From a virus (lineage: Duplodnaviria; Caudoviricetes), in IMG/VR virus record IMGVR_UViG_3300042939_000259, positions 1 through 41,247 of that record: a stretch of 41,247 nt of DNA. One strand, written 5' to 3'. Shown here piece by piece: positions 1 to 41,247 of the stretch. Each line of letters opens with the position of its first letter. Within the stretch, counting starts at the first letter, position 1. A program made the translations under genes and the position numbers. Under the pieces are notes generated by a model. It saw only the letters and a program-made list of their open reading frames with translations. It did no database searches and was not told where the DNA came from.

Positions 1-28
1 AATATCTTTACAGCTAAATACTAAACAC

Positions 29-589
29 ATGATTTTCAGAAAGCGAAACAGAGCAGAACAAAACGAAAAGAACTATTCAAAGTGGCTTAAAACCTACATT
101 CCCGAAACAACAAAACAGCGTATTGAGTTAACAAGGGTATTTACAGACCGCCAAGGTAATAACTTCTATATTCTTAAAAACCCTGCAAATTTAACGCGTG
201 AACGTGCGCAAAGGATTGAGGAAGCCATGACCGCTATTGATTACGGTATTCATAAAAACGAAGTAGTTGAAAAACTATCAGGCATTTTAGAAACGGTTGA
301 GGATATGCCCTGGCAAAATATGACACGCGAAAAGCTAAAGGAATTTCACACTAAGTCTAAAGACCAATTAAATGATATTATTTATAGGCTTAAAAGTGTT
401 AAGATTGATGACCTACTATTAGAAGCTGGTTTGTATTTTTTCTATATCGATAATGAAAACCCATACATAATAAATTCAGAAACACAACAGCGCAAAATGG
501 ATGCAATAAAAAAAGATGATGAACTGCGCGCTTTTTTTTTGAACAGTATAGAACAAATCTTGAAAGGTTCGAGCGCTTCAAACGTTTAA
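29..589 (+). CDS. Tail assembly chaperone (lambda gpG-like)
   Basis: 186 aa ORF just upstream of the tape measure gene, with a T9 slippery run near its 3' end. Confidence 0.7.
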   Translation: MIFRKRNRAEQNEKNYSKWLKTYIPETTKQRIELTRVFTDRQGNNFYILKNPANLTRERAQRIEEAMTAIDYGIHKNEVVEKLSGILETVEDMPWQNMTREKLKEFHTKSKDQLNDIIYRLKSVKIDDLLLEAGLYFFYIDNENPYIINSETQQRKMDAIKKDDELRAFFLNSIEQILKGSSASNV

Positions 590-834
590 ATTTTCCAAGG
601 CTAAACAAGATAGACCCTAAAGCAAAACCGATTAAAAAACCGCAAACATACCAACACGCTTTACAAAAACTAAAAGAACAAAACCGCGAAAATGATTATA
701 TAATAACTAAGGGCGACCCGGTACAAATGGCAAATGTTAGGTTTTGGGTTATTCGTGATTATTACGCGGCACTTGAACAAATATTAAAAGATAATGATAG
801 GGCAGAACAGGCTCAAAAAAATATAAAAAAGTAA
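532..834 (+). CDS. -1 frameshift extension of tail chaperone (gpGT-like)
   Basis: T9 at 532-540; the -1 frame is open for 97 codons after it (EQYRTNLERF...QAQKNIKK) and stops at TAA 832-834, overlapping the next ATG. Confidence 0.75.
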   Translation, partial: FFFEQYRTNLERFERFKRLNFPRLNKIDPKAKPIKKPQTYQHALQKLKEQNRENDYIITKGDPVQMANVRFWVIRDYYAALEQILKDNDRAEQAQKNIKK

Positions 835-3551
835 TGGCAGAAATTAAAGATGTTTATAGTTTAGAATTTAATAGTTCACAGTTTCAAACTGAAATAAATT
901 CAGCTATTGCAAGTATCGACCAACTAAATACAGCTATGGCTGAGGGCGTTGATGTTGCCGATGAACTTGAAGAAGCACAAGCGAACTTAGTTAACGTTTT
1001 AGGAACTGAGGCTAAAGGCGTTGAACAATTAAACCAAAAGCGTAACGTTTTAGTAAATACACAAAAACAAGTTAACGCCGAATCTAAAACAGGTGTAACA
1101 GTTGGCAGGCAATTAGATACTACAAATAAACAGATAGCAGTAAGTACAGGACAGGCGGCAACACAGCAAAGGGGATTAGGTCAAACGCTATTATCTGGAA
1201 CACGTGCAATAGGTCAAATGCGCCGCGTCACTTCGACCTTGACATTTGCGTTTAGGGCTTTATCGGCTGCAATTCCATTTGGTTTTATACTTAGTTTTGC
1301 AGGGCCTATTATAGAATTTTTTAGTAATTTGTTTACATCGACTGACAACACAGCCGATAACATGGAAAGGTTAAATGATACTACATTAAGCTTATCAGAA
1401 CGTATAGGTATAGCAGAAGTTGAACTTGAAAAGCTAAATGCTATTGAAAGTAACCGCGGCAAACTTACAGATGAAGAAGAAAAAAGAAGGCGCGAATTAA
1501 CAAAAACATATGAAGAAACTTCTAATGAAATTGTAAGAATAGAACAAGAACGCGCGGATAAAATTAGAGAAATAGAATTTGCTTTAGCTGATGCACGTGT
1601 ACAGTTATTAGGTGATACTTCACAAGGTATTATTGAATCTGCTGAATTGCAAACACAAAAGTTGTATAATGAAATTAGTGAAAGAATAGCTGAATCAAAT
1701 AAAAGAAGAATTGAAATTCAAAAAGATTTAGCACAAGCTCAAGCTGAATTTGCTTTAACAAGTAGCTCTGATGCAGCAATTAGAATTAGAAATTTAGAAG
1801 ATTTAGTACAAAAATCATTTGCAGCTGAACAAAAAATATTTCAAGAACAAGATTTACGTGAACAGGTTATTCAAAAGGAAAAAAACAAACGCCTTAATGA
1901 TATAGCAGAAAAAAACAGACAGGACCAACGTAAAAAAGCACTTGACGCTGCGAATAAAGCAATTGAAGATGAAACAAACAGATTAAAACTTGAAATTTTA
2001 AGAACACAAGAAGGTAGCATTGAGCGTGTAGAAGCCGAAGCTAATCTAATCGACCAATTGTTAATTCTAAGACAGAAGTATGCAAAAGAATTAGAACTTG
2101 ATGATACCGAACTAAAAATTATGCAATTGGAAGGCTTAGAAGAAAGGGAAAAGCTATTCGATAAATACTACGAAAATTTAAAAGAAAAAAAAGAAAAAAA
2201 CAAAGATGCAATTATAGGCCCAACAAAAGAAGATTTAATTCAAAAGCTAAAAGAATTGAACGATGCTTTGAAGGCTGAATCAGATTTGATTGAAAATAAC
2301 AATGAAGCTAATTTGGCTAAACAGTTGGCAGCGCTTGAAACAGAACGAAATGATAAATTGATTTATGCCGCTCAAAATATTAGCGACCAGGAACAACTTG
2401 CAAAGGCTTTTGAAGATATTGACGAAGGCTATAACAATGCACGAAAAGAAATTGAAAAGAAGGCTAATATTCAAATTCTAAATGATAGGATTAAGCTATT
2501 AGAATCTTTAAAGTTAGTTGCTACAAATTCAAATGACAAAGCAGCCGAAGCGGAATTAAACAAACAGATTGAACAGGCTAAATTGCAAGTCATTGAGTTA
2601 AACAAAATCAATACCGATGGCGCAAAGCAAAATGCAGACCGCACTAAAGCTGAACAAAAGCAAAAAGAAGAAGATGATAAGGCAATGCTTGACAAGCAAA
2701 AAGAACTTATAGACCAATCGGCACAACTAATCCAAGGCGTGTCCGATAATGTGTTTAATGTTCTTAACGCGCAAGTGCAGGCATATATTGCAGGGCTTGA
2801 CAAGGCAATAGATAAAAGCAAATCGGCATTGGATGAAATACGTTCTAATAGTGAAAATTACAACGCAAGGCAATTAGAAATTGAAAAGGAACGTTTAGAA
2901 AAATTGGAAGCTGAACGGGCGCGCGCTGTTGAACGCGAAAAAACATTAGGACAAGTACAAATAGCTATTAATGCGGCAATTGCTATTTCAAAGGCAGCTG
3001 CTGAAGGTGGTGGTGTTGCATCTGCATTTACTATTGCACTTACTTTAGCATCGCTTATTGCAGGTTTAGCACAAGCCCGTGTAGCAGCTGGCAACGCGTT
3101 TTTTCATGGTGTTGAATACTTAGAACGCGGACAAAACAAAGCAGGGCGCGACACAATCCCTGCAATGCTTAACGAAGGTGAACGCGTTATTACAACCGAT
3201 ACGAATAATAAATATTGGGATGTTCTTAGCGCTGTACACAATAACAGAATCCCTGCCGATGTTCTGAATACATTTTCTAAAGCATATCAGCAGGGCGGTA
3301 TTAAAAGCGCTTTAGGTGCATTTGGCGATAACGTTTCACTTAGTTCTGAATTAGGGCAAAAGTCTATCTTTGTAAATGTTGCGCAAACTTACGGCGGCTT
3401 AGAAAACAGATTGGAACGTATCGAAAATGTTTTAACTGAACTGCCAAAATACATGCCACGTACAACAGTAAGTGCCAACGCAAACGGTATATTTAGAATT
3501 GTAGAACAAAGACAAGCGCGTAAAAACTTTTCAAAAAATTGGTCAAAATGA
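834..3551 (+). CDS. Tail tape measure protein
   Basis: 905 aa, helical/coiled-coil, two hydrophobic Ala/Gly-rich segments, C-terminal FxxG...DTIPAMLNEGERVI motif typical of TMPs. Confidence 0.85.
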   Translation: MAEIKDVYSLEFNSSQFQTEINSAIASIDQLNTAMAEGVDVADELEEAQANLVNVLGTEAKGVEQLNQKRNVLVNTQKQVNAESKTGVTVGRQLDTTNKQIAVSTGQAATQQRGLGQTLLSGTRAIGQMRRVTSTLTFAFRALSAAIPFGFILSFAGPIIEFFSNLFTSTDNTADNMERLNDTTLSLSERIGIAEVELEKLNAIESNRGKLTDEEEKRRRELTKTYEETSNEIVRIEQERADKIREIEFALADARVQLLGDTSQGIIESAELQTQKLYNEISERIAESNKRRIEIQKDLAQAQAEFALTSSSDAAIRIRNLEDLVQKSFAAEQKIFQEQDLREQVIQKEKNKRLNDIAEKNRQDQRKKALDAANKAIEDETNRLKLEILRTQEGSIERVEAEANLIDQLLILRQKYAKELELDDTELKIMQLEGLEEREKLFDKYYENLKEKKEKNKDAIIGPTKEDLIQKLKELNDALKAESDLIENNNEANLAKQLAALETERNDKLIYAAQNISDQEQLAKAFEDIDEGYNNARKEIEKKANIQILNDRIKLLESLKLVATNSNDKAAEAELNKQIEQAKLQVIELNKINTDGAKQNADRTKAEQKQKEEDDKAMLDKQKELIDQSAQLIQGVSDNVFNVLNAQVQAYIAGLDKAIDKSKSALDEIRSNSENYNARQLEIEKERLEKLEAERARAVEREKTLGQVQIAINAAIAISKAAAEGGGVASAFTIALTLASLIAGLAQARVAAGNAFFHGVEYLERGQNKAGRDTIPAMLNEGERVITTDTNNKYWDVLSAVHNNRIPADVLNTFSKAYQQGGIKSALGAFGDNVSLSSELGQKSIFVNVAQTYGGLENRLERIENVLTELPKYMPRTTVSANANGIFRIVEQRQARKNFSKNWSK

Positions 3552-3586
3552 CATGCTTTTGTATAAACATTTAAACATTATAAATT

Positions 3587-3712
3587 ATGCCAATTAAAAA
3601 ATGTATCCCAGGCGATAACAAATGCATTTCAAAAGTTATTAAGCAGTTAGTTGCTGAAGGCTACCCACAAGAACAAGCGGTGGCAATCGCTTTAAATACA
3701 GTTAAGAAATGA
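3587..3712 (+). CDS. Small phage protein, 41 aa (EGYPQEQAVAIAL motif)
   Basis: Read by hand: MPIKKCIPGDNKCISKVIKQLVAEGYPQEQAVAIALNTVKK; ATGA overlap with next gene. Confidence 0.7.
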   Translation: MPIKKCIPGDNKCISKVIKQLVAEGYPQEQAVAIALNTVKK

Positions 3713-4038
3713 AATACTTAATAGGTGTTGTAATAGTGCTAATATCTGTACTGCTATACATTACAATTGATAACAGCAACAAGCTGCAAAAACAGATACA
3801 AAAAAATGAACAGCGAACCCGTGACAGTTTGTCACAAATATATGCTAAATTTGTGACAAAATCGGATAGCCTGCAAGCGCATATAGATACGATGCAATCA
3901 GCATTAGACAAACAAATAAAACACTTTAGATATGACTTACACAGAATTAAGATTATTCAAATACCGAGTGTTAATTATAGCAACGTTACTGACACTTTGC
4001 TCATTGGCCGCCTCCTGTCAAATTACAAAGGTCGATAA
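3709..4038 (+). CDS. Putative inner-membrane spanin-like protein
   Basis: N-terminal TM helix followed by coiled coil; overlapped by a downstream secreted protein in the +1 frame. Confidence 0.5.
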   Translation: MKYLIGVVIVLISVLLYITIDNSNKLQKQIQKNEQRTRDSLSQIYAKFVTKSDSLQAHIDTMQSALDKQIKHFRYDLHRIKIIQIPSVNYSNVTDTLLIGRLLSNYKGR

Positions 4039-4378
4039 TGGTTTTTTAATTAGCCGCGACTATGCTGAATTTATCGCCGCACGTTTTGATAGCTTAGAAA
4101 CATATAAGAAATACGCTGGCAAACTTGAAACATGCGACAGTATATTATATAATGCAGAAATGGTTATTTCAGCCATGAAAGTACAATATAACATGCAAAG
4201 CGACATGCTAAAATTAAAAGACGCTATGATTGAAAGTTATGAACGCGGCAACATAATTTGTAATGACTATGCAAAGCAAATCAAAAAAGAAAAGCGTCTT
4301 AAAAAAGTGTGGAAAATAACAACTTACGCGTTTATTAGTGTATCTTTGGGCGCGTTAACATATTCAATATTTAAATGA
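3932..4378 (+). CDS. Putative spanin-like exported protein with C-terminal TM helix
   Basis: Signal peptide ending LAASC|Q, helical middle, C-terminal hydrophobic helix; 107 nt overlap with previous ORF. Confidence 0.45.
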   Translation: MTYTELRLFKYRVLIIATLLTLCSLAASCQITKVDNGFLISRDYAEFIAARFDSLETYKKYAGKLETCDSILYNAEMVISAMKVQYNMQSDMLKLKDAMIESYERGNIICNDYAKQIKKEKRLKKVWKITTYAFISVSLGALTYSIFK

Positions 4379-6066
4379 ACGGCTTACTAATATTTTTTGA
4401 TGGGATACCTCAGGACTTAGATAACTTCAACGGTACTGAATCTGCAAGTTTTGTTTTTCGCCGCAAAGATGAAGCGGGCGATTCGGCGTTTAGTTTTGCC
4501 CCTGAATTAACTGTTGTTGGCGATACCTACGAATATGTCAGACAACAAATAATAAACGCGCCAAATCCAAATATTGCAGCCATACAAGTATTGATTTACG
4601 ATACATGCTGCACAAATCCCGATGGCTCAGACCGTTTATTATTTACGGGCAAAATTGAAGGCGGTTCCGTACGTTGGTGCACGTTCCCTACATGTGAGGC
4701 GCAAGTTACTGTAGTAGATAATAGTGTAGATGCTGAGGCAATAAGGTGTTTGAAGGAGCATTTTCCGTGGGATGTTATAAATAATGATAGTAATGTTACA
4801 ACTAAAGGATTTGATGAATTTAAAGTTGCACCATGGATGTATTATTGTAATGACCCAAAGCCAAGTGGAACACAAGAAGCAATAATGGTTATAGGGATAT
4901 TTATTTTTTTAGTTACTGCGCCTTTATTATTTTTATTTCAGCTTTTTAATCTTCTTGAAGGATATGACAATAATCTTTTTACTGATTTATCAAATTTAAT
5001 TCTTGGCTGTAAACGTAGACACATTACGCCATATTTAGATAGTCAATTTAAAAACTTATGCAAACTTTGCCAAATAGGCTATCAATCTTCATTGTTTGAT
5101 TCTGGAGGTTTCTATCATAATACTGTAAGAATGGATGCCGCTTTTGTACCAGGCACAAAGGCTTATCCTTGGGAAACTTTTGGCGAAAATGTATATCAAG
5201 ATAATAAACCAAACTTAAACGGGATTCAATTTTTAGATGCACTAAAAGAATTTAATATTGAATGGCGTGTTGTAAATGGTGTTTTACAGATTGAGCGCAA
5301 AGATTATTTTTCAGGCGTTCAATGGTTTAATACTGATAACTTGCAAGAAAATCAATTATTATCTATTTGCTATGAGTCATTACCCGAAAGACCTGCAAGT
5401 TATGCTGAATATGAATATAGTTTAGATGGTGTTGATAATTCAGGTGATGAAGTAAGACGCAAATGGACAGACCGCGTTATAGATTGGAATATTGCAAATA
5501 ATCCGCAACAAACAGGTTTATTTACAAAAAAATTACAATATGGCGCTTCGCAATTTAGATTTGATTGGTCAGCTCCTGATGTAAACCCAATTGATAAACC
5601 TTTTTATGTTACATTTTATCCTTTTGCTCAAGATGATTATAACAAATGGGCAATGTTTATATCTAAAGGAGTTTTAACATATCCAAAACTAATAAATATT
5701 CAAAGTGTTGTAGGTCAAGATTTAAGTAATTCTAATTTTGTTAGAGGTTATGGGATACCTGATTTAATATCAATGTCAAATGGTAAATTTTTATATAATT
5801 ATCGTTGGCATATTCGTGAAAATCCTATAGTAGATATAAACGGTCAAAGTTACGACACCGCATACCAACGCCTATTTTATATCGATGACCCACGTTTAAC
5901 ATCTGTAAAAACGCGCAAAGTTACTATATCAATTTCAGCGGATTGCGATTTACTAACTACTTTAGACATTGATAAATACGTTACAACTTCGCAGGGTCAA
6001 GTTCAAATAACTGAAATAACTTACGATACAAATAATAATTCATTAACTATTCAAGGCTTAATTTAA
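4375..6066 (+). CDS. Tail tip/hub-type structural protein
   Basis: 563 aa, follows tape measure region, coupled to neighbours, beta-rich; function from position only. Confidence 0.5.
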   Translation: MNGLLIFFDGIPQDLDNFNGTESASFVFRRKDEAGDSAFSFAPELTVVGDTYEYVRQQIINAPNPNIAAIQVLIYDTCCTNPDGSDRLLFTGKIEGGSVRWCTFPTCEAQVTVVDNSVDAEAIRCLKEHFPWDVINNDSNVTTKGFDEFKVAPWMYYCNDPKPSGTQEAIMVIGIFIFLVTAPLLFLFQLFNLLEGYDNNLFTDLSNLILGCKRRHITPYLDSQFKNLCKLCQIGYQSSLFDSGGFYHNTVRMDAAFVPGTKAYPWETFGENVYQDNKPNLNGIQFLDALKEFNIEWRVVNGVLQIERKDYFSGVQWFNTDNLQENQLLSICYESLPERPASYAEYEYSLDGVDNSGDEVRRKWTDRVIDWNIANNPQQTGLFTKKLQYGASQFRFDWSAPDVNPIDKPFYVTFYPFAQDDYNKWAMFISKGVLTYPKLINIQSVVGQDLSNSNFVRGYGIPDLISMSNGKFLYNYRWHIRENPIVDINGQSYDTAYQRLFYIDDPRLTSVKTRKVTISISADCDLLTTLDIDKYVTTSQGQVQITEITYDTNNNSLTIQGLI

Positions 6067-8516
6067 TGTCTTATACTTACGATAATATACAATTAGATTG
6101 CATAGATAGCAGCGGAACTGTATTATATAACATTGCAACGTTTACGGCTGCGACTATTCCCGCCGTGCCCGTTGAAGGCTTGGCAATAGGAATAAAAGTT
6201 CGATTAACGTTTACTATAAATAGTTCGGGCGCTAATAGCTTTTTAAATAAACAACTAAGATTTAACCCGGGGCTTTATGTTTTATCAAATCCTATTAACG
6301 CTTTAGATTTTGGATATGAAACATTGAACCCATTAAGCACCACGCCACAACAAGCTGTTTTAAATGTTCCTATTCCCACGTTGCAAAATATTTATTGTGA
6401 GATGTCAAAGAATGCAGCGCCTCACGATGTAGCCACAGTAATATTTGAATTTTACGTTACGAATGATACTACTAACTTTATATTTGGCAATTCATCTAAT
6501 TCAAATGTCAATAGATTTTTAGCATCAAGTTCTTTAGGTTTGCCTAATAACATAGGTCAAATAGTTTACAACCAAACAAAGAATTTAAGTTTAGGCTGTA
6601 AAGTTTTTGATTCGGCAGGTTTTGACATGGTTGTAACAACTCCCGTTGGTGCAAGATTCGCAAACATACTTGTAGATGCCCGTTGGTACAATTCAGACTA
6701 TTTAGGGTATAGCTTATTGATGCGATATATTAACACACTTGAAATTAGTTCAGCATCGCAAACGGCTGCAAGTTTGCCACTACTTACCGATGCAACAGCA
6801 ACAGGCGCACAACCAAATTTAACAACAATTCCAAACGCTATTTTTACTGTTACGAATAATCAGTTGGCAGTAGGTGAAGATAATACAGTTAGAATATTAT
6901 TAAGGGGCGAAGCATATAACGGCTCAGTTGCAAACCCTGCAATTTCTGATATTCGCGTTTTATTTTTTAGGGTTGACACGGCTTTAAACAATACAGATTT
7001 TGTTACTGACTTACAATTATCTGATGCCGTAATACCGCAAGCAACGCCTGGCAGCGGTCAACTTAACGGCGCTATTTATTCGCCTTCGGATTGGTTTGAA
7101 GATGTACCAAATCCCGATGATATTGAAGTGCAATTTACTATTGATGGTTCACAGCTACAAATAAACGGTCAATATTACATAGTAGTAAATATTCACGATA
7201 GCGCAAATCCTGAATATGTAACTTCGCATTTAAGCCCATTATTAACGGCTACATACACAGCGCCTGCAATACCAACGTTAACAGGATTTATTAGCACGTA
7301 CAATACTGAGTACAGCGGGAACGAATTAACAATAGCACCGCACCAACGTATTAAGGCCCGTTTAGCAATTGACAAAGCAAGCTACGTAACCGCGCTAAGT
7401 GCAATTGGTTTAGTAGGTAATTTTAATAGAAGTGTAGCAGGCATTATTTGCAGGCTTACAAATGTGCCGGGAGTAGTTAACCAAGTGCAAGGTTTTATAC
7501 CTGCATCGCCACCAATTACAACGGCTGATATGATTATTGTAACCAATGATGCAACCGATTTAGTTTTAGATTGTATCTTTAGAATAGCTGAAGAATATGC
7601 AGGTACATCGACCGAAATAACATGGACTATTAGTTTAAATCAGCCGACTTCAACAAATGGAATAACACAATTTACTCAAATAGATTATGTTCAAAAATTA
7701 GATGTCGATGTTTTCGAAAATGATGCAATAACGCCTAATTTATTAAGCATTAAATTTTACGATTTAGCTGATTATATTTTAGGCATTAAAACCGAAATAA
7801 TTGATATTTGCGATGCTGACCAAATAATAGCAGAAGTTGAAAAAGACCCAACGTTCACAGGGTCAATAAACTTCATTGCTACCATTTACCCTGCAAATGA
7901 ATTAGGCGATACAAATAATAATGCTATTGAAGAAGAATCAAGTTGGCAACCTATTGTAGTACAAATGCAACAATTAGTTAGTGGTAAACTTGACGATGTC
8001 GATGCATCATTTGCGCCTTCAAATGAAGCTATTTTCAAAATAAACGTACAGCAATTAACGCAAGGGCAACGTTATTGGGTTACAGGTATTGCATATCAGC
8101 AAGTGCCCGATTATTGCCCTATCGGCTTAGTTGCATTAACAAGTACTTCAACTTATAGAACTGTTGGCGTTTTACCTTTGTGGACAATTACAGGCAATCC
8201 AACGGCGGTAATAGCTGAAATATTAGCGCATCCCGATTATGTAGGCGGTATAAATGTTGTTCAAAATAACTTTGTCGATAATGCAAATAGTCCCATAGGC
8301 GTTTTAAGTTACGCAGGCAATGTAGTAACAGCAATAAAGATTAACGAAACAATTGGAACGGCTTTTTATAGGTTTATAGTTGATGCTGATTTTGACCCAG
8401 GCACAGGCCCGCACACAATTAGACATGAAATTTTAATGTCAGTTCCATTGCCTGCACCAAGTTTAGTACCGTTAGTTACTTTTGATAATAACTATAAATG
8501 TAGCGATTTAGGTTAA
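6066..8516 (+). CDS. Large virion structural (tail) protein
   Basis: 816 aa, T/S/N/P-rich beta composition, TAATG coupling. Confidence 0.5.
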   Translation: MSYTYDNIQLDCIDSSGTVLYNIATFTAATIPAVPVEGLAIGIKVRLTFTINSSGANSFLNKQLRFNPGLYVLSNPINALDFGYETLNPLSTTPQQAVLNVPIPTLQNIYCEMSKNAAPHDVATVIFEFYVTNDTTNFIFGNSSNSNVNRFLASSSLGLPNNIGQIVYNQTKNLSLGCKVFDSAGFDMVVTTPVGARFANILVDARWYNSDYLGYSLLMRYINTLEISSASQTAASLPLLTDATATGAQPNLTTIPNAIFTVTNNQLAVGEDNTVRILLRGEAYNGSVANPAISDIRVLFFRVDTALNNTDFVTDLQLSDAVIPQATPGSGQLNGAIYSPSDWFEDVPNPDDIEVQFTIDGSQLQINGQYYIVVNIHDSANPEYVTSHLSPLLTATYTAPAIPTLTGFISTYNTEYSGNELTIAPHQRIKARLAIDKASYVTALSAIGLVGNFNRSVAGIICRLTNVPGVVNQVQGFIPASPPITTADMIIVTNDATDLVLDCIFRIAEEYAGTSTEITWTISLNQPTSTNGITQFTQIDYVQKLDVDVFENDAITPNLLSIKFYDLADYILGIKTEIIDICDADQIIAEVEKDPTFTGSINFIATIYPANELGDTNNNAIEEESSWQPIVVQMQQLVSGKLDDVDASFAPSNEAIFKINVQQLTQGQRYWVTGIAYQQVPDYCPIGLVALTSTSTYRTVGVLPLWTITGNPTAVIAEILAHPDYVGGINVVQNNFVDNANSPIGVLSYAGNVVTAIKINETIGTAFYRFIVDADFDPGTGPHTIRHEILMSVPLPAPSLVPLVTFDNNYKCSDLG

Positions 8517-8541
8517 AATTTTTTAATTTAATTTTTATTTG

Positions 8542-8549
8542 TATCTTTG
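8542..8549 (+). promoter_or_regulatory. Bacteroidota -7 promoter element TATCTTTG
   Basis: Matches TAnnTTTG in an AT-rich gap, 7 nt before ATG 8557. Confidence 0.6.
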
Positions 8550-8556
8550 CAAATAT

Positions 8557-9510
8557 ATGTTAGTAAATTATCCTGTTTCATATACGCCCGAAATAAGTAG
8601 GACATATTCATTTAGGCAGCCTGTACCTATTAGGTATGCCTGCCCTATTTTGCCTGGTAACTTAATGCAAAACGAAACCGATGCTTGGAACTGTAATTTG
8701 TGCGGTTCTGATTTGCCGTTTTATATTCCTTATGTGCAGGGCGATGTAATACCGTTTCAAACACAAGTTACTGATTTATATAATCAGCCTAACAGCGTTT
8801 TAGTAGCAGGATTTCAAACAAGTACAAGCACTTCGCATTATGTAGTAGTTAGCTTATATGATTGTTGCGGTTCACTTATAAGTGAATTTATAGATGATTT
8901 TTCAGATAGTTATCATGTAGGTCAAAGCCTTTCAACGGGTAGCATACAAACATGGTTTGTTAATACGGGTTTGTTTCCTGCTGATTTGGATTGCTTTAGA
9001 TTATATATTGACTATTACAAAATAAATCAGATAACCTTAGAACCTGAATTAGATAAAAGGTTATTTACAGAATACTATAAAAAAGTTGAAGGCTGTGGAA
9101 ACTTAAACGACACTTCATTGATTTATAGTACTTATGCAAATTATGATTGCAACGGTAATTTTTACGGAACTTTGAGTAACTATTTAGGTTCTAATAATAC
9201 GCCGTTTTATAATTCGCTTAGAATCTTTGGAACTGTTGAGTTCTTTGGCGATACTGAAGCGATAACAGAAAATGACAGAAATGTAGTTATCAGTAAAGAT
9301 ATAACAGAAAATTACGGCATTATTTCGGGCGCTGTACCGCCGTTTTACATTAAGTTACTACAACAAGCTGTGAGAGGCAATTACGTAACTGTAGATGGTG
9401 TGCAGTATCAAAACTTTAGATATGATTCTAAACCTGAAGACAACCGTATGTTTTTGTTAGACCTGACATTTGATAAAAGATGTCGATTAGATAACAAGCA
9501 ATGTAGGTGA
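8557..9510 (+). CDS. Virion structural protein (tail-associated)
   Basis: ATG 8557 preferred over TTG 8539; Cys-rich; precedes tail tube gene. Confidence 0.5.
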   Translation: MLVNYPVSYTPEISRTYSFRQPVPIRYACPILPGNLMQNETDAWNCNLCGSDLPFYIPYVQGDVIPFQTQVTDLYNQPNSVLVAGFQTSTSTSHYVVVSLYDCCGSLISEFIDDFSDSYHVGQSLSTGSIQTWFVNTGLFPADLDCFRLYIDYYKINQITLEPELDKRLFTEYYKKVEGCGNLNDTSLIYSTYANYDCNGNFYGTLSNYLGSNNTPFYNSLRIFGTVEFFGDTEAITENDRNVVISKDITENYGIISGAVPPFYIKLLQQAVRGNYVTVDGVQYQNFRYDSKPEDNRMFLLDLTFDKRCRLDNKQCR

Positions 9511-9548
9511 GGTCGTATTCATTTACAAATATTTTAAAAACAAAAAAC

Positions 9549-10427
9549 ATGAATAATATTTCTTTTATAAATGGGTTTTTGGGCGCTTTCGGTGTTTGCC
9601 CGCCTTGCATAGACGAGGATAACGCCCCTAATTATCTTTGCGACCCGTGCGATTCAACTGTTTATTCAGGTGGTATCGCTGGTTGGTTTGCAAAAAAATG
9701 TAACTACGAATTTGCTGATATTACAGATTCTACTGAGTGGGAAACTGCAATAGCTGATAAAAACGTTTTTGGCCGCGTTAACGGTAGCCGTATTAGCGGT
9801 GGTTTGCCTGCACCTGAATTTACTACAAAAAAACGTGGTAGTTGCGGTCAGGAGGAGGTAGTAAAACAGTCGCGTGTTGTATCACTTACCGATGCTGAAA
9901 ATGACCTTACATTTACTATTGATGCTCTTTATAACTTCCTTTCAAATCCTGCTAAAGCTGCGGGTTATGAATTTGGTTTTGTAACTTGCGATGGTCGTTT
10001 TTTAGGTTGGTATTCAAACGTAACTGTTCGCCCGTTCTATCAGATTGCTGAAACTGATGAAGACGATGCTTATTGGACAGTTGAATTTAGATACAATGAA
10101 CAATTAGGTACATTTAGCCAATTGTCTTTAGACTTCTTGCTAACATTGCCTTATAACGTTTGTTGGGTTACTTCAATTGTTGTAACAGGAACAGGTGGTT
10201 TAACAACTATTGCTGATGGTGCTACGTTGCAAATGCTTGCAGCTATTCTACCATTGAACGCTACTGATTCAACTGTTACATGGTCGGTTGTTAACGGCAC
10301 AGGTACAGCTACTATTAGCGTGGGCGGTTTGCTTACTGCTACGGGCGCGGGCTTAGTTACTGTTATCGCAACGGCTAACGATGCTTCGGGCGTAACTGGT
10401 TCACTTGTAATTACAATTACACCATAG
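9549..10427 (+). CDS. Major tail tube protein with C-terminal Ig-like (Big_2) domain
   Basis: C-terminus VTSIVVTG...PLNATDSTVTWS...GLLTATGAGLVTVIATANDASGV is a typical Big_2; terminator follows. Confidence 0.7.
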   Translation: MNNISFINGFLGAFGVCPPCIDEDNAPNYLCDPCDSTVYSGGIAGWFAKKCNYEFADITDSTEWETAIADKNVFGRVNGSRISGGLPAPEFTTKKRGSCGQEEVVKQSRVVSLTDAENDLTFTIDALYNFLSNPAKAAGYEFGFVTCDGRFLGWYSNVTVRPFYQIAETDEDDAYWTVEFRYNEQLGTFSQLSLDFLLTLPYNVCWVTSIVVTGTGGLTTIADGATLQMLAAILPLNATDSTVTWSVVNGTGTATISVGGLLTATGAGLVTVIATANDASGVTGSLVITITP

Positions 10428-10435
10428 TATTTATA

Positions 10436-10466
10436 AGGGCGGTTATTTAATGTAGCCGCCCTATTT
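10436..10466 (+). terminator. Hairpin/terminator after tail tube gene
   Basis: AGGGCGGTTA / TAGCCGCCCT inverted repeat; short U tract. Confidence 0.55.
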
Positions 10467-10479
10467 AAAATTAAATATA

Positions 10480-12237
10480 ATGAACTTAGAACAGTTTTAT
10501 CAATTTTTAGATTCTGTAAATGCTACAATACTAAACCCGCCCGTGCATCCATTTCGCGCGGATTGGAAACGTATTTATGAAAGCATAAAGCCTCACTTCT
10601 ATGGTGAAGTGCCGCCCGCGTTGGATAAGGCTTTTCCAAATGAAGATGAACAGATTTTAGCTTATAGAAAAAATACCTATCAGCCTAAAACAGAATCGCC
10701 ACTTGTTAAAGCTATAACCGAATTGCATAGGTTGCTAAGTTCTGCTAAACATTCTGTACGTTTTGAAAATACAGATATGAAAGAATTTGCCGAAAATGAA
10801 AAGTTTGGCGATTCTACTTTACAAAATTATATATTTTCTGTTTTTATTCCGAACCGCGTACTTGACCCTAACGCCGTTCTACTTATCGAACCTAAAGGCG
10901 AAGGTATTGAAAGCGATAACGTGCGCGTTAATGTAGATATGAAAGTAATACAGTCTGATAGGATTGTTTTTAACGACCCCGAATACAGACTACTAATATA
11001 TAAAGGCATATCAAAAAATAAATATGCTACGTTAGGTATTGAGAATCCGCTATATTATCACATTGTTACCGATATGTTTTACGCACAGGCGCGCGCGTAT
11101 GGGGATAAAACAATGTTTGAAGTTATCTATGAACATAACAGCGGAATTATGCCGTGGGTTACTTTAGGCGGTCGCGTTGTACCTAAATATGATTCTTATG
11201 GCAATACGTTTAAAATTTATAAGTCTGATTTTAGCCCTGCAATACCTTATCTTAATGATGCTGCTATTTTTGATAATCAGCATAAATCGGTTATGCTTGC
11301 GACATGCTTCCCTATTAAATTTGTTGAAGGGGTTGATTGTAACAGCTGTAATGGTGTGGGGCGCGTTCCTGACCCAAATGATTACGACACTTCAATAACA
11401 TGTAAAACGTGTTTAGGGCATGGCAAAACGTTAAGCATTACACCGCTTGCAGCCTATAACTTAAATCCTACTACTTCGAAGTTTGGAGATAATGATAAGC
11501 AACAAGTAGAACCGATACGTTATTATAGCCCTGATGTTTCGACTATTCAGGAAACAAACAAGGTGGCAACAGAATCATTAGGCAAAGCGGAACAGGTGTT
11601 AAATATTAACCGTTCGCTTAAAGCTGCTCAGTCGGGTGTTGCAAAAGAATTAGACCGCGAACCTGAATATATAGAAGTTGGTAAAATTAGTGATGATGTT
11701 TATGCACGTTATAAAGAAGTCTTGCGTATTATTCAGGCTATAGTTTTTATGGATACTGAAAGTCCTATTTTTGTAAATCCGCCAATTAGTTTTGACCTAA
11801 AAACAGAAACTGAGCTAATGGCAGAATTTGCATTATCACAGCAAGGCTTACCAACTGCTATACGTTACGAATCATATATAAGCTATGTTGACCGCCGTTA
11901 TAATGCTGATGCAATAGCACGCCAAATAGCCACCATTTGCGCTATGTATAATAGTGCATATCTTTATACAGTAGATGAACGTGTACAGCTTTTGGCTTCG
12001 GGACAAATAACTGAAAAGGATGCAATTAGCGCACAATTTGTTTTTGACGCTGTTACTGAATTGTATTATGATGAAGGCTTTGATATTATGGGTAGCGAAT
12101 ACACAGCTATTAAAGAAGCTATTGATGAAAAGTTGGCGCCGCGTTTTGATGCTGTTGCAAGTAATGTAGTTCCTGAGGTTAATATGGATGAATTTAATAA
12201 TTCAGATAATTCAGATAACGAAGAAGATAATAACTAA
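10480..12237 (+). CDS. Portal protein with DnaJ-type zinc finger insert
   Basis: 585 aa, first head gene, QSGVAKELD motif like SPP1-type portals, acidic tail; CNSCNGVG...CKTCLGHG. Confidence 0.75.
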   Translation: MNLEQFYQFLDSVNATILNPPVHPFRADWKRIYESIKPHFYGEVPPALDKAFPNEDEQILAYRKNTYQPKTESPLVKAITELHRLLSSAKHSVRFENTDMKEFAENEKFGDSTLQNYIFSVFIPNRVLDPNAVLLIEPKGEGIESDNVRVNVDMKVIQSDRIVFNDPEYRLLIYKGISKNKYATLGIENPLYYHIVTDMFYAQARAYGDKTMFEVIYEHNSGIMPWVTLGGRVVPKYDSYGNTFKIYKSDFSPAIPYLNDAAIFDNQHKSVMLATCFPIKFVEGVDCNSCNGVGRVPDPNDYDTSITCKTCLGHGKTLSITPLAAYNLNPTTSKFGDNDKQQVEPIRYYSPDVSTIQETNKVATESLGKAEQVLNINRSLKAAQSGVAKELDREPEYIEVGKISDDVYARYKEVLRIIQAIVFMDTESPIFVNPPISFDLKTETELMAEFALSQQGLPTAIRYESYISYVDRRYNADAIARQIATICAMYNSAYLYTVDERVQLLASGQITEKDAISAQFVFDAVTELYYDEGFDIMGSEYTAIKEAIDEKLAPRFDAVASNVVPEVNMDEFNNSDNSDNEEDNN

Positions 12238-13088
12238 TGGACTTTAATAAACCCGAAAGAATTAACGACAAAGCACTTGAAATTTTACAGAAGCGGTTTG
12301 ATAAAGTAGAACCTAAATTTGTAAAACAAGTTGTCGATTGGATTAGTAAGTTTAGAACAACATCGGGCAATTTAGTAAGGTCAAAGGAAAACTTAGCGCG
12401 TTTAGGTTCGTTTAAAACTGCACTTAATAGGTTTTTAGAAAAGGCTGGATATAATGTAATGGTTTCGGGTTTCTTAGAAAACTTTGACGAAATAGGCGCT
12501 AATACTCAGCTTGTTCAACAAGAATTAAACGGCTTACAAATAACAAAAAGTTTTTTAAACCCATTTAAAAGATATGCTGTTAATAATGTAATTGCTGCAA
12601 TGCAGGGACAGGGATTGAATACAAATTTAATAAACCCGCTTAAAAATGAATTGCTAATTGCAGTAAATCAGGGCAGCAGCCTTACAGATGTTGTTACTTC
12701 AATAGCAGGGCAATTAACAACAAGTGAAGCACGTCAAGGCGTTTTAAAACGAATTAGTTTGCAGGCATCACGCGATGCGTTATTACAGTACGATGGAATA
12801 GTAAACGAAGCGGTGCGAAAGTCTTATAAATTAGATGCCTTGTTATACGTTGGTAGTTTAGTAAAGGATAGCCGATTGCAATGTGAGGAATGGGTTAATT
12901 ATGATAAAAACGGTAAAAAAGGTTTAATATTATTTGAGGAATTAGAAGAACAAATTTTATTTGCAGAAAATGAAGGTACGGGAATGATACCAAATACAAC
13001 GCCCGAAAACTTTTGTCAAAATCGCGGCGGTTATAATTGTAGGCATATTGCTTACCCAGTACGTTCAGAGAATTATAAGAAAAAATAA
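12237..13088 (+). CDS. Minor head morphogenesis protein (SPP1 gp7/Mu gpF-like)
   Basis: Follows portal; DSRxxC and GGYNCRH motifs. Confidence 0.75.
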   Translation: MDFNKPERINDKALEILQKRFDKVEPKFVKQVVDWISKFRTTSGNLVRSKENLARLGSFKTALNRFLEKAGYNVMVSGFLENFDEIGANTQLVQQELNGLQITKSFLNPFKRYAVNNVIAAMQGQGLNTNLINPLKNELLIAVNQGSSLTDVVTSIAGQLTTSEARQGVLKRISLQASRDALLQYDGIVNEAVRKSYKLDALLYVGSLVKDSRLQCEEWVNYDKNGKKGLILFEELEEQILFAENEGTGMIPNTTPENFCQNRGGYNCRHIAYPVRSENYKKK

Positions 13089-13094
13089 AACACT

Positions 13095-13286
13095 ATGTTA
13101 GTGATAAAAGCAAAGCATAAAACAAGCGGTACTGAATATCAGTTTACACCTGCACAATGGTACGCGGAACAACAAACAGGTAATTATAATTATTTAGGTA
13201 CAATTCATGTATCAGAACCCGCACAACCCATTCAAAGAACAGTCACCCCCAAACGCGGCTGCGGCTGCGCAAATAAACGTAGATAA
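13095..13286 (+). CDS. Small hypothetical protein (C-terminal KRGCGC)
   Basis: 63 aa, in operon. Confidence 0.6.
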   Translation: MLVIKAKHKTSGTEYQFTPAQWYAEQQTGNYNYLGTIHVSEPAQPIQRTVTPKRGCGCANKRR

Positions 13287-13287
13287 T

Positions 13288-13647
13288 ATGGCACGTTGGT
13301 ATAAGTTTGTTATTCAATTAGAATACAATGAAGAACCGTTAACACTTGAGGAACTTCAAAGCGATTTTCAAGACGCTGTACAATGCGAAGACTATAAGAC
13401 AGCGGCAAAAATCAAAAAACAAATAGATGAAAGATTATTAGATGATGAATCTAAATTTATAGTTGAACTTGAAGACTATTGTTATATTGACCTCGATGAA
13501 GTTGCAACATTCTATAAGTCACAATGGGAAAACGGCGATGAATTTACAAAGATTATTTTAAAGGGCAGTTCTGAATTGCCGCTTAGTATAAAATTTGAAG
13601 AGTTTACAAAATTATTTTTTAAATTAAACACACATGAAAATGCTTGA
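13288..13647 (+). CDS. UVR (UvrB/UvrC coiled-coil) motif protein
   Basis: LEELQSDFQDAVQCEDYKTAAKIKKQI matches the UVR consensus; ATG 13288 chosen to avoid overlap. Confidence 0.7.
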   Translation: MARWYKFVIQLEYNEEPLTLEELQSDFQDAVQCEDYKTAAKIKKQIDERLLDDESKFIVELEDYCYIDLDEVATFYKSQWENGDEFTKIILKGSSELPLSIKFEEFTKLFFKLNTHENA

Positions 13648-14464
13648 CAAATTTGTAGAAAAATTGGGAATAGAACCCGAACTAATTTCAAAATTAGAAT
13701 CAAACGAAATTACATTAGATGAAGCCGTAACGGGTTATGTATCTAAAATTGAACGTACTGTTCAGGAACGTTTAGGCAAACAGATTGAAGAAGCTAAAAG
13801 CGCTGAACTATTTGGCGCTGCTTATGCTAAAACAGAAAAACAGATTGCCGATGCTTTTGCTATTGACCTAAAAAAATATGAAGCAATAGACAAAAAAGAT
13901 AGGTTTAAAACTATTGTTAACGATTTGAAAAATAGCCAGTATGAAACAATTGAAAGGCTTAAATCTGAATACACTTCAGCCGATGCGCAAAAGTTGCAGC
14001 AATTAACTCAGCAGTTAGAATTAGCCAATGCAAAACTAACTGAAAAGGAAATGATAATGCAACAGGCTATTAAAGAAGAACAGGGCAAATTTCAAAGCTA
14101 CATTAAGAATCAGCAAATAGATAAAGTGCGCGGTTCATTAGTTGAATCTGTAAAAAATGCACGTTTAGCACCTAAAGAAATGCGTGCAATTTTAGAAGCT
14201 GAAATTCGTGAACGTGGTTTGGATTTTGAAATAGATTCCGATAATAATATTTGGGTTAACAAAGATGGAAACCGTGTAAAGCATCCATCTAAGCCTACTG
14301 AAAATTTAAAGTACGAAACACTATTTGAAATTATAGCAGCTGAGTATAATTTTGAAAAGCAATCAAACGGCGGTCAACCAAAAAGTTTTGAAATTGACGA
14401 TAAGGCAAAAAGCGGAATGCACCCCGCGCGTTTAAAATACTTACAGGAAAACGGCATGATTTAG
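13634..14464 (+). CDS. Capsid scaffolding protein
   Basis: Charged coiled-coil protein immediately before capsid gene. Confidence 0.7.
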   Translation: MKMLDKFVEKLGIEPELISKLESNEITLDEAVTGYVSKIERTVQERLGKQIEEAKSAELFGAAYAKTEKQIADAFAIDLKKYEAIDKKDRFKTIVNDLKNSQYETIERLKSEYTSADAQKLQQLTQQLELANAKLTEKEMIMQQAIKEEQGKFQSYIKNQQIDKVRGSLVESVKNARLAPKEMRAILEAEIRERGLDFEIDSDNNIWVNKDGNRVKHPSKPTENLKYETLFEIIAAEYNFEKQSNGGQPKSFEIDDKAKSGMHPARLKYLQENGMI

Positions 14465-14484
14465 TTTAGTTAGTTAATAGTTTG

Positions 14485-14511
14485 GGCAGTTCGAAAGGGC
14501 TGCCTTTTTTT
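14485..14511 (+). terminator. Rho-independent terminator
   Basis: GGCAGTTC-GAAA-GGGCTGCC followed by T7. Confidence 0.85.
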
Positions 14512-14561
14512 GTTTAATAATTATATAAAAAAATTATAAAATATTTTACAAAAATACCTTT

Positions 14562-14569
14562 TATCTTTG
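14562..14569 (+). promoter_or_regulatory. Bacteroidota -7 promoter element for capsid gene
   Basis: TATCTTTG after a terminator, about 110 nt before capsid ATG. Confidence 0.65.
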
Positions 14570-14682
14570 CAGTAACGACCTCTCACAAAATAGGGTGCTA
14601 AGGCACAGAAAAAAAACAGAACGCTGGCAGCGTGGAAAATGCCAAACAAAAAACAATTTTTTATATTATTAAATTACAATAA

Positions 14683-16401
14683 ATGTCAACTATAAAACTC
14701 GCTGATGCGTGGAAAATTATAGACATATCGCTAAATAATAATAGCGGTATGCGCTCCATGCCATCGCCAAATATCGGACTATTGCAATTGCTTGTTTCAG
14801 CTGCTAATAAATCCGCTTCACAAGTTAAACTCGGTAACGTTCAGGCTGTTGAACAAGGTAACGGTAAAGTTTACAAAGTTTCACGCCGTTTTTTCCCGCG
14901 TCTATCTGAATCTAACGCTACTTCAATTGAATATTGCCCAACAGACGGCGATGTTGTTAAGCCGCTTTATGATGAAATTGAAATTACAAATAAAACAGTT
15001 TCACAGAAAATTAAGATTGACGATGAGTTAATTCGTTGTATCAAAGAAAGCCGCGCCGATTATCAAAACAGCTACGTTAATGAAGTTCTAAGAAATCACA
15101 TTAACAGACTTGGTAAAGAAGTTTCTACTGTTGTAGCTAATAACGGTTTTATTGGTTCATTCGTTAAATGCGATTGTGCTGACCCTGCTGTTACTTCTAA
15201 GTCTTTGCCTTTGTTCCTTTCAAGTGGTTTAGGTATTAACCCTGTTGGTGAATCTATTTTAGATAGCGACCGCAAACAAGCTGAAATTGAACAACAAATG
15301 ATTCTTATCGGTGGTACTTTGCTTGACCAATACCGTAAAGCCCGTGCAATTGCAAGTGGTAATGATAACGGTTTTGACGCGTCACTACTTGACATTACAC
15401 GTTCAATTTTCTACGATACTAACCTACCTGCTGCACTTGGTAATACCAATGAAATTATTGCAATGGCACCAGGTGCGCTTCAACTTGTAACTTACGCAAA
15501 GAACAAAGGTCAATTCACTTATGACTTTGAAGACCAAATGCGCACTACAGTTGTTGACCCTTGGTTAGGTATTGAACATGATGTAGTTATGTCTTACGTT
15601 AAGTGTAATGATGAAATTGAACTATACATCCAATTCGCTACTAATTGGGCCGTAGTTGGTATGCCTAAATGTTGGGCTGTTAACGATTGTTTGTTTGATG
15701 GTGTACTTGATGTATTCAAATATGAAGTTGTTTGCGCTGACACAGGATATTGCGATATTGAACCAGCTTGCGGTGCTGCAGGTGCGCCCGTTGCTACTGA
15801 TGCAACGTTCTGCGAATCTGCTGATGCTTGCGATGTAGCTTGTAACGCCGTATTCTATTCTAAAACTGTAAAAGGTGAAGTATTCACAGGTGATGAATTA
15901 GATGTTACTGATGCAGTTGCAATTCAAATTAACGGTTTGCCATTTAGCGTTGGCGGTTCTTTTGATACAGGAACTTCGGGTGGTGCAAATGGTTTTGTAG
16001 CTGCTGCACAGGCTGCACTTGCAAGTGTAGGTTCTATCTTTACCGTTGCAGGTGGATGGGATGGTACAGGCTTAACAATTTTTGTATTCGGTAATGCTAC
16101 TGTAACATCGGTTGTTATTGTTTCTGCTACAGGTTCTGATGTTGCGCTTACAGTTTCTACTCAAACACTTTACAATGTTTACAGCGCTTCAACACCTTCA
16201 ACAAGTGCAACGCTTACTAACCTTGACTGGGTTTTAGATTCAAATTCATTTGACGGTGCGCCTAATGCACAGATTTTAGGTGAAACCAATGTATTTGGAA
16301 CTTATAGCAATTTCTACACTACAAGTACTAATACAGGTGCTGCACAGCTTATCATTACTGATAGCGCTGCATGCAACGATACTTTTAACGGTACAATTTA
16401 G
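14683..16401 (+). CDS. Major capsid protein with C-terminal extension
   Basis: 572 aa after scaffold, own promoter and terminator, biased codon usage (GCT/GGT/AAC/TTC). Confidence 0.75.
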   Translation: MSTIKLADAWKIIDISLNNNSGMRSMPSPNIGLLQLLVSAANKSASQVKLGNVQAVEQGNGKVYKVSRRFFPRLSESNATSIEYCPTDGDVVKPLYDEIEITNKTVSQKIKIDDELIRCIKESRADYQNSYVNEVLRNHINRLGKEVSTVVANNGFIGSFVKCDCADPAVTSKSLPLFLSSGLGINPVGESILDSDRKQAEIEQQMILIGGTLLDQYRKARAIASGNDNGFDASLLDITRSIFYDTNLPAALGNTNEIIAMAPGALQLVTYAKNKGQFTYDFEDQMRTTVVDPWLGIEHDVVMSYVKCNDEIELYIQFATNWAVVGMPKCWAVNDCLFDGVLDVFKYEVVCADTGYCDIEPACGAAGAPVATDATFCESADACDVACNAVFYSKTVKGEVFTGDELDVTDAVAIQINGLPFSVGGSFDTGTSGGANGFVAAAQAALASVGSIFTVAGGWDGTGLTIFVFGNATVTSVVIVSATGSDVALTVSTQTLYNVYSASTPSTSATLTNLDWVLDSNSFDGAPNAQILGETNVFGTYSNFYTTSTNTGAAQLIITDSAACNDTFNGTI

Positions 16402-16414
16402 TTTTAATGATTCG

Positions 16415-16437
16415 GGGGCGGGAAACCGCCCCTTTTT
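16415..16437 (+). terminator. Rho-independent terminator
   Basis: GGGGCGG-GAAA-CCGCCCC plus T tract. Confidence 0.9.
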
Positions 16438-16450
16438 AAAATAAAAACAC

Positions 16451-16831
16451 ATGGTAAACTATTCAAAAAAAATAGCACAGGCATTAACAATAATTCGCAA
16501 ATATTACGGCGCTATAAATATACAGCGTACCGATAACGAAGATGTTGTTTACTTATTCGACTATACAACACAAAAGAAAACAATAGGAAGCGAAAAGATT
16601 AACAAGGCTGTTGAAAAGGCCGTAAAGCAAAATGATTTTCCTAAAGATATTTATTATTCAGATGGGTTATTATCTGTAATTAAAATAGAAGAAAATGTAC
16701 AACAATACCAACAACCCGAAACCATCGAAACCGAAGCCGATGAAACCCTTGAAGCCGAAGAAATAACCGAAACTGAAAAGCCTAAAAAACGCGGTCGCAA
16801 AAAACAAACTGAATTAGATGCTGAATCTTAA
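16451..16831 (+). CDS. Hypothetical protein (acidic tail, KPKKRGRKK)
   Basis: 126 aa post-capsid gene. Confidence 0.7.
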   Translation: MVNYSKKIAQALTIIRKYYGAINIQRTDNEDVVYLFDYTTQKKTIGSEKINKAVEKAVKQNDFPKDIYYSDGLLSVIKIEENVQQYQQPETIETEADETLEAEEITETEKPKKRGRKKQTELDAES

Positions 16832-17798
16832 TACACCTACTTGTTTAGAAAACTACATAATAAGTCTTAACGGCTGTTATCCTGAAAATACGGTACCAAC
16901 TTCGGGTTATTATTTAGAAAACCTTGAAGGGTTAACTATAAATAATGTCGCGGCAGTTAGTTCTGAGGCGCTTATTTCTGCTACTTTGACAGTACAGGAA
17001 AAAATGTATTTTGCAGCTGATGTGGTTGAAAAACGTTTGAAAGCTGTTTTAAATGCAAGGGGTATAAAATTAAATAGCATCGGTTCTAAATATGCTGTTT
17101 GCAGCGCTTCAAGTATTTCTGATATTCCCGTTGCTGCTAACCGTGGCATCAAAATATCAAAGAAGTGGATAGATAGCCCGCAAAGTAGAATATTTATTGA
17201 TTCAGTTAAATTTAAGGCAACAAATAACGGCAATACAACTATTTACGTAACTGATTATGCAGGGAATATATTATTTAGTCAGGCTGTTACTGTTTTTGCA
17301 GATACGGAAATGCACATTTTTGTTAAGAAATATTTTAAAGAAGATGTATTATTAGTAACTATTGACACTACTAATATAGCGCCTTATCTATACACGTGCA
17401 ACGCTGCTACAAACTGCAAACCATGTGGCGATACTGTTTTAGATGTTACCGGTTGGAACGGTGTTAGCGCTTCGCCTTCGGGTTATTTGGGCGCGTGTGT
17501 ACGTGTTGATTGTGTCGATACTGATATTATATGCCAGTTTTTAGACCGTTTAGGCATGGCTATTTTATATCAAACAGGCGTTCAAATTTTAAAAGAATGG
17601 GTTAGCCCTAATAACCGTTTGAATTTAATTAAAACACACGGTAACGAATGGGCAAATGTCAAAATAGTTGAATGGGAGAATGCAAGCATTGAGGCCTTAG
17701 ATAACGAAATTGATAATATTATTCAGCTATTAGAAGCTGACCGCTTTTGCTATAGATGTGAACCAAGATTGAGAATGTATCCAATGTTCCCAGGCTAA
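16818..17798 (+). CDS. Putative head-tail adaptor
   Basis: 326 aa, Cys-rich, position after capsid. Confidence 0.45.
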   Translation: MLNLNTPTCLENYIISLNGCYPENTVPTSGYYLENLEGLTINNVAAVSSEALISATLTVQEKMYFAADVVEKRLKAVLNARGIKLNSIGSKYAVCSASSISDIPVAANRGIKISKKWIDSPQSRIFIDSVKFKATNNGNTTIYVTDYAGNILFSQAVTVFADTEMHIFVKKYFKEDVLLVTIDTTNIAPYLYTCNAATNCKPCGDTVLDVTGWNGVSASPSGYLGACVRVDCVDTDIICQFLDRLGMAILYQTGVQILKEWVSPNNRLNLIKTHGNEWANVKIVEWENASIEALDNEIDNIIQLLEADRFCYRCEPRLRMYPMFPG

Positions 17799-18364
17799 TG
17801 ACTTTATCTGAACGATTAGAAATACTATCAGAAGTTGTAAATAATGACAACACGGCCCGTAGAATTTCACAGGTTGCCGCTATTCAAGTTATTGCAGAAT
17901 ATAAACAAAGAATATTTTTTAACGGTTTAGATTCAAATGGTAGTGCAATAGGTCAATATTCAGTAAATCCATTTTATATAAATCCATTAAGCCTTACAAC
18001 TGTTTCAGCAGGCGGCATAAAGCCCGAAGGTAAAAATGGGAATACTGTTTTTAAAAATGGCAATCCGCACAAAACAAAGTATTTAACACAAGGTTATAGA
18101 CAGTTAAGGGATTTAACGGGCCGACAATCTGAAACAGTTGATTTAAATTTTAGCGGTTCATTATTTCAAAGTATAGAAGTTACTGAAAGCGGAACTATAA
18201 GCGCTATTACTTATACAAATGATGAATTAGCAGGTATAATGGAAAGTAATGAAACGCGTTTTGGCAAAGACATTTCAACCGTTTCAACAGATGAACGCGA
18301 ATTAGGCGAAACGGCCGCACGAAATGAACTATTAGCAATTTTAGAAGAAATCGATTTACTATAA
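17798..18364 (+). CDS. Neck/tail completion protein (virion morphogenesis family-like)
   Basis: VDLNFSGSLFQSI resembles the LxxTGxLxxSI motif of this family. Confidence 0.55.
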   Translation: MTLSERLEILSEVVNNDNTARRISQVAAIQVIAEYKQRIFFNGLDSNGSAIGQYSVNPFYINPLSLTTVSAGGIKPEGKNGNTVFKNGNPHKTKYLTQGYRQLRDLTGRQSETVDLNFSGSLFQSIEVTESGTISAITYTNDELAGIMESNETRFGKDISTVSTDERELGETAARNELLAILEEIDLL

Positions 18365-18936
18365 TGTACGTAACACAAGATATAATAACCGAACTAATTA
18401 AACAGATTGATACTGCAATGGCAGCCGTAAATGTAAACGTTAACGGTAATGGCATTGCTGTCAAAGATACTTCAAGTCAGGTTGTTACTTTGAATGTTAC
18501 GCAAAACGGCACACGTAATTATGTTGGCATCACAGACACCTCGGGAGCGGGCTATTATATCCGTGTTAATGGTATTGTTTCGGAAACAAGAAAAGCCGCG
18601 AATACTAAGCGCGGAAGTTGTGGTATCGAATTGGATGTGCGTGTTCCACTTAAATTAGTTTTTTGGCATCTTTGCGCTGACCCGCGTATGTTATTAGATT
18701 CTGTTAAGTTTGCTGTTTACGGTGCGAATTTTAAAGGCATACAATGGCAATATGCTATAGTTAACCCGCGTTTGTTCCCGGTAAGTAATGAAATACTACC
18801 GTGGACTGTTTACGCCGCTGAAACAGGCAAAGACCCGAAAACGCTGTTAAGCCTTATGCAAATAGTTAGCTTAGATTTTGAATTACGATATGATTTTGCA
18901 CTAACTGAAAAGTGTAAACCGTTCACGATATGTTAA
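18364..18936 (+). CDS. Putative tail terminator/structural protein
   Basis: 190 aa, coupled, position only. Confidence 0.4.
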   Translation: MYVTQDIITELIKQIDTAMAAVNVNVNGNGIAVKDTSSQVVTLNVTQNGTRNYVGITDTSGAGYYIRVNGIVSETRKAANTKRGSCGIELDVRVPLKLVFWHLCADPRMLLDSVKFAVYGANFKGIQWQYAIVNPRLFPVSNEILPWTVYAAETGKDPKTLLSLMQIVSLDFELRYDFALTEKCKPFTIC

Positions 18937-18979
18937 GATTCACTATGCCGCCAAGTTTCGCTACCTTAGGCAATTAGTA

Positions 18980-19008
18980 GGGGGTTGGAATAAATACCCC
19001 CTTTTTTA
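18980..19008 (+). terminator. Rho-independent terminator
   Basis: GGGGGT / ACCCCC stem followed by T6. Confidence 0.7.
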
Positions 19009-19030
19009 GAAAAAATTAAACTTTATATAT

Positions 19031-19354
19031 ATGGCTTGTTGTAATTGTTGTGAAAATACGTTAAATTTGGGCTGTCTTAACGCTTGCGATGCTGTTTATA
19101 ATACGGGCATTGTTGTAGATGCTTTAACGGAAGGCGTTTGGGTTTTGCAGCTTAGTTTTGGTAGTGTTTCTGTTTATTATAGTGTAGATGTTATAGATGG
19201 CGAAACAGTTATTTTTACACTTAGAAACCTAAACGAAAACTACACATACACAGGACAGATAATTGACCCTAACGGCGAAATTGTAAAAATTGAAGTTAAT
19301 AATATTGAATATGATTGTATTGAATTTAGCACTAAAATAATAATTAACCAATGA
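19031..19354 (+). CDS. Small Cys-rich structural protein
   Basis: MACCNCCENTLNLGCLNAC start; ATGA overlap with fibre gene. Confidence 0.6.
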   Translation: MACCNCCENTLNLGCLNACDAVYNTGIVVDALTEGVWVLQLSFGSVSVYYSVDVIDGETVIFTLRNLNENYTYTGQIIDPNGEIVKIEVNNIEYDCIEFSTKIIINQ

Positions 19355-20514
19355 TTGACATAGTAAAACTCGCAAACGGCAATGTAGCTATTTATGATTC
19401 GACTTCGGGCGATTTCATTAACAGCCTTAGCCCTGACATCGTAGAAATTGAATGTAACGTTAACGGTTCTGTTAAAGTTGTTCAAGACAACGGCAGCGTT
19501 GAATACATTGACCCTGCAACAGTTCAAAATACGGAAGTAGTACCAGCCGCACCAATTGCCTTTTCGGGTGATTGTGCAGACTTAGCCCAATTGCTAAGTA
19601 CTGATTTTTTTTTTGTAGTTAGTGGTGGCGGTGGTTCACAAGACTTAGCAAGTGTTTTAGGTATTGGTAATTCTGCAAATGCTGGAATTATTGATTTGGA
19701 TTATTTGGATTTTGACACAGCAGCAGCACATTCAGTTGGTGTTGGTGAATTGGCGTGGAATAACACAGATGGTACTTTAAATTTAGGTTTGCAAGGCGGT
19801 TTAATCAATAGACTTGGTCAGCAATTAGTAGTTAAGGCACGTAATACAAGCGGTTCTACAATAACTAAAGGCAGTGTAGTTAAAGTTGTGGGTGTTGCAG
19901 GTGGATTTATCGGTATAAACTTAGCACAAGCTGACAATGACACAAATAGCGCAACAAGTTTTGGTATTGTCGCTGAAGACATCGCAGATAGTAGCAACGG
20001 CTTTGTGACAATCAACGGAATTGTTCACGGAGTTAATACAAACGCTTTTACTGAAGGTGATATTTTGTATCTTAGTCCAACTGTAGCAGGTGAAATTACA
20101 AATGTTAAACCAGTTTCTCCCGCTCACATAGTTGTGGTTGGATATGTAGCAAAGAAAAGCGCAACAGATGGACATATTTTGCTACACGTTCAAAATGGTT
20201 ATGAACTTGACGAATTGCATAATGTAACTATCACAAGTGCTGCAAATGGCGATTTCTTAGAGTACAACGGGACACTTTGGGTAAATCGTGGCATTATTTA
20301 TACGGTTGAGTTGATGGATGCTTTAACGGTGGATTTTTACGCTCCATATGACCTAAAAATAAACACAACTACAAATATCAAAAACGCTCCGACCATTACA
20401 ATTCAAGACGATGGTTCTGCCTATACTTTGACTAATACTATTGCAGTAGGTAGTAAAATTACGGTAACGGCATCGGTTGCAGGGGTAACAAATCTAAACA
20501 TAACAAAAGCATAA
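19351..20514 (+). CDS. Tail fibre/spike-like protein
   Basis: Modular: N-domain, SGGGGS linker, beta domain, LDELHNVTIT...GDFLEYNGTLWVN fibre repeat. Confidence 0.65.
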   Translation: MIDIVKLANGNVAIYDSTSGDFINSLSPDIVEIECNVNGSVKVVQDNGSVEYIDPATVQNTEVVPAAPIAFSGDCADLAQLLSTDFFFVVSGGGGSQDLASVLGIGNSANAGIIDLDYLDFDTAAAHSVGVGELAWNNTDGTLNLGLQGGLINRLGQQLVVKARNTSGSTITKGSVVKVVGVAGGFIGINLAQADNDTNSATSFGIVAEDIADSSNGFVTINGIVHGVNTNAFTEGDILYLSPTVAGEITNVKPVSPAHIVVVGYVAKKSATDGHILLHVQNGYELDELHNVTITSAANGDFLEYNGTLWVNRGIIYTVELMDALTVDFYAPYDLKINTTTNIKNAPTITIQDDGSAYTLTNTIAVGSKITVTASVAGVTNLNITKA

Positions 20515-20517
20515 ATT

Positions 20518-21114
20518 ATGATAGGGAACTATATAAAAGCGGTTGCAACTGCTGTAAGTAGAAGCACGGCACAGCTAATGAAAACAGGGCAAACAACGTC
20601 TTATAGAACGGGTGATGATGGTGACTTGGAAGCAGGTCGAAATGTAAGTTTTACGGTACTTGCTGAAAATAATGTTTTTGGAAATACGAACAGATTTACA
20701 GATGAGTTAGGAGGTCAGACATACACAAAAAATATTGTAATTGATTGGTCAACTTATAATGGTAGTACAGTTTTAGGGTGGAGAAGAACAAGAAGTTCAA
20801 GCAATTGGACAAGCGCAATTGATGGCGCTTTAATTGTTAGTATAGCACCATTTACAAGTGGGTGGAGATTGCCTAACGTACAAGAATTATTTAGCATTCA
20901 ATTTTTTGGAGGTTCTGGTAAATTGAATTATGCTCCATTTACTACAGCAGCAGGTTTTGACTTATGGACATCTACAACAAATCCAGCTCAAACAAATCAA
21001 TCATTTAATTTAAGTTCAAGTACAAATAATTTATTTATTGCCTCATCTCAATTATCAGTATTTCAATACATCCCCTGCCGCACTTTTACCGTAACAGGAA
21101 CAACACTTTCATAA
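20518..21114 (+). CDS. DUF1566/Lcl C-type-lectin-fold protein, probable receptor-binding tip
   Basis: W-x-x-A, GWRLPNVQELFSI, WTST and terminal CR motifs. Confidence 0.8.
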   Translation: MIGNYIKAVATAVSRSTAQLMKTGQTTSYRTGDDGDLEAGRNVSFTVLAENNVFGNTNRFTDELGGQTYTKNIVIDWSTYNGSTVLGWRRTRSSSNWTSAIDGALIVSIAPFTSGWRLPNVQELFSIQFFGGSGKLNYAPFTTAAGFDLWTSTTNPAQTNQSFNLSSSTNNLFIASSQLSVFQYIPCRTFTVTGTTLS

Positions 21115-21132
21115 CATAAAAAAATAATAAAA

Positions 21133-21369
21133 ATGCCAACTTATAAATTTCCACAATTTCAAGTCGAAATTACAGACCCTGCAATAAGCATAAACCTAAA
21201 CACTATTTCAGATAAAGCATTAGATAAGCTATTAGGAGTTGATGTACTACTTACAACTGCTTCCGCTCAGTTTGGTGTACGTGCTGAGGATATGCCTTAT
21301 ACTGACACTTGGGATGATGCTGATGTACCCGACATGGTAAATATTTGGTTAGCTCAATACGCTGTTTAA
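21133..21369 (+). CDS. Small fibre-associated protein
   Basis: 78 aa, follows tip gene. Confidence 0.6.
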   Translation: MPTYKFPQFQVEITDPAISINLNTISDKALDKLLGVDVLLTTASAQFGVRAEDMPYTDTWDDADVPDMVNIWLAQYAV

Positions 21370-21857
21370 TGCTATCCCTTATAACACTATCAATTTTTGC
21401 AGCCTGCATAATTAAGTTTTTGCATTATTGCATCGGTTCACCTGTGCAGGGGGAATATTATACAGGGCGCATATTTTCCGCTTACGGCAAATTTATATCT
21501 AAACGTTACTTAGACTTCGAAGACAAAGAAAAAAACCGCGTGTGGGCTAAATATAACGCTTGGAAAATAAAACGTGATATTGAACTAAAGGGTCAACTTG
21601 AAAATAAAACGGCTGAACAAGCCGATAGTATTTACAAAGACTATTTGCAGCAAGTTGAACACGTTTATAATGATGTTGAAAACAATATGAAAAATAACCC
21701 GTGGTCAATGGCTGGTGCCTGCCCTATTTGCTTTGGTACATGGGTTTCATTCTTTACATTTACATTCTTTGTTATATTTGTTCCCCTGCCGTGGTGGTAT
21801 ATCTTCATTGGTACGCCTGCCGCTGTAATTATTTCACGTTATATTAAAATCTCATAA
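21369..21857 (+). CDS. Membrane protein, DUF1360-like
   Basis: TM helices and CPICFGTW motif; ATG 21369 coupled to upstream stop. Confidence 0.6.
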   Translation: MLSLITLSIFAACIIKFLHYCIGSPVQGEYYTGRIFSAYGKFISKRYLDFEDKEKNRVWAKYNAWKIKRDIELKGQLENKTAEQADSIYKDYLQQVEHVYNDVENNMKNNPWSMAGACPICFGTWVSFFTFTFFVIFVPLPWWYIFIGTPAAVIISRYIKIS

Positions 21858-22318
21858 TGGATTCCCTGACTATTACCGCCGATTCGTTACGTATTGCATC
21901 TGATTCGCTTAACTTTTTTATGAAAGTATTGCCAGAAATTAAACAGCAACTTTTTATTTTAAAGCCGCTTATTATTTGCCTATCATTTTTACTTTTAGTA
22001 GATTTTTTAACAGGCGTTCGAAAAGCAAAGGCATTAAAAGAAAAAATACAATCGCGCGGTTTTAGACGTACCATTTCAAAAATGAATGATTATTGTTTGG
22101 CAATTATTTCAAGTCAAGTTTTTACCTGGATGCTTGACCTTGAATTTACGTTATCTTATTACGTTGCTATGTTTGTTTGTGGCATTGAGCTAAAATCTAT
22201 TTTTGAAAATGTTTCACAGACTACAGGCGTTGACATTATTGGTTACTTTAAAGGCTTTATCCCTAACCCTAAAGATATATTAAAAAAACCTGCAAGCGAT
22301 AAACCTACAGGTGAATAA
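21857..22318 (+). CDS. Holin (Phage_holin_4_1-like)
   Basis: DFLTGVRKA...SRGFRRTISK...ELKSIFEN pattern with TM helices. Confidence 0.8.
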   Translation: MDSLTITADSLRIASDSLNFFMKVLPEIKQQLFILKPLIICLSFLLLVDFLTGVRKAKALKEKIQSRGFRRTISKMNDYCLAIISSQVFTWMLDLEFTLSYYVAMFVCGIELKSIFENVSQTTGVDIIGYFKGFIPNPKDILKKPASDKPTGE

Positions 22319-22341
22319 TTTACTGTTTTGCTCTTTTGTTT

Positions 22342-22524
22342 TCATGTGTTCTCAGGCCGTTGCGTAGTGATATGCAGCGGTTTTTCTGTTTGTGCTAACT
22401 TATGAAAGTTTCTAAGCCATAATTCATTTACTATTATGTAGCCGTTATTATAAAACTTTTTGTTTTCGCCCGCTTCAAATAATTGGCGTTCAAACGTTTC
22501 TTCAAATGTCGGTAAATCTATCAT
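22342..22524 (-). CDS. Hypothetical protein
   Basis: 60 aa, ATGA-coupled. Confidence 0.55.
   Translation of the reverse strand: MIDLPTFEETFERQLFEAGENKKFYNNGYIIVNELWLRNFHKLAQTEKPLHITTQRPENT
22357..22385 (+). terminator. Terminator of the late operon, inside a convergent ORF
   Basis: CCGTTGCGTA-GTGA-TATGCAGCGG 10-bp stem, GNRA loop, T5. Confidence 0.7.
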
Positions 22525-22919
22525 TTTTTCGCTATCAGTATTTCGTGTGTTTCAAATTTTATTAAGGCTGCAACCTGAACGACTTTGTGACGCTTAAAAT
22601 AAAAATCAGCATCGTGTTCTATGTCATTAACTATAACCGTGTTTCTATCCCATAGTGCAAACTCGCAATGCAATTTAAACCTATCATTCATTTGAGAATG
22701 AAACAAAAATAAAGGTATATAATCATTCGTTTTAGGTAGCTGCCTTGTTAGGTCAAAATTTAAGCATTTGTAATGGTTGCAATAAACAGGCCAAACAGAT
22801 AATTCAGTAGGTATCATTCGTTGAATATCACCCATTCCAACGCCTAAAGTTCTATTATGAAATTCGCTGGTATCCAAATTAGGAAACAATTTATTCACCG
22901 CTATCGCTACACAGTTCAT
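22521..22919 (-). CDS. Hypothetical protein
   Basis: 132 aa; N-terminal NCVAIA and later His could be a papain-like dyad (weak). Confidence 0.6.
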   Translation of the reverse strand: MNCVAIAVNKLFPNLDTSEFHNRTLGVGMGDIQRMIPTELSVWPVYCNHYKCLNFDLTRQLPKTNDYIPLFLFHSQMNDRFKLHCEFALWDRNTVIVNDIEHDADFYFKRHKVVQVAALIKFETHEILIAKK

Positions 22920-23301
22920 TTTGTGATTTATTAAAAGCTACATAAGTTAATTTTTTGCATTCATCTAAATACCATTCAATCTGCGATTCAGGTAATGTTA
23001 TTGCCATGGCTATCAATTCAGCAACCGCGCCAACGTTCTCATAAGAAGTAGTATTTAACAATTCGCGTTCATCGGGATTTGCAGCTTTTTCAAATGTATT
23101 AACAAATAGATTTATAGCTGAACGCAAATCTAAAAAACGCTTTTTCATTTCGAATTTTAGCTTATTTGGTTCGAATTGTGCAATGGCATATTTTGCAGTT
23201 TTTAGTGACCCTAATAATAACCAAATGTTTTGCGTCAATTCGTTTACTTTTTGCTCACCAACTTTAGCGATTAGTGCCGCTTTTTTTTCTTCATTAGTCA
23301 T
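22891..23301 (-). CDS. Hypothetical protein
   Basis: 136 aa helical, in operon. Confidence 0.65.
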   Translation of the reverse strand: MTNEEKKAALIAKVGEQKVNELTQNIWLLLGSLKTAKYAIAQFEPNKLKFEMKKRFLDLRSAINLFVNTFEKAANPDERELLNTTSYENVGAVAELIAMAITLPESQIEWYLDECKKLTYVAFNKSQNELCSDSGE

Positions 23302-23470
23302 GTCCTTTTAGTTTGTTTTCAAGTTCTTCAATTTTATGTAAATATATGTCAATCCTTAGTTCAAGTTCTTCATCATAAGGTTCTTCATTTTGAATCCATA
23401 GCAACGCGTCACAATAGCCTTTTTTGTATTCCAAAATTCGCCTTAATCGGTGTTTTTCTGTTTGTGTCAT
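23294..23470 (-). CDS. Hypothetical protein, 58 aa
   Basis: Read by hand: MTQTEKHRLRRILEYKKGYCDALLW...; fills gap, ATGA overlap with amidase stop. Confidence 0.65.
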   Translation of the reverse strand: MTQTEKHRLRRILEYKKGYCDALLWIQNEEPYDEELELRIDIYLHKIEELENKLKGHD

Positions 23471-24177
23471 ATCTTTAGTTTGCTTGACCAGTTAGCAATG
23501 TTAAAAGCAGGTATTTTAATAGATTCTAAATATTTAGGAACGTCAAAACTTGGACATGCTTTGTTTTGCACTTGGTTATGCCCTGCAATAATTATTTTTG
23601 GGTTATGCTTTACAATATCATGAACGTAATTGTACATTGTCAATAATTGCCCGGGCGTGCGCGTATCTTTAGGCATTCGCATGTCAGCTGTCATGCCACC
23701 AATATAACAAACGTGGCGGGCATTTCTATTTAGTAGTGTTGTCCCTAATACGCCCCAAGTCTGTTCCCATTCGTTAATTAAATTATCTTCATTGTATTTC
23801 CAAATGTTAACAAGTTTGCCGCTTGTTTCAATTACATCAGCATAGCCAGGCTTAGACCATCCGCGGCCGCCTTTTGAAACGGGTAGGGTGTGCATAGCTA
23901 TTATTTGTTCAGCTTTAGCATCGCGAAATTCAGGGCCCGCAGAACAATGCAAAAATAAGGTATGGAATCCATCGGCACAAACAGTATTTGCAACGGTTAA
24001 GGTTTTTGGCCCTGCTATTCCATCGGGAACTAAGTTATAATGTTTTTGAAATTCTATAACATCATTTCGCATTGTTTCATCATAGAATCCATCAATTAAA
24101 CCAGCATAAAAGTCAAGCTGTCTTAATTGCATTTGTAGCCTTACAACGGCTAAAGAATTAGAATTTAGTGTTAGCAT
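23467..24177 (-). CDS. Endolysin: PG-binding domain plus T7-type N-acetylmuramoyl-L-alanine amidase
   Basis: DGFYD...FQ...LVPDGIAGPKT (PG_binding_1); HCSA, GH and KACPSF zinc ligands. Confidence 0.9.
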   Translation of the reverse strand: MLTLNSNSLAVVRLQMQLRQLDFYAGLIDGFYDETMRNDVIEFQKHYNLVPDGIAGPKTLTVANTVCADGFHTLFLHCSAGPEFRDAKAEQIIAMHTLPVSKGGRGWSKPGYADVIETSGKLVNIWKYNEDNLINEWEQTWGVLGTTLLNRNARHVCYIGGMTADMRMPKDTRTPGQLLTMYNYVHDIVKHNPKIIIAGHNQVQNKACPSFDVPKYLESIKIPAFNIANWSSKLKI

Positions 24178-24247
24178 CAAGTTTAATAATTTTAAGTTTT
24201 AGTAATTCAATTTCTTTATTTTTTTTGTTTACCATTTAACCACCTGA

Positions 24248-24715
24248 CTATATAAACCTTACCAATTCTGTTTTTATTTCGCTGTCTATGTCATTTTTAA
24301 CAGTTGTTCTTATCGGAACTTCAATGGCTTTATTTTTCTTTATGCTTTGCATTATTTTAGGTCTTGAAATTCCAAAAAATAAACATGCTGCATCTATTGA
24401 CATAAACGTGCTAAATGTTTCATCTGAAAATATCGCCTTAACTTGTCTGTTTTGTTTAGGTATTTTACCTAACTTTTGCTTTAAATCGCTGCGATGCTGA
24501 ATGTAATTATAAACTGATTCTGCATTGACTAAGCCTTCAGTTTTTATATTGCCTAAACTTATGTAGGAATCAAAATGCTTTACAAATATTTCGGGCTTAC
24601 CCTCGGTTAAATATCCAAAATTTATTAACTGTCTTATACGCGTTGCTGCATAGTTTGCATTCTTTGCGCCGTTTGGCTTTATCAATTGCATCGCTTGTTC
24701 AAAGGTAAAATACAT
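24248..24715 (-). CDS. Putative DNA-binding protein (NUMOD1/HTH-like C-terminus)
   Basis: FMSIDAACLFFGISRPKIMQSIKK; alternative start 24691 behind TACCTTTG at 24707-24700. Confidence 0.55.
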   Translation of the reverse strand: MYFTFEQAMQLIKPNGAKNANYAATRIRQLINFGYLTEGKPEIFVKHFDSYISLGNIKTEGLVNAESVYNYIQHRSDLKQKLGKIPKQNRQVKAIFSDETFSTFMSIDAACLFFGISRPKIMQSIKKNKAIEVPIRTTVKNDIDSEIKTELVRFI

Positions 24716-24727
24716 ATCTTATTTTTT

Positions 24728-24760
24728 AAAAAAAACCGCCTGAACTTCAAAAACAGGCGG
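24728..24760 (-). terminator. Rho-independent terminator after ssb
   Basis: CCGCCTG/CAGGCGG stem then T8 on minus strand. Confidence 0.7.
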
Positions 24761-24829
24761 CCCAAACCAAAAGACTAATGAAAACTAAAATTTAAAATAA
24801 AAATAAGATAATTATTTAATATTTACAAG

Positions 24830-25192
24830 TTAAAACGGCAAATCAGCATCATTATTTTTTACTGAATTGCTTATTACTTCAACTTCTACGGGCGTGGCTT
24901 TCTGACCCGTGTTCATTTTTCTGCAATACGAGGCGATTATATCAGTATAATATTTTCCTTCATGCTCACGGTATTCTACTTTGCCTTCAATAAATAACAT
25001 ATCGCCCTTTTCAATTGTAATGTTATTCCAATAGCTTATTTGATGCCATTGTGTTTTTTCTTGCCATTCGCCGTTTTTGTCTTTGCTACTTTCAGATGTT
25101 GCAAAGCTAAATTTTGTTAGCGTTTTTTCGCCAAATGTTTTTTGTTCAGGTTCTTTTCCGACCCGACCGATTAGTGTAACGCGGTTTACCAT
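24830..25192 (-). CDS. ssb: Single-stranded DNA-binding protein
   Basis: MVNRVTLIGRVGKEPE, FSFATSE, TQWH, C-terminal DLPF. Confidence 0.95.
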   Translation of the reverse strand: MVNRVTLIGRVGKEPEQKTFGEKTLTKFSFATSESSKDKNGEWQEKTQWHQISYWNNITIEKGDMLFIEGKVEYREHEGKYYTDIIASYCRKMNTGQKATPVEVEVISNSVKNNDADLPF

Positions 25193-25406
25193 CGTATTTT
25201 GTTTTTAGTGTTAAAGAATGATTATTAGGTTTTAATTTTCCTTTTGTCCATATTTCGCAATCATCGAAAAAAAAGTTTCTTACTGACCCTAATTTATAAA
25301 CTTTAGTTTGACGCGTGCAAATAGCTTTATAATTGCCCGCTGGCAATTGTTCGACTACATACCACTCATCGCCTTTTATTTTATCATGGAAAAATTGGAA
25401 AATCAT
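25146..25406 (-). CDS. Hypothetical protein
   Basis: 86 aa, overlaps both neighbours. Confidence 0.5.
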   Translation of the reverse strand: MIFQFFHDKIKGDEWYVVEQLPAGNYKAICTRQTKVYKLGSVRNFFFDDCEIWTKGKLKPNNHSLTLKTKYDGKPRYTNRSGRKRT

Positions 25407-25905
25407 ATTGCCAAAGGTCGTATTTTTCTATTACAGAAATTAGTATTTCAGCATATTTTTTTTCGGTTGCATATCCGCACTTTTTTAAACCGTGTGCCCA
25501 TGCTTTATAATTTAATCTATTTAGCCGTGTGAGGTGTTTATAACGCTTTGAAGTTAGTAACTTACTATGTGCCCGATATGACCACCACGGCGATTTATAG
25601 ACTTGGAATTTATCGCGCGGTGTATCATCTTTGTAAACTGCATATTTGCCTTTTCCGCTGTGTTTAATACCAAAGTGGTTGTTATGTTTGCGGCTTAGAC
25701 TTGAACGCCCTGCATTGCTTTCTATAATGCCCTGCGCAAGTGTTATGCTAACAGGAATGTTAAATAGCTTAGCTTCGTTTTGCGCTGTCTTTAAAAAGCG
25801 TTTTATGTAGCTATCTATGTGTTTTGGTGCAGGCTGTTTTTTTAGCGCTGGGAATGTTCCCGATGTAAATAAAATTACTGCTAAGATTAAAAGTATTGTT
25901 TTCAT
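25384..25905 (-). CDS. GH73 glucosaminidase (FlgJ-like) with signal peptide
   Basis: SITLAQGIIES, NNHFGIK, GYAT..KYA motifs; hydrophobic N-terminus. Confidence 0.9.
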   Translation of the reverse strand: MKTILLILAVILFTSGTFPALKKQPAPKHIDSYIKRFLKTAQNEAKLFNIPVSITLAQGIIESNAGRSSLSRKHNNHFGIKHSGKGKYAVYKDDTPRDKFQVYKSPWWSYRAHSKLLTSKRYKHLTRLNRLNYKAWAHGLKKCGYATEKKYAEILISVIEKYDLWQYDFPIFP

Positions 25906-25930
25906 GGTTTAGTAGTTTGAAATTAAAAAG

Positions 25931-26035
25931 TAGTCCTGACAGGATTCGAACCTGTATGCCTCACCTTGCAGTTTAGTTGCTAACTGATAGTTATAGGGGT
26001 CACTATCCTTGCGTCTACCATTCCGCCACAGGACT
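25931..26035 (-). ncRNA. tRNA-like RNA (Leu-type D arm, no canonical anticodon arm)
   Basis: AGTCCTG/CAGGACT acceptor, GCG-GAATGGTAGA-CGC D arm, ACAGG-TTCGAAT-CCTGT T arm, discriminator A; 55-nt atypical middle. Confidence 0.8.
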
Positions 26036-26043
26036 ATATTATC

Positions 26044-26160
26044 TTAGTGGGTTAAATACCATAGTATTGCAAACGTTACTATAGAAGTAACACATCCGAC
26101 ATAACCACCTATTTTGAACCCATCCATAAACCCCTTTTCATATAAATCTTTATTTTCCAT
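26044..26160 (-). CDS. Small membrane protein, 38 aa
   Basis: Read by hand: MENKDLYEKGFMDGFKIGGYVGCVTSIVTFAILWYLTH. Confidence 0.55.
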   Translation of the reverse strand: MENKDLYEKGFMDGFKIGGYVGCVTSIVTFAILWYLTH

Positions 26161-26291
26161 AGTTTTATTTTTTAGTAGTGACATTTTGTCACAGTTTTAA
26201 AAATGCGTTTTTGAATTATCCCCTGAACGCTAACAGTGCCAACATACGATTTGGAATACTTATTTGTATTATCTTCGTTCCATACTCAGCG

Positions 26292-26516
26292 CTAAGCAGA
26301 GGGCTTATAGGTTTCGTTGTAGTATTGTTCGGCTTGTTGATTAAATATGTCATCTTTTTTAAACCAAAATTCTTTTGATAGTGGTGTTACATAAGCGTCA
26401 ATTATCTGCTGCTTTTCCATTTCGATGGCTTGCTTAAATGCTTCTATTAAATTATTTTTTTGTTCATCATTTAAATAATTCAATGCTTGTTCTCCAAACC
26501 ATTGTACTGCTGTCAT
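26292..26516 (-). CDS. Small phage protein (TAVQW...MEKQQIIDAY...AEQYYNETY type)
   Basis: Motif pattern I associate with Bacteroidota phage small proteins; ATG 26516 preferred. Confidence 0.7.
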   Translation of the reverse strand: MTAVQWFGEQALNYLNDEQKNNLIEAFKQAIEMEKQQIIDAYVTPLSKEFWFKKDDIFNQQAEQYYNETYKPSA

Positions 26517-26517
26517 G

Positions 26518-26673
26518 TCATTTCTTTTTATCAATTAACAAAATTAAACCGATTCCAAGGCATGTGCCGCCAATAAATGCAAGTGCTAACATAAGATATA
26601 ATTTTTCGAGTGTTAAACCAGCTGTTAAGCCGAATAAAATGCCGATTAAGGCACTAATAATAATTGTTTTCAT
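26518..26673 (-). CDS. Small two-TM membrane protein, 51 aa
   Basis: Read by hand: MKTIIISALIGILFGLTAGLTLEKLYLMLALAFIGGTCLGIGLILLIDKKK. Confidence 0.6.
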   Translation of the reverse strand: MKTIIISALIGILFGLTAGLTLEKLYLMLALAFIGGTCLGIGLILLIDKKK

Positions 26674-26971
26674 ATTGTAGTTCGTTATATAGTTCATAAT
26701 CTGATTCTAATTTATCACCTAAAGCATCTTGTATCATTTCGCTTACATAGCTAAAGGAATAGTCTAATAGTTCTGCAAGTTCATGTATTGAATAATTCTT
26801 ATCGCCAATGTAAATGTCATCAATAATAAAATGCGCATCAAAATCAGGTTCTAAAGGCACGCCAAAGCTGTCACGTTCACCGCGTTCAAAGTCTACATAT
26901 TCGGCTGTAATTTCAATAAGATAAGCGTTGTTATCATTATCGTATTCGGTTATTTCTGTTTGTACTTTCAT
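26654..26971 (-). CDS. Acidic hypothetical protein
   Basis: 105 aa, GERDSFGVPLEPD, very D/E-rich. Confidence 0.7.
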   Translation of the reverse strand: MKVQTEITEYDNDNNAYLIEITAEYVDFERGERDSFGVPLEPDFDAHFIIDDIYIGDKNYSIHELAELLDYSFSYVSEMIQDALGDKLESDYELYNELQYENNYY

Positions 26972-27177
26972 GATTCTTTTTCTAAGTTAAATTTGTTAGC
27001 AATAGATTGTTTTAAGGCTTTGAAGTAGTCGGCTTCATCTTCGTAATTGTCCAAATCTGATTCGTTGGTATTGTAACCGCGTGAAATATCGACTTGAAAA
27101 AATAAATCTTTGCCCGTTTGATTAACTTGATGTATCATTAAAGTACCATCATAAGCTAAATACATTTTTAGTTCCAT
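26968..27177 (-). CDS. Hypothetical protein
   Basis: 69 aa, ATGA-coupled. Confidence 0.6.
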   Translation of the reverse strand: MELKMYLAYDGTLMIHQVNQTGKDLFFQVDISRGYNTNESDLDNYEDEADYFKALKQSIANKFNLEKES

Positions 27178-27200
27178 TGTTAGTTAGTTTTGAAGTTTGT

Positions 27201-27227
27201 AAAAAATACGGTTTGAGGATAACCGTA
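27201..27227 (-). terminator. Terminator/attenuator after first early gene
   Basis: TACGGTT-ATCCTCA-AACCGTA then T6 on minus strand. Confidence 0.6.
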
Positions 27228-27237
27228 AACCTCTGCT

Positions 27238-27435
27238 TTATTTGCGTATTTCTACTTTTTTATCTTTTCTAATTAAGCCCCATCTTTCTATTGCGTCAAT
27301 TGCTTGCCATTTTTTACTGAATCCATCAACTGATTCACCGTTAGAATCAATTATCCAATAATAAATACCGCCATCAGTAAACCATTTTTCAATTGTTACA
27401 ATTTCTGGCTCTCTTTTGAATTCTAAAGTTGTCAT
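27238..27435 (-). CDS. Hypothetical early protein
   Basis: 65 aa, first gene after promoter. Confidence 0.65.
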   Translation of the reverse strand: MTTLEFKREPEIVTIEKWFTDGGIYYWIIDSNGESVDGFSKKWQAIDAIERWGLIRKDKKVEIRK

Positions 27436-27477
27436 AATTTTGAAGTTTTTTTGTTGTCATTTAATCAAATCCTGACA

Positions 27478-27507
27478 CGAAGATACAAACACTTTTTATA
27501 TTTCAAA
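27478..27507 (-). promoter_or_regulatory. Bacteroidota-type early promoter
   Basis: TTTG (27507-27504), 18 nt spacer, TATCTTCG (27485-27478). Confidence 0.55.
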
Positions 27508-27525
27508 CTATTTTTATAAAAATTT

Positions 27526-29241
27526 TTATAAATTTTTTAAATTTATTGAAACACAACGTCCCGACATACCAGCGGCAAAACGTGTGTTACTTCGACGTGA
27601 TGCACCTTTAAGCCTTAATAAAATAGTATTCCATGATATTTGCCAAGGTGTATTATTCAAAACTTTTTTTACAAAAACTGAATTATTTAGTATCAATAAA
27701 TCATCAGCAATAACGCGAATGCCTAACCGCATTAATCGCTCGTTTGCTTCAGCTTGCGATGGTCTTGCACTCGGCTGATAGTTGTGTGCGCATTCTACAA
27801 GTTCGCCAACGGTTTTTGTACCTACGTAGTTTTCAGCTTCTATTCGTATTTCCTGACTTAGTATTTGCTGTAAACATCTTTGTTCATCTGTTAAATCTTC
27901 TTTGTCTTCTTCATATTTGCGCATGTCCAAAATAGTAGCCGCTTCTTCAAGTGCTACTTCGGGCGTTACAGGGTCATCGTGCAGCGTATGCCACCAACCA
28001 CCCATCAATGCCCCGAACTGGTCACCAACCGCCCTGTCTTCAGTTATAAGCGATACGGCGTGTGTGAATAGCTTTATGCTTTTTTGTATGTTATCTGCTA
28101 AGTTTAGCATTCGCGCTTGAAAACGTGGCCCGAAGTCTTCAAATATTATTTTATTCTTTAGCTTTTCAACTTCGTTAAATTGTTTTGGGTCTGCTAATTT
28201 CTTTAATTCCAAAACACAAAAACGGCGCTTATCAGAATCATTTACTAACTGTGGGTTTATGCTTACAAATAAAAAACAGCTTCGCACAAAATAATCAATA
28301 GCTTTTCCATCTTTGCCACCTTTAGCAATAGCTGGCGATTTTTCAGAACTTGCCGCCCTGGCTAATCCTATTATTTCCTGCATACGTTGTGCCGCACGTT
28401 CATCATTGCCTTCGCCTTCATCAATTGTAACAGGTAGTGCATCGCTATTTAGTTTTTGCCTCACAGCTGGCTCAGTTGCCGCCGTCCCCTGAACACTTAC
28501 AGCAATGTTTCCTATAATTTCATTTACTATATTTTCCAAAACCCAACTTTTGCCATTGCCGCGCGGACCTGTTATCCAAATGTGAGGCCGCCACTTTAAG
28601 ATTCCGCTAATAGGTGCTAAGGCTAACCAACCTGATAAAAATATTGCATCGGCTTTAGTTTGCCAATTTAGCTTGTTTAAAATCTTTGGCAGCATTCCCG
28701 CCTCTGTAGGTAGCAATGGCGCTTCTATAGGCATATCAATAGCCTTATTATAAACATAGCTATATTTAGTATCTAAGCCGCCAAGGTTGTAGCGCTTTTT
28801 ATCTTGTATAAGCTGTTGCCCTGCATGAAATACAACCCCGTTTTTTTCCTGCCATGCACCGCGACCGCGTATGTTTTCAGTATTGTAAAATCCTACGTGA
28901 TTGCAAAAATTTATAAGATAATCCGCTGCCGTTGTTACATCGTAATTACTACTGTCGCGGTTCGGAAATGACAAAAGCCAAAATTCTAAAGGCGCTATGC
29001 TCAATAAATTAGCCTTGTTTATTGCAGCAGCTTTGTACTTTACTATCGACATTGTAGAACGAATGTAAAAATAATAAAGCATTTGCCCGTCTTCAATGCC
29101 CCAACCAAGAGGTCTAAAATATCCACCTATAAAGCCTTTTTTATCGGTTTCAGGTGCTACTGCTGTTGCGCGTTCTGCTTTAGGTTTCTTTGTAGTTTGT
29201 TTGGGTTTTTGTTCCCAGTCTATTGGTTTGTCTTGTTTCAT
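27526..29241 (-). CDS. Replicative helicase-like ATPase (C-terminal half of phage primase-helicases), no primase domain
   Basis: Walker A GPRGNGKS, Walker B VTIDE, DKRRF arginine motif; N-terminus is only a charged linker. Confidence 0.75.
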   Translation of the reverse strand: MKQDKPIDWEQKPKQTTKKPKAERATAVAPETDKKGFIGGYFRPLGWGIEDGQMLYYFYIRSTMSIVKYKAAAINKANLLSIAPLEFWLLSFPNRDSSNYDVTTAADYLINFCNHVGFYNTENIRGRGAWQEKNGVVFHAGQQLIQDKKRYNLGGLDTKYSYVYNKAIDMPIEAPLLPTEAGMLPKILNKLNWQTKADAIFLSGWLALAPISGILKWRPHIWITGPRGNGKSWVLENIVNEIIGNIAVSVQGTAATEPAVRQKLNSDALPVTIDEGEGNDERAAQRMQEIIGLARAASSEKSPAIAKGGKDGKAIDYFVRSCFLFVSINPQLVNDSDKRRFCVLELKKLADPKQFNEVEKLKNKIIFEDFGPRFQARMLNLADNIQKSIKLFTHAVSLITEDRAVGDQFGALMGGWWHTLHDDPVTPEVALEEAATILDMRKYEEDKEDLTDEQRCLQQILSQEIRIEAENYVGTKTVGELVECAHNYQPSARPSQAEANERLMRLGIRVIADDLLILNNSVFVKKVLNNTPWQISWNTILLRLKGASRRSNTRFAAGMSGRCVSINLKNL

Positions 29242-29849
29242 TGTCTTACTATTTGCTTACCTACATTAAATTTTTTAATATTTTGCATTAACCCGCGCAC
29301 CGTTTCAAAAACATCTTCACTATCAGCCATTATAGTGTTTATCATTTCTACAGACGTTTTTATTAGTTCGCGTTGTACATGCTTTTGAATTAGTATTCGT
29401 GCATGATATTCTAAATTTGCCGAACTACCTACACGGTTGGTTAACTCAGCCAAATATGCAGGTCCACCGCACCGGTATTTTAATTTTTCAGCAACGGTAA
29501 TTATATCTACTACTTCAACCGATTGGCAAAGTTCAAAAATAAGTTTGTGATTATCAAAATAAAAGTGTTCAGGGCTTAAAAAATTAACTTTATCGCGGGC
29601 GTTATTATCTACTAAGATAGCACCTAAAATCACCTGTTCCAAGTCTTTTGAATGTGGAAACGTTATTGACTTTTCAAAAATGCTTTGTTCTTTTTCTTCA
29701 AGTGCAATAATGATATTTTGCAGGCTCAAAAGTTGCCGCTCTTTCAATTGCCTATAATTTTGGCGCTTAGTATCGTCTTTAATATAAGCATCCATTTTTA
29801 ATGCTTCATCTTTAAGTTCTGATAATAAGTTTTCCGCTTCGTTGGTCAT
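29238..29849 (-). CDS. Stand-alone DnaB N-terminal domain protein
   Basis: PHSKDLEQVILGAIL, LSPEHFYFDNHKLIF, DIITV, GGPAYLAELT, YHARILIQKHVQRELI; no RecA-fold domain. Confidence 0.9.
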   Translation of the reverse strand: MTNEAENLLSELKDEALKMDAYIKDDTKRQNYRQLKERQLLSLQNIIIALEEKEQSIFEKSITFPHSKDLEQVILGAILVDNNARDKVNFLSPEHFYFDNHKLIFELCQSVEVVDIITVAEKLKYRCGGPAYLAELTNRVGSSANLEYHARILIQKHVQRELIKTSVEMINTIMADSEDVFETVRGLMQNIKKFNVGKQIVRQ

Positions 29850-30220
29850 ATCTCATCAGCTTTAAAGTCTTCATCTACCCAGCGCAAAATATCACCGATA
29901 CCGCCCGATTTTCTGACTTGTTTAATAAAATTGATTTGTTCTTTTGTAGCTTTACCGCTAAGGTTTTTTACTTCAAGGGCTGTAAATATAGCAATTTTTT
30001 GCCCTATCATATCTTTAGTTATAATTTTTTCAGTCCATCCGATTAAATCAGAACTACCAACGCAAAGCCCAAATGTTATTTGTCGCGGCTCAGTTATAAT
30101 AGGGCGGCTGTTAATTACCGCCCGTTTGCCCTGAAATGCTGTGCCCGTATTATTTCGAAATAAAATGCCGTGTTTACTGTGTTTAGCTTGCAGGGCTTTG
30201 TATAGGTTTTGTTCTTTCAT
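29846..30220 (-). CDS. VRR-NUC nuclease
   Basis: FRNNTG, GSSDLIG, ALEVK, TKEQINF. Confidence 0.85.
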   Translation of the reverse strand: MKEQNLYKALQAKHSKHGILFRNNTGTAFQGKRAVINSRPIITEPRQITFGLCVGSSDLIGWTEKIITKDMIGQKIAIFTALEVKNLSGKATKEQINFIKQVRKSGGIGDILRWVDEDFKADEI

Positions 30221-30486
30221 AATTCGTTTAGTTCTTCATTTAATCGCCTAATAAAATTTTCATTACCATCATCGCCAGCTAAAAACCAATCAACACGATG
30301 TGCATAAACATAAGCCTTTTTTAAGCATTTTAAAGCATCTTCTAAATGTTTTGCTACCTGTTGTTCAAAAATTGGGTATTCGCCACCATATTCTGTTTCT
30401 GTGCCTTGAATTTCTAAATGTAATTCTATTGTTTCGTAAATTTCTTTTATGCTATATTGTGAATAGCCAAATGTGCCGCCGCTCAT
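30217..30486 (-). CDS. Hypothetical protein (MSGG...DWFLAGDDG type)
   Basis: 89 aa, coupled both sides. Confidence 0.7.
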   Translation of the reverse strand: MSGGTFGYSQYSIKEIYETIELHLEIQGTETEYGGEYPIFEQQVAKHLEDALKCLKKAYVYAHRVDWFLAGDDGNENFIRRLNEELNEL

Positions 30487-30767
30487 ATTTTCTTTGTTTT
30501 AGGTGAACAACCAAGCCAAAAACTAAATTGGAACGCTTTAGCTCTGTGGCCTTTAATTTTATACTTTGCTATTGTTTCCTGCAAAATGTTTTCCATTACA
30601 TCATGCTCGCATTGGTATTCTAAAAACTTTATAACTTTTTCGCCGCGCTCGTTTATTTCGGCATTTGCTACAAGTTCATCGAAATCAGCAGGCGGTTCGC
30701 TAACAGCATAAACGCGTCTGTAAATTTCTAAAAGAATTTCGTAATCTGTTAATTTTTTCTTTGGCAT
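30483..30767 (-). CDS. Hypothetical protein
   Basis: 94 aa, C-terminal LGCSP. Confidence 0.7.
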   Translation of the reverse strand: MPKKKLTDYEILLEIYRRVYAVSEPPADFDELVANAEINERGEKVIKFLEYQCEHDVMENILQETIAKYKIKGHRAKAFQFSFWLGCSPKTKKI

Positions 30768-31216
30768 TGTTCAAATTTTTTAAGGTAATTTAATGTACTT
30801 TGTTTTTTATGTCCATTGGGTCCACCATTCCACATACGCGCAAGTTCACGGTAATTAGGATATTTACCGTACTTTTGTGCATAGGTGTAACAATGAACGC
30901 CCATAGCTGCCCAAAATACGTGTTCAGATTTAACTGAATCAAACATATCTTTGTGCTGATAATTTAGTAGGTCTTCAAGGCCCGAACCTTTAACGCAAAC
31001 CGCGTGCATCTGATACCTACCATAAGCGCGGCCGCTATCACCTATTAAACTATCGGTGTTTAACGTTTCAATATGTCCGATAGCATTTATAAAATCGCTG
31101 TCAGTATCGCAGGTGTCGCGGGTTATGTAAACGGTTTTAATGATAACTTCGGGTTTCGGCTTATTGCAGCCAAATAAAACGGCTACTAAAATAATAAATC
31201 CTGTTAATTGTTTCAT
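30749..31216 (-). CDS. Lysozyme-like/lytic transglycosylase lipoprotein
   Basis: Lipobox LFGC (Cys17 from ATG 31216); IET...GDSGRAYGRYQM...WNGGP. Confidence 0.75.
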   Translation of the reverse strand: MKQLTGFIILVAVLFGCNKPKPEVIIKTVYITRDTCDTDSDFINAIGHIETLNTDSLIGDSGRAYGRYQMHAVCVKGSGLEDLLNYQHKDMFDSVKSEHVFWAAMGVHCYTYAQKYGKYPNYRELARMWNGGPNGHKKQSTLNYLKKFEQCQRKN

Positions 31217-31234
31217 AATGTTAAGTTTTAAATA

Positions 31235-31316
31235 TTCCTGTGGCATCGGATTGAACGACGCTTAAGACCTGAACTTTTAAAAAAGTCTTGTTTTTCGCCA
31301 CATAAACTACACAGGA
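31235..31316 (-). ncRNA. Second tRNA-like RNA (aberrant anticodon loop)
   Basis: TCCTGTG/CACAGGA acceptor, TA, GTTT/AAAC D stem with GG loop, AAGAC/GTCTT stem with 16-nt loop, GCGTCG-TTCAATC-CGATGC T arm. Confidence 0.7.
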
Positions 31317-31327
31317 GGTAAGGTTAA

Positions 31328-33829
31328 TTAAATACAATCAAATAAAGTAGGTACATTGATTTTATATTCAATACTTTTAAGGTAGTATAAACCATCATCG
31401 TAATATTCAGGATTTAATTCAACTGATATACATTTACGTTCCATTTCTAAACATTTATAAGCAGTTGTAAATAAACCACCGAAAGGGTCACAAACTAAAT
31501 CTCCTTTCATTGTAAATCTATTTAAAAGCCTAACTACTATGTCAAATTGAAGCGGGCAAATATGTTTTTCTTTTTTTCTGTTTGCTTGATTAGCATTTAA
31601 AGTAGCCATTCTATTAACATCTGTCCAAACATCCTCGCTCGTACTATGAACGGGCAAAGTCATAAATAAAGAACTTAACTTATTTTGATTTTCTAAGTCT
31701 TCACATGCTTTTAAATGTTCCTGAAAACTATAAACATTTGATTTGTCATGCTTTTTCCAATGCTTACATATTTTTTCGACATCCATTTGCTTTAATTCAT
31801 TATAACTTAAAAATCTATTACCATCGCTTTTCCAATAAGCATGAGCATCTAATTGCCAGTTTGCGCGGGTATATTCATCTTTTGTCTTTGTACATGGTTC
31901 ATCTGCATAAGCATTATCCATTGAAGATGGAGCTTTTCTAAATAATAAAACATACTCAGGCAAACCAACGCCCATTTTAGTAGCGTCTTTGCATTGTTCA
32001 GTCCATCCCAATCTGTAAGTCTGGTTATTTTCTCGAACTACATCGGTTGTTACTGTAATTTTACCAATTAAATAAAAACCGTGCTTTTGAAAATGCGCTA
32101 CCGTTTTGCCGCTAAAATCATCTATTGTTGTAAATTTAGTTCCATTCTGATAACTATAACGAATCCTATCTTTAACGTGTATTGCTGCAATTTTACCAGG
32201 CTTTAAACATCTTAATAAATTAGGTGTTAAATAGTCCATTTGTTTAAAAAATTCATCATTGCCATGATTATGACCCATGTCATTATAATTATCTGAGTAT
32301 TCGTAATGGTCGCCGAATGGAATAGAAGTTAATATCATATCATAAATATTACTTTCAATTTCATTATGCATCATGACAGTATCTTCATTATATACTGTGG
32401 CGTTGCCAATTTGAGCAGTTCGTCTGTTGTTAAAAATTTGTCTTTTCATGTCGCTTTTAATTTTATCTGTGTTTAATCCGTATTCTCTTACTAAGTTTAT
32501 CATTTCAGTTTGTAATTCAATATGCTTTACCCATTTTTCTTTTAATGCTTTTAATACATCCTGTTCATTTTGAGTAAAAATAGCATAGACATTGACTTCA
32601 TTTTCTTGTTTAAATCTGTAACATCTATGTATAGACTGTATAAAATCATTAAACTTATAATCAATACCGCAAAAAATCATATTATGGCAGCTGTGTTGAA
32701 AATTACATCCTGAGCCTGCTATTTTTGGTTTTGTGCTTAATATTTGATATTTGTTATGTTTAAAGTCTATAAGTAGCTGTTCTTTTTCGCTATTATCCTG
32801 TGAACCAAAAACAGATTTTATATTATACTCTTTAAATGTTCTATTCAATTCTTGGCGCTCAGCTTCTAAATGGTGCCATAAAATCCAATTCTTATCTGAT
32901 TCGTTTTTTACAATTTCGTAGGCTTTTTTAATTCTTAAATTTATTGATTCTGATTTTTCGCGGCTTACATCAATAAGACTTTTTGTAGTATCTTTAAAAA
33001 TTACTAATTCTCCTTTTTTATTATAAATTTCTCCATCTGTATTATTTTGCACTAATACTTCAATGAAATTTAATTTAGGCAATAAATAACCAGTATCATT
33101 ATACCCTAAATCTGAAGGCTTATTTATAAAAACCGCCCACGTAGAAACCCATTTCCAGAATTCCTCTTTTTTATTTGGATATAAAGTTAAGTGACCTGCT
33201 TTTGTGCTATCACGTTGGAAAAATCTTGTTAAAGCATGACCACGGTCAATTACACTAAGATAATCAGCATAATTTAATATCTCTATAAAATCATTTGGCG
33301 TTGGAGTTGCAGTAGCTACAAATCTATAATTAACATTTCTAAAGTGATTTAAAACATAATTTGTAGTTTCTGTTTTTAAGTTTCTAAGTATTGATGCTTC
33401 ATCAAATGATACGCCGCCAAATAATTCAGCTGTTACATCGCCTTTTCTAATACGTTCATAATTTGTTACATAAATTATATCAGAATTTACAGTATCAACA
33501 ATATCAGAATCAGTAATATATTTTATTGATTTTTCAGGATATAAAAATTCTAAATCATCTCTAAATTCTCCTACTACGCCAAGTGGCATAACAATTAAAA
33601 AAGGCTTTTGAGTTATTTGAGAAACCTGTACAGCTATTTCAAGTTGCATCATTGTTTTACCTAATCCAAAACTTGCAAATATAGCACGCCTGCCGCCTGA
33701 TATAGCCCAATGTACTATATCGCGTTGATGTGGCAATAATTTAGGTGATAGCGTTTTAATGTCAATCTCAGTTCCATAGTCCTGAGCTATCACAATTTTC
33801 TTTTCTAAAAATTCTAAATAGTTTGTCAT
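31328..33829 (-). CDS. SF2 (SNF2-like) helicase fused to N4/N6 DNA methyltransferase
   Basis: GLGKT, DEAS, TATP, QSIHRCYR; then TSIPF, HICP, DPFGG in beta-class order. Confidence 0.85.
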   Translation of the reverse strand: MTNYLEFLEKKIVIAQDYGTEIDIKTLSPKLLPHQRDIVHWAISGGRRAIFASFGLGKTMMQLEIAVQVSQITQKPFLIVMPLGVVGEFRDDLEFLYPEKSIKYITDSDIVDTVNSDIIYVTNYERIRKGDVTAELFGGVSFDEASILRNLKTETTNYVLNHFRNVNYRFVATATPTPNDFIEILNYADYLSVIDRGHALTRFFQRDSTKAGHLTLYPNKKEEFWKWVSTWAVFINKPSDLGYNDTGYLLPKLNFIEVLVQNNTDGEIYNKKGELVIFKDTTKSLIDVSREKSESINLRIKKAYEIVKNESDKNWILWHHLEAERQELNRTFKEYNIKSVFGSQDNSEKEQLLIDFKHNKYQILSTKPKIAGSGCNFQHSCHNMIFCGIDYKFNDFIQSIHRCYRFKQENEVNVYAIFTQNEQDVLKALKEKWVKHIELQTEMINLVREYGLNTDKIKSDMKRQIFNNRRTAQIGNATVYNEDTVMMHNEIESNIYDMILTSIPFGDHYEYSDNYNDMGHNHGNDEFFKQMDYLTPNLLRCLKPGKIAAIHVKDRIRYSYQNGTKFTTIDDFSGKTVAHFQKHGFYLIGKITVTTDVVRENNQTYRLGWTEQCKDATKMGVGLPEYVLLFRKAPSSMDNAYADEPCTKTKDEYTRANWQLDAHAYWKSDGNRFLSYNELKQMDVEKICKHWKKHDKSNVYSFQEHLKACEDLENQNKLSSLFMTLPVHSTSEDVWTDVNRMATLNANQANRKKEKHICPLQFDIVVRLLNRFTMKGDLVCDPFGGLFTTAYKCLEMERKCISVELNPEYYDDGLYYLKSIEYKINVPTLFDCI

Positions 33830-33831
33830 TT

Positions 33832-35343
33832 TCAATGTTTTTTAGTTTTATAAAATTCGTTCCATTTTCTTAATACAGCAGCTTTTAAGTCATCGCGGTT
33901 TATAGCGTTCAATCCATGTTTTTTATTTATGTATTCAACTGTTCCCGATTCTTTTAAAACCCTACTTTCAAATACAAAATAAACCCATTTATCTTTATGT
34001 CCGCGCTGAATTTTTAACTGCCATAAGTCTTCAAGTGTTCGGCTTTTTGCCTGCTCAGTACGTTTCGCTTTCAATAGTTCGTCAAGTGTAGTTTCATCTT
34101 TTACTGCAACGCCTGCAACCTGTTCAATTTCGCTTACCTTTAAAGGTTCAACAAAACCACAGTAAGGACATGCAACGTGTGTTTTTTCATAAGTCCTAAA
34201 GCATTCTGTACAGTCTTTGTATTCATTATCAATATGTTCATCTGTATCTTTTCGTTTTCGCTTTTGCATCCCTTCTAATGTCCATTCCCGTGTCATTAGT
34301 GGATGCCCGTGTAGTTTTTGATTGCCAACGTGGTCAAGTATTAAACAGCGTTCTTTGCCTTCCATCGGTCTTAATCCGCGCCCTACAATCTGTAAATATA
34401 AACTTAGTGACATAGTGCGGCGTAACATTCCTACAACTGATACCGCTGGTATATCTGTGCCTTCGCTTATAAGGTCACAAAACGTTAGAATCTGAATATC
34501 GCGAATCGCGAACCGCGATATAATATTTTTAACTTCATTTTCATCAAAAGTTCCATTTATAGAAACCGCTTTAAAACCTGCTTCATTAAATGCGGCTGCT
34601 ACATTATCAGCATGTTTAATATTTACGCATGAATATATTGCAGGTTCGCCCGCTGCTAATCGTTTATATTCCTCAACAGCATTTCCTGTTATCGCAGGTT
34701 TGTCCATTTCTTTAAACAAGTCATCAGCTTTATATTCGCCGTTTTTATCCTTCTTAATCTTAGTAAAATCAGCCAACGGTTTGAAGTTGTAATATTCAGG
34801 CATCACTAGGTTACCAATTTTAACCAACTCAGCAGGTAACGGGCCTAAAACTAAATCAGAAAACACATCGCCTAAGCCTTGACCATCGCCGCGCCACGGT
34901 GTAGCAGTAACGCCCAAAACATAAACAGAATCCGCGTAAAAATCTAAAATATCCTTCCATGTTCCCGCGTTTGCATGGTGTGCTTCATCAATAATAAGTA
35001 AGTCAGGTTGTGGTACTTCATTTAACCGATTCTTTAAACTTTGAACGCTGCACACTTGCGCAGGTAAATAATACTGTTTAGGTCTATTGCCTGCTATAAA
35101 TCCATGCTTTAAACCGTATCGCCTGCAACGTTCCGAAATCTGATTTACAAGGTTTTTTTTATGCACTAAGAAATAAACTCGCTTACCTTTTCCGATTGCT
35201 TCTAATGCCATATAAATAAACGTTTCAGTTTTGCCGCCGCCTGTTGGTAATACAAATAGAACTTTTTTGTTACCGCTTTTATAGCTCTCTCTTATGTCGC
35301 TTACGCTTTTCGATTGATATGGCCGTAGCTGTATTGTGTTCAT
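33832..35343 (-). CDS. DEAH-box SF2 helicase with C-terminal Zn ribbon (RadD/YejH-like)
   Basis: PTGGGKT, DEAHH, TATP, QIVGRGLR, CTEC...CPYC. Confidence 0.9.
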   Translation of the reverse strand: MNTIQLRPYQSKSVSDIRESYKSGNKKVLFVLPTGGGKTETFIYMALEAIGKGKRVYFLVHKKNLVNQISERCRRYGLKHGFIAGNRPKQYYLPAQVCSVQSLKNRLNEVPQPDLLIIDEAHHANAGTWKDILDFYADSVYVLGVTATPWRGDGQGLGDVFSDLVLGPLPAELVKIGNLVMPEYYNFKPLADFTKIKKDKNGEYKADDLFKEMDKPAITGNAVEEYKRLAAGEPAIYSCVNIKHADNVAAAFNEAGFKAVSINGTFDENEVKNIISRFAIRDIQILTFCDLISEGTDIPAVSVVGMLRRTMSLSLYLQIVGRGLRPMEGKERCLILDHVGNQKLHGHPLMTREWTLEGMQKRKRKDTDEHIDNEYKDCTECFRTYEKTHVACPYCGFVEPLKVSEIEQVAGVAVKDETTLDELLKAKRTEQAKSRTLEDLWQLKIQRGHKDKWVYFVFESRVLKESGTVEYINKKHGLNAINRDDLKAAVLRKWNEFYKTKKH

Positions 35344-35515
35344 TTTCGATTTGGTTTAAAGCATTCATAAGTTTAAAATAGATAGTCAATGTTTGCGGTT
35401 CTACCTTTGACCAATATTCAACCGTTTGCCGCCCAACATCGGCACGCCTGCAAAGTTCCGAAATACTGATGCCTAAAATGTCGCATCTAATAGATAGCTG
35501 TTCAAATGTTTTCAT
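35279..35515 (-). CDS. Cro-like HTH regulator
   Basis: SISELCRRADVGRQTVEYW; first gene of leftward operon. Confidence 0.75.
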   Translation of the reverse strand: MKTFEQLSIRCDILGISISELCRRADVGRQTVEYWSKVEPQTLTIYFKLMNALNQIENEHNTATAISIEKRKRHKREL

Positions 35516-35545
35516 AAATTTTTATTTTTTCGTTCAATTGTGTTG

Positions 35546-35572
35546 CAAAGTTAAAAAACCTTTTTAAATTTG
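35546..35572. promoter_or_regulatory. Divergent Bacteroidota -7 promoter pair
   Basis: TAACTTTG on minus (35553-35546) and TAAATTTG on plus (35565-35572) at the strand switch. Confidence 0.65.
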
Positions 35573-35604
35573 TGCTATTATTTAATAAAATATTTTTAAA
35601 ATTT

Positions 35605-36360
35605 ATGACAAACCAAGAGTATCACCGTAAAACTGAGTACATCAGTAAATCACTTTTAGACTTAGTACATAAGTCACCCGCGCATTATAAAGCCTATATA
35701 GAAGGTGAAAAACAGGCGCCAACTTCAGCCATGAACTTAGGCAGTTTAGTTCATAGTGTTGTATTTAACCAGGATAATTACGCCGTATTGCCAGAATGCG
35801 ACCGCCGCACAAAAGAAGGTAAAGCAATTTATGAATCTTTTATGGCAGAATCAGAAGGCAAAGAATTATTTGTATCGCTTAAAGATTACGAATTAGCCCT
35901 AAATATTAGAAACGCTGTTTTAGCACATTCGAAGGCGGCATTATTATTAGAACAGGGCCAAGCGGAATTGCCTATATTTGGTAAAATTGCAGACCTTGAC
36001 GCGAAGTGCAAAGTAGATTTTTTAAACACAAAGTATAACGTTTGCATTGACCTTAAAACAACAACTAACTCAGCACCCGGCGAATTTGCCAAATCTGTTT
36101 GGAATTACAGGTACCATGTGCAAGCGGCTTTTTATATGGACTTAACAAAGGCTGAACGGTTTATATTTATAGCTGTTGAAAAAGAAGCGCCGTTTAATGT
36201 TGAACTTTATGAACTTGACCCCGAAGCAATAGAACGCGGCCGCCAGGAATATTTAGCCGATATTGAAACGCTTAAAAAATGCAAGGAAACTAATAATTTT
36301 CACGGCTATACAACTGATAATAAAATTCATATTCTTTCATTGCCTACGTGGGTTAAATAA
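35605..36360 (+). CDS. PD-(D/E)XK exonuclease (RecE/ExoVIII, DUF3799-like)
   Basis: ISKSLL, GSLVH, KCKVD, DLKTT, YHVQAAFY, AVEK. Confidence 0.9.
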   Translation: MTNQEYHRKTEYISKSLLDLVHKSPAHYKAYIEGEKQAPTSAMNLGSLVHSVVFNQDNYAVLPECDRRTKEGKAIYESFMAESEGKELFVSLKDYELALNIRNAVLAHSKAALLLEQGQAELPIFGKIADLDAKCKVDFLNTKYNVCIDLKTTTNSAPGEFAKSVWNYRYHVQAAFYMDLTKAERFIFIAVEKEAPFNVELYELDPEAIERGRQEYLADIETLKKCKETNNFHGYTTDNKIHILSLPTWVK

Positions 36361-36369
36361 CAACAAACC

Positions 36370-36903
36370 ATGACACAACTAACTAAACTTCCGACACTTC
36401 AAGACCTATTAGTAGAAAATGAAGACAGTCTAAAGCAAAACGCGCTAACTGTATTATTGAACCAAGACCCGCCTGCAAAGTGGTTAGTTCAGCATCCAAT
36501 GATTCGCGATTACAAATATATACCTATTGAAAAAATAGAATATCTGTTAACCCGTATCTTTGGCAATTTTAACGTTGAAATACGTTCAACACAGATAGTT
36601 GCTAACTCAGTAGTAGTAACTGTAAGGCTGCATGTAATAAACCCTATATCAGGCCAAGCTATGTGGCAGGATGGAATAGGTGCTGCACCAATACAAACAG
36701 ATAAAGGCGCAGGCGCAACCGATTGGAATGCCGTTAAAACCGATGGTGTGCAAAAAGCTGCACCCGCTGCCGAAACTTACGCCGTTAAAGATGCAGCCGA
36801 AAAGTTTGGCAAAATATTTGGGCGCGATGTTAGCCGCAAGGGCAGCATGAATTATACTGATTTGCTGAAAAAATCCGCGTTTAATGATGAATTAGAAAAA
36901 TAA
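36370..36903 (+). CDS. Single-strand annealing protein (Rad52/Sak-like)
   Basis: YIPIEKIEYLL..IFG, AETYAVKDAAEKFGKIFGRD; paired with exonuclease. Confidence 0.7.
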   Translation: MTQLTKLPTLQDLLVENEDSLKQNALTVLLNQDPPAKWLVQHPMIRDYKYIPIEKIEYLLTRIFGNFNVEIRSTQIVANSVVVTVRLHVINPISGQAMWQDGIGAAPIQTDKGAGATDWNAVKTDGVQKAAPAAETYAVKDAAEKFGKIFGRDVSRKGSMNYTDLLKKSAFNDELEK

Positions 36904-36909
36904 AAGTGT

Positions 36910-37005
36910 TATATTTGTGAACGTTCTGCAACCACAAAAAGAACAAAAAGATATTTAAAGCCCTGGATGATATAGGTCGTGGTTGCCCTATTGATTTCGG
37001 GGCTT
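36910..37005 (+). promoter_or_regulatory. Promoter (TATATTTG) and two-hairpin kissing-loop leader
   Basis: Loops GCAACCAC (36928-36935) and GTGGTTGC (36979-36986) are exact complements. Confidence 0.65.
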
Positions 37006-37025
37006 AGTTTTTTAAAAAATATGTT

Positions 37026-37949
37026 ATGAATTACGCGTTATATGATAACAAAAAAGTAAGTGCAGAAGAGTATAAAAAATCTGAAAATTTAGATTTAAGA
37101 TGCCCATGTTGCAATAGTCAAGTTGTAGCTAAACAAGGAGAAATAAATGTTTGGCATTTTTCGCACAAAGTTAAAAATGAATGTTCTAATTGGTTTAAAC
37201 CTATGACAGAATGGCATTTAAATTGGCAAAAACAATTTCCAGAAAAAAATAGAGAAATTATACATAAATGCGAACAAACAGGCGAAAAACATATAGCTGA
37301 TGTTAAAACTGATAATGGTATTGTTATAGAATTTCAGCATAGTTCAATAACCCCGCAAGAAATAAGAGCAAGAGAAGAATTTTATGGTGAAAAAATGATT
37401 TGGGTTTTAGATGCAAGCAAATTTAAAGTTGAATTAGTTGCATATCCTGATAAAACACCTTACAAAGAATCTATTAACTATGATTTAGAATCTTTATCTG
37501 AAACATTTAAAACTTTAAGTTATTTAAAAATCGAAAAAGAAAAATACATAAAATATAAACAATCTAAAAAATTTAAAACTAAATCTTATTTTTTTGATAT
37601 TTGTAAAAATCCTGTTTTTATTGATACTAATGATGGTAATTTAATTTATTTTAGATTTAAACAAAATGAATTTATAAATTTTACTAATGATTTTAAAATT
37701 ATATTTCATAAAAAAATAGTTGATACACCTGATTATTGGAATTCTGTATGGATAACTGCAAGTGCTAATGAATCAACAGGGCTTTCAGGTGATTTTACAG
37801 AAAATGAAGTTTTTTTTGAAATGGAAATAAAGCCTGATAAAGGTTTTAATTGTTTATACAATGCAGGTGAAATTATTAAAAAATCAGATTTTATTAAAAA
37901 ATACGCCCATGAAACTTCTTCAAATCTTCAAACGCAATCTTTGTATTGA
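37026..37949 (+). CDS. CoiA-like PD-(D/E)XK nuclease
   Basis: CPCC...HFSH...C zinc site, MTEWH, HIADV, IEFQHS, MIWVLD; AT-rich. Confidence 0.85.
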   Translation: MNYALYDNKKVSAEEYKKSENLDLRCPCCNSQVVAKQGEINVWHFSHKVKNECSNWFKPMTEWHLNWQKQFPEKNREIIHKCEQTGEKHIADVKTDNGIVIEFQHSSITPQEIRAREEFYGEKMIWVLDASKFKVELVAYPDKTPYKESINYDLESLSETFKTLSYLKIEKEKYIKYKQSKKFKTKSYFFDICKNPVFIDTNDGNLIYFRFKQNEFINFTNDFKIIFHKKIVDTPDYWNSVWITASANESTGLSGDFTENEVFFEMEIKPDKGFNCLYNAGEIIKKSDFIKKYAHETSSNLQTQSLY

Positions 37950-38178
37950 CTACATTATGATCGATGATTCTGATTACGAAAAATGCAAAAACTTTAAATG
38001 GCATGTTAAAAAAAATAGGATTATAAGCAATACTGGCATGTTATTACATCATTTGCTTTTTCCGCTTAAAAACCATGATTTAAAGTACACTATGACGTTT
38101 TTAGATGGCAATCCGTTAAACTATCAAAAATCAAATATCGAATTTTCACATCGAAAAGTTTTAAAATCTGAAAACTAA
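37909..38178 (+). CDS. Degenerate HNH endonuclease-derived protein
   Basis: IDDSDYE..KW..LHHLL..TFLDGNPLNYQKSNI versus consensus DHIDGNxLNNxxxNL. Confidence 0.6.
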   Translation: MKLLQIFKRNLCIDYIMIDDSDYEKCKNFKWHVKKNRIISNTGMLLHHLLFPLKNHDLKYTMTFLDGNPLNYQKSNIEFSHRKVLKSEN

Positions 38179-38211
38179 TACTTACTTTTGCCTTAACTGC
38201 GGTTTACCGCT

Positions 38212-38243
38212 AACCGCTGTTCAACAAGTGCAGCGGTTTTTTT
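38212..38243 (+). terminator. Rho-independent terminator
   Basis: AACCGCTG/CAGCGGTT stem and T tract. Confidence 0.75.
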
Positions 38244-38251
38244 ATTTGAAA

Positions 38252-38540
38252 TGTTAACACAGGTTACACAGCATGTAACACCTAAACGTTTGATTCTTAA
38301 CGTTGTTACGCTGTTAACACCCGTTACGGAGTTTTTCTCACACACAACGCATATACACACATGCGTAGTTAAACTTAAAAATACATATGTGCGTAGAATA
38401 TAGTGTAACAGGTGTAAACATGTAACATACTATGATTATCAATACTTTATATGTTACACTTAATGTAACAACTGTTAACAATAATAATATAAATAATAAA
38501 TAATATAAATAATAATATAAATAATAATACTAATAACAAT
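38252..38540. repeat. Iteron-like repeat array plus AT-only tract, putative replication origin
   Basis: Twelve TGT(T)AACA/GTTAC motifs in four triplets, then about 50 nt of A/T-only ATAATAATATAA repeats. Confidence 0.7.
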
Positions 38541-38644
38541 ATAGATATAGTCCTAAAACGAATTTAAACGGCATTTTAAGGCATTTTTATATTAAAGTGG
38601 TGTATAGATATCAAAACTTATTAAAAGTTGCTTAAAACGAAAAT

Positions 38645-39073
38645 ATGAAAGGAATTGCAGGTAGAAAACTGTTATTTAAAACGCCCGAAGAACTGCAAAG
38701 TAAAATTGAAGCCTATTTTGATTATTGCGAATCACGTACAAAAAAAGAAGTTGTAAAAACACGTGACTATTATGAAGTAATTGATTTGCCAGACCCAATA
38801 CCATATACTATCTATGGCTTAGCTGATTTTTTAGATTGCGACGCTGATACGCTTTTGAATTACGCCGAAAGGCCTGAATTTTCGGTATTTATAGCGCGGG
38901 CGAAACACAAAATACTAACAAACAAAGTAGTTAGGGGCTTAGATGGCAAATCAAATCCTGCAATTACTAAACTTTTGTTAGGGTTTAACTATGGCATAGT
39001 AGAACCGAAGGGCGAAGCGCAAGACGACAAAAACATTAACATAAATATTCAGTATCCACCTGAAGCTAAATAG
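38645..39073 (+). CDS. terS: Terminase small subunit (P22 gp3-like)
   Basis: GR...TPEELQSKIEAYFD, PYTIYGLADFL, TLLNY; directly before terL. Confidence 0.85.
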   Translation: MKGIAGRKLLFKTPEELQSKIEAYFDYCESRTKKEVVKTRDYYEVIDLPDPIPYTIYGLADFLDCDADTLLNYAERPEFSVFIARAKHKILTNKVVRGLDGKSNPAITKLLLGFNYGIVEPKGEAQDDKNININIQYPPEAK

Positions 39074-40524
39074 TGCCGCGCAACATAAACATACAACTGT
39101 TTAAGCCGCACACAGGGCAAAAACGAATATTAGATAATAAGCGCAGGTTTAACTGTATTGTTTGCGCGCGTAGGTTCGGCAAAACTGAACTTATAACATC
39201 GGTTGCCTTACCGCTTATAAGCCCTGCCGTGTTTGAAGGTAAGTTTGTTGGTATCTTTGTAGATGACTTTAAGGACTTTGCGCAAAGCTGGAATAAGATT
39301 GTAGATACTTACAAAACTATATCAGAAGGCGGAATCATTAAGCATAAAGATGAAACTTCAAAGATAATGCAGTTTCTTAACGGCGGTGTTTTGGAAGTCT
39401 GGTCTATCGGAGATGAAGGGCGAAAGGACAAAGGGCGCGGGCGTAAATATCACCGCGTTATCTATGAAGAAACACAAAAGATACCCAGCCATATATTAGA
39501 ATACCATTGGAAAACTGTAAGCCGCCCTACCTTGACTGACTACAAAGGTGAGGCGTTTTTTATTGGTACCGCAGCGGGTAAAGATAACTATTGGTACGAA
39601 CTATGCAGAAACGGCGCTAAGGCTGGCAATGTAGAAAAGAATTGTTATAATGACATAGATTTGCCACAAAGCGAAAACGGTTCTAATAGTTGGATAACGT
39701 TTCGAATGGAAACAACCGATAACCCAAATATAGACCCTGACGAAGTAGCCGATGCAAGCCGCGACCTTGACCGCTTAACGTTTGAACAGGAATACAAATC
39801 TGTATTTGTTGACTATTCAGGTGAAGCATGGGTTTACGTTTTAAAAGATAAAAGCATACAACAAAAAGTATTTCAGCCATCAAAGAAAATAAATTGGGAA
39901 ACGGAACAAATTTACGTTTCGTTTGACTTCAATAAGATTCCTATGACAGCTGCCGTTATGCGCAAAACAACATTAGCGCCTGATGTATCGGCCCGTTCAC
40001 GTTATCGCTATGGCGTGCATATTGTAAAGGAATTTAAGATAGGTAGTGAAGAACGCGGTGAAGCATCAATCTATGATACATGCCAGGCGTTTAGGGAATG
40101 GATTTTTGCCGAAACAAATAAGAAAATCGGGCGTTGGTCTGATACTGCTATTTATCCCTGCACTATTCCGCTATTGATTACAGGCGATGCAAGTGGTGAT
40201 AGGTCCGATGGTAGGCAGCGCGTTTCTAAAACCTACTACGAAATTATACAGGAAGAACTGCAGTTACCCGCGCGGTTCTTTGTAGTACCTAAAGCTAATC
40301 CCCTGCACGCTGAAAGTTACGTGCAAACAAATACAATTATAAGCATGTGCCCCGACTTTCAGATTTATGAAGATAAATGCCAGGGCTTGCGTATGGACTG
40401 TTTGCGTATTAAATCCGATAACAGCCGCAGAATCATTAAAGGCAAAGGTGAAGAACGACAGGCTGACTTATTAGACAATTTGAGATACCTACTCAATACA
40501 TTTTGTCAAGATATTAAATTATAA
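39073..40524 (+). CDS. terL: Terminase large subunit
   Basis: ARRFGKT Walker A, GRG, VIYEE Walker B, FEQEY, SFDFN, GDASG, DLLDNLRY. Confidence 0.9.
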   Translation: MPRNINIQLFKPHTGQKRILDNKRRFNCIVCARRFGKTELITSVALPLISPAVFEGKFVGIFVDDFKDFAQSWNKIVDTYKTISEGGIIKHKDETSKIMQFLNGGVLEVWSIGDEGRKDKGRGRKYHRVIYEETQKIPSHILEYHWKTVSRPTLTDYKGEAFFIGTAAGKDNYWYELCRNGAKAGNVEKNCYNDIDLPQSENGSNSWITFRMETTDNPNIDPDEVADASRDLDRLTFEQEYKSVFVDYSGEAWVYVLKDKSIQQKVFQPSKKINWETEQIYVSFDFNKIPMTAAVMRKTTLAPDVSARSRYRYGVHIVKEFKIGSEERGEASIYDTCQAFREWIFAETNKKIGRWSDTAIYPCTIPLLITGDASGDRSDGRQRVSKTYYEIIQEELQLPARFFVVPKANPLHAESYVQTNTIISMCPDFQIYEDKCQGLRMDCLRIKSDNSRRIIKGKGEERQADLLDNLRYLLNTFCQDIKL

Positions 40525-40528
40525 CCCT

Positions 40529-41247
40529 ATGATTTATCGCCCTAAAATTAAAGTACATTCTAATGAAGAAGTAGAATATTGGAAAAACCTAATAAATGAA
40601 AAGCGCCGACAAAACAAAAGTTTGCAGCGCTGGTTAGTAATTTCAGATGTGCATCGGCCGTTTCACAATCAGATACTATGGCAAAAGCTATTAAGGCTTA
40701 TTAGTGAAATGGGAACAACTTTGCATGGTTTTGTTTTAGCAGGCGATTATTTAGACCTTTATACTTTAGGAAGCTATAACGCCGAATCATTAGCTAACTT
40801 ATCGGGCCTTACATTGCAAGATGAATATATTGATGGATTGCAGGGTATTGATGATATTAACAGCGCGTTCAAAGGTGCTAAAAAATATTTCTTATTTGGC
40901 AACCATGAAGACCGATACTTTAGGCACATAAAAGAAAAGGACAATGCAAAATACGGCGGCGCATTGATTAACCCATGCGAGGCGCTATATCTTCATGAAC
41001 GCGGATGGGATGTTAAAACAGATTGGCAAAGCGATTATTTCACGTTAGGCAAACACTTAGACATAGTTCACGGCGTTTACACTTCAATTCATGCAGCTAA
41101 GGCGCACTTAGATAAAACACAACACTCAGTTATGTTTGGACATACACACCGCGTTCAATGTTATCACACGGGAAACAAAGCCGCGTTTAACATCGGTGGT
41201 TTATTTGATATAAAGTCTAAAGGCTTTTCATATATGCCAAGGTTTCA
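40529..41247 (+). CDS. Calcineurin-like metallophosphoesterase (3' truncated by window)
   Basis: Read by hand: ISDVH, GDYLD, GNHE, HG, GHTHR. Confidence 0.9.
   Translation, partial: MIYRPKIKVHSNEEVEYWKNLINEKRRQNKSLQRWLVISDVHRPFHNQILWQKLLRLISEMGTTLHGFVLAGDYLDLYTLGSYNAESLANLSGLTLQDEYIDGLQGIDDINSAFKGAKKYFLFGNHEDRYFRHIKEKDNAKYGGALINPCEALYLHERGWDVKTDWQSDYFTLGKHLDIVHGVYTSIHAAKAHLDKTQHSVMFGHTHRVQCYHTGNKAAFNIGGLFDIKSKGFSYMPRF

Follow-up and report, generated by a model that had tools for sequence, protein, structure and literature searches.

The window analysed here is the whole of the 41,247-nucleotide IMG/VR virus record IMGVR_UViG_3300042939_000259 (Caudoviricetes), a 95%-complete record that encodes a terminase, a holin, a primase, helicases and a methyltransferase. 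Its GenBank phage relatives are less than 35% identical. A Shine-Dalgarno motif was found at none of the 37 long ORFs of the window, which presumably reflects a Bacteroidota host, and the host is inferred to be Bacteroidota-like. Host searches returned no match to the terminase in 401 Bacteroidota genomes and none to the primase in 301 genomes of one order.

The features surrounding the tRNA-shaped element are collected in Table 1. The element begins 11 nt past the methyltransferase stop codon (31328) and ends 18 nt ahead of the lipoprotein ATG (31216), occupying 82 of the 111 nt between the two genes, as the preliminary description had it when it stated that the gap is almost filled. The downstream lipoprotein has no Pfam hit; its ESM Atlas neighbours carry SLT/destabilase annotations in a minority of members, and its match to a lysozyme in the PDB is weak (E 0.0015). 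Three predicted cell-wall hydrolase genes (23467–24180, 25384–25905 and 30749–31216, minus strand) are located on the replication strand away from the holin gene, two of them directly after a tRNA-like element. At the convergence of the two operons (21962–22400), weak, sub-threshold Rfam matches, namely a tmRNA fragment (18.9 bits), RT-18 and BTnc005, cluster around terminator-like hairpins. The slot between the helicase and lipoprotein genes (31328–33835; loci L001–L037) is an accessory hotspot that holds several unrelated DNA methyltransferases, and also an HNH endonuclease pair and a PAPS-reductase/DUF3440 and ParB pair. In this replication-operon slot the element accompanies DNA methyltransferases and PAPS-reductase/ParB genes, either singly or in tandem. 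The neighbourhood carries little weight as evidence because the methyltransferase-rich slot occurs equally in relatives that have no element.

Table 1 Features at and around the tRNA-shaped element, with the evidence for each.
Feature	Position	Strand	Evidence
Helicase-domain and N6/N4 DNA methyltransferase, 835 aa, upstream, accessory slot	31328..33835	-	Pfam PF01555, PF00271
Predicted lipoprotein, 155 aa, probably lysozyme-like, downstream	30749..31216	-	Lipobox-like LFGC in translation
tRNA-shaped element, class A anticodon arm, 82 nt	31235..31316	-	ARAGORN; family alignment, pair counts
Acceptor stem 5' strand, positions 1–7	31310..31316	-	Double-sided changes in 4/7 pairs; C2-G, U4-A and G7-C invariant
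D arm: 4-bp stem, 10-nt loop with G18-G19, near-invariant	31290..31307	-	Alignment; also in diverged L304
Anticodon-position arm: 5–6-bp stem, 14–16-nt U/A-rich loop, exchangeable module	31264..31289	-	Double-sided changes in 3/5 pairs
AA linker, 2 nt, replacing the variable region, invariant	31262..31263	-	Alignment and L304
T arm: 6-bp stem, loop TTCAATC	31243..31261	-	Every change keeps pairing; two double-sided changes in L304
Acceptor stem 3' strand and discriminator; CCA not encoded	31235..31242	-	Family discriminator A 25, T 21, C 2
tRNA-like element, other scaffold, separate family	25931..26035	-	Rfam tRNA 40.1 bits

The element was located by ARAGORN and by folding, and runs from 31316 to 31235. 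Every part listed in the preliminary description is present: four paired stems, U8-A9, GG in the D loop, GTTCAA and a 6-bp T stem. The acceptor stem comprises 7 bp and is followed by a discriminator A; U8, the D-loop G18G19 and a T loop of the form UUCRA are those of a cloverleaf. The described 2-nt variable region corresponds to the AA linker and does not change in the family. The described 16-nt anticodon loop, in turn, applies only to a 5-bp drawing of the stem: in 42/48 family members a U-G or U-A pair can be added as the sixth, which leaves 14 nt, and the ViennaRNA drawing of the window's element leaves 12 nt. ARAGORN's alternative register has a 5-bp stem, a 6-nt loop and a long variable region, and an alternative drawing of the T branch requires an extra C between the T stem and the acceptor stem. 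The missing CCA, correctly pointed out earlier, is unremarkable, as it is likewise absent from 50/57 tRNAs called in two Bacteroidota genomes. The cloverleaf of the window's element lies 0.4–0.6 kcal/mol above the minimum-energy fold; the gap between cloverleaf and best fold has a median of 1.95 kcal/mol across the family and is 1 kcal/mol or less in only 16/48 members. Folding of the plus strand (z −1.36) was discarded because the element is on the other strand.

ARAGORN reports the element as tRNA-??? with a score of 102.5 and makes no call in 200 simulated windows of matching dinucleotide composition; at default settings it calls the element in 2/46 loci. The low-threshold search with the Rfam tRNA model (RF00005) that had been suggested gave no match even at E ≤ 10 and none above the gathering threshold, and six family loci were without any Rfam match at E ≤ 5, Y-RNA models included. 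Thus, such RNAs are probably under-counted.

Related elements were collected from viral and metagenome contigs and comprise 48 distinct full-length versions, drawn from 96 occurrences, some of which are the same contigs retrieved more than once, together with one diverged member. Of the loci found by pattern scans, 30 are viral and 26 are from metagenomes. With the downstream protein as the query, so that loci are chosen regardless of element presence, 37 loci were found; the element is present in 12, directly upstream of the downstream gene in 11 and one gene further up in the other, and is absent from 25, including 4 of the 6 near-complete records found without bias. Only 11 of the 48 distinct sequences come from this unbiased neighbour-gene search, and the conservation of the D and T arms is partly inherent in the search patterns. 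Scans with the D arm alone and with the T arm alone each returned the same 30 viral records and two others; the additional records were one diverged member pair and two chance matches, with no half elements. A wider viral pattern returned 36 loci, 32 of them known and 4 due to chance. All 102 matches to the pattern in GTDB were chance matches, and among 151 sampled Bacteroidota genomes there was no true match, the one weak match not being a tRNA. No sequence match was present among 50,697 GenBank phage records. The element occurs in phages with 80–95% protein identity to the window, in a 55% group and in groups that share 1–4 proteins with it, and the metagenome runs that contain it are mostly from freshwater or lakes. 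A search of mainly non-subscription literature returned no description of this family. These sequences constitute a small, real and apparently undescribed family of tRNA mimics in phages, in which one arm is modular.

The diverged member (L304:1491–1600, plus strand, and L306) shares the D arm of the family; its acceptor stem is longer and bulged, and its variable arm, ~45 nt long, is branched. It is placed directly 3' of a glucosaminidase gene, a gene family that is flanked in the window by the other scaffold. A third tRNA-like element, with acceptor and T stems of its own and an irregular core, is found in L084 (T loop near 1233, plus strand), ~0.9 kb from a family member.

The alignment of the 48 sequences shows that a tRNA fold without an anticodon is under selection. 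Of the 1056 stem cells, 98.0% pair, versus 91.9% in shuffled and 39–52% in slid controls. Cells with double-sided changes number 84 versus 28 in shuffles, where changes are tallied per sequence rather than per event and cells are not independent; the number of covarying pairs (7) is not above shuffles (92/500). Such compensatory changes, which the preliminary description proposed to look for in relatives, were found in the acceptor and anticodon-position stems and, in L304, in the 6-bp T stem. All changes in the T stem of the 48 sequences preserve pairing. The D stem is invariant and its pairing is therefore without covariation support. Fixed throughout are U8-A9, the D arm, the first two A-U pairs of the stem that follows, the AA linker and the T loop, whereas pairs 1:72, 3:70, 5:68 and 6:67 and the discriminator are free to vary. 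The T stem has 6 bp in 48/48 members and in L304, in place of the 7/5 acceptor-T branch of canonical tRNAs, and since pair 1:72 is unpaired in 15/48 members the branch may be either 7/6 or 6/6. A rod fold proposed by RNAalifold, in which the D loop pairs with the T arm, was rejected: it draws on near-invariant columns, and L304 breaks the rod and keeps the T stem. None of the 37 relatives carries a canonical tRNA at the site, where a tRNA-Lys had been named in the preliminary description as contrary evidence.

The selected fold bears directly on whether the element is a neutral relic, that is, a decayed tRNA or an attachment-site remnant hitchhiking in a recombination hotspot. Its absence from so many relatives, near-complete records included, the lack of any protein gene that tracks it and a few recombinant copies with mismatched acceptor pairs would all suit a relic. 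However, compensatory changes are found in three stems, and a covariance model run over 50 whole records detected no decayed or half copies, giving 31 strong matches followed by 3 at chance level (15–18 bits); in the whole-record run the 12/37 loci were confirmed and the element was either intact or wholly absent. The match to host tRNAs is also poor, with at best 27/54 arm positions shared with any of 57 tRNAs of two stand-in Bacteroidota genomes; the GTDB and Bacteroidota scans described above found no true copy. The window has no integrase among its 52 annotated ORFs, and the comparison with the two stand-in genomes gave no identity to the 3' part of a tRNA such as an attP site or tRNA gene fragment would show. 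A relic origin is thus very unlikely.

The anticodon-position arm is the part in which family members differ. A 5-bp stem with a 7-nt loop can be formed by 0/48 sequences, which, together with the compensatory changes, bears out the earlier proposal of a selected RNA class that cannot present a normal anticodon. As the code-reading arm of the tRNA shape is exchanged for other loops, the element is predicted not to read codons. The arms fall into three classes: class A (16 sequences) with a 16-nt loop, class B (21 sequences) with a 20–25-nt loop and class C (11 sequences) with a 30–34-nt loop; the acceptor variants combined with them number 4, 7 and 5, respectively. The combination of each arm class with 4–7 acceptor variants suggests that arms are exchanged by recombination through the constant arms. 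In three copies (L001:5894–5989; L089:1582–1670, minus strand; L102:492–587, minus strand) the 5' acceptor strand of one variant is combined with the 3' strand of another, so that the two are mismatched; these copies are direct signs of crossover within the element. Eight distinct tandem doublets, separated by a 15-nt A/U spacer, were found, and 7/8 pair two different arm classes.

ARAGORN's register raises the question of a recoding tRNA, in which the class A arm would refold into a 5-bp stem and 6-nt loop and serve in frameshifting or suppression, or else as near-Lys anticodon bait for anticodon nucleases. The register can be formed by all 16 class A sequences, and the U-rich loop of the window's element resembles a Lys anticodon loop. 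Yet 0/21 class B sequences form it and only 5/11 class C sequences form an 8-nt variant; it is 1.7–1.8 kcal/mol less stable in 15/16 class A sequences, and 12/16 class A loops have TATTAA rather than TTTTAA. The discriminator and pair 1:72 vary, leaving no constant aminoacylation identity, and the acceptor-T branch is 7/6, not 7/5. A decoding or bait function of this kind is therefore most improbable. A tRNA intron at 37/38 and a stop-codon anticodon concealed near the 3' side of the loop were likewise rejected, as the register changes between classes and class B lacks a U33 equivalent.

The element is accessory and mobile between operon junctions. Identical flanks are seen both in its presence and in its absence, and the genes that precede it include helicase, methyltransferase, gp157, ParB-like and other genes, so that several junctions are occupied. 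Several contigs of relatives from lake metagenomes agree with the window across the element, with divergence setting in at the element's ends. On the tree of the neighbour gene, element presence requires 10 changes versus 10.9 when shuffled and is thus not clustered. No protein gene tracks the element, the best candidate being present in 4/11 positive and 0/6 negative genome sets.

The placement of the element is also what would be expected of a cis-acting processing signal, a bacterial 't-element' at which RNase P and RNase Z/E cut the replication transcript and from which the excised RNA is a by-product. Such a signal would set mRNA ends and uncouple accessory from downstream genes. In most cases the distance from the preceding stop codon is 0–28 nt, with 113 and 148 nt as exceptions, and that to the following ATG is 16–44 nt; a Bacteroidota-type −7 promoter motif is present in 0/48 of the 80-nt upstream regions, and promoter and terminator scans gave nothing above chance beside the window's element. 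The invariant D/T elbow, the acceptor-T helix of 12–13 bp and the free anticodon arm are suited to processing enzymes, and t-elements provide a precedent (PMC1920247; PMC5499578). However, the same flanking genes manage without the element, and the junctions that it occupies are unrelated. Directly after 3/48 copies there is a terminator-like hairpin and not a gene, which leaves nothing to uncouple. Doublets would be redundant for cutting and nonetheless contain two different arms in 7/8 cases, and the arms form conserved classes rather than drifting freely. A role confined to processing is the main rival to the reading preferred below and is on balance somewhat unlikely.

A constant scaffold with a swappable, partly single-stranded arm would also suit an antisense or guide RNA in the style of the C4 RNAs of P1/P7 and the CI RNA of P4, with the arm pairing to a host or competing-phage RNA; C4 and CI are substrates of RNase P as well (PMC5499578). 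In tests that cover the phage genomes, complements of the loops occur in the own genome at chance level (2/28 tests with p < 0.05, at 0.035 and 0.045). The best complement, found in the terminase small-subunit leader, is also present in genomes without the element, is in the mRNA sense and does not covary with the window's loop. Furthermore, the loops are A/U-rich and recur in merely three classes, and C4 and CI are described as having no T loop (PMC5499578), whereas the family keeps one. An antisense role is thus quite unlikely. The same leader (~38618–38635, plus strand) shares 11–12 nt with the commonest class A loop, probably by chance.

The reading that we tentatively prefer, with a probability of about 0.4, is that the element is a host-processed, uncharged tRNA mimic that acts in trans as a decoy for a host tRNA-binding factor. 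The element would be transcribed within the replication operon of the phage, excised by host RNase P and trimmed at its 3' end. In one metatranscriptome, a 180-nt contig of depth 2.7 extends past both ends of the element and represents either a precursor transcript or DNA; in RNA run X24 the share of words is only 0.05, and DNA carry-over is possible. The released RNA would probably not be aminoacylated, because there is no constant discriminator or 1:72, 3:70 or 5:68 pair. This uncharged look-alike may then occupy a host defence or stress factor that binds tRNA, with the arm classes tuning or diversifying what is bound. Since the elbow is fixed, the factor would be expected to recognize the D/T corner or the top half of tRNA. 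The mixed-arm doublets, the terminator-adjacent copies and the indifference to flanking genes favour an RNA acting in trans.

Several points count against the decoy. The combination of a constant elbow and an unconstrained anticodon arm would equally be expected of a pure RNase P signal. Toxins that read the acceptor stem, such as FaRel2, use pairs 1, 2, 4 and 5, and two of these, pairs 1 and 5, vary in the family. Host defences that target tRNA are established (PMC11464382; bioRxiv 10.1101/2024.07.05.602228; PMC13728456). The anticodon nucleases PrrC, RloC and PARIS, which the preliminary description had put forward as the enzymes to be decoyed, are weakened as candidates: AriB recognizes the anticodon stem-loop (PMC11464382), the part that is not conserved here. 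A more elaborate form of the decoy, in which recombining arms are stacked on the fixed 7/6 elbow and each class blocks a different immune factor that senses or attacks host tRNAs, is unlikely. If true, it would be an RNA counterpart of protein sponges.

The tRNA-like element at 25931–26035 had been grouped with the present one as two scaffolds altered in the same arm, but the grouping does not hold up well. That element is a member of a separate family, whose D arm is called tRNA-Leu-like for its likeness to Leu genes and in which the acceptor, D and T arms are constant and the core is different in nearly every copy, giving overall lengths of 72–134 nt. Copies occur in the tRNA clusters of 80–282-kb phages, where ARAGORN assigns anticodons to some. 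The second scaffold is present in 4/11 element-positive and 0/7 element-negative genome sets, an overlap that is suggestive only, with too few sets to link the two. Relatives of the second scaffold were seen at L057:3192–3307 (minus strand), L072:346–437 (plus strand), L101:2268–2365 (plus strand) and L206–L217; several copies are side by side in the tRNA clusters of L209 and L213, and G005 has two.

The phage counter-measures to tRNA-targeting immunity described in PMC11464382, PMC10264068 and PMC13728456 are resistant or additional functional tRNAs. If the element is indeed a tRNA mimic that is under selection, does not decode and exchanges its arm, it would stand for a different strategy and would amount to a naturally occurring tRNA display scaffold. 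The more ordinary alternative would be a phage t-element by which an operon is punctuated with the help of host RNase P. The natural pairs of phages with and without the element and the three arm classes make the question testable.

Phages T4 and T5 encode stable tRNA-like RNAs that do not decode. The family is likewise phage-encoded and predicted not to decode, and has no sequence match in the GenBank phage records mentioned above. Nuclease-resistant phage tRNAs, such as the tRNA-Lys of T5 described in its role against PARIS, are also tRNA-shaped phage RNAs with an altered anticodon arm that meet a tRNA-targeting defence; they are, however, functional decoders that replace the lost host tRNA (PMC11464382, PMC10264068), whereas the family has no canonical anticodon loop. 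Allo-tRNAs and irregular tRNA polycistrons resemble it in a branch other than 7/5, some being found in phages and some being inactive near toxin-antitoxin genes, but have 8/4 or 9/3 branches and named anticodons, and several decode in E. coli (PMC5389517). Among the irregular tRNAs of PMC5389517 that were covered, no 7/6 form was seen. The branch of the phage family is 7/6, or 6/6 if its end is frayed, rather than 8/4 or 9/3, and the anticodon loop is missing.

The C4 and CI RNAs pair with targets on the phage's own transcript. Like the family, for which this is a prediction, they are small phage RNAs processed from a longer transcript by host RNase P (PMC5499578); they are described there as having no equivalent of the T loop, whereas the family has one, without an Rfam match. 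By the features tested, the element appears to be neither a canonical tRNA, nor an 8/4 or 9/3 allo-tRNA, nor a C4/CI RNA.

Closer parallels are found in two other systems. The t-elements of plant mitochondria are described as tRNA-like folds that retain the T loop and acceptor stem and can dispense with the anticodon arm (PMC1920247, PMC5499578); they are embedded beside genes and are probable substrates of RNase P and RNase Z, as is predicted for the phage family, which has the same tRNA-like fold with a T loop adjoining mRNA. They differ in being degenerate tRNAs at the ends of mRNAs in plant mitochondria (PMC1920247, PMC5499578), whereas the phage family has a near-invariant full D arm, arm classes, doublets and mobility between junctions. 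Bacterial and phage Y RNAs of the YrlA type are also non-coding, mimic the D arm, T arm and acceptor stem, and occur in phages, but are described as encoded beside Ro60 (PMC4201824). The TROVE domain of Ro60 was found neither in the window (0/1) nor in other records (0/5), with the control positive in 2/14 genomes. In the phage family, in contrast to Y RNAs, the acceptor stem is built from the two ends of the RNA, as it is in a true tRNA. Judged by these comparisons, the element would in its mode of action be nearest to a t-element or to the part of YrlA that mimics tRNA.
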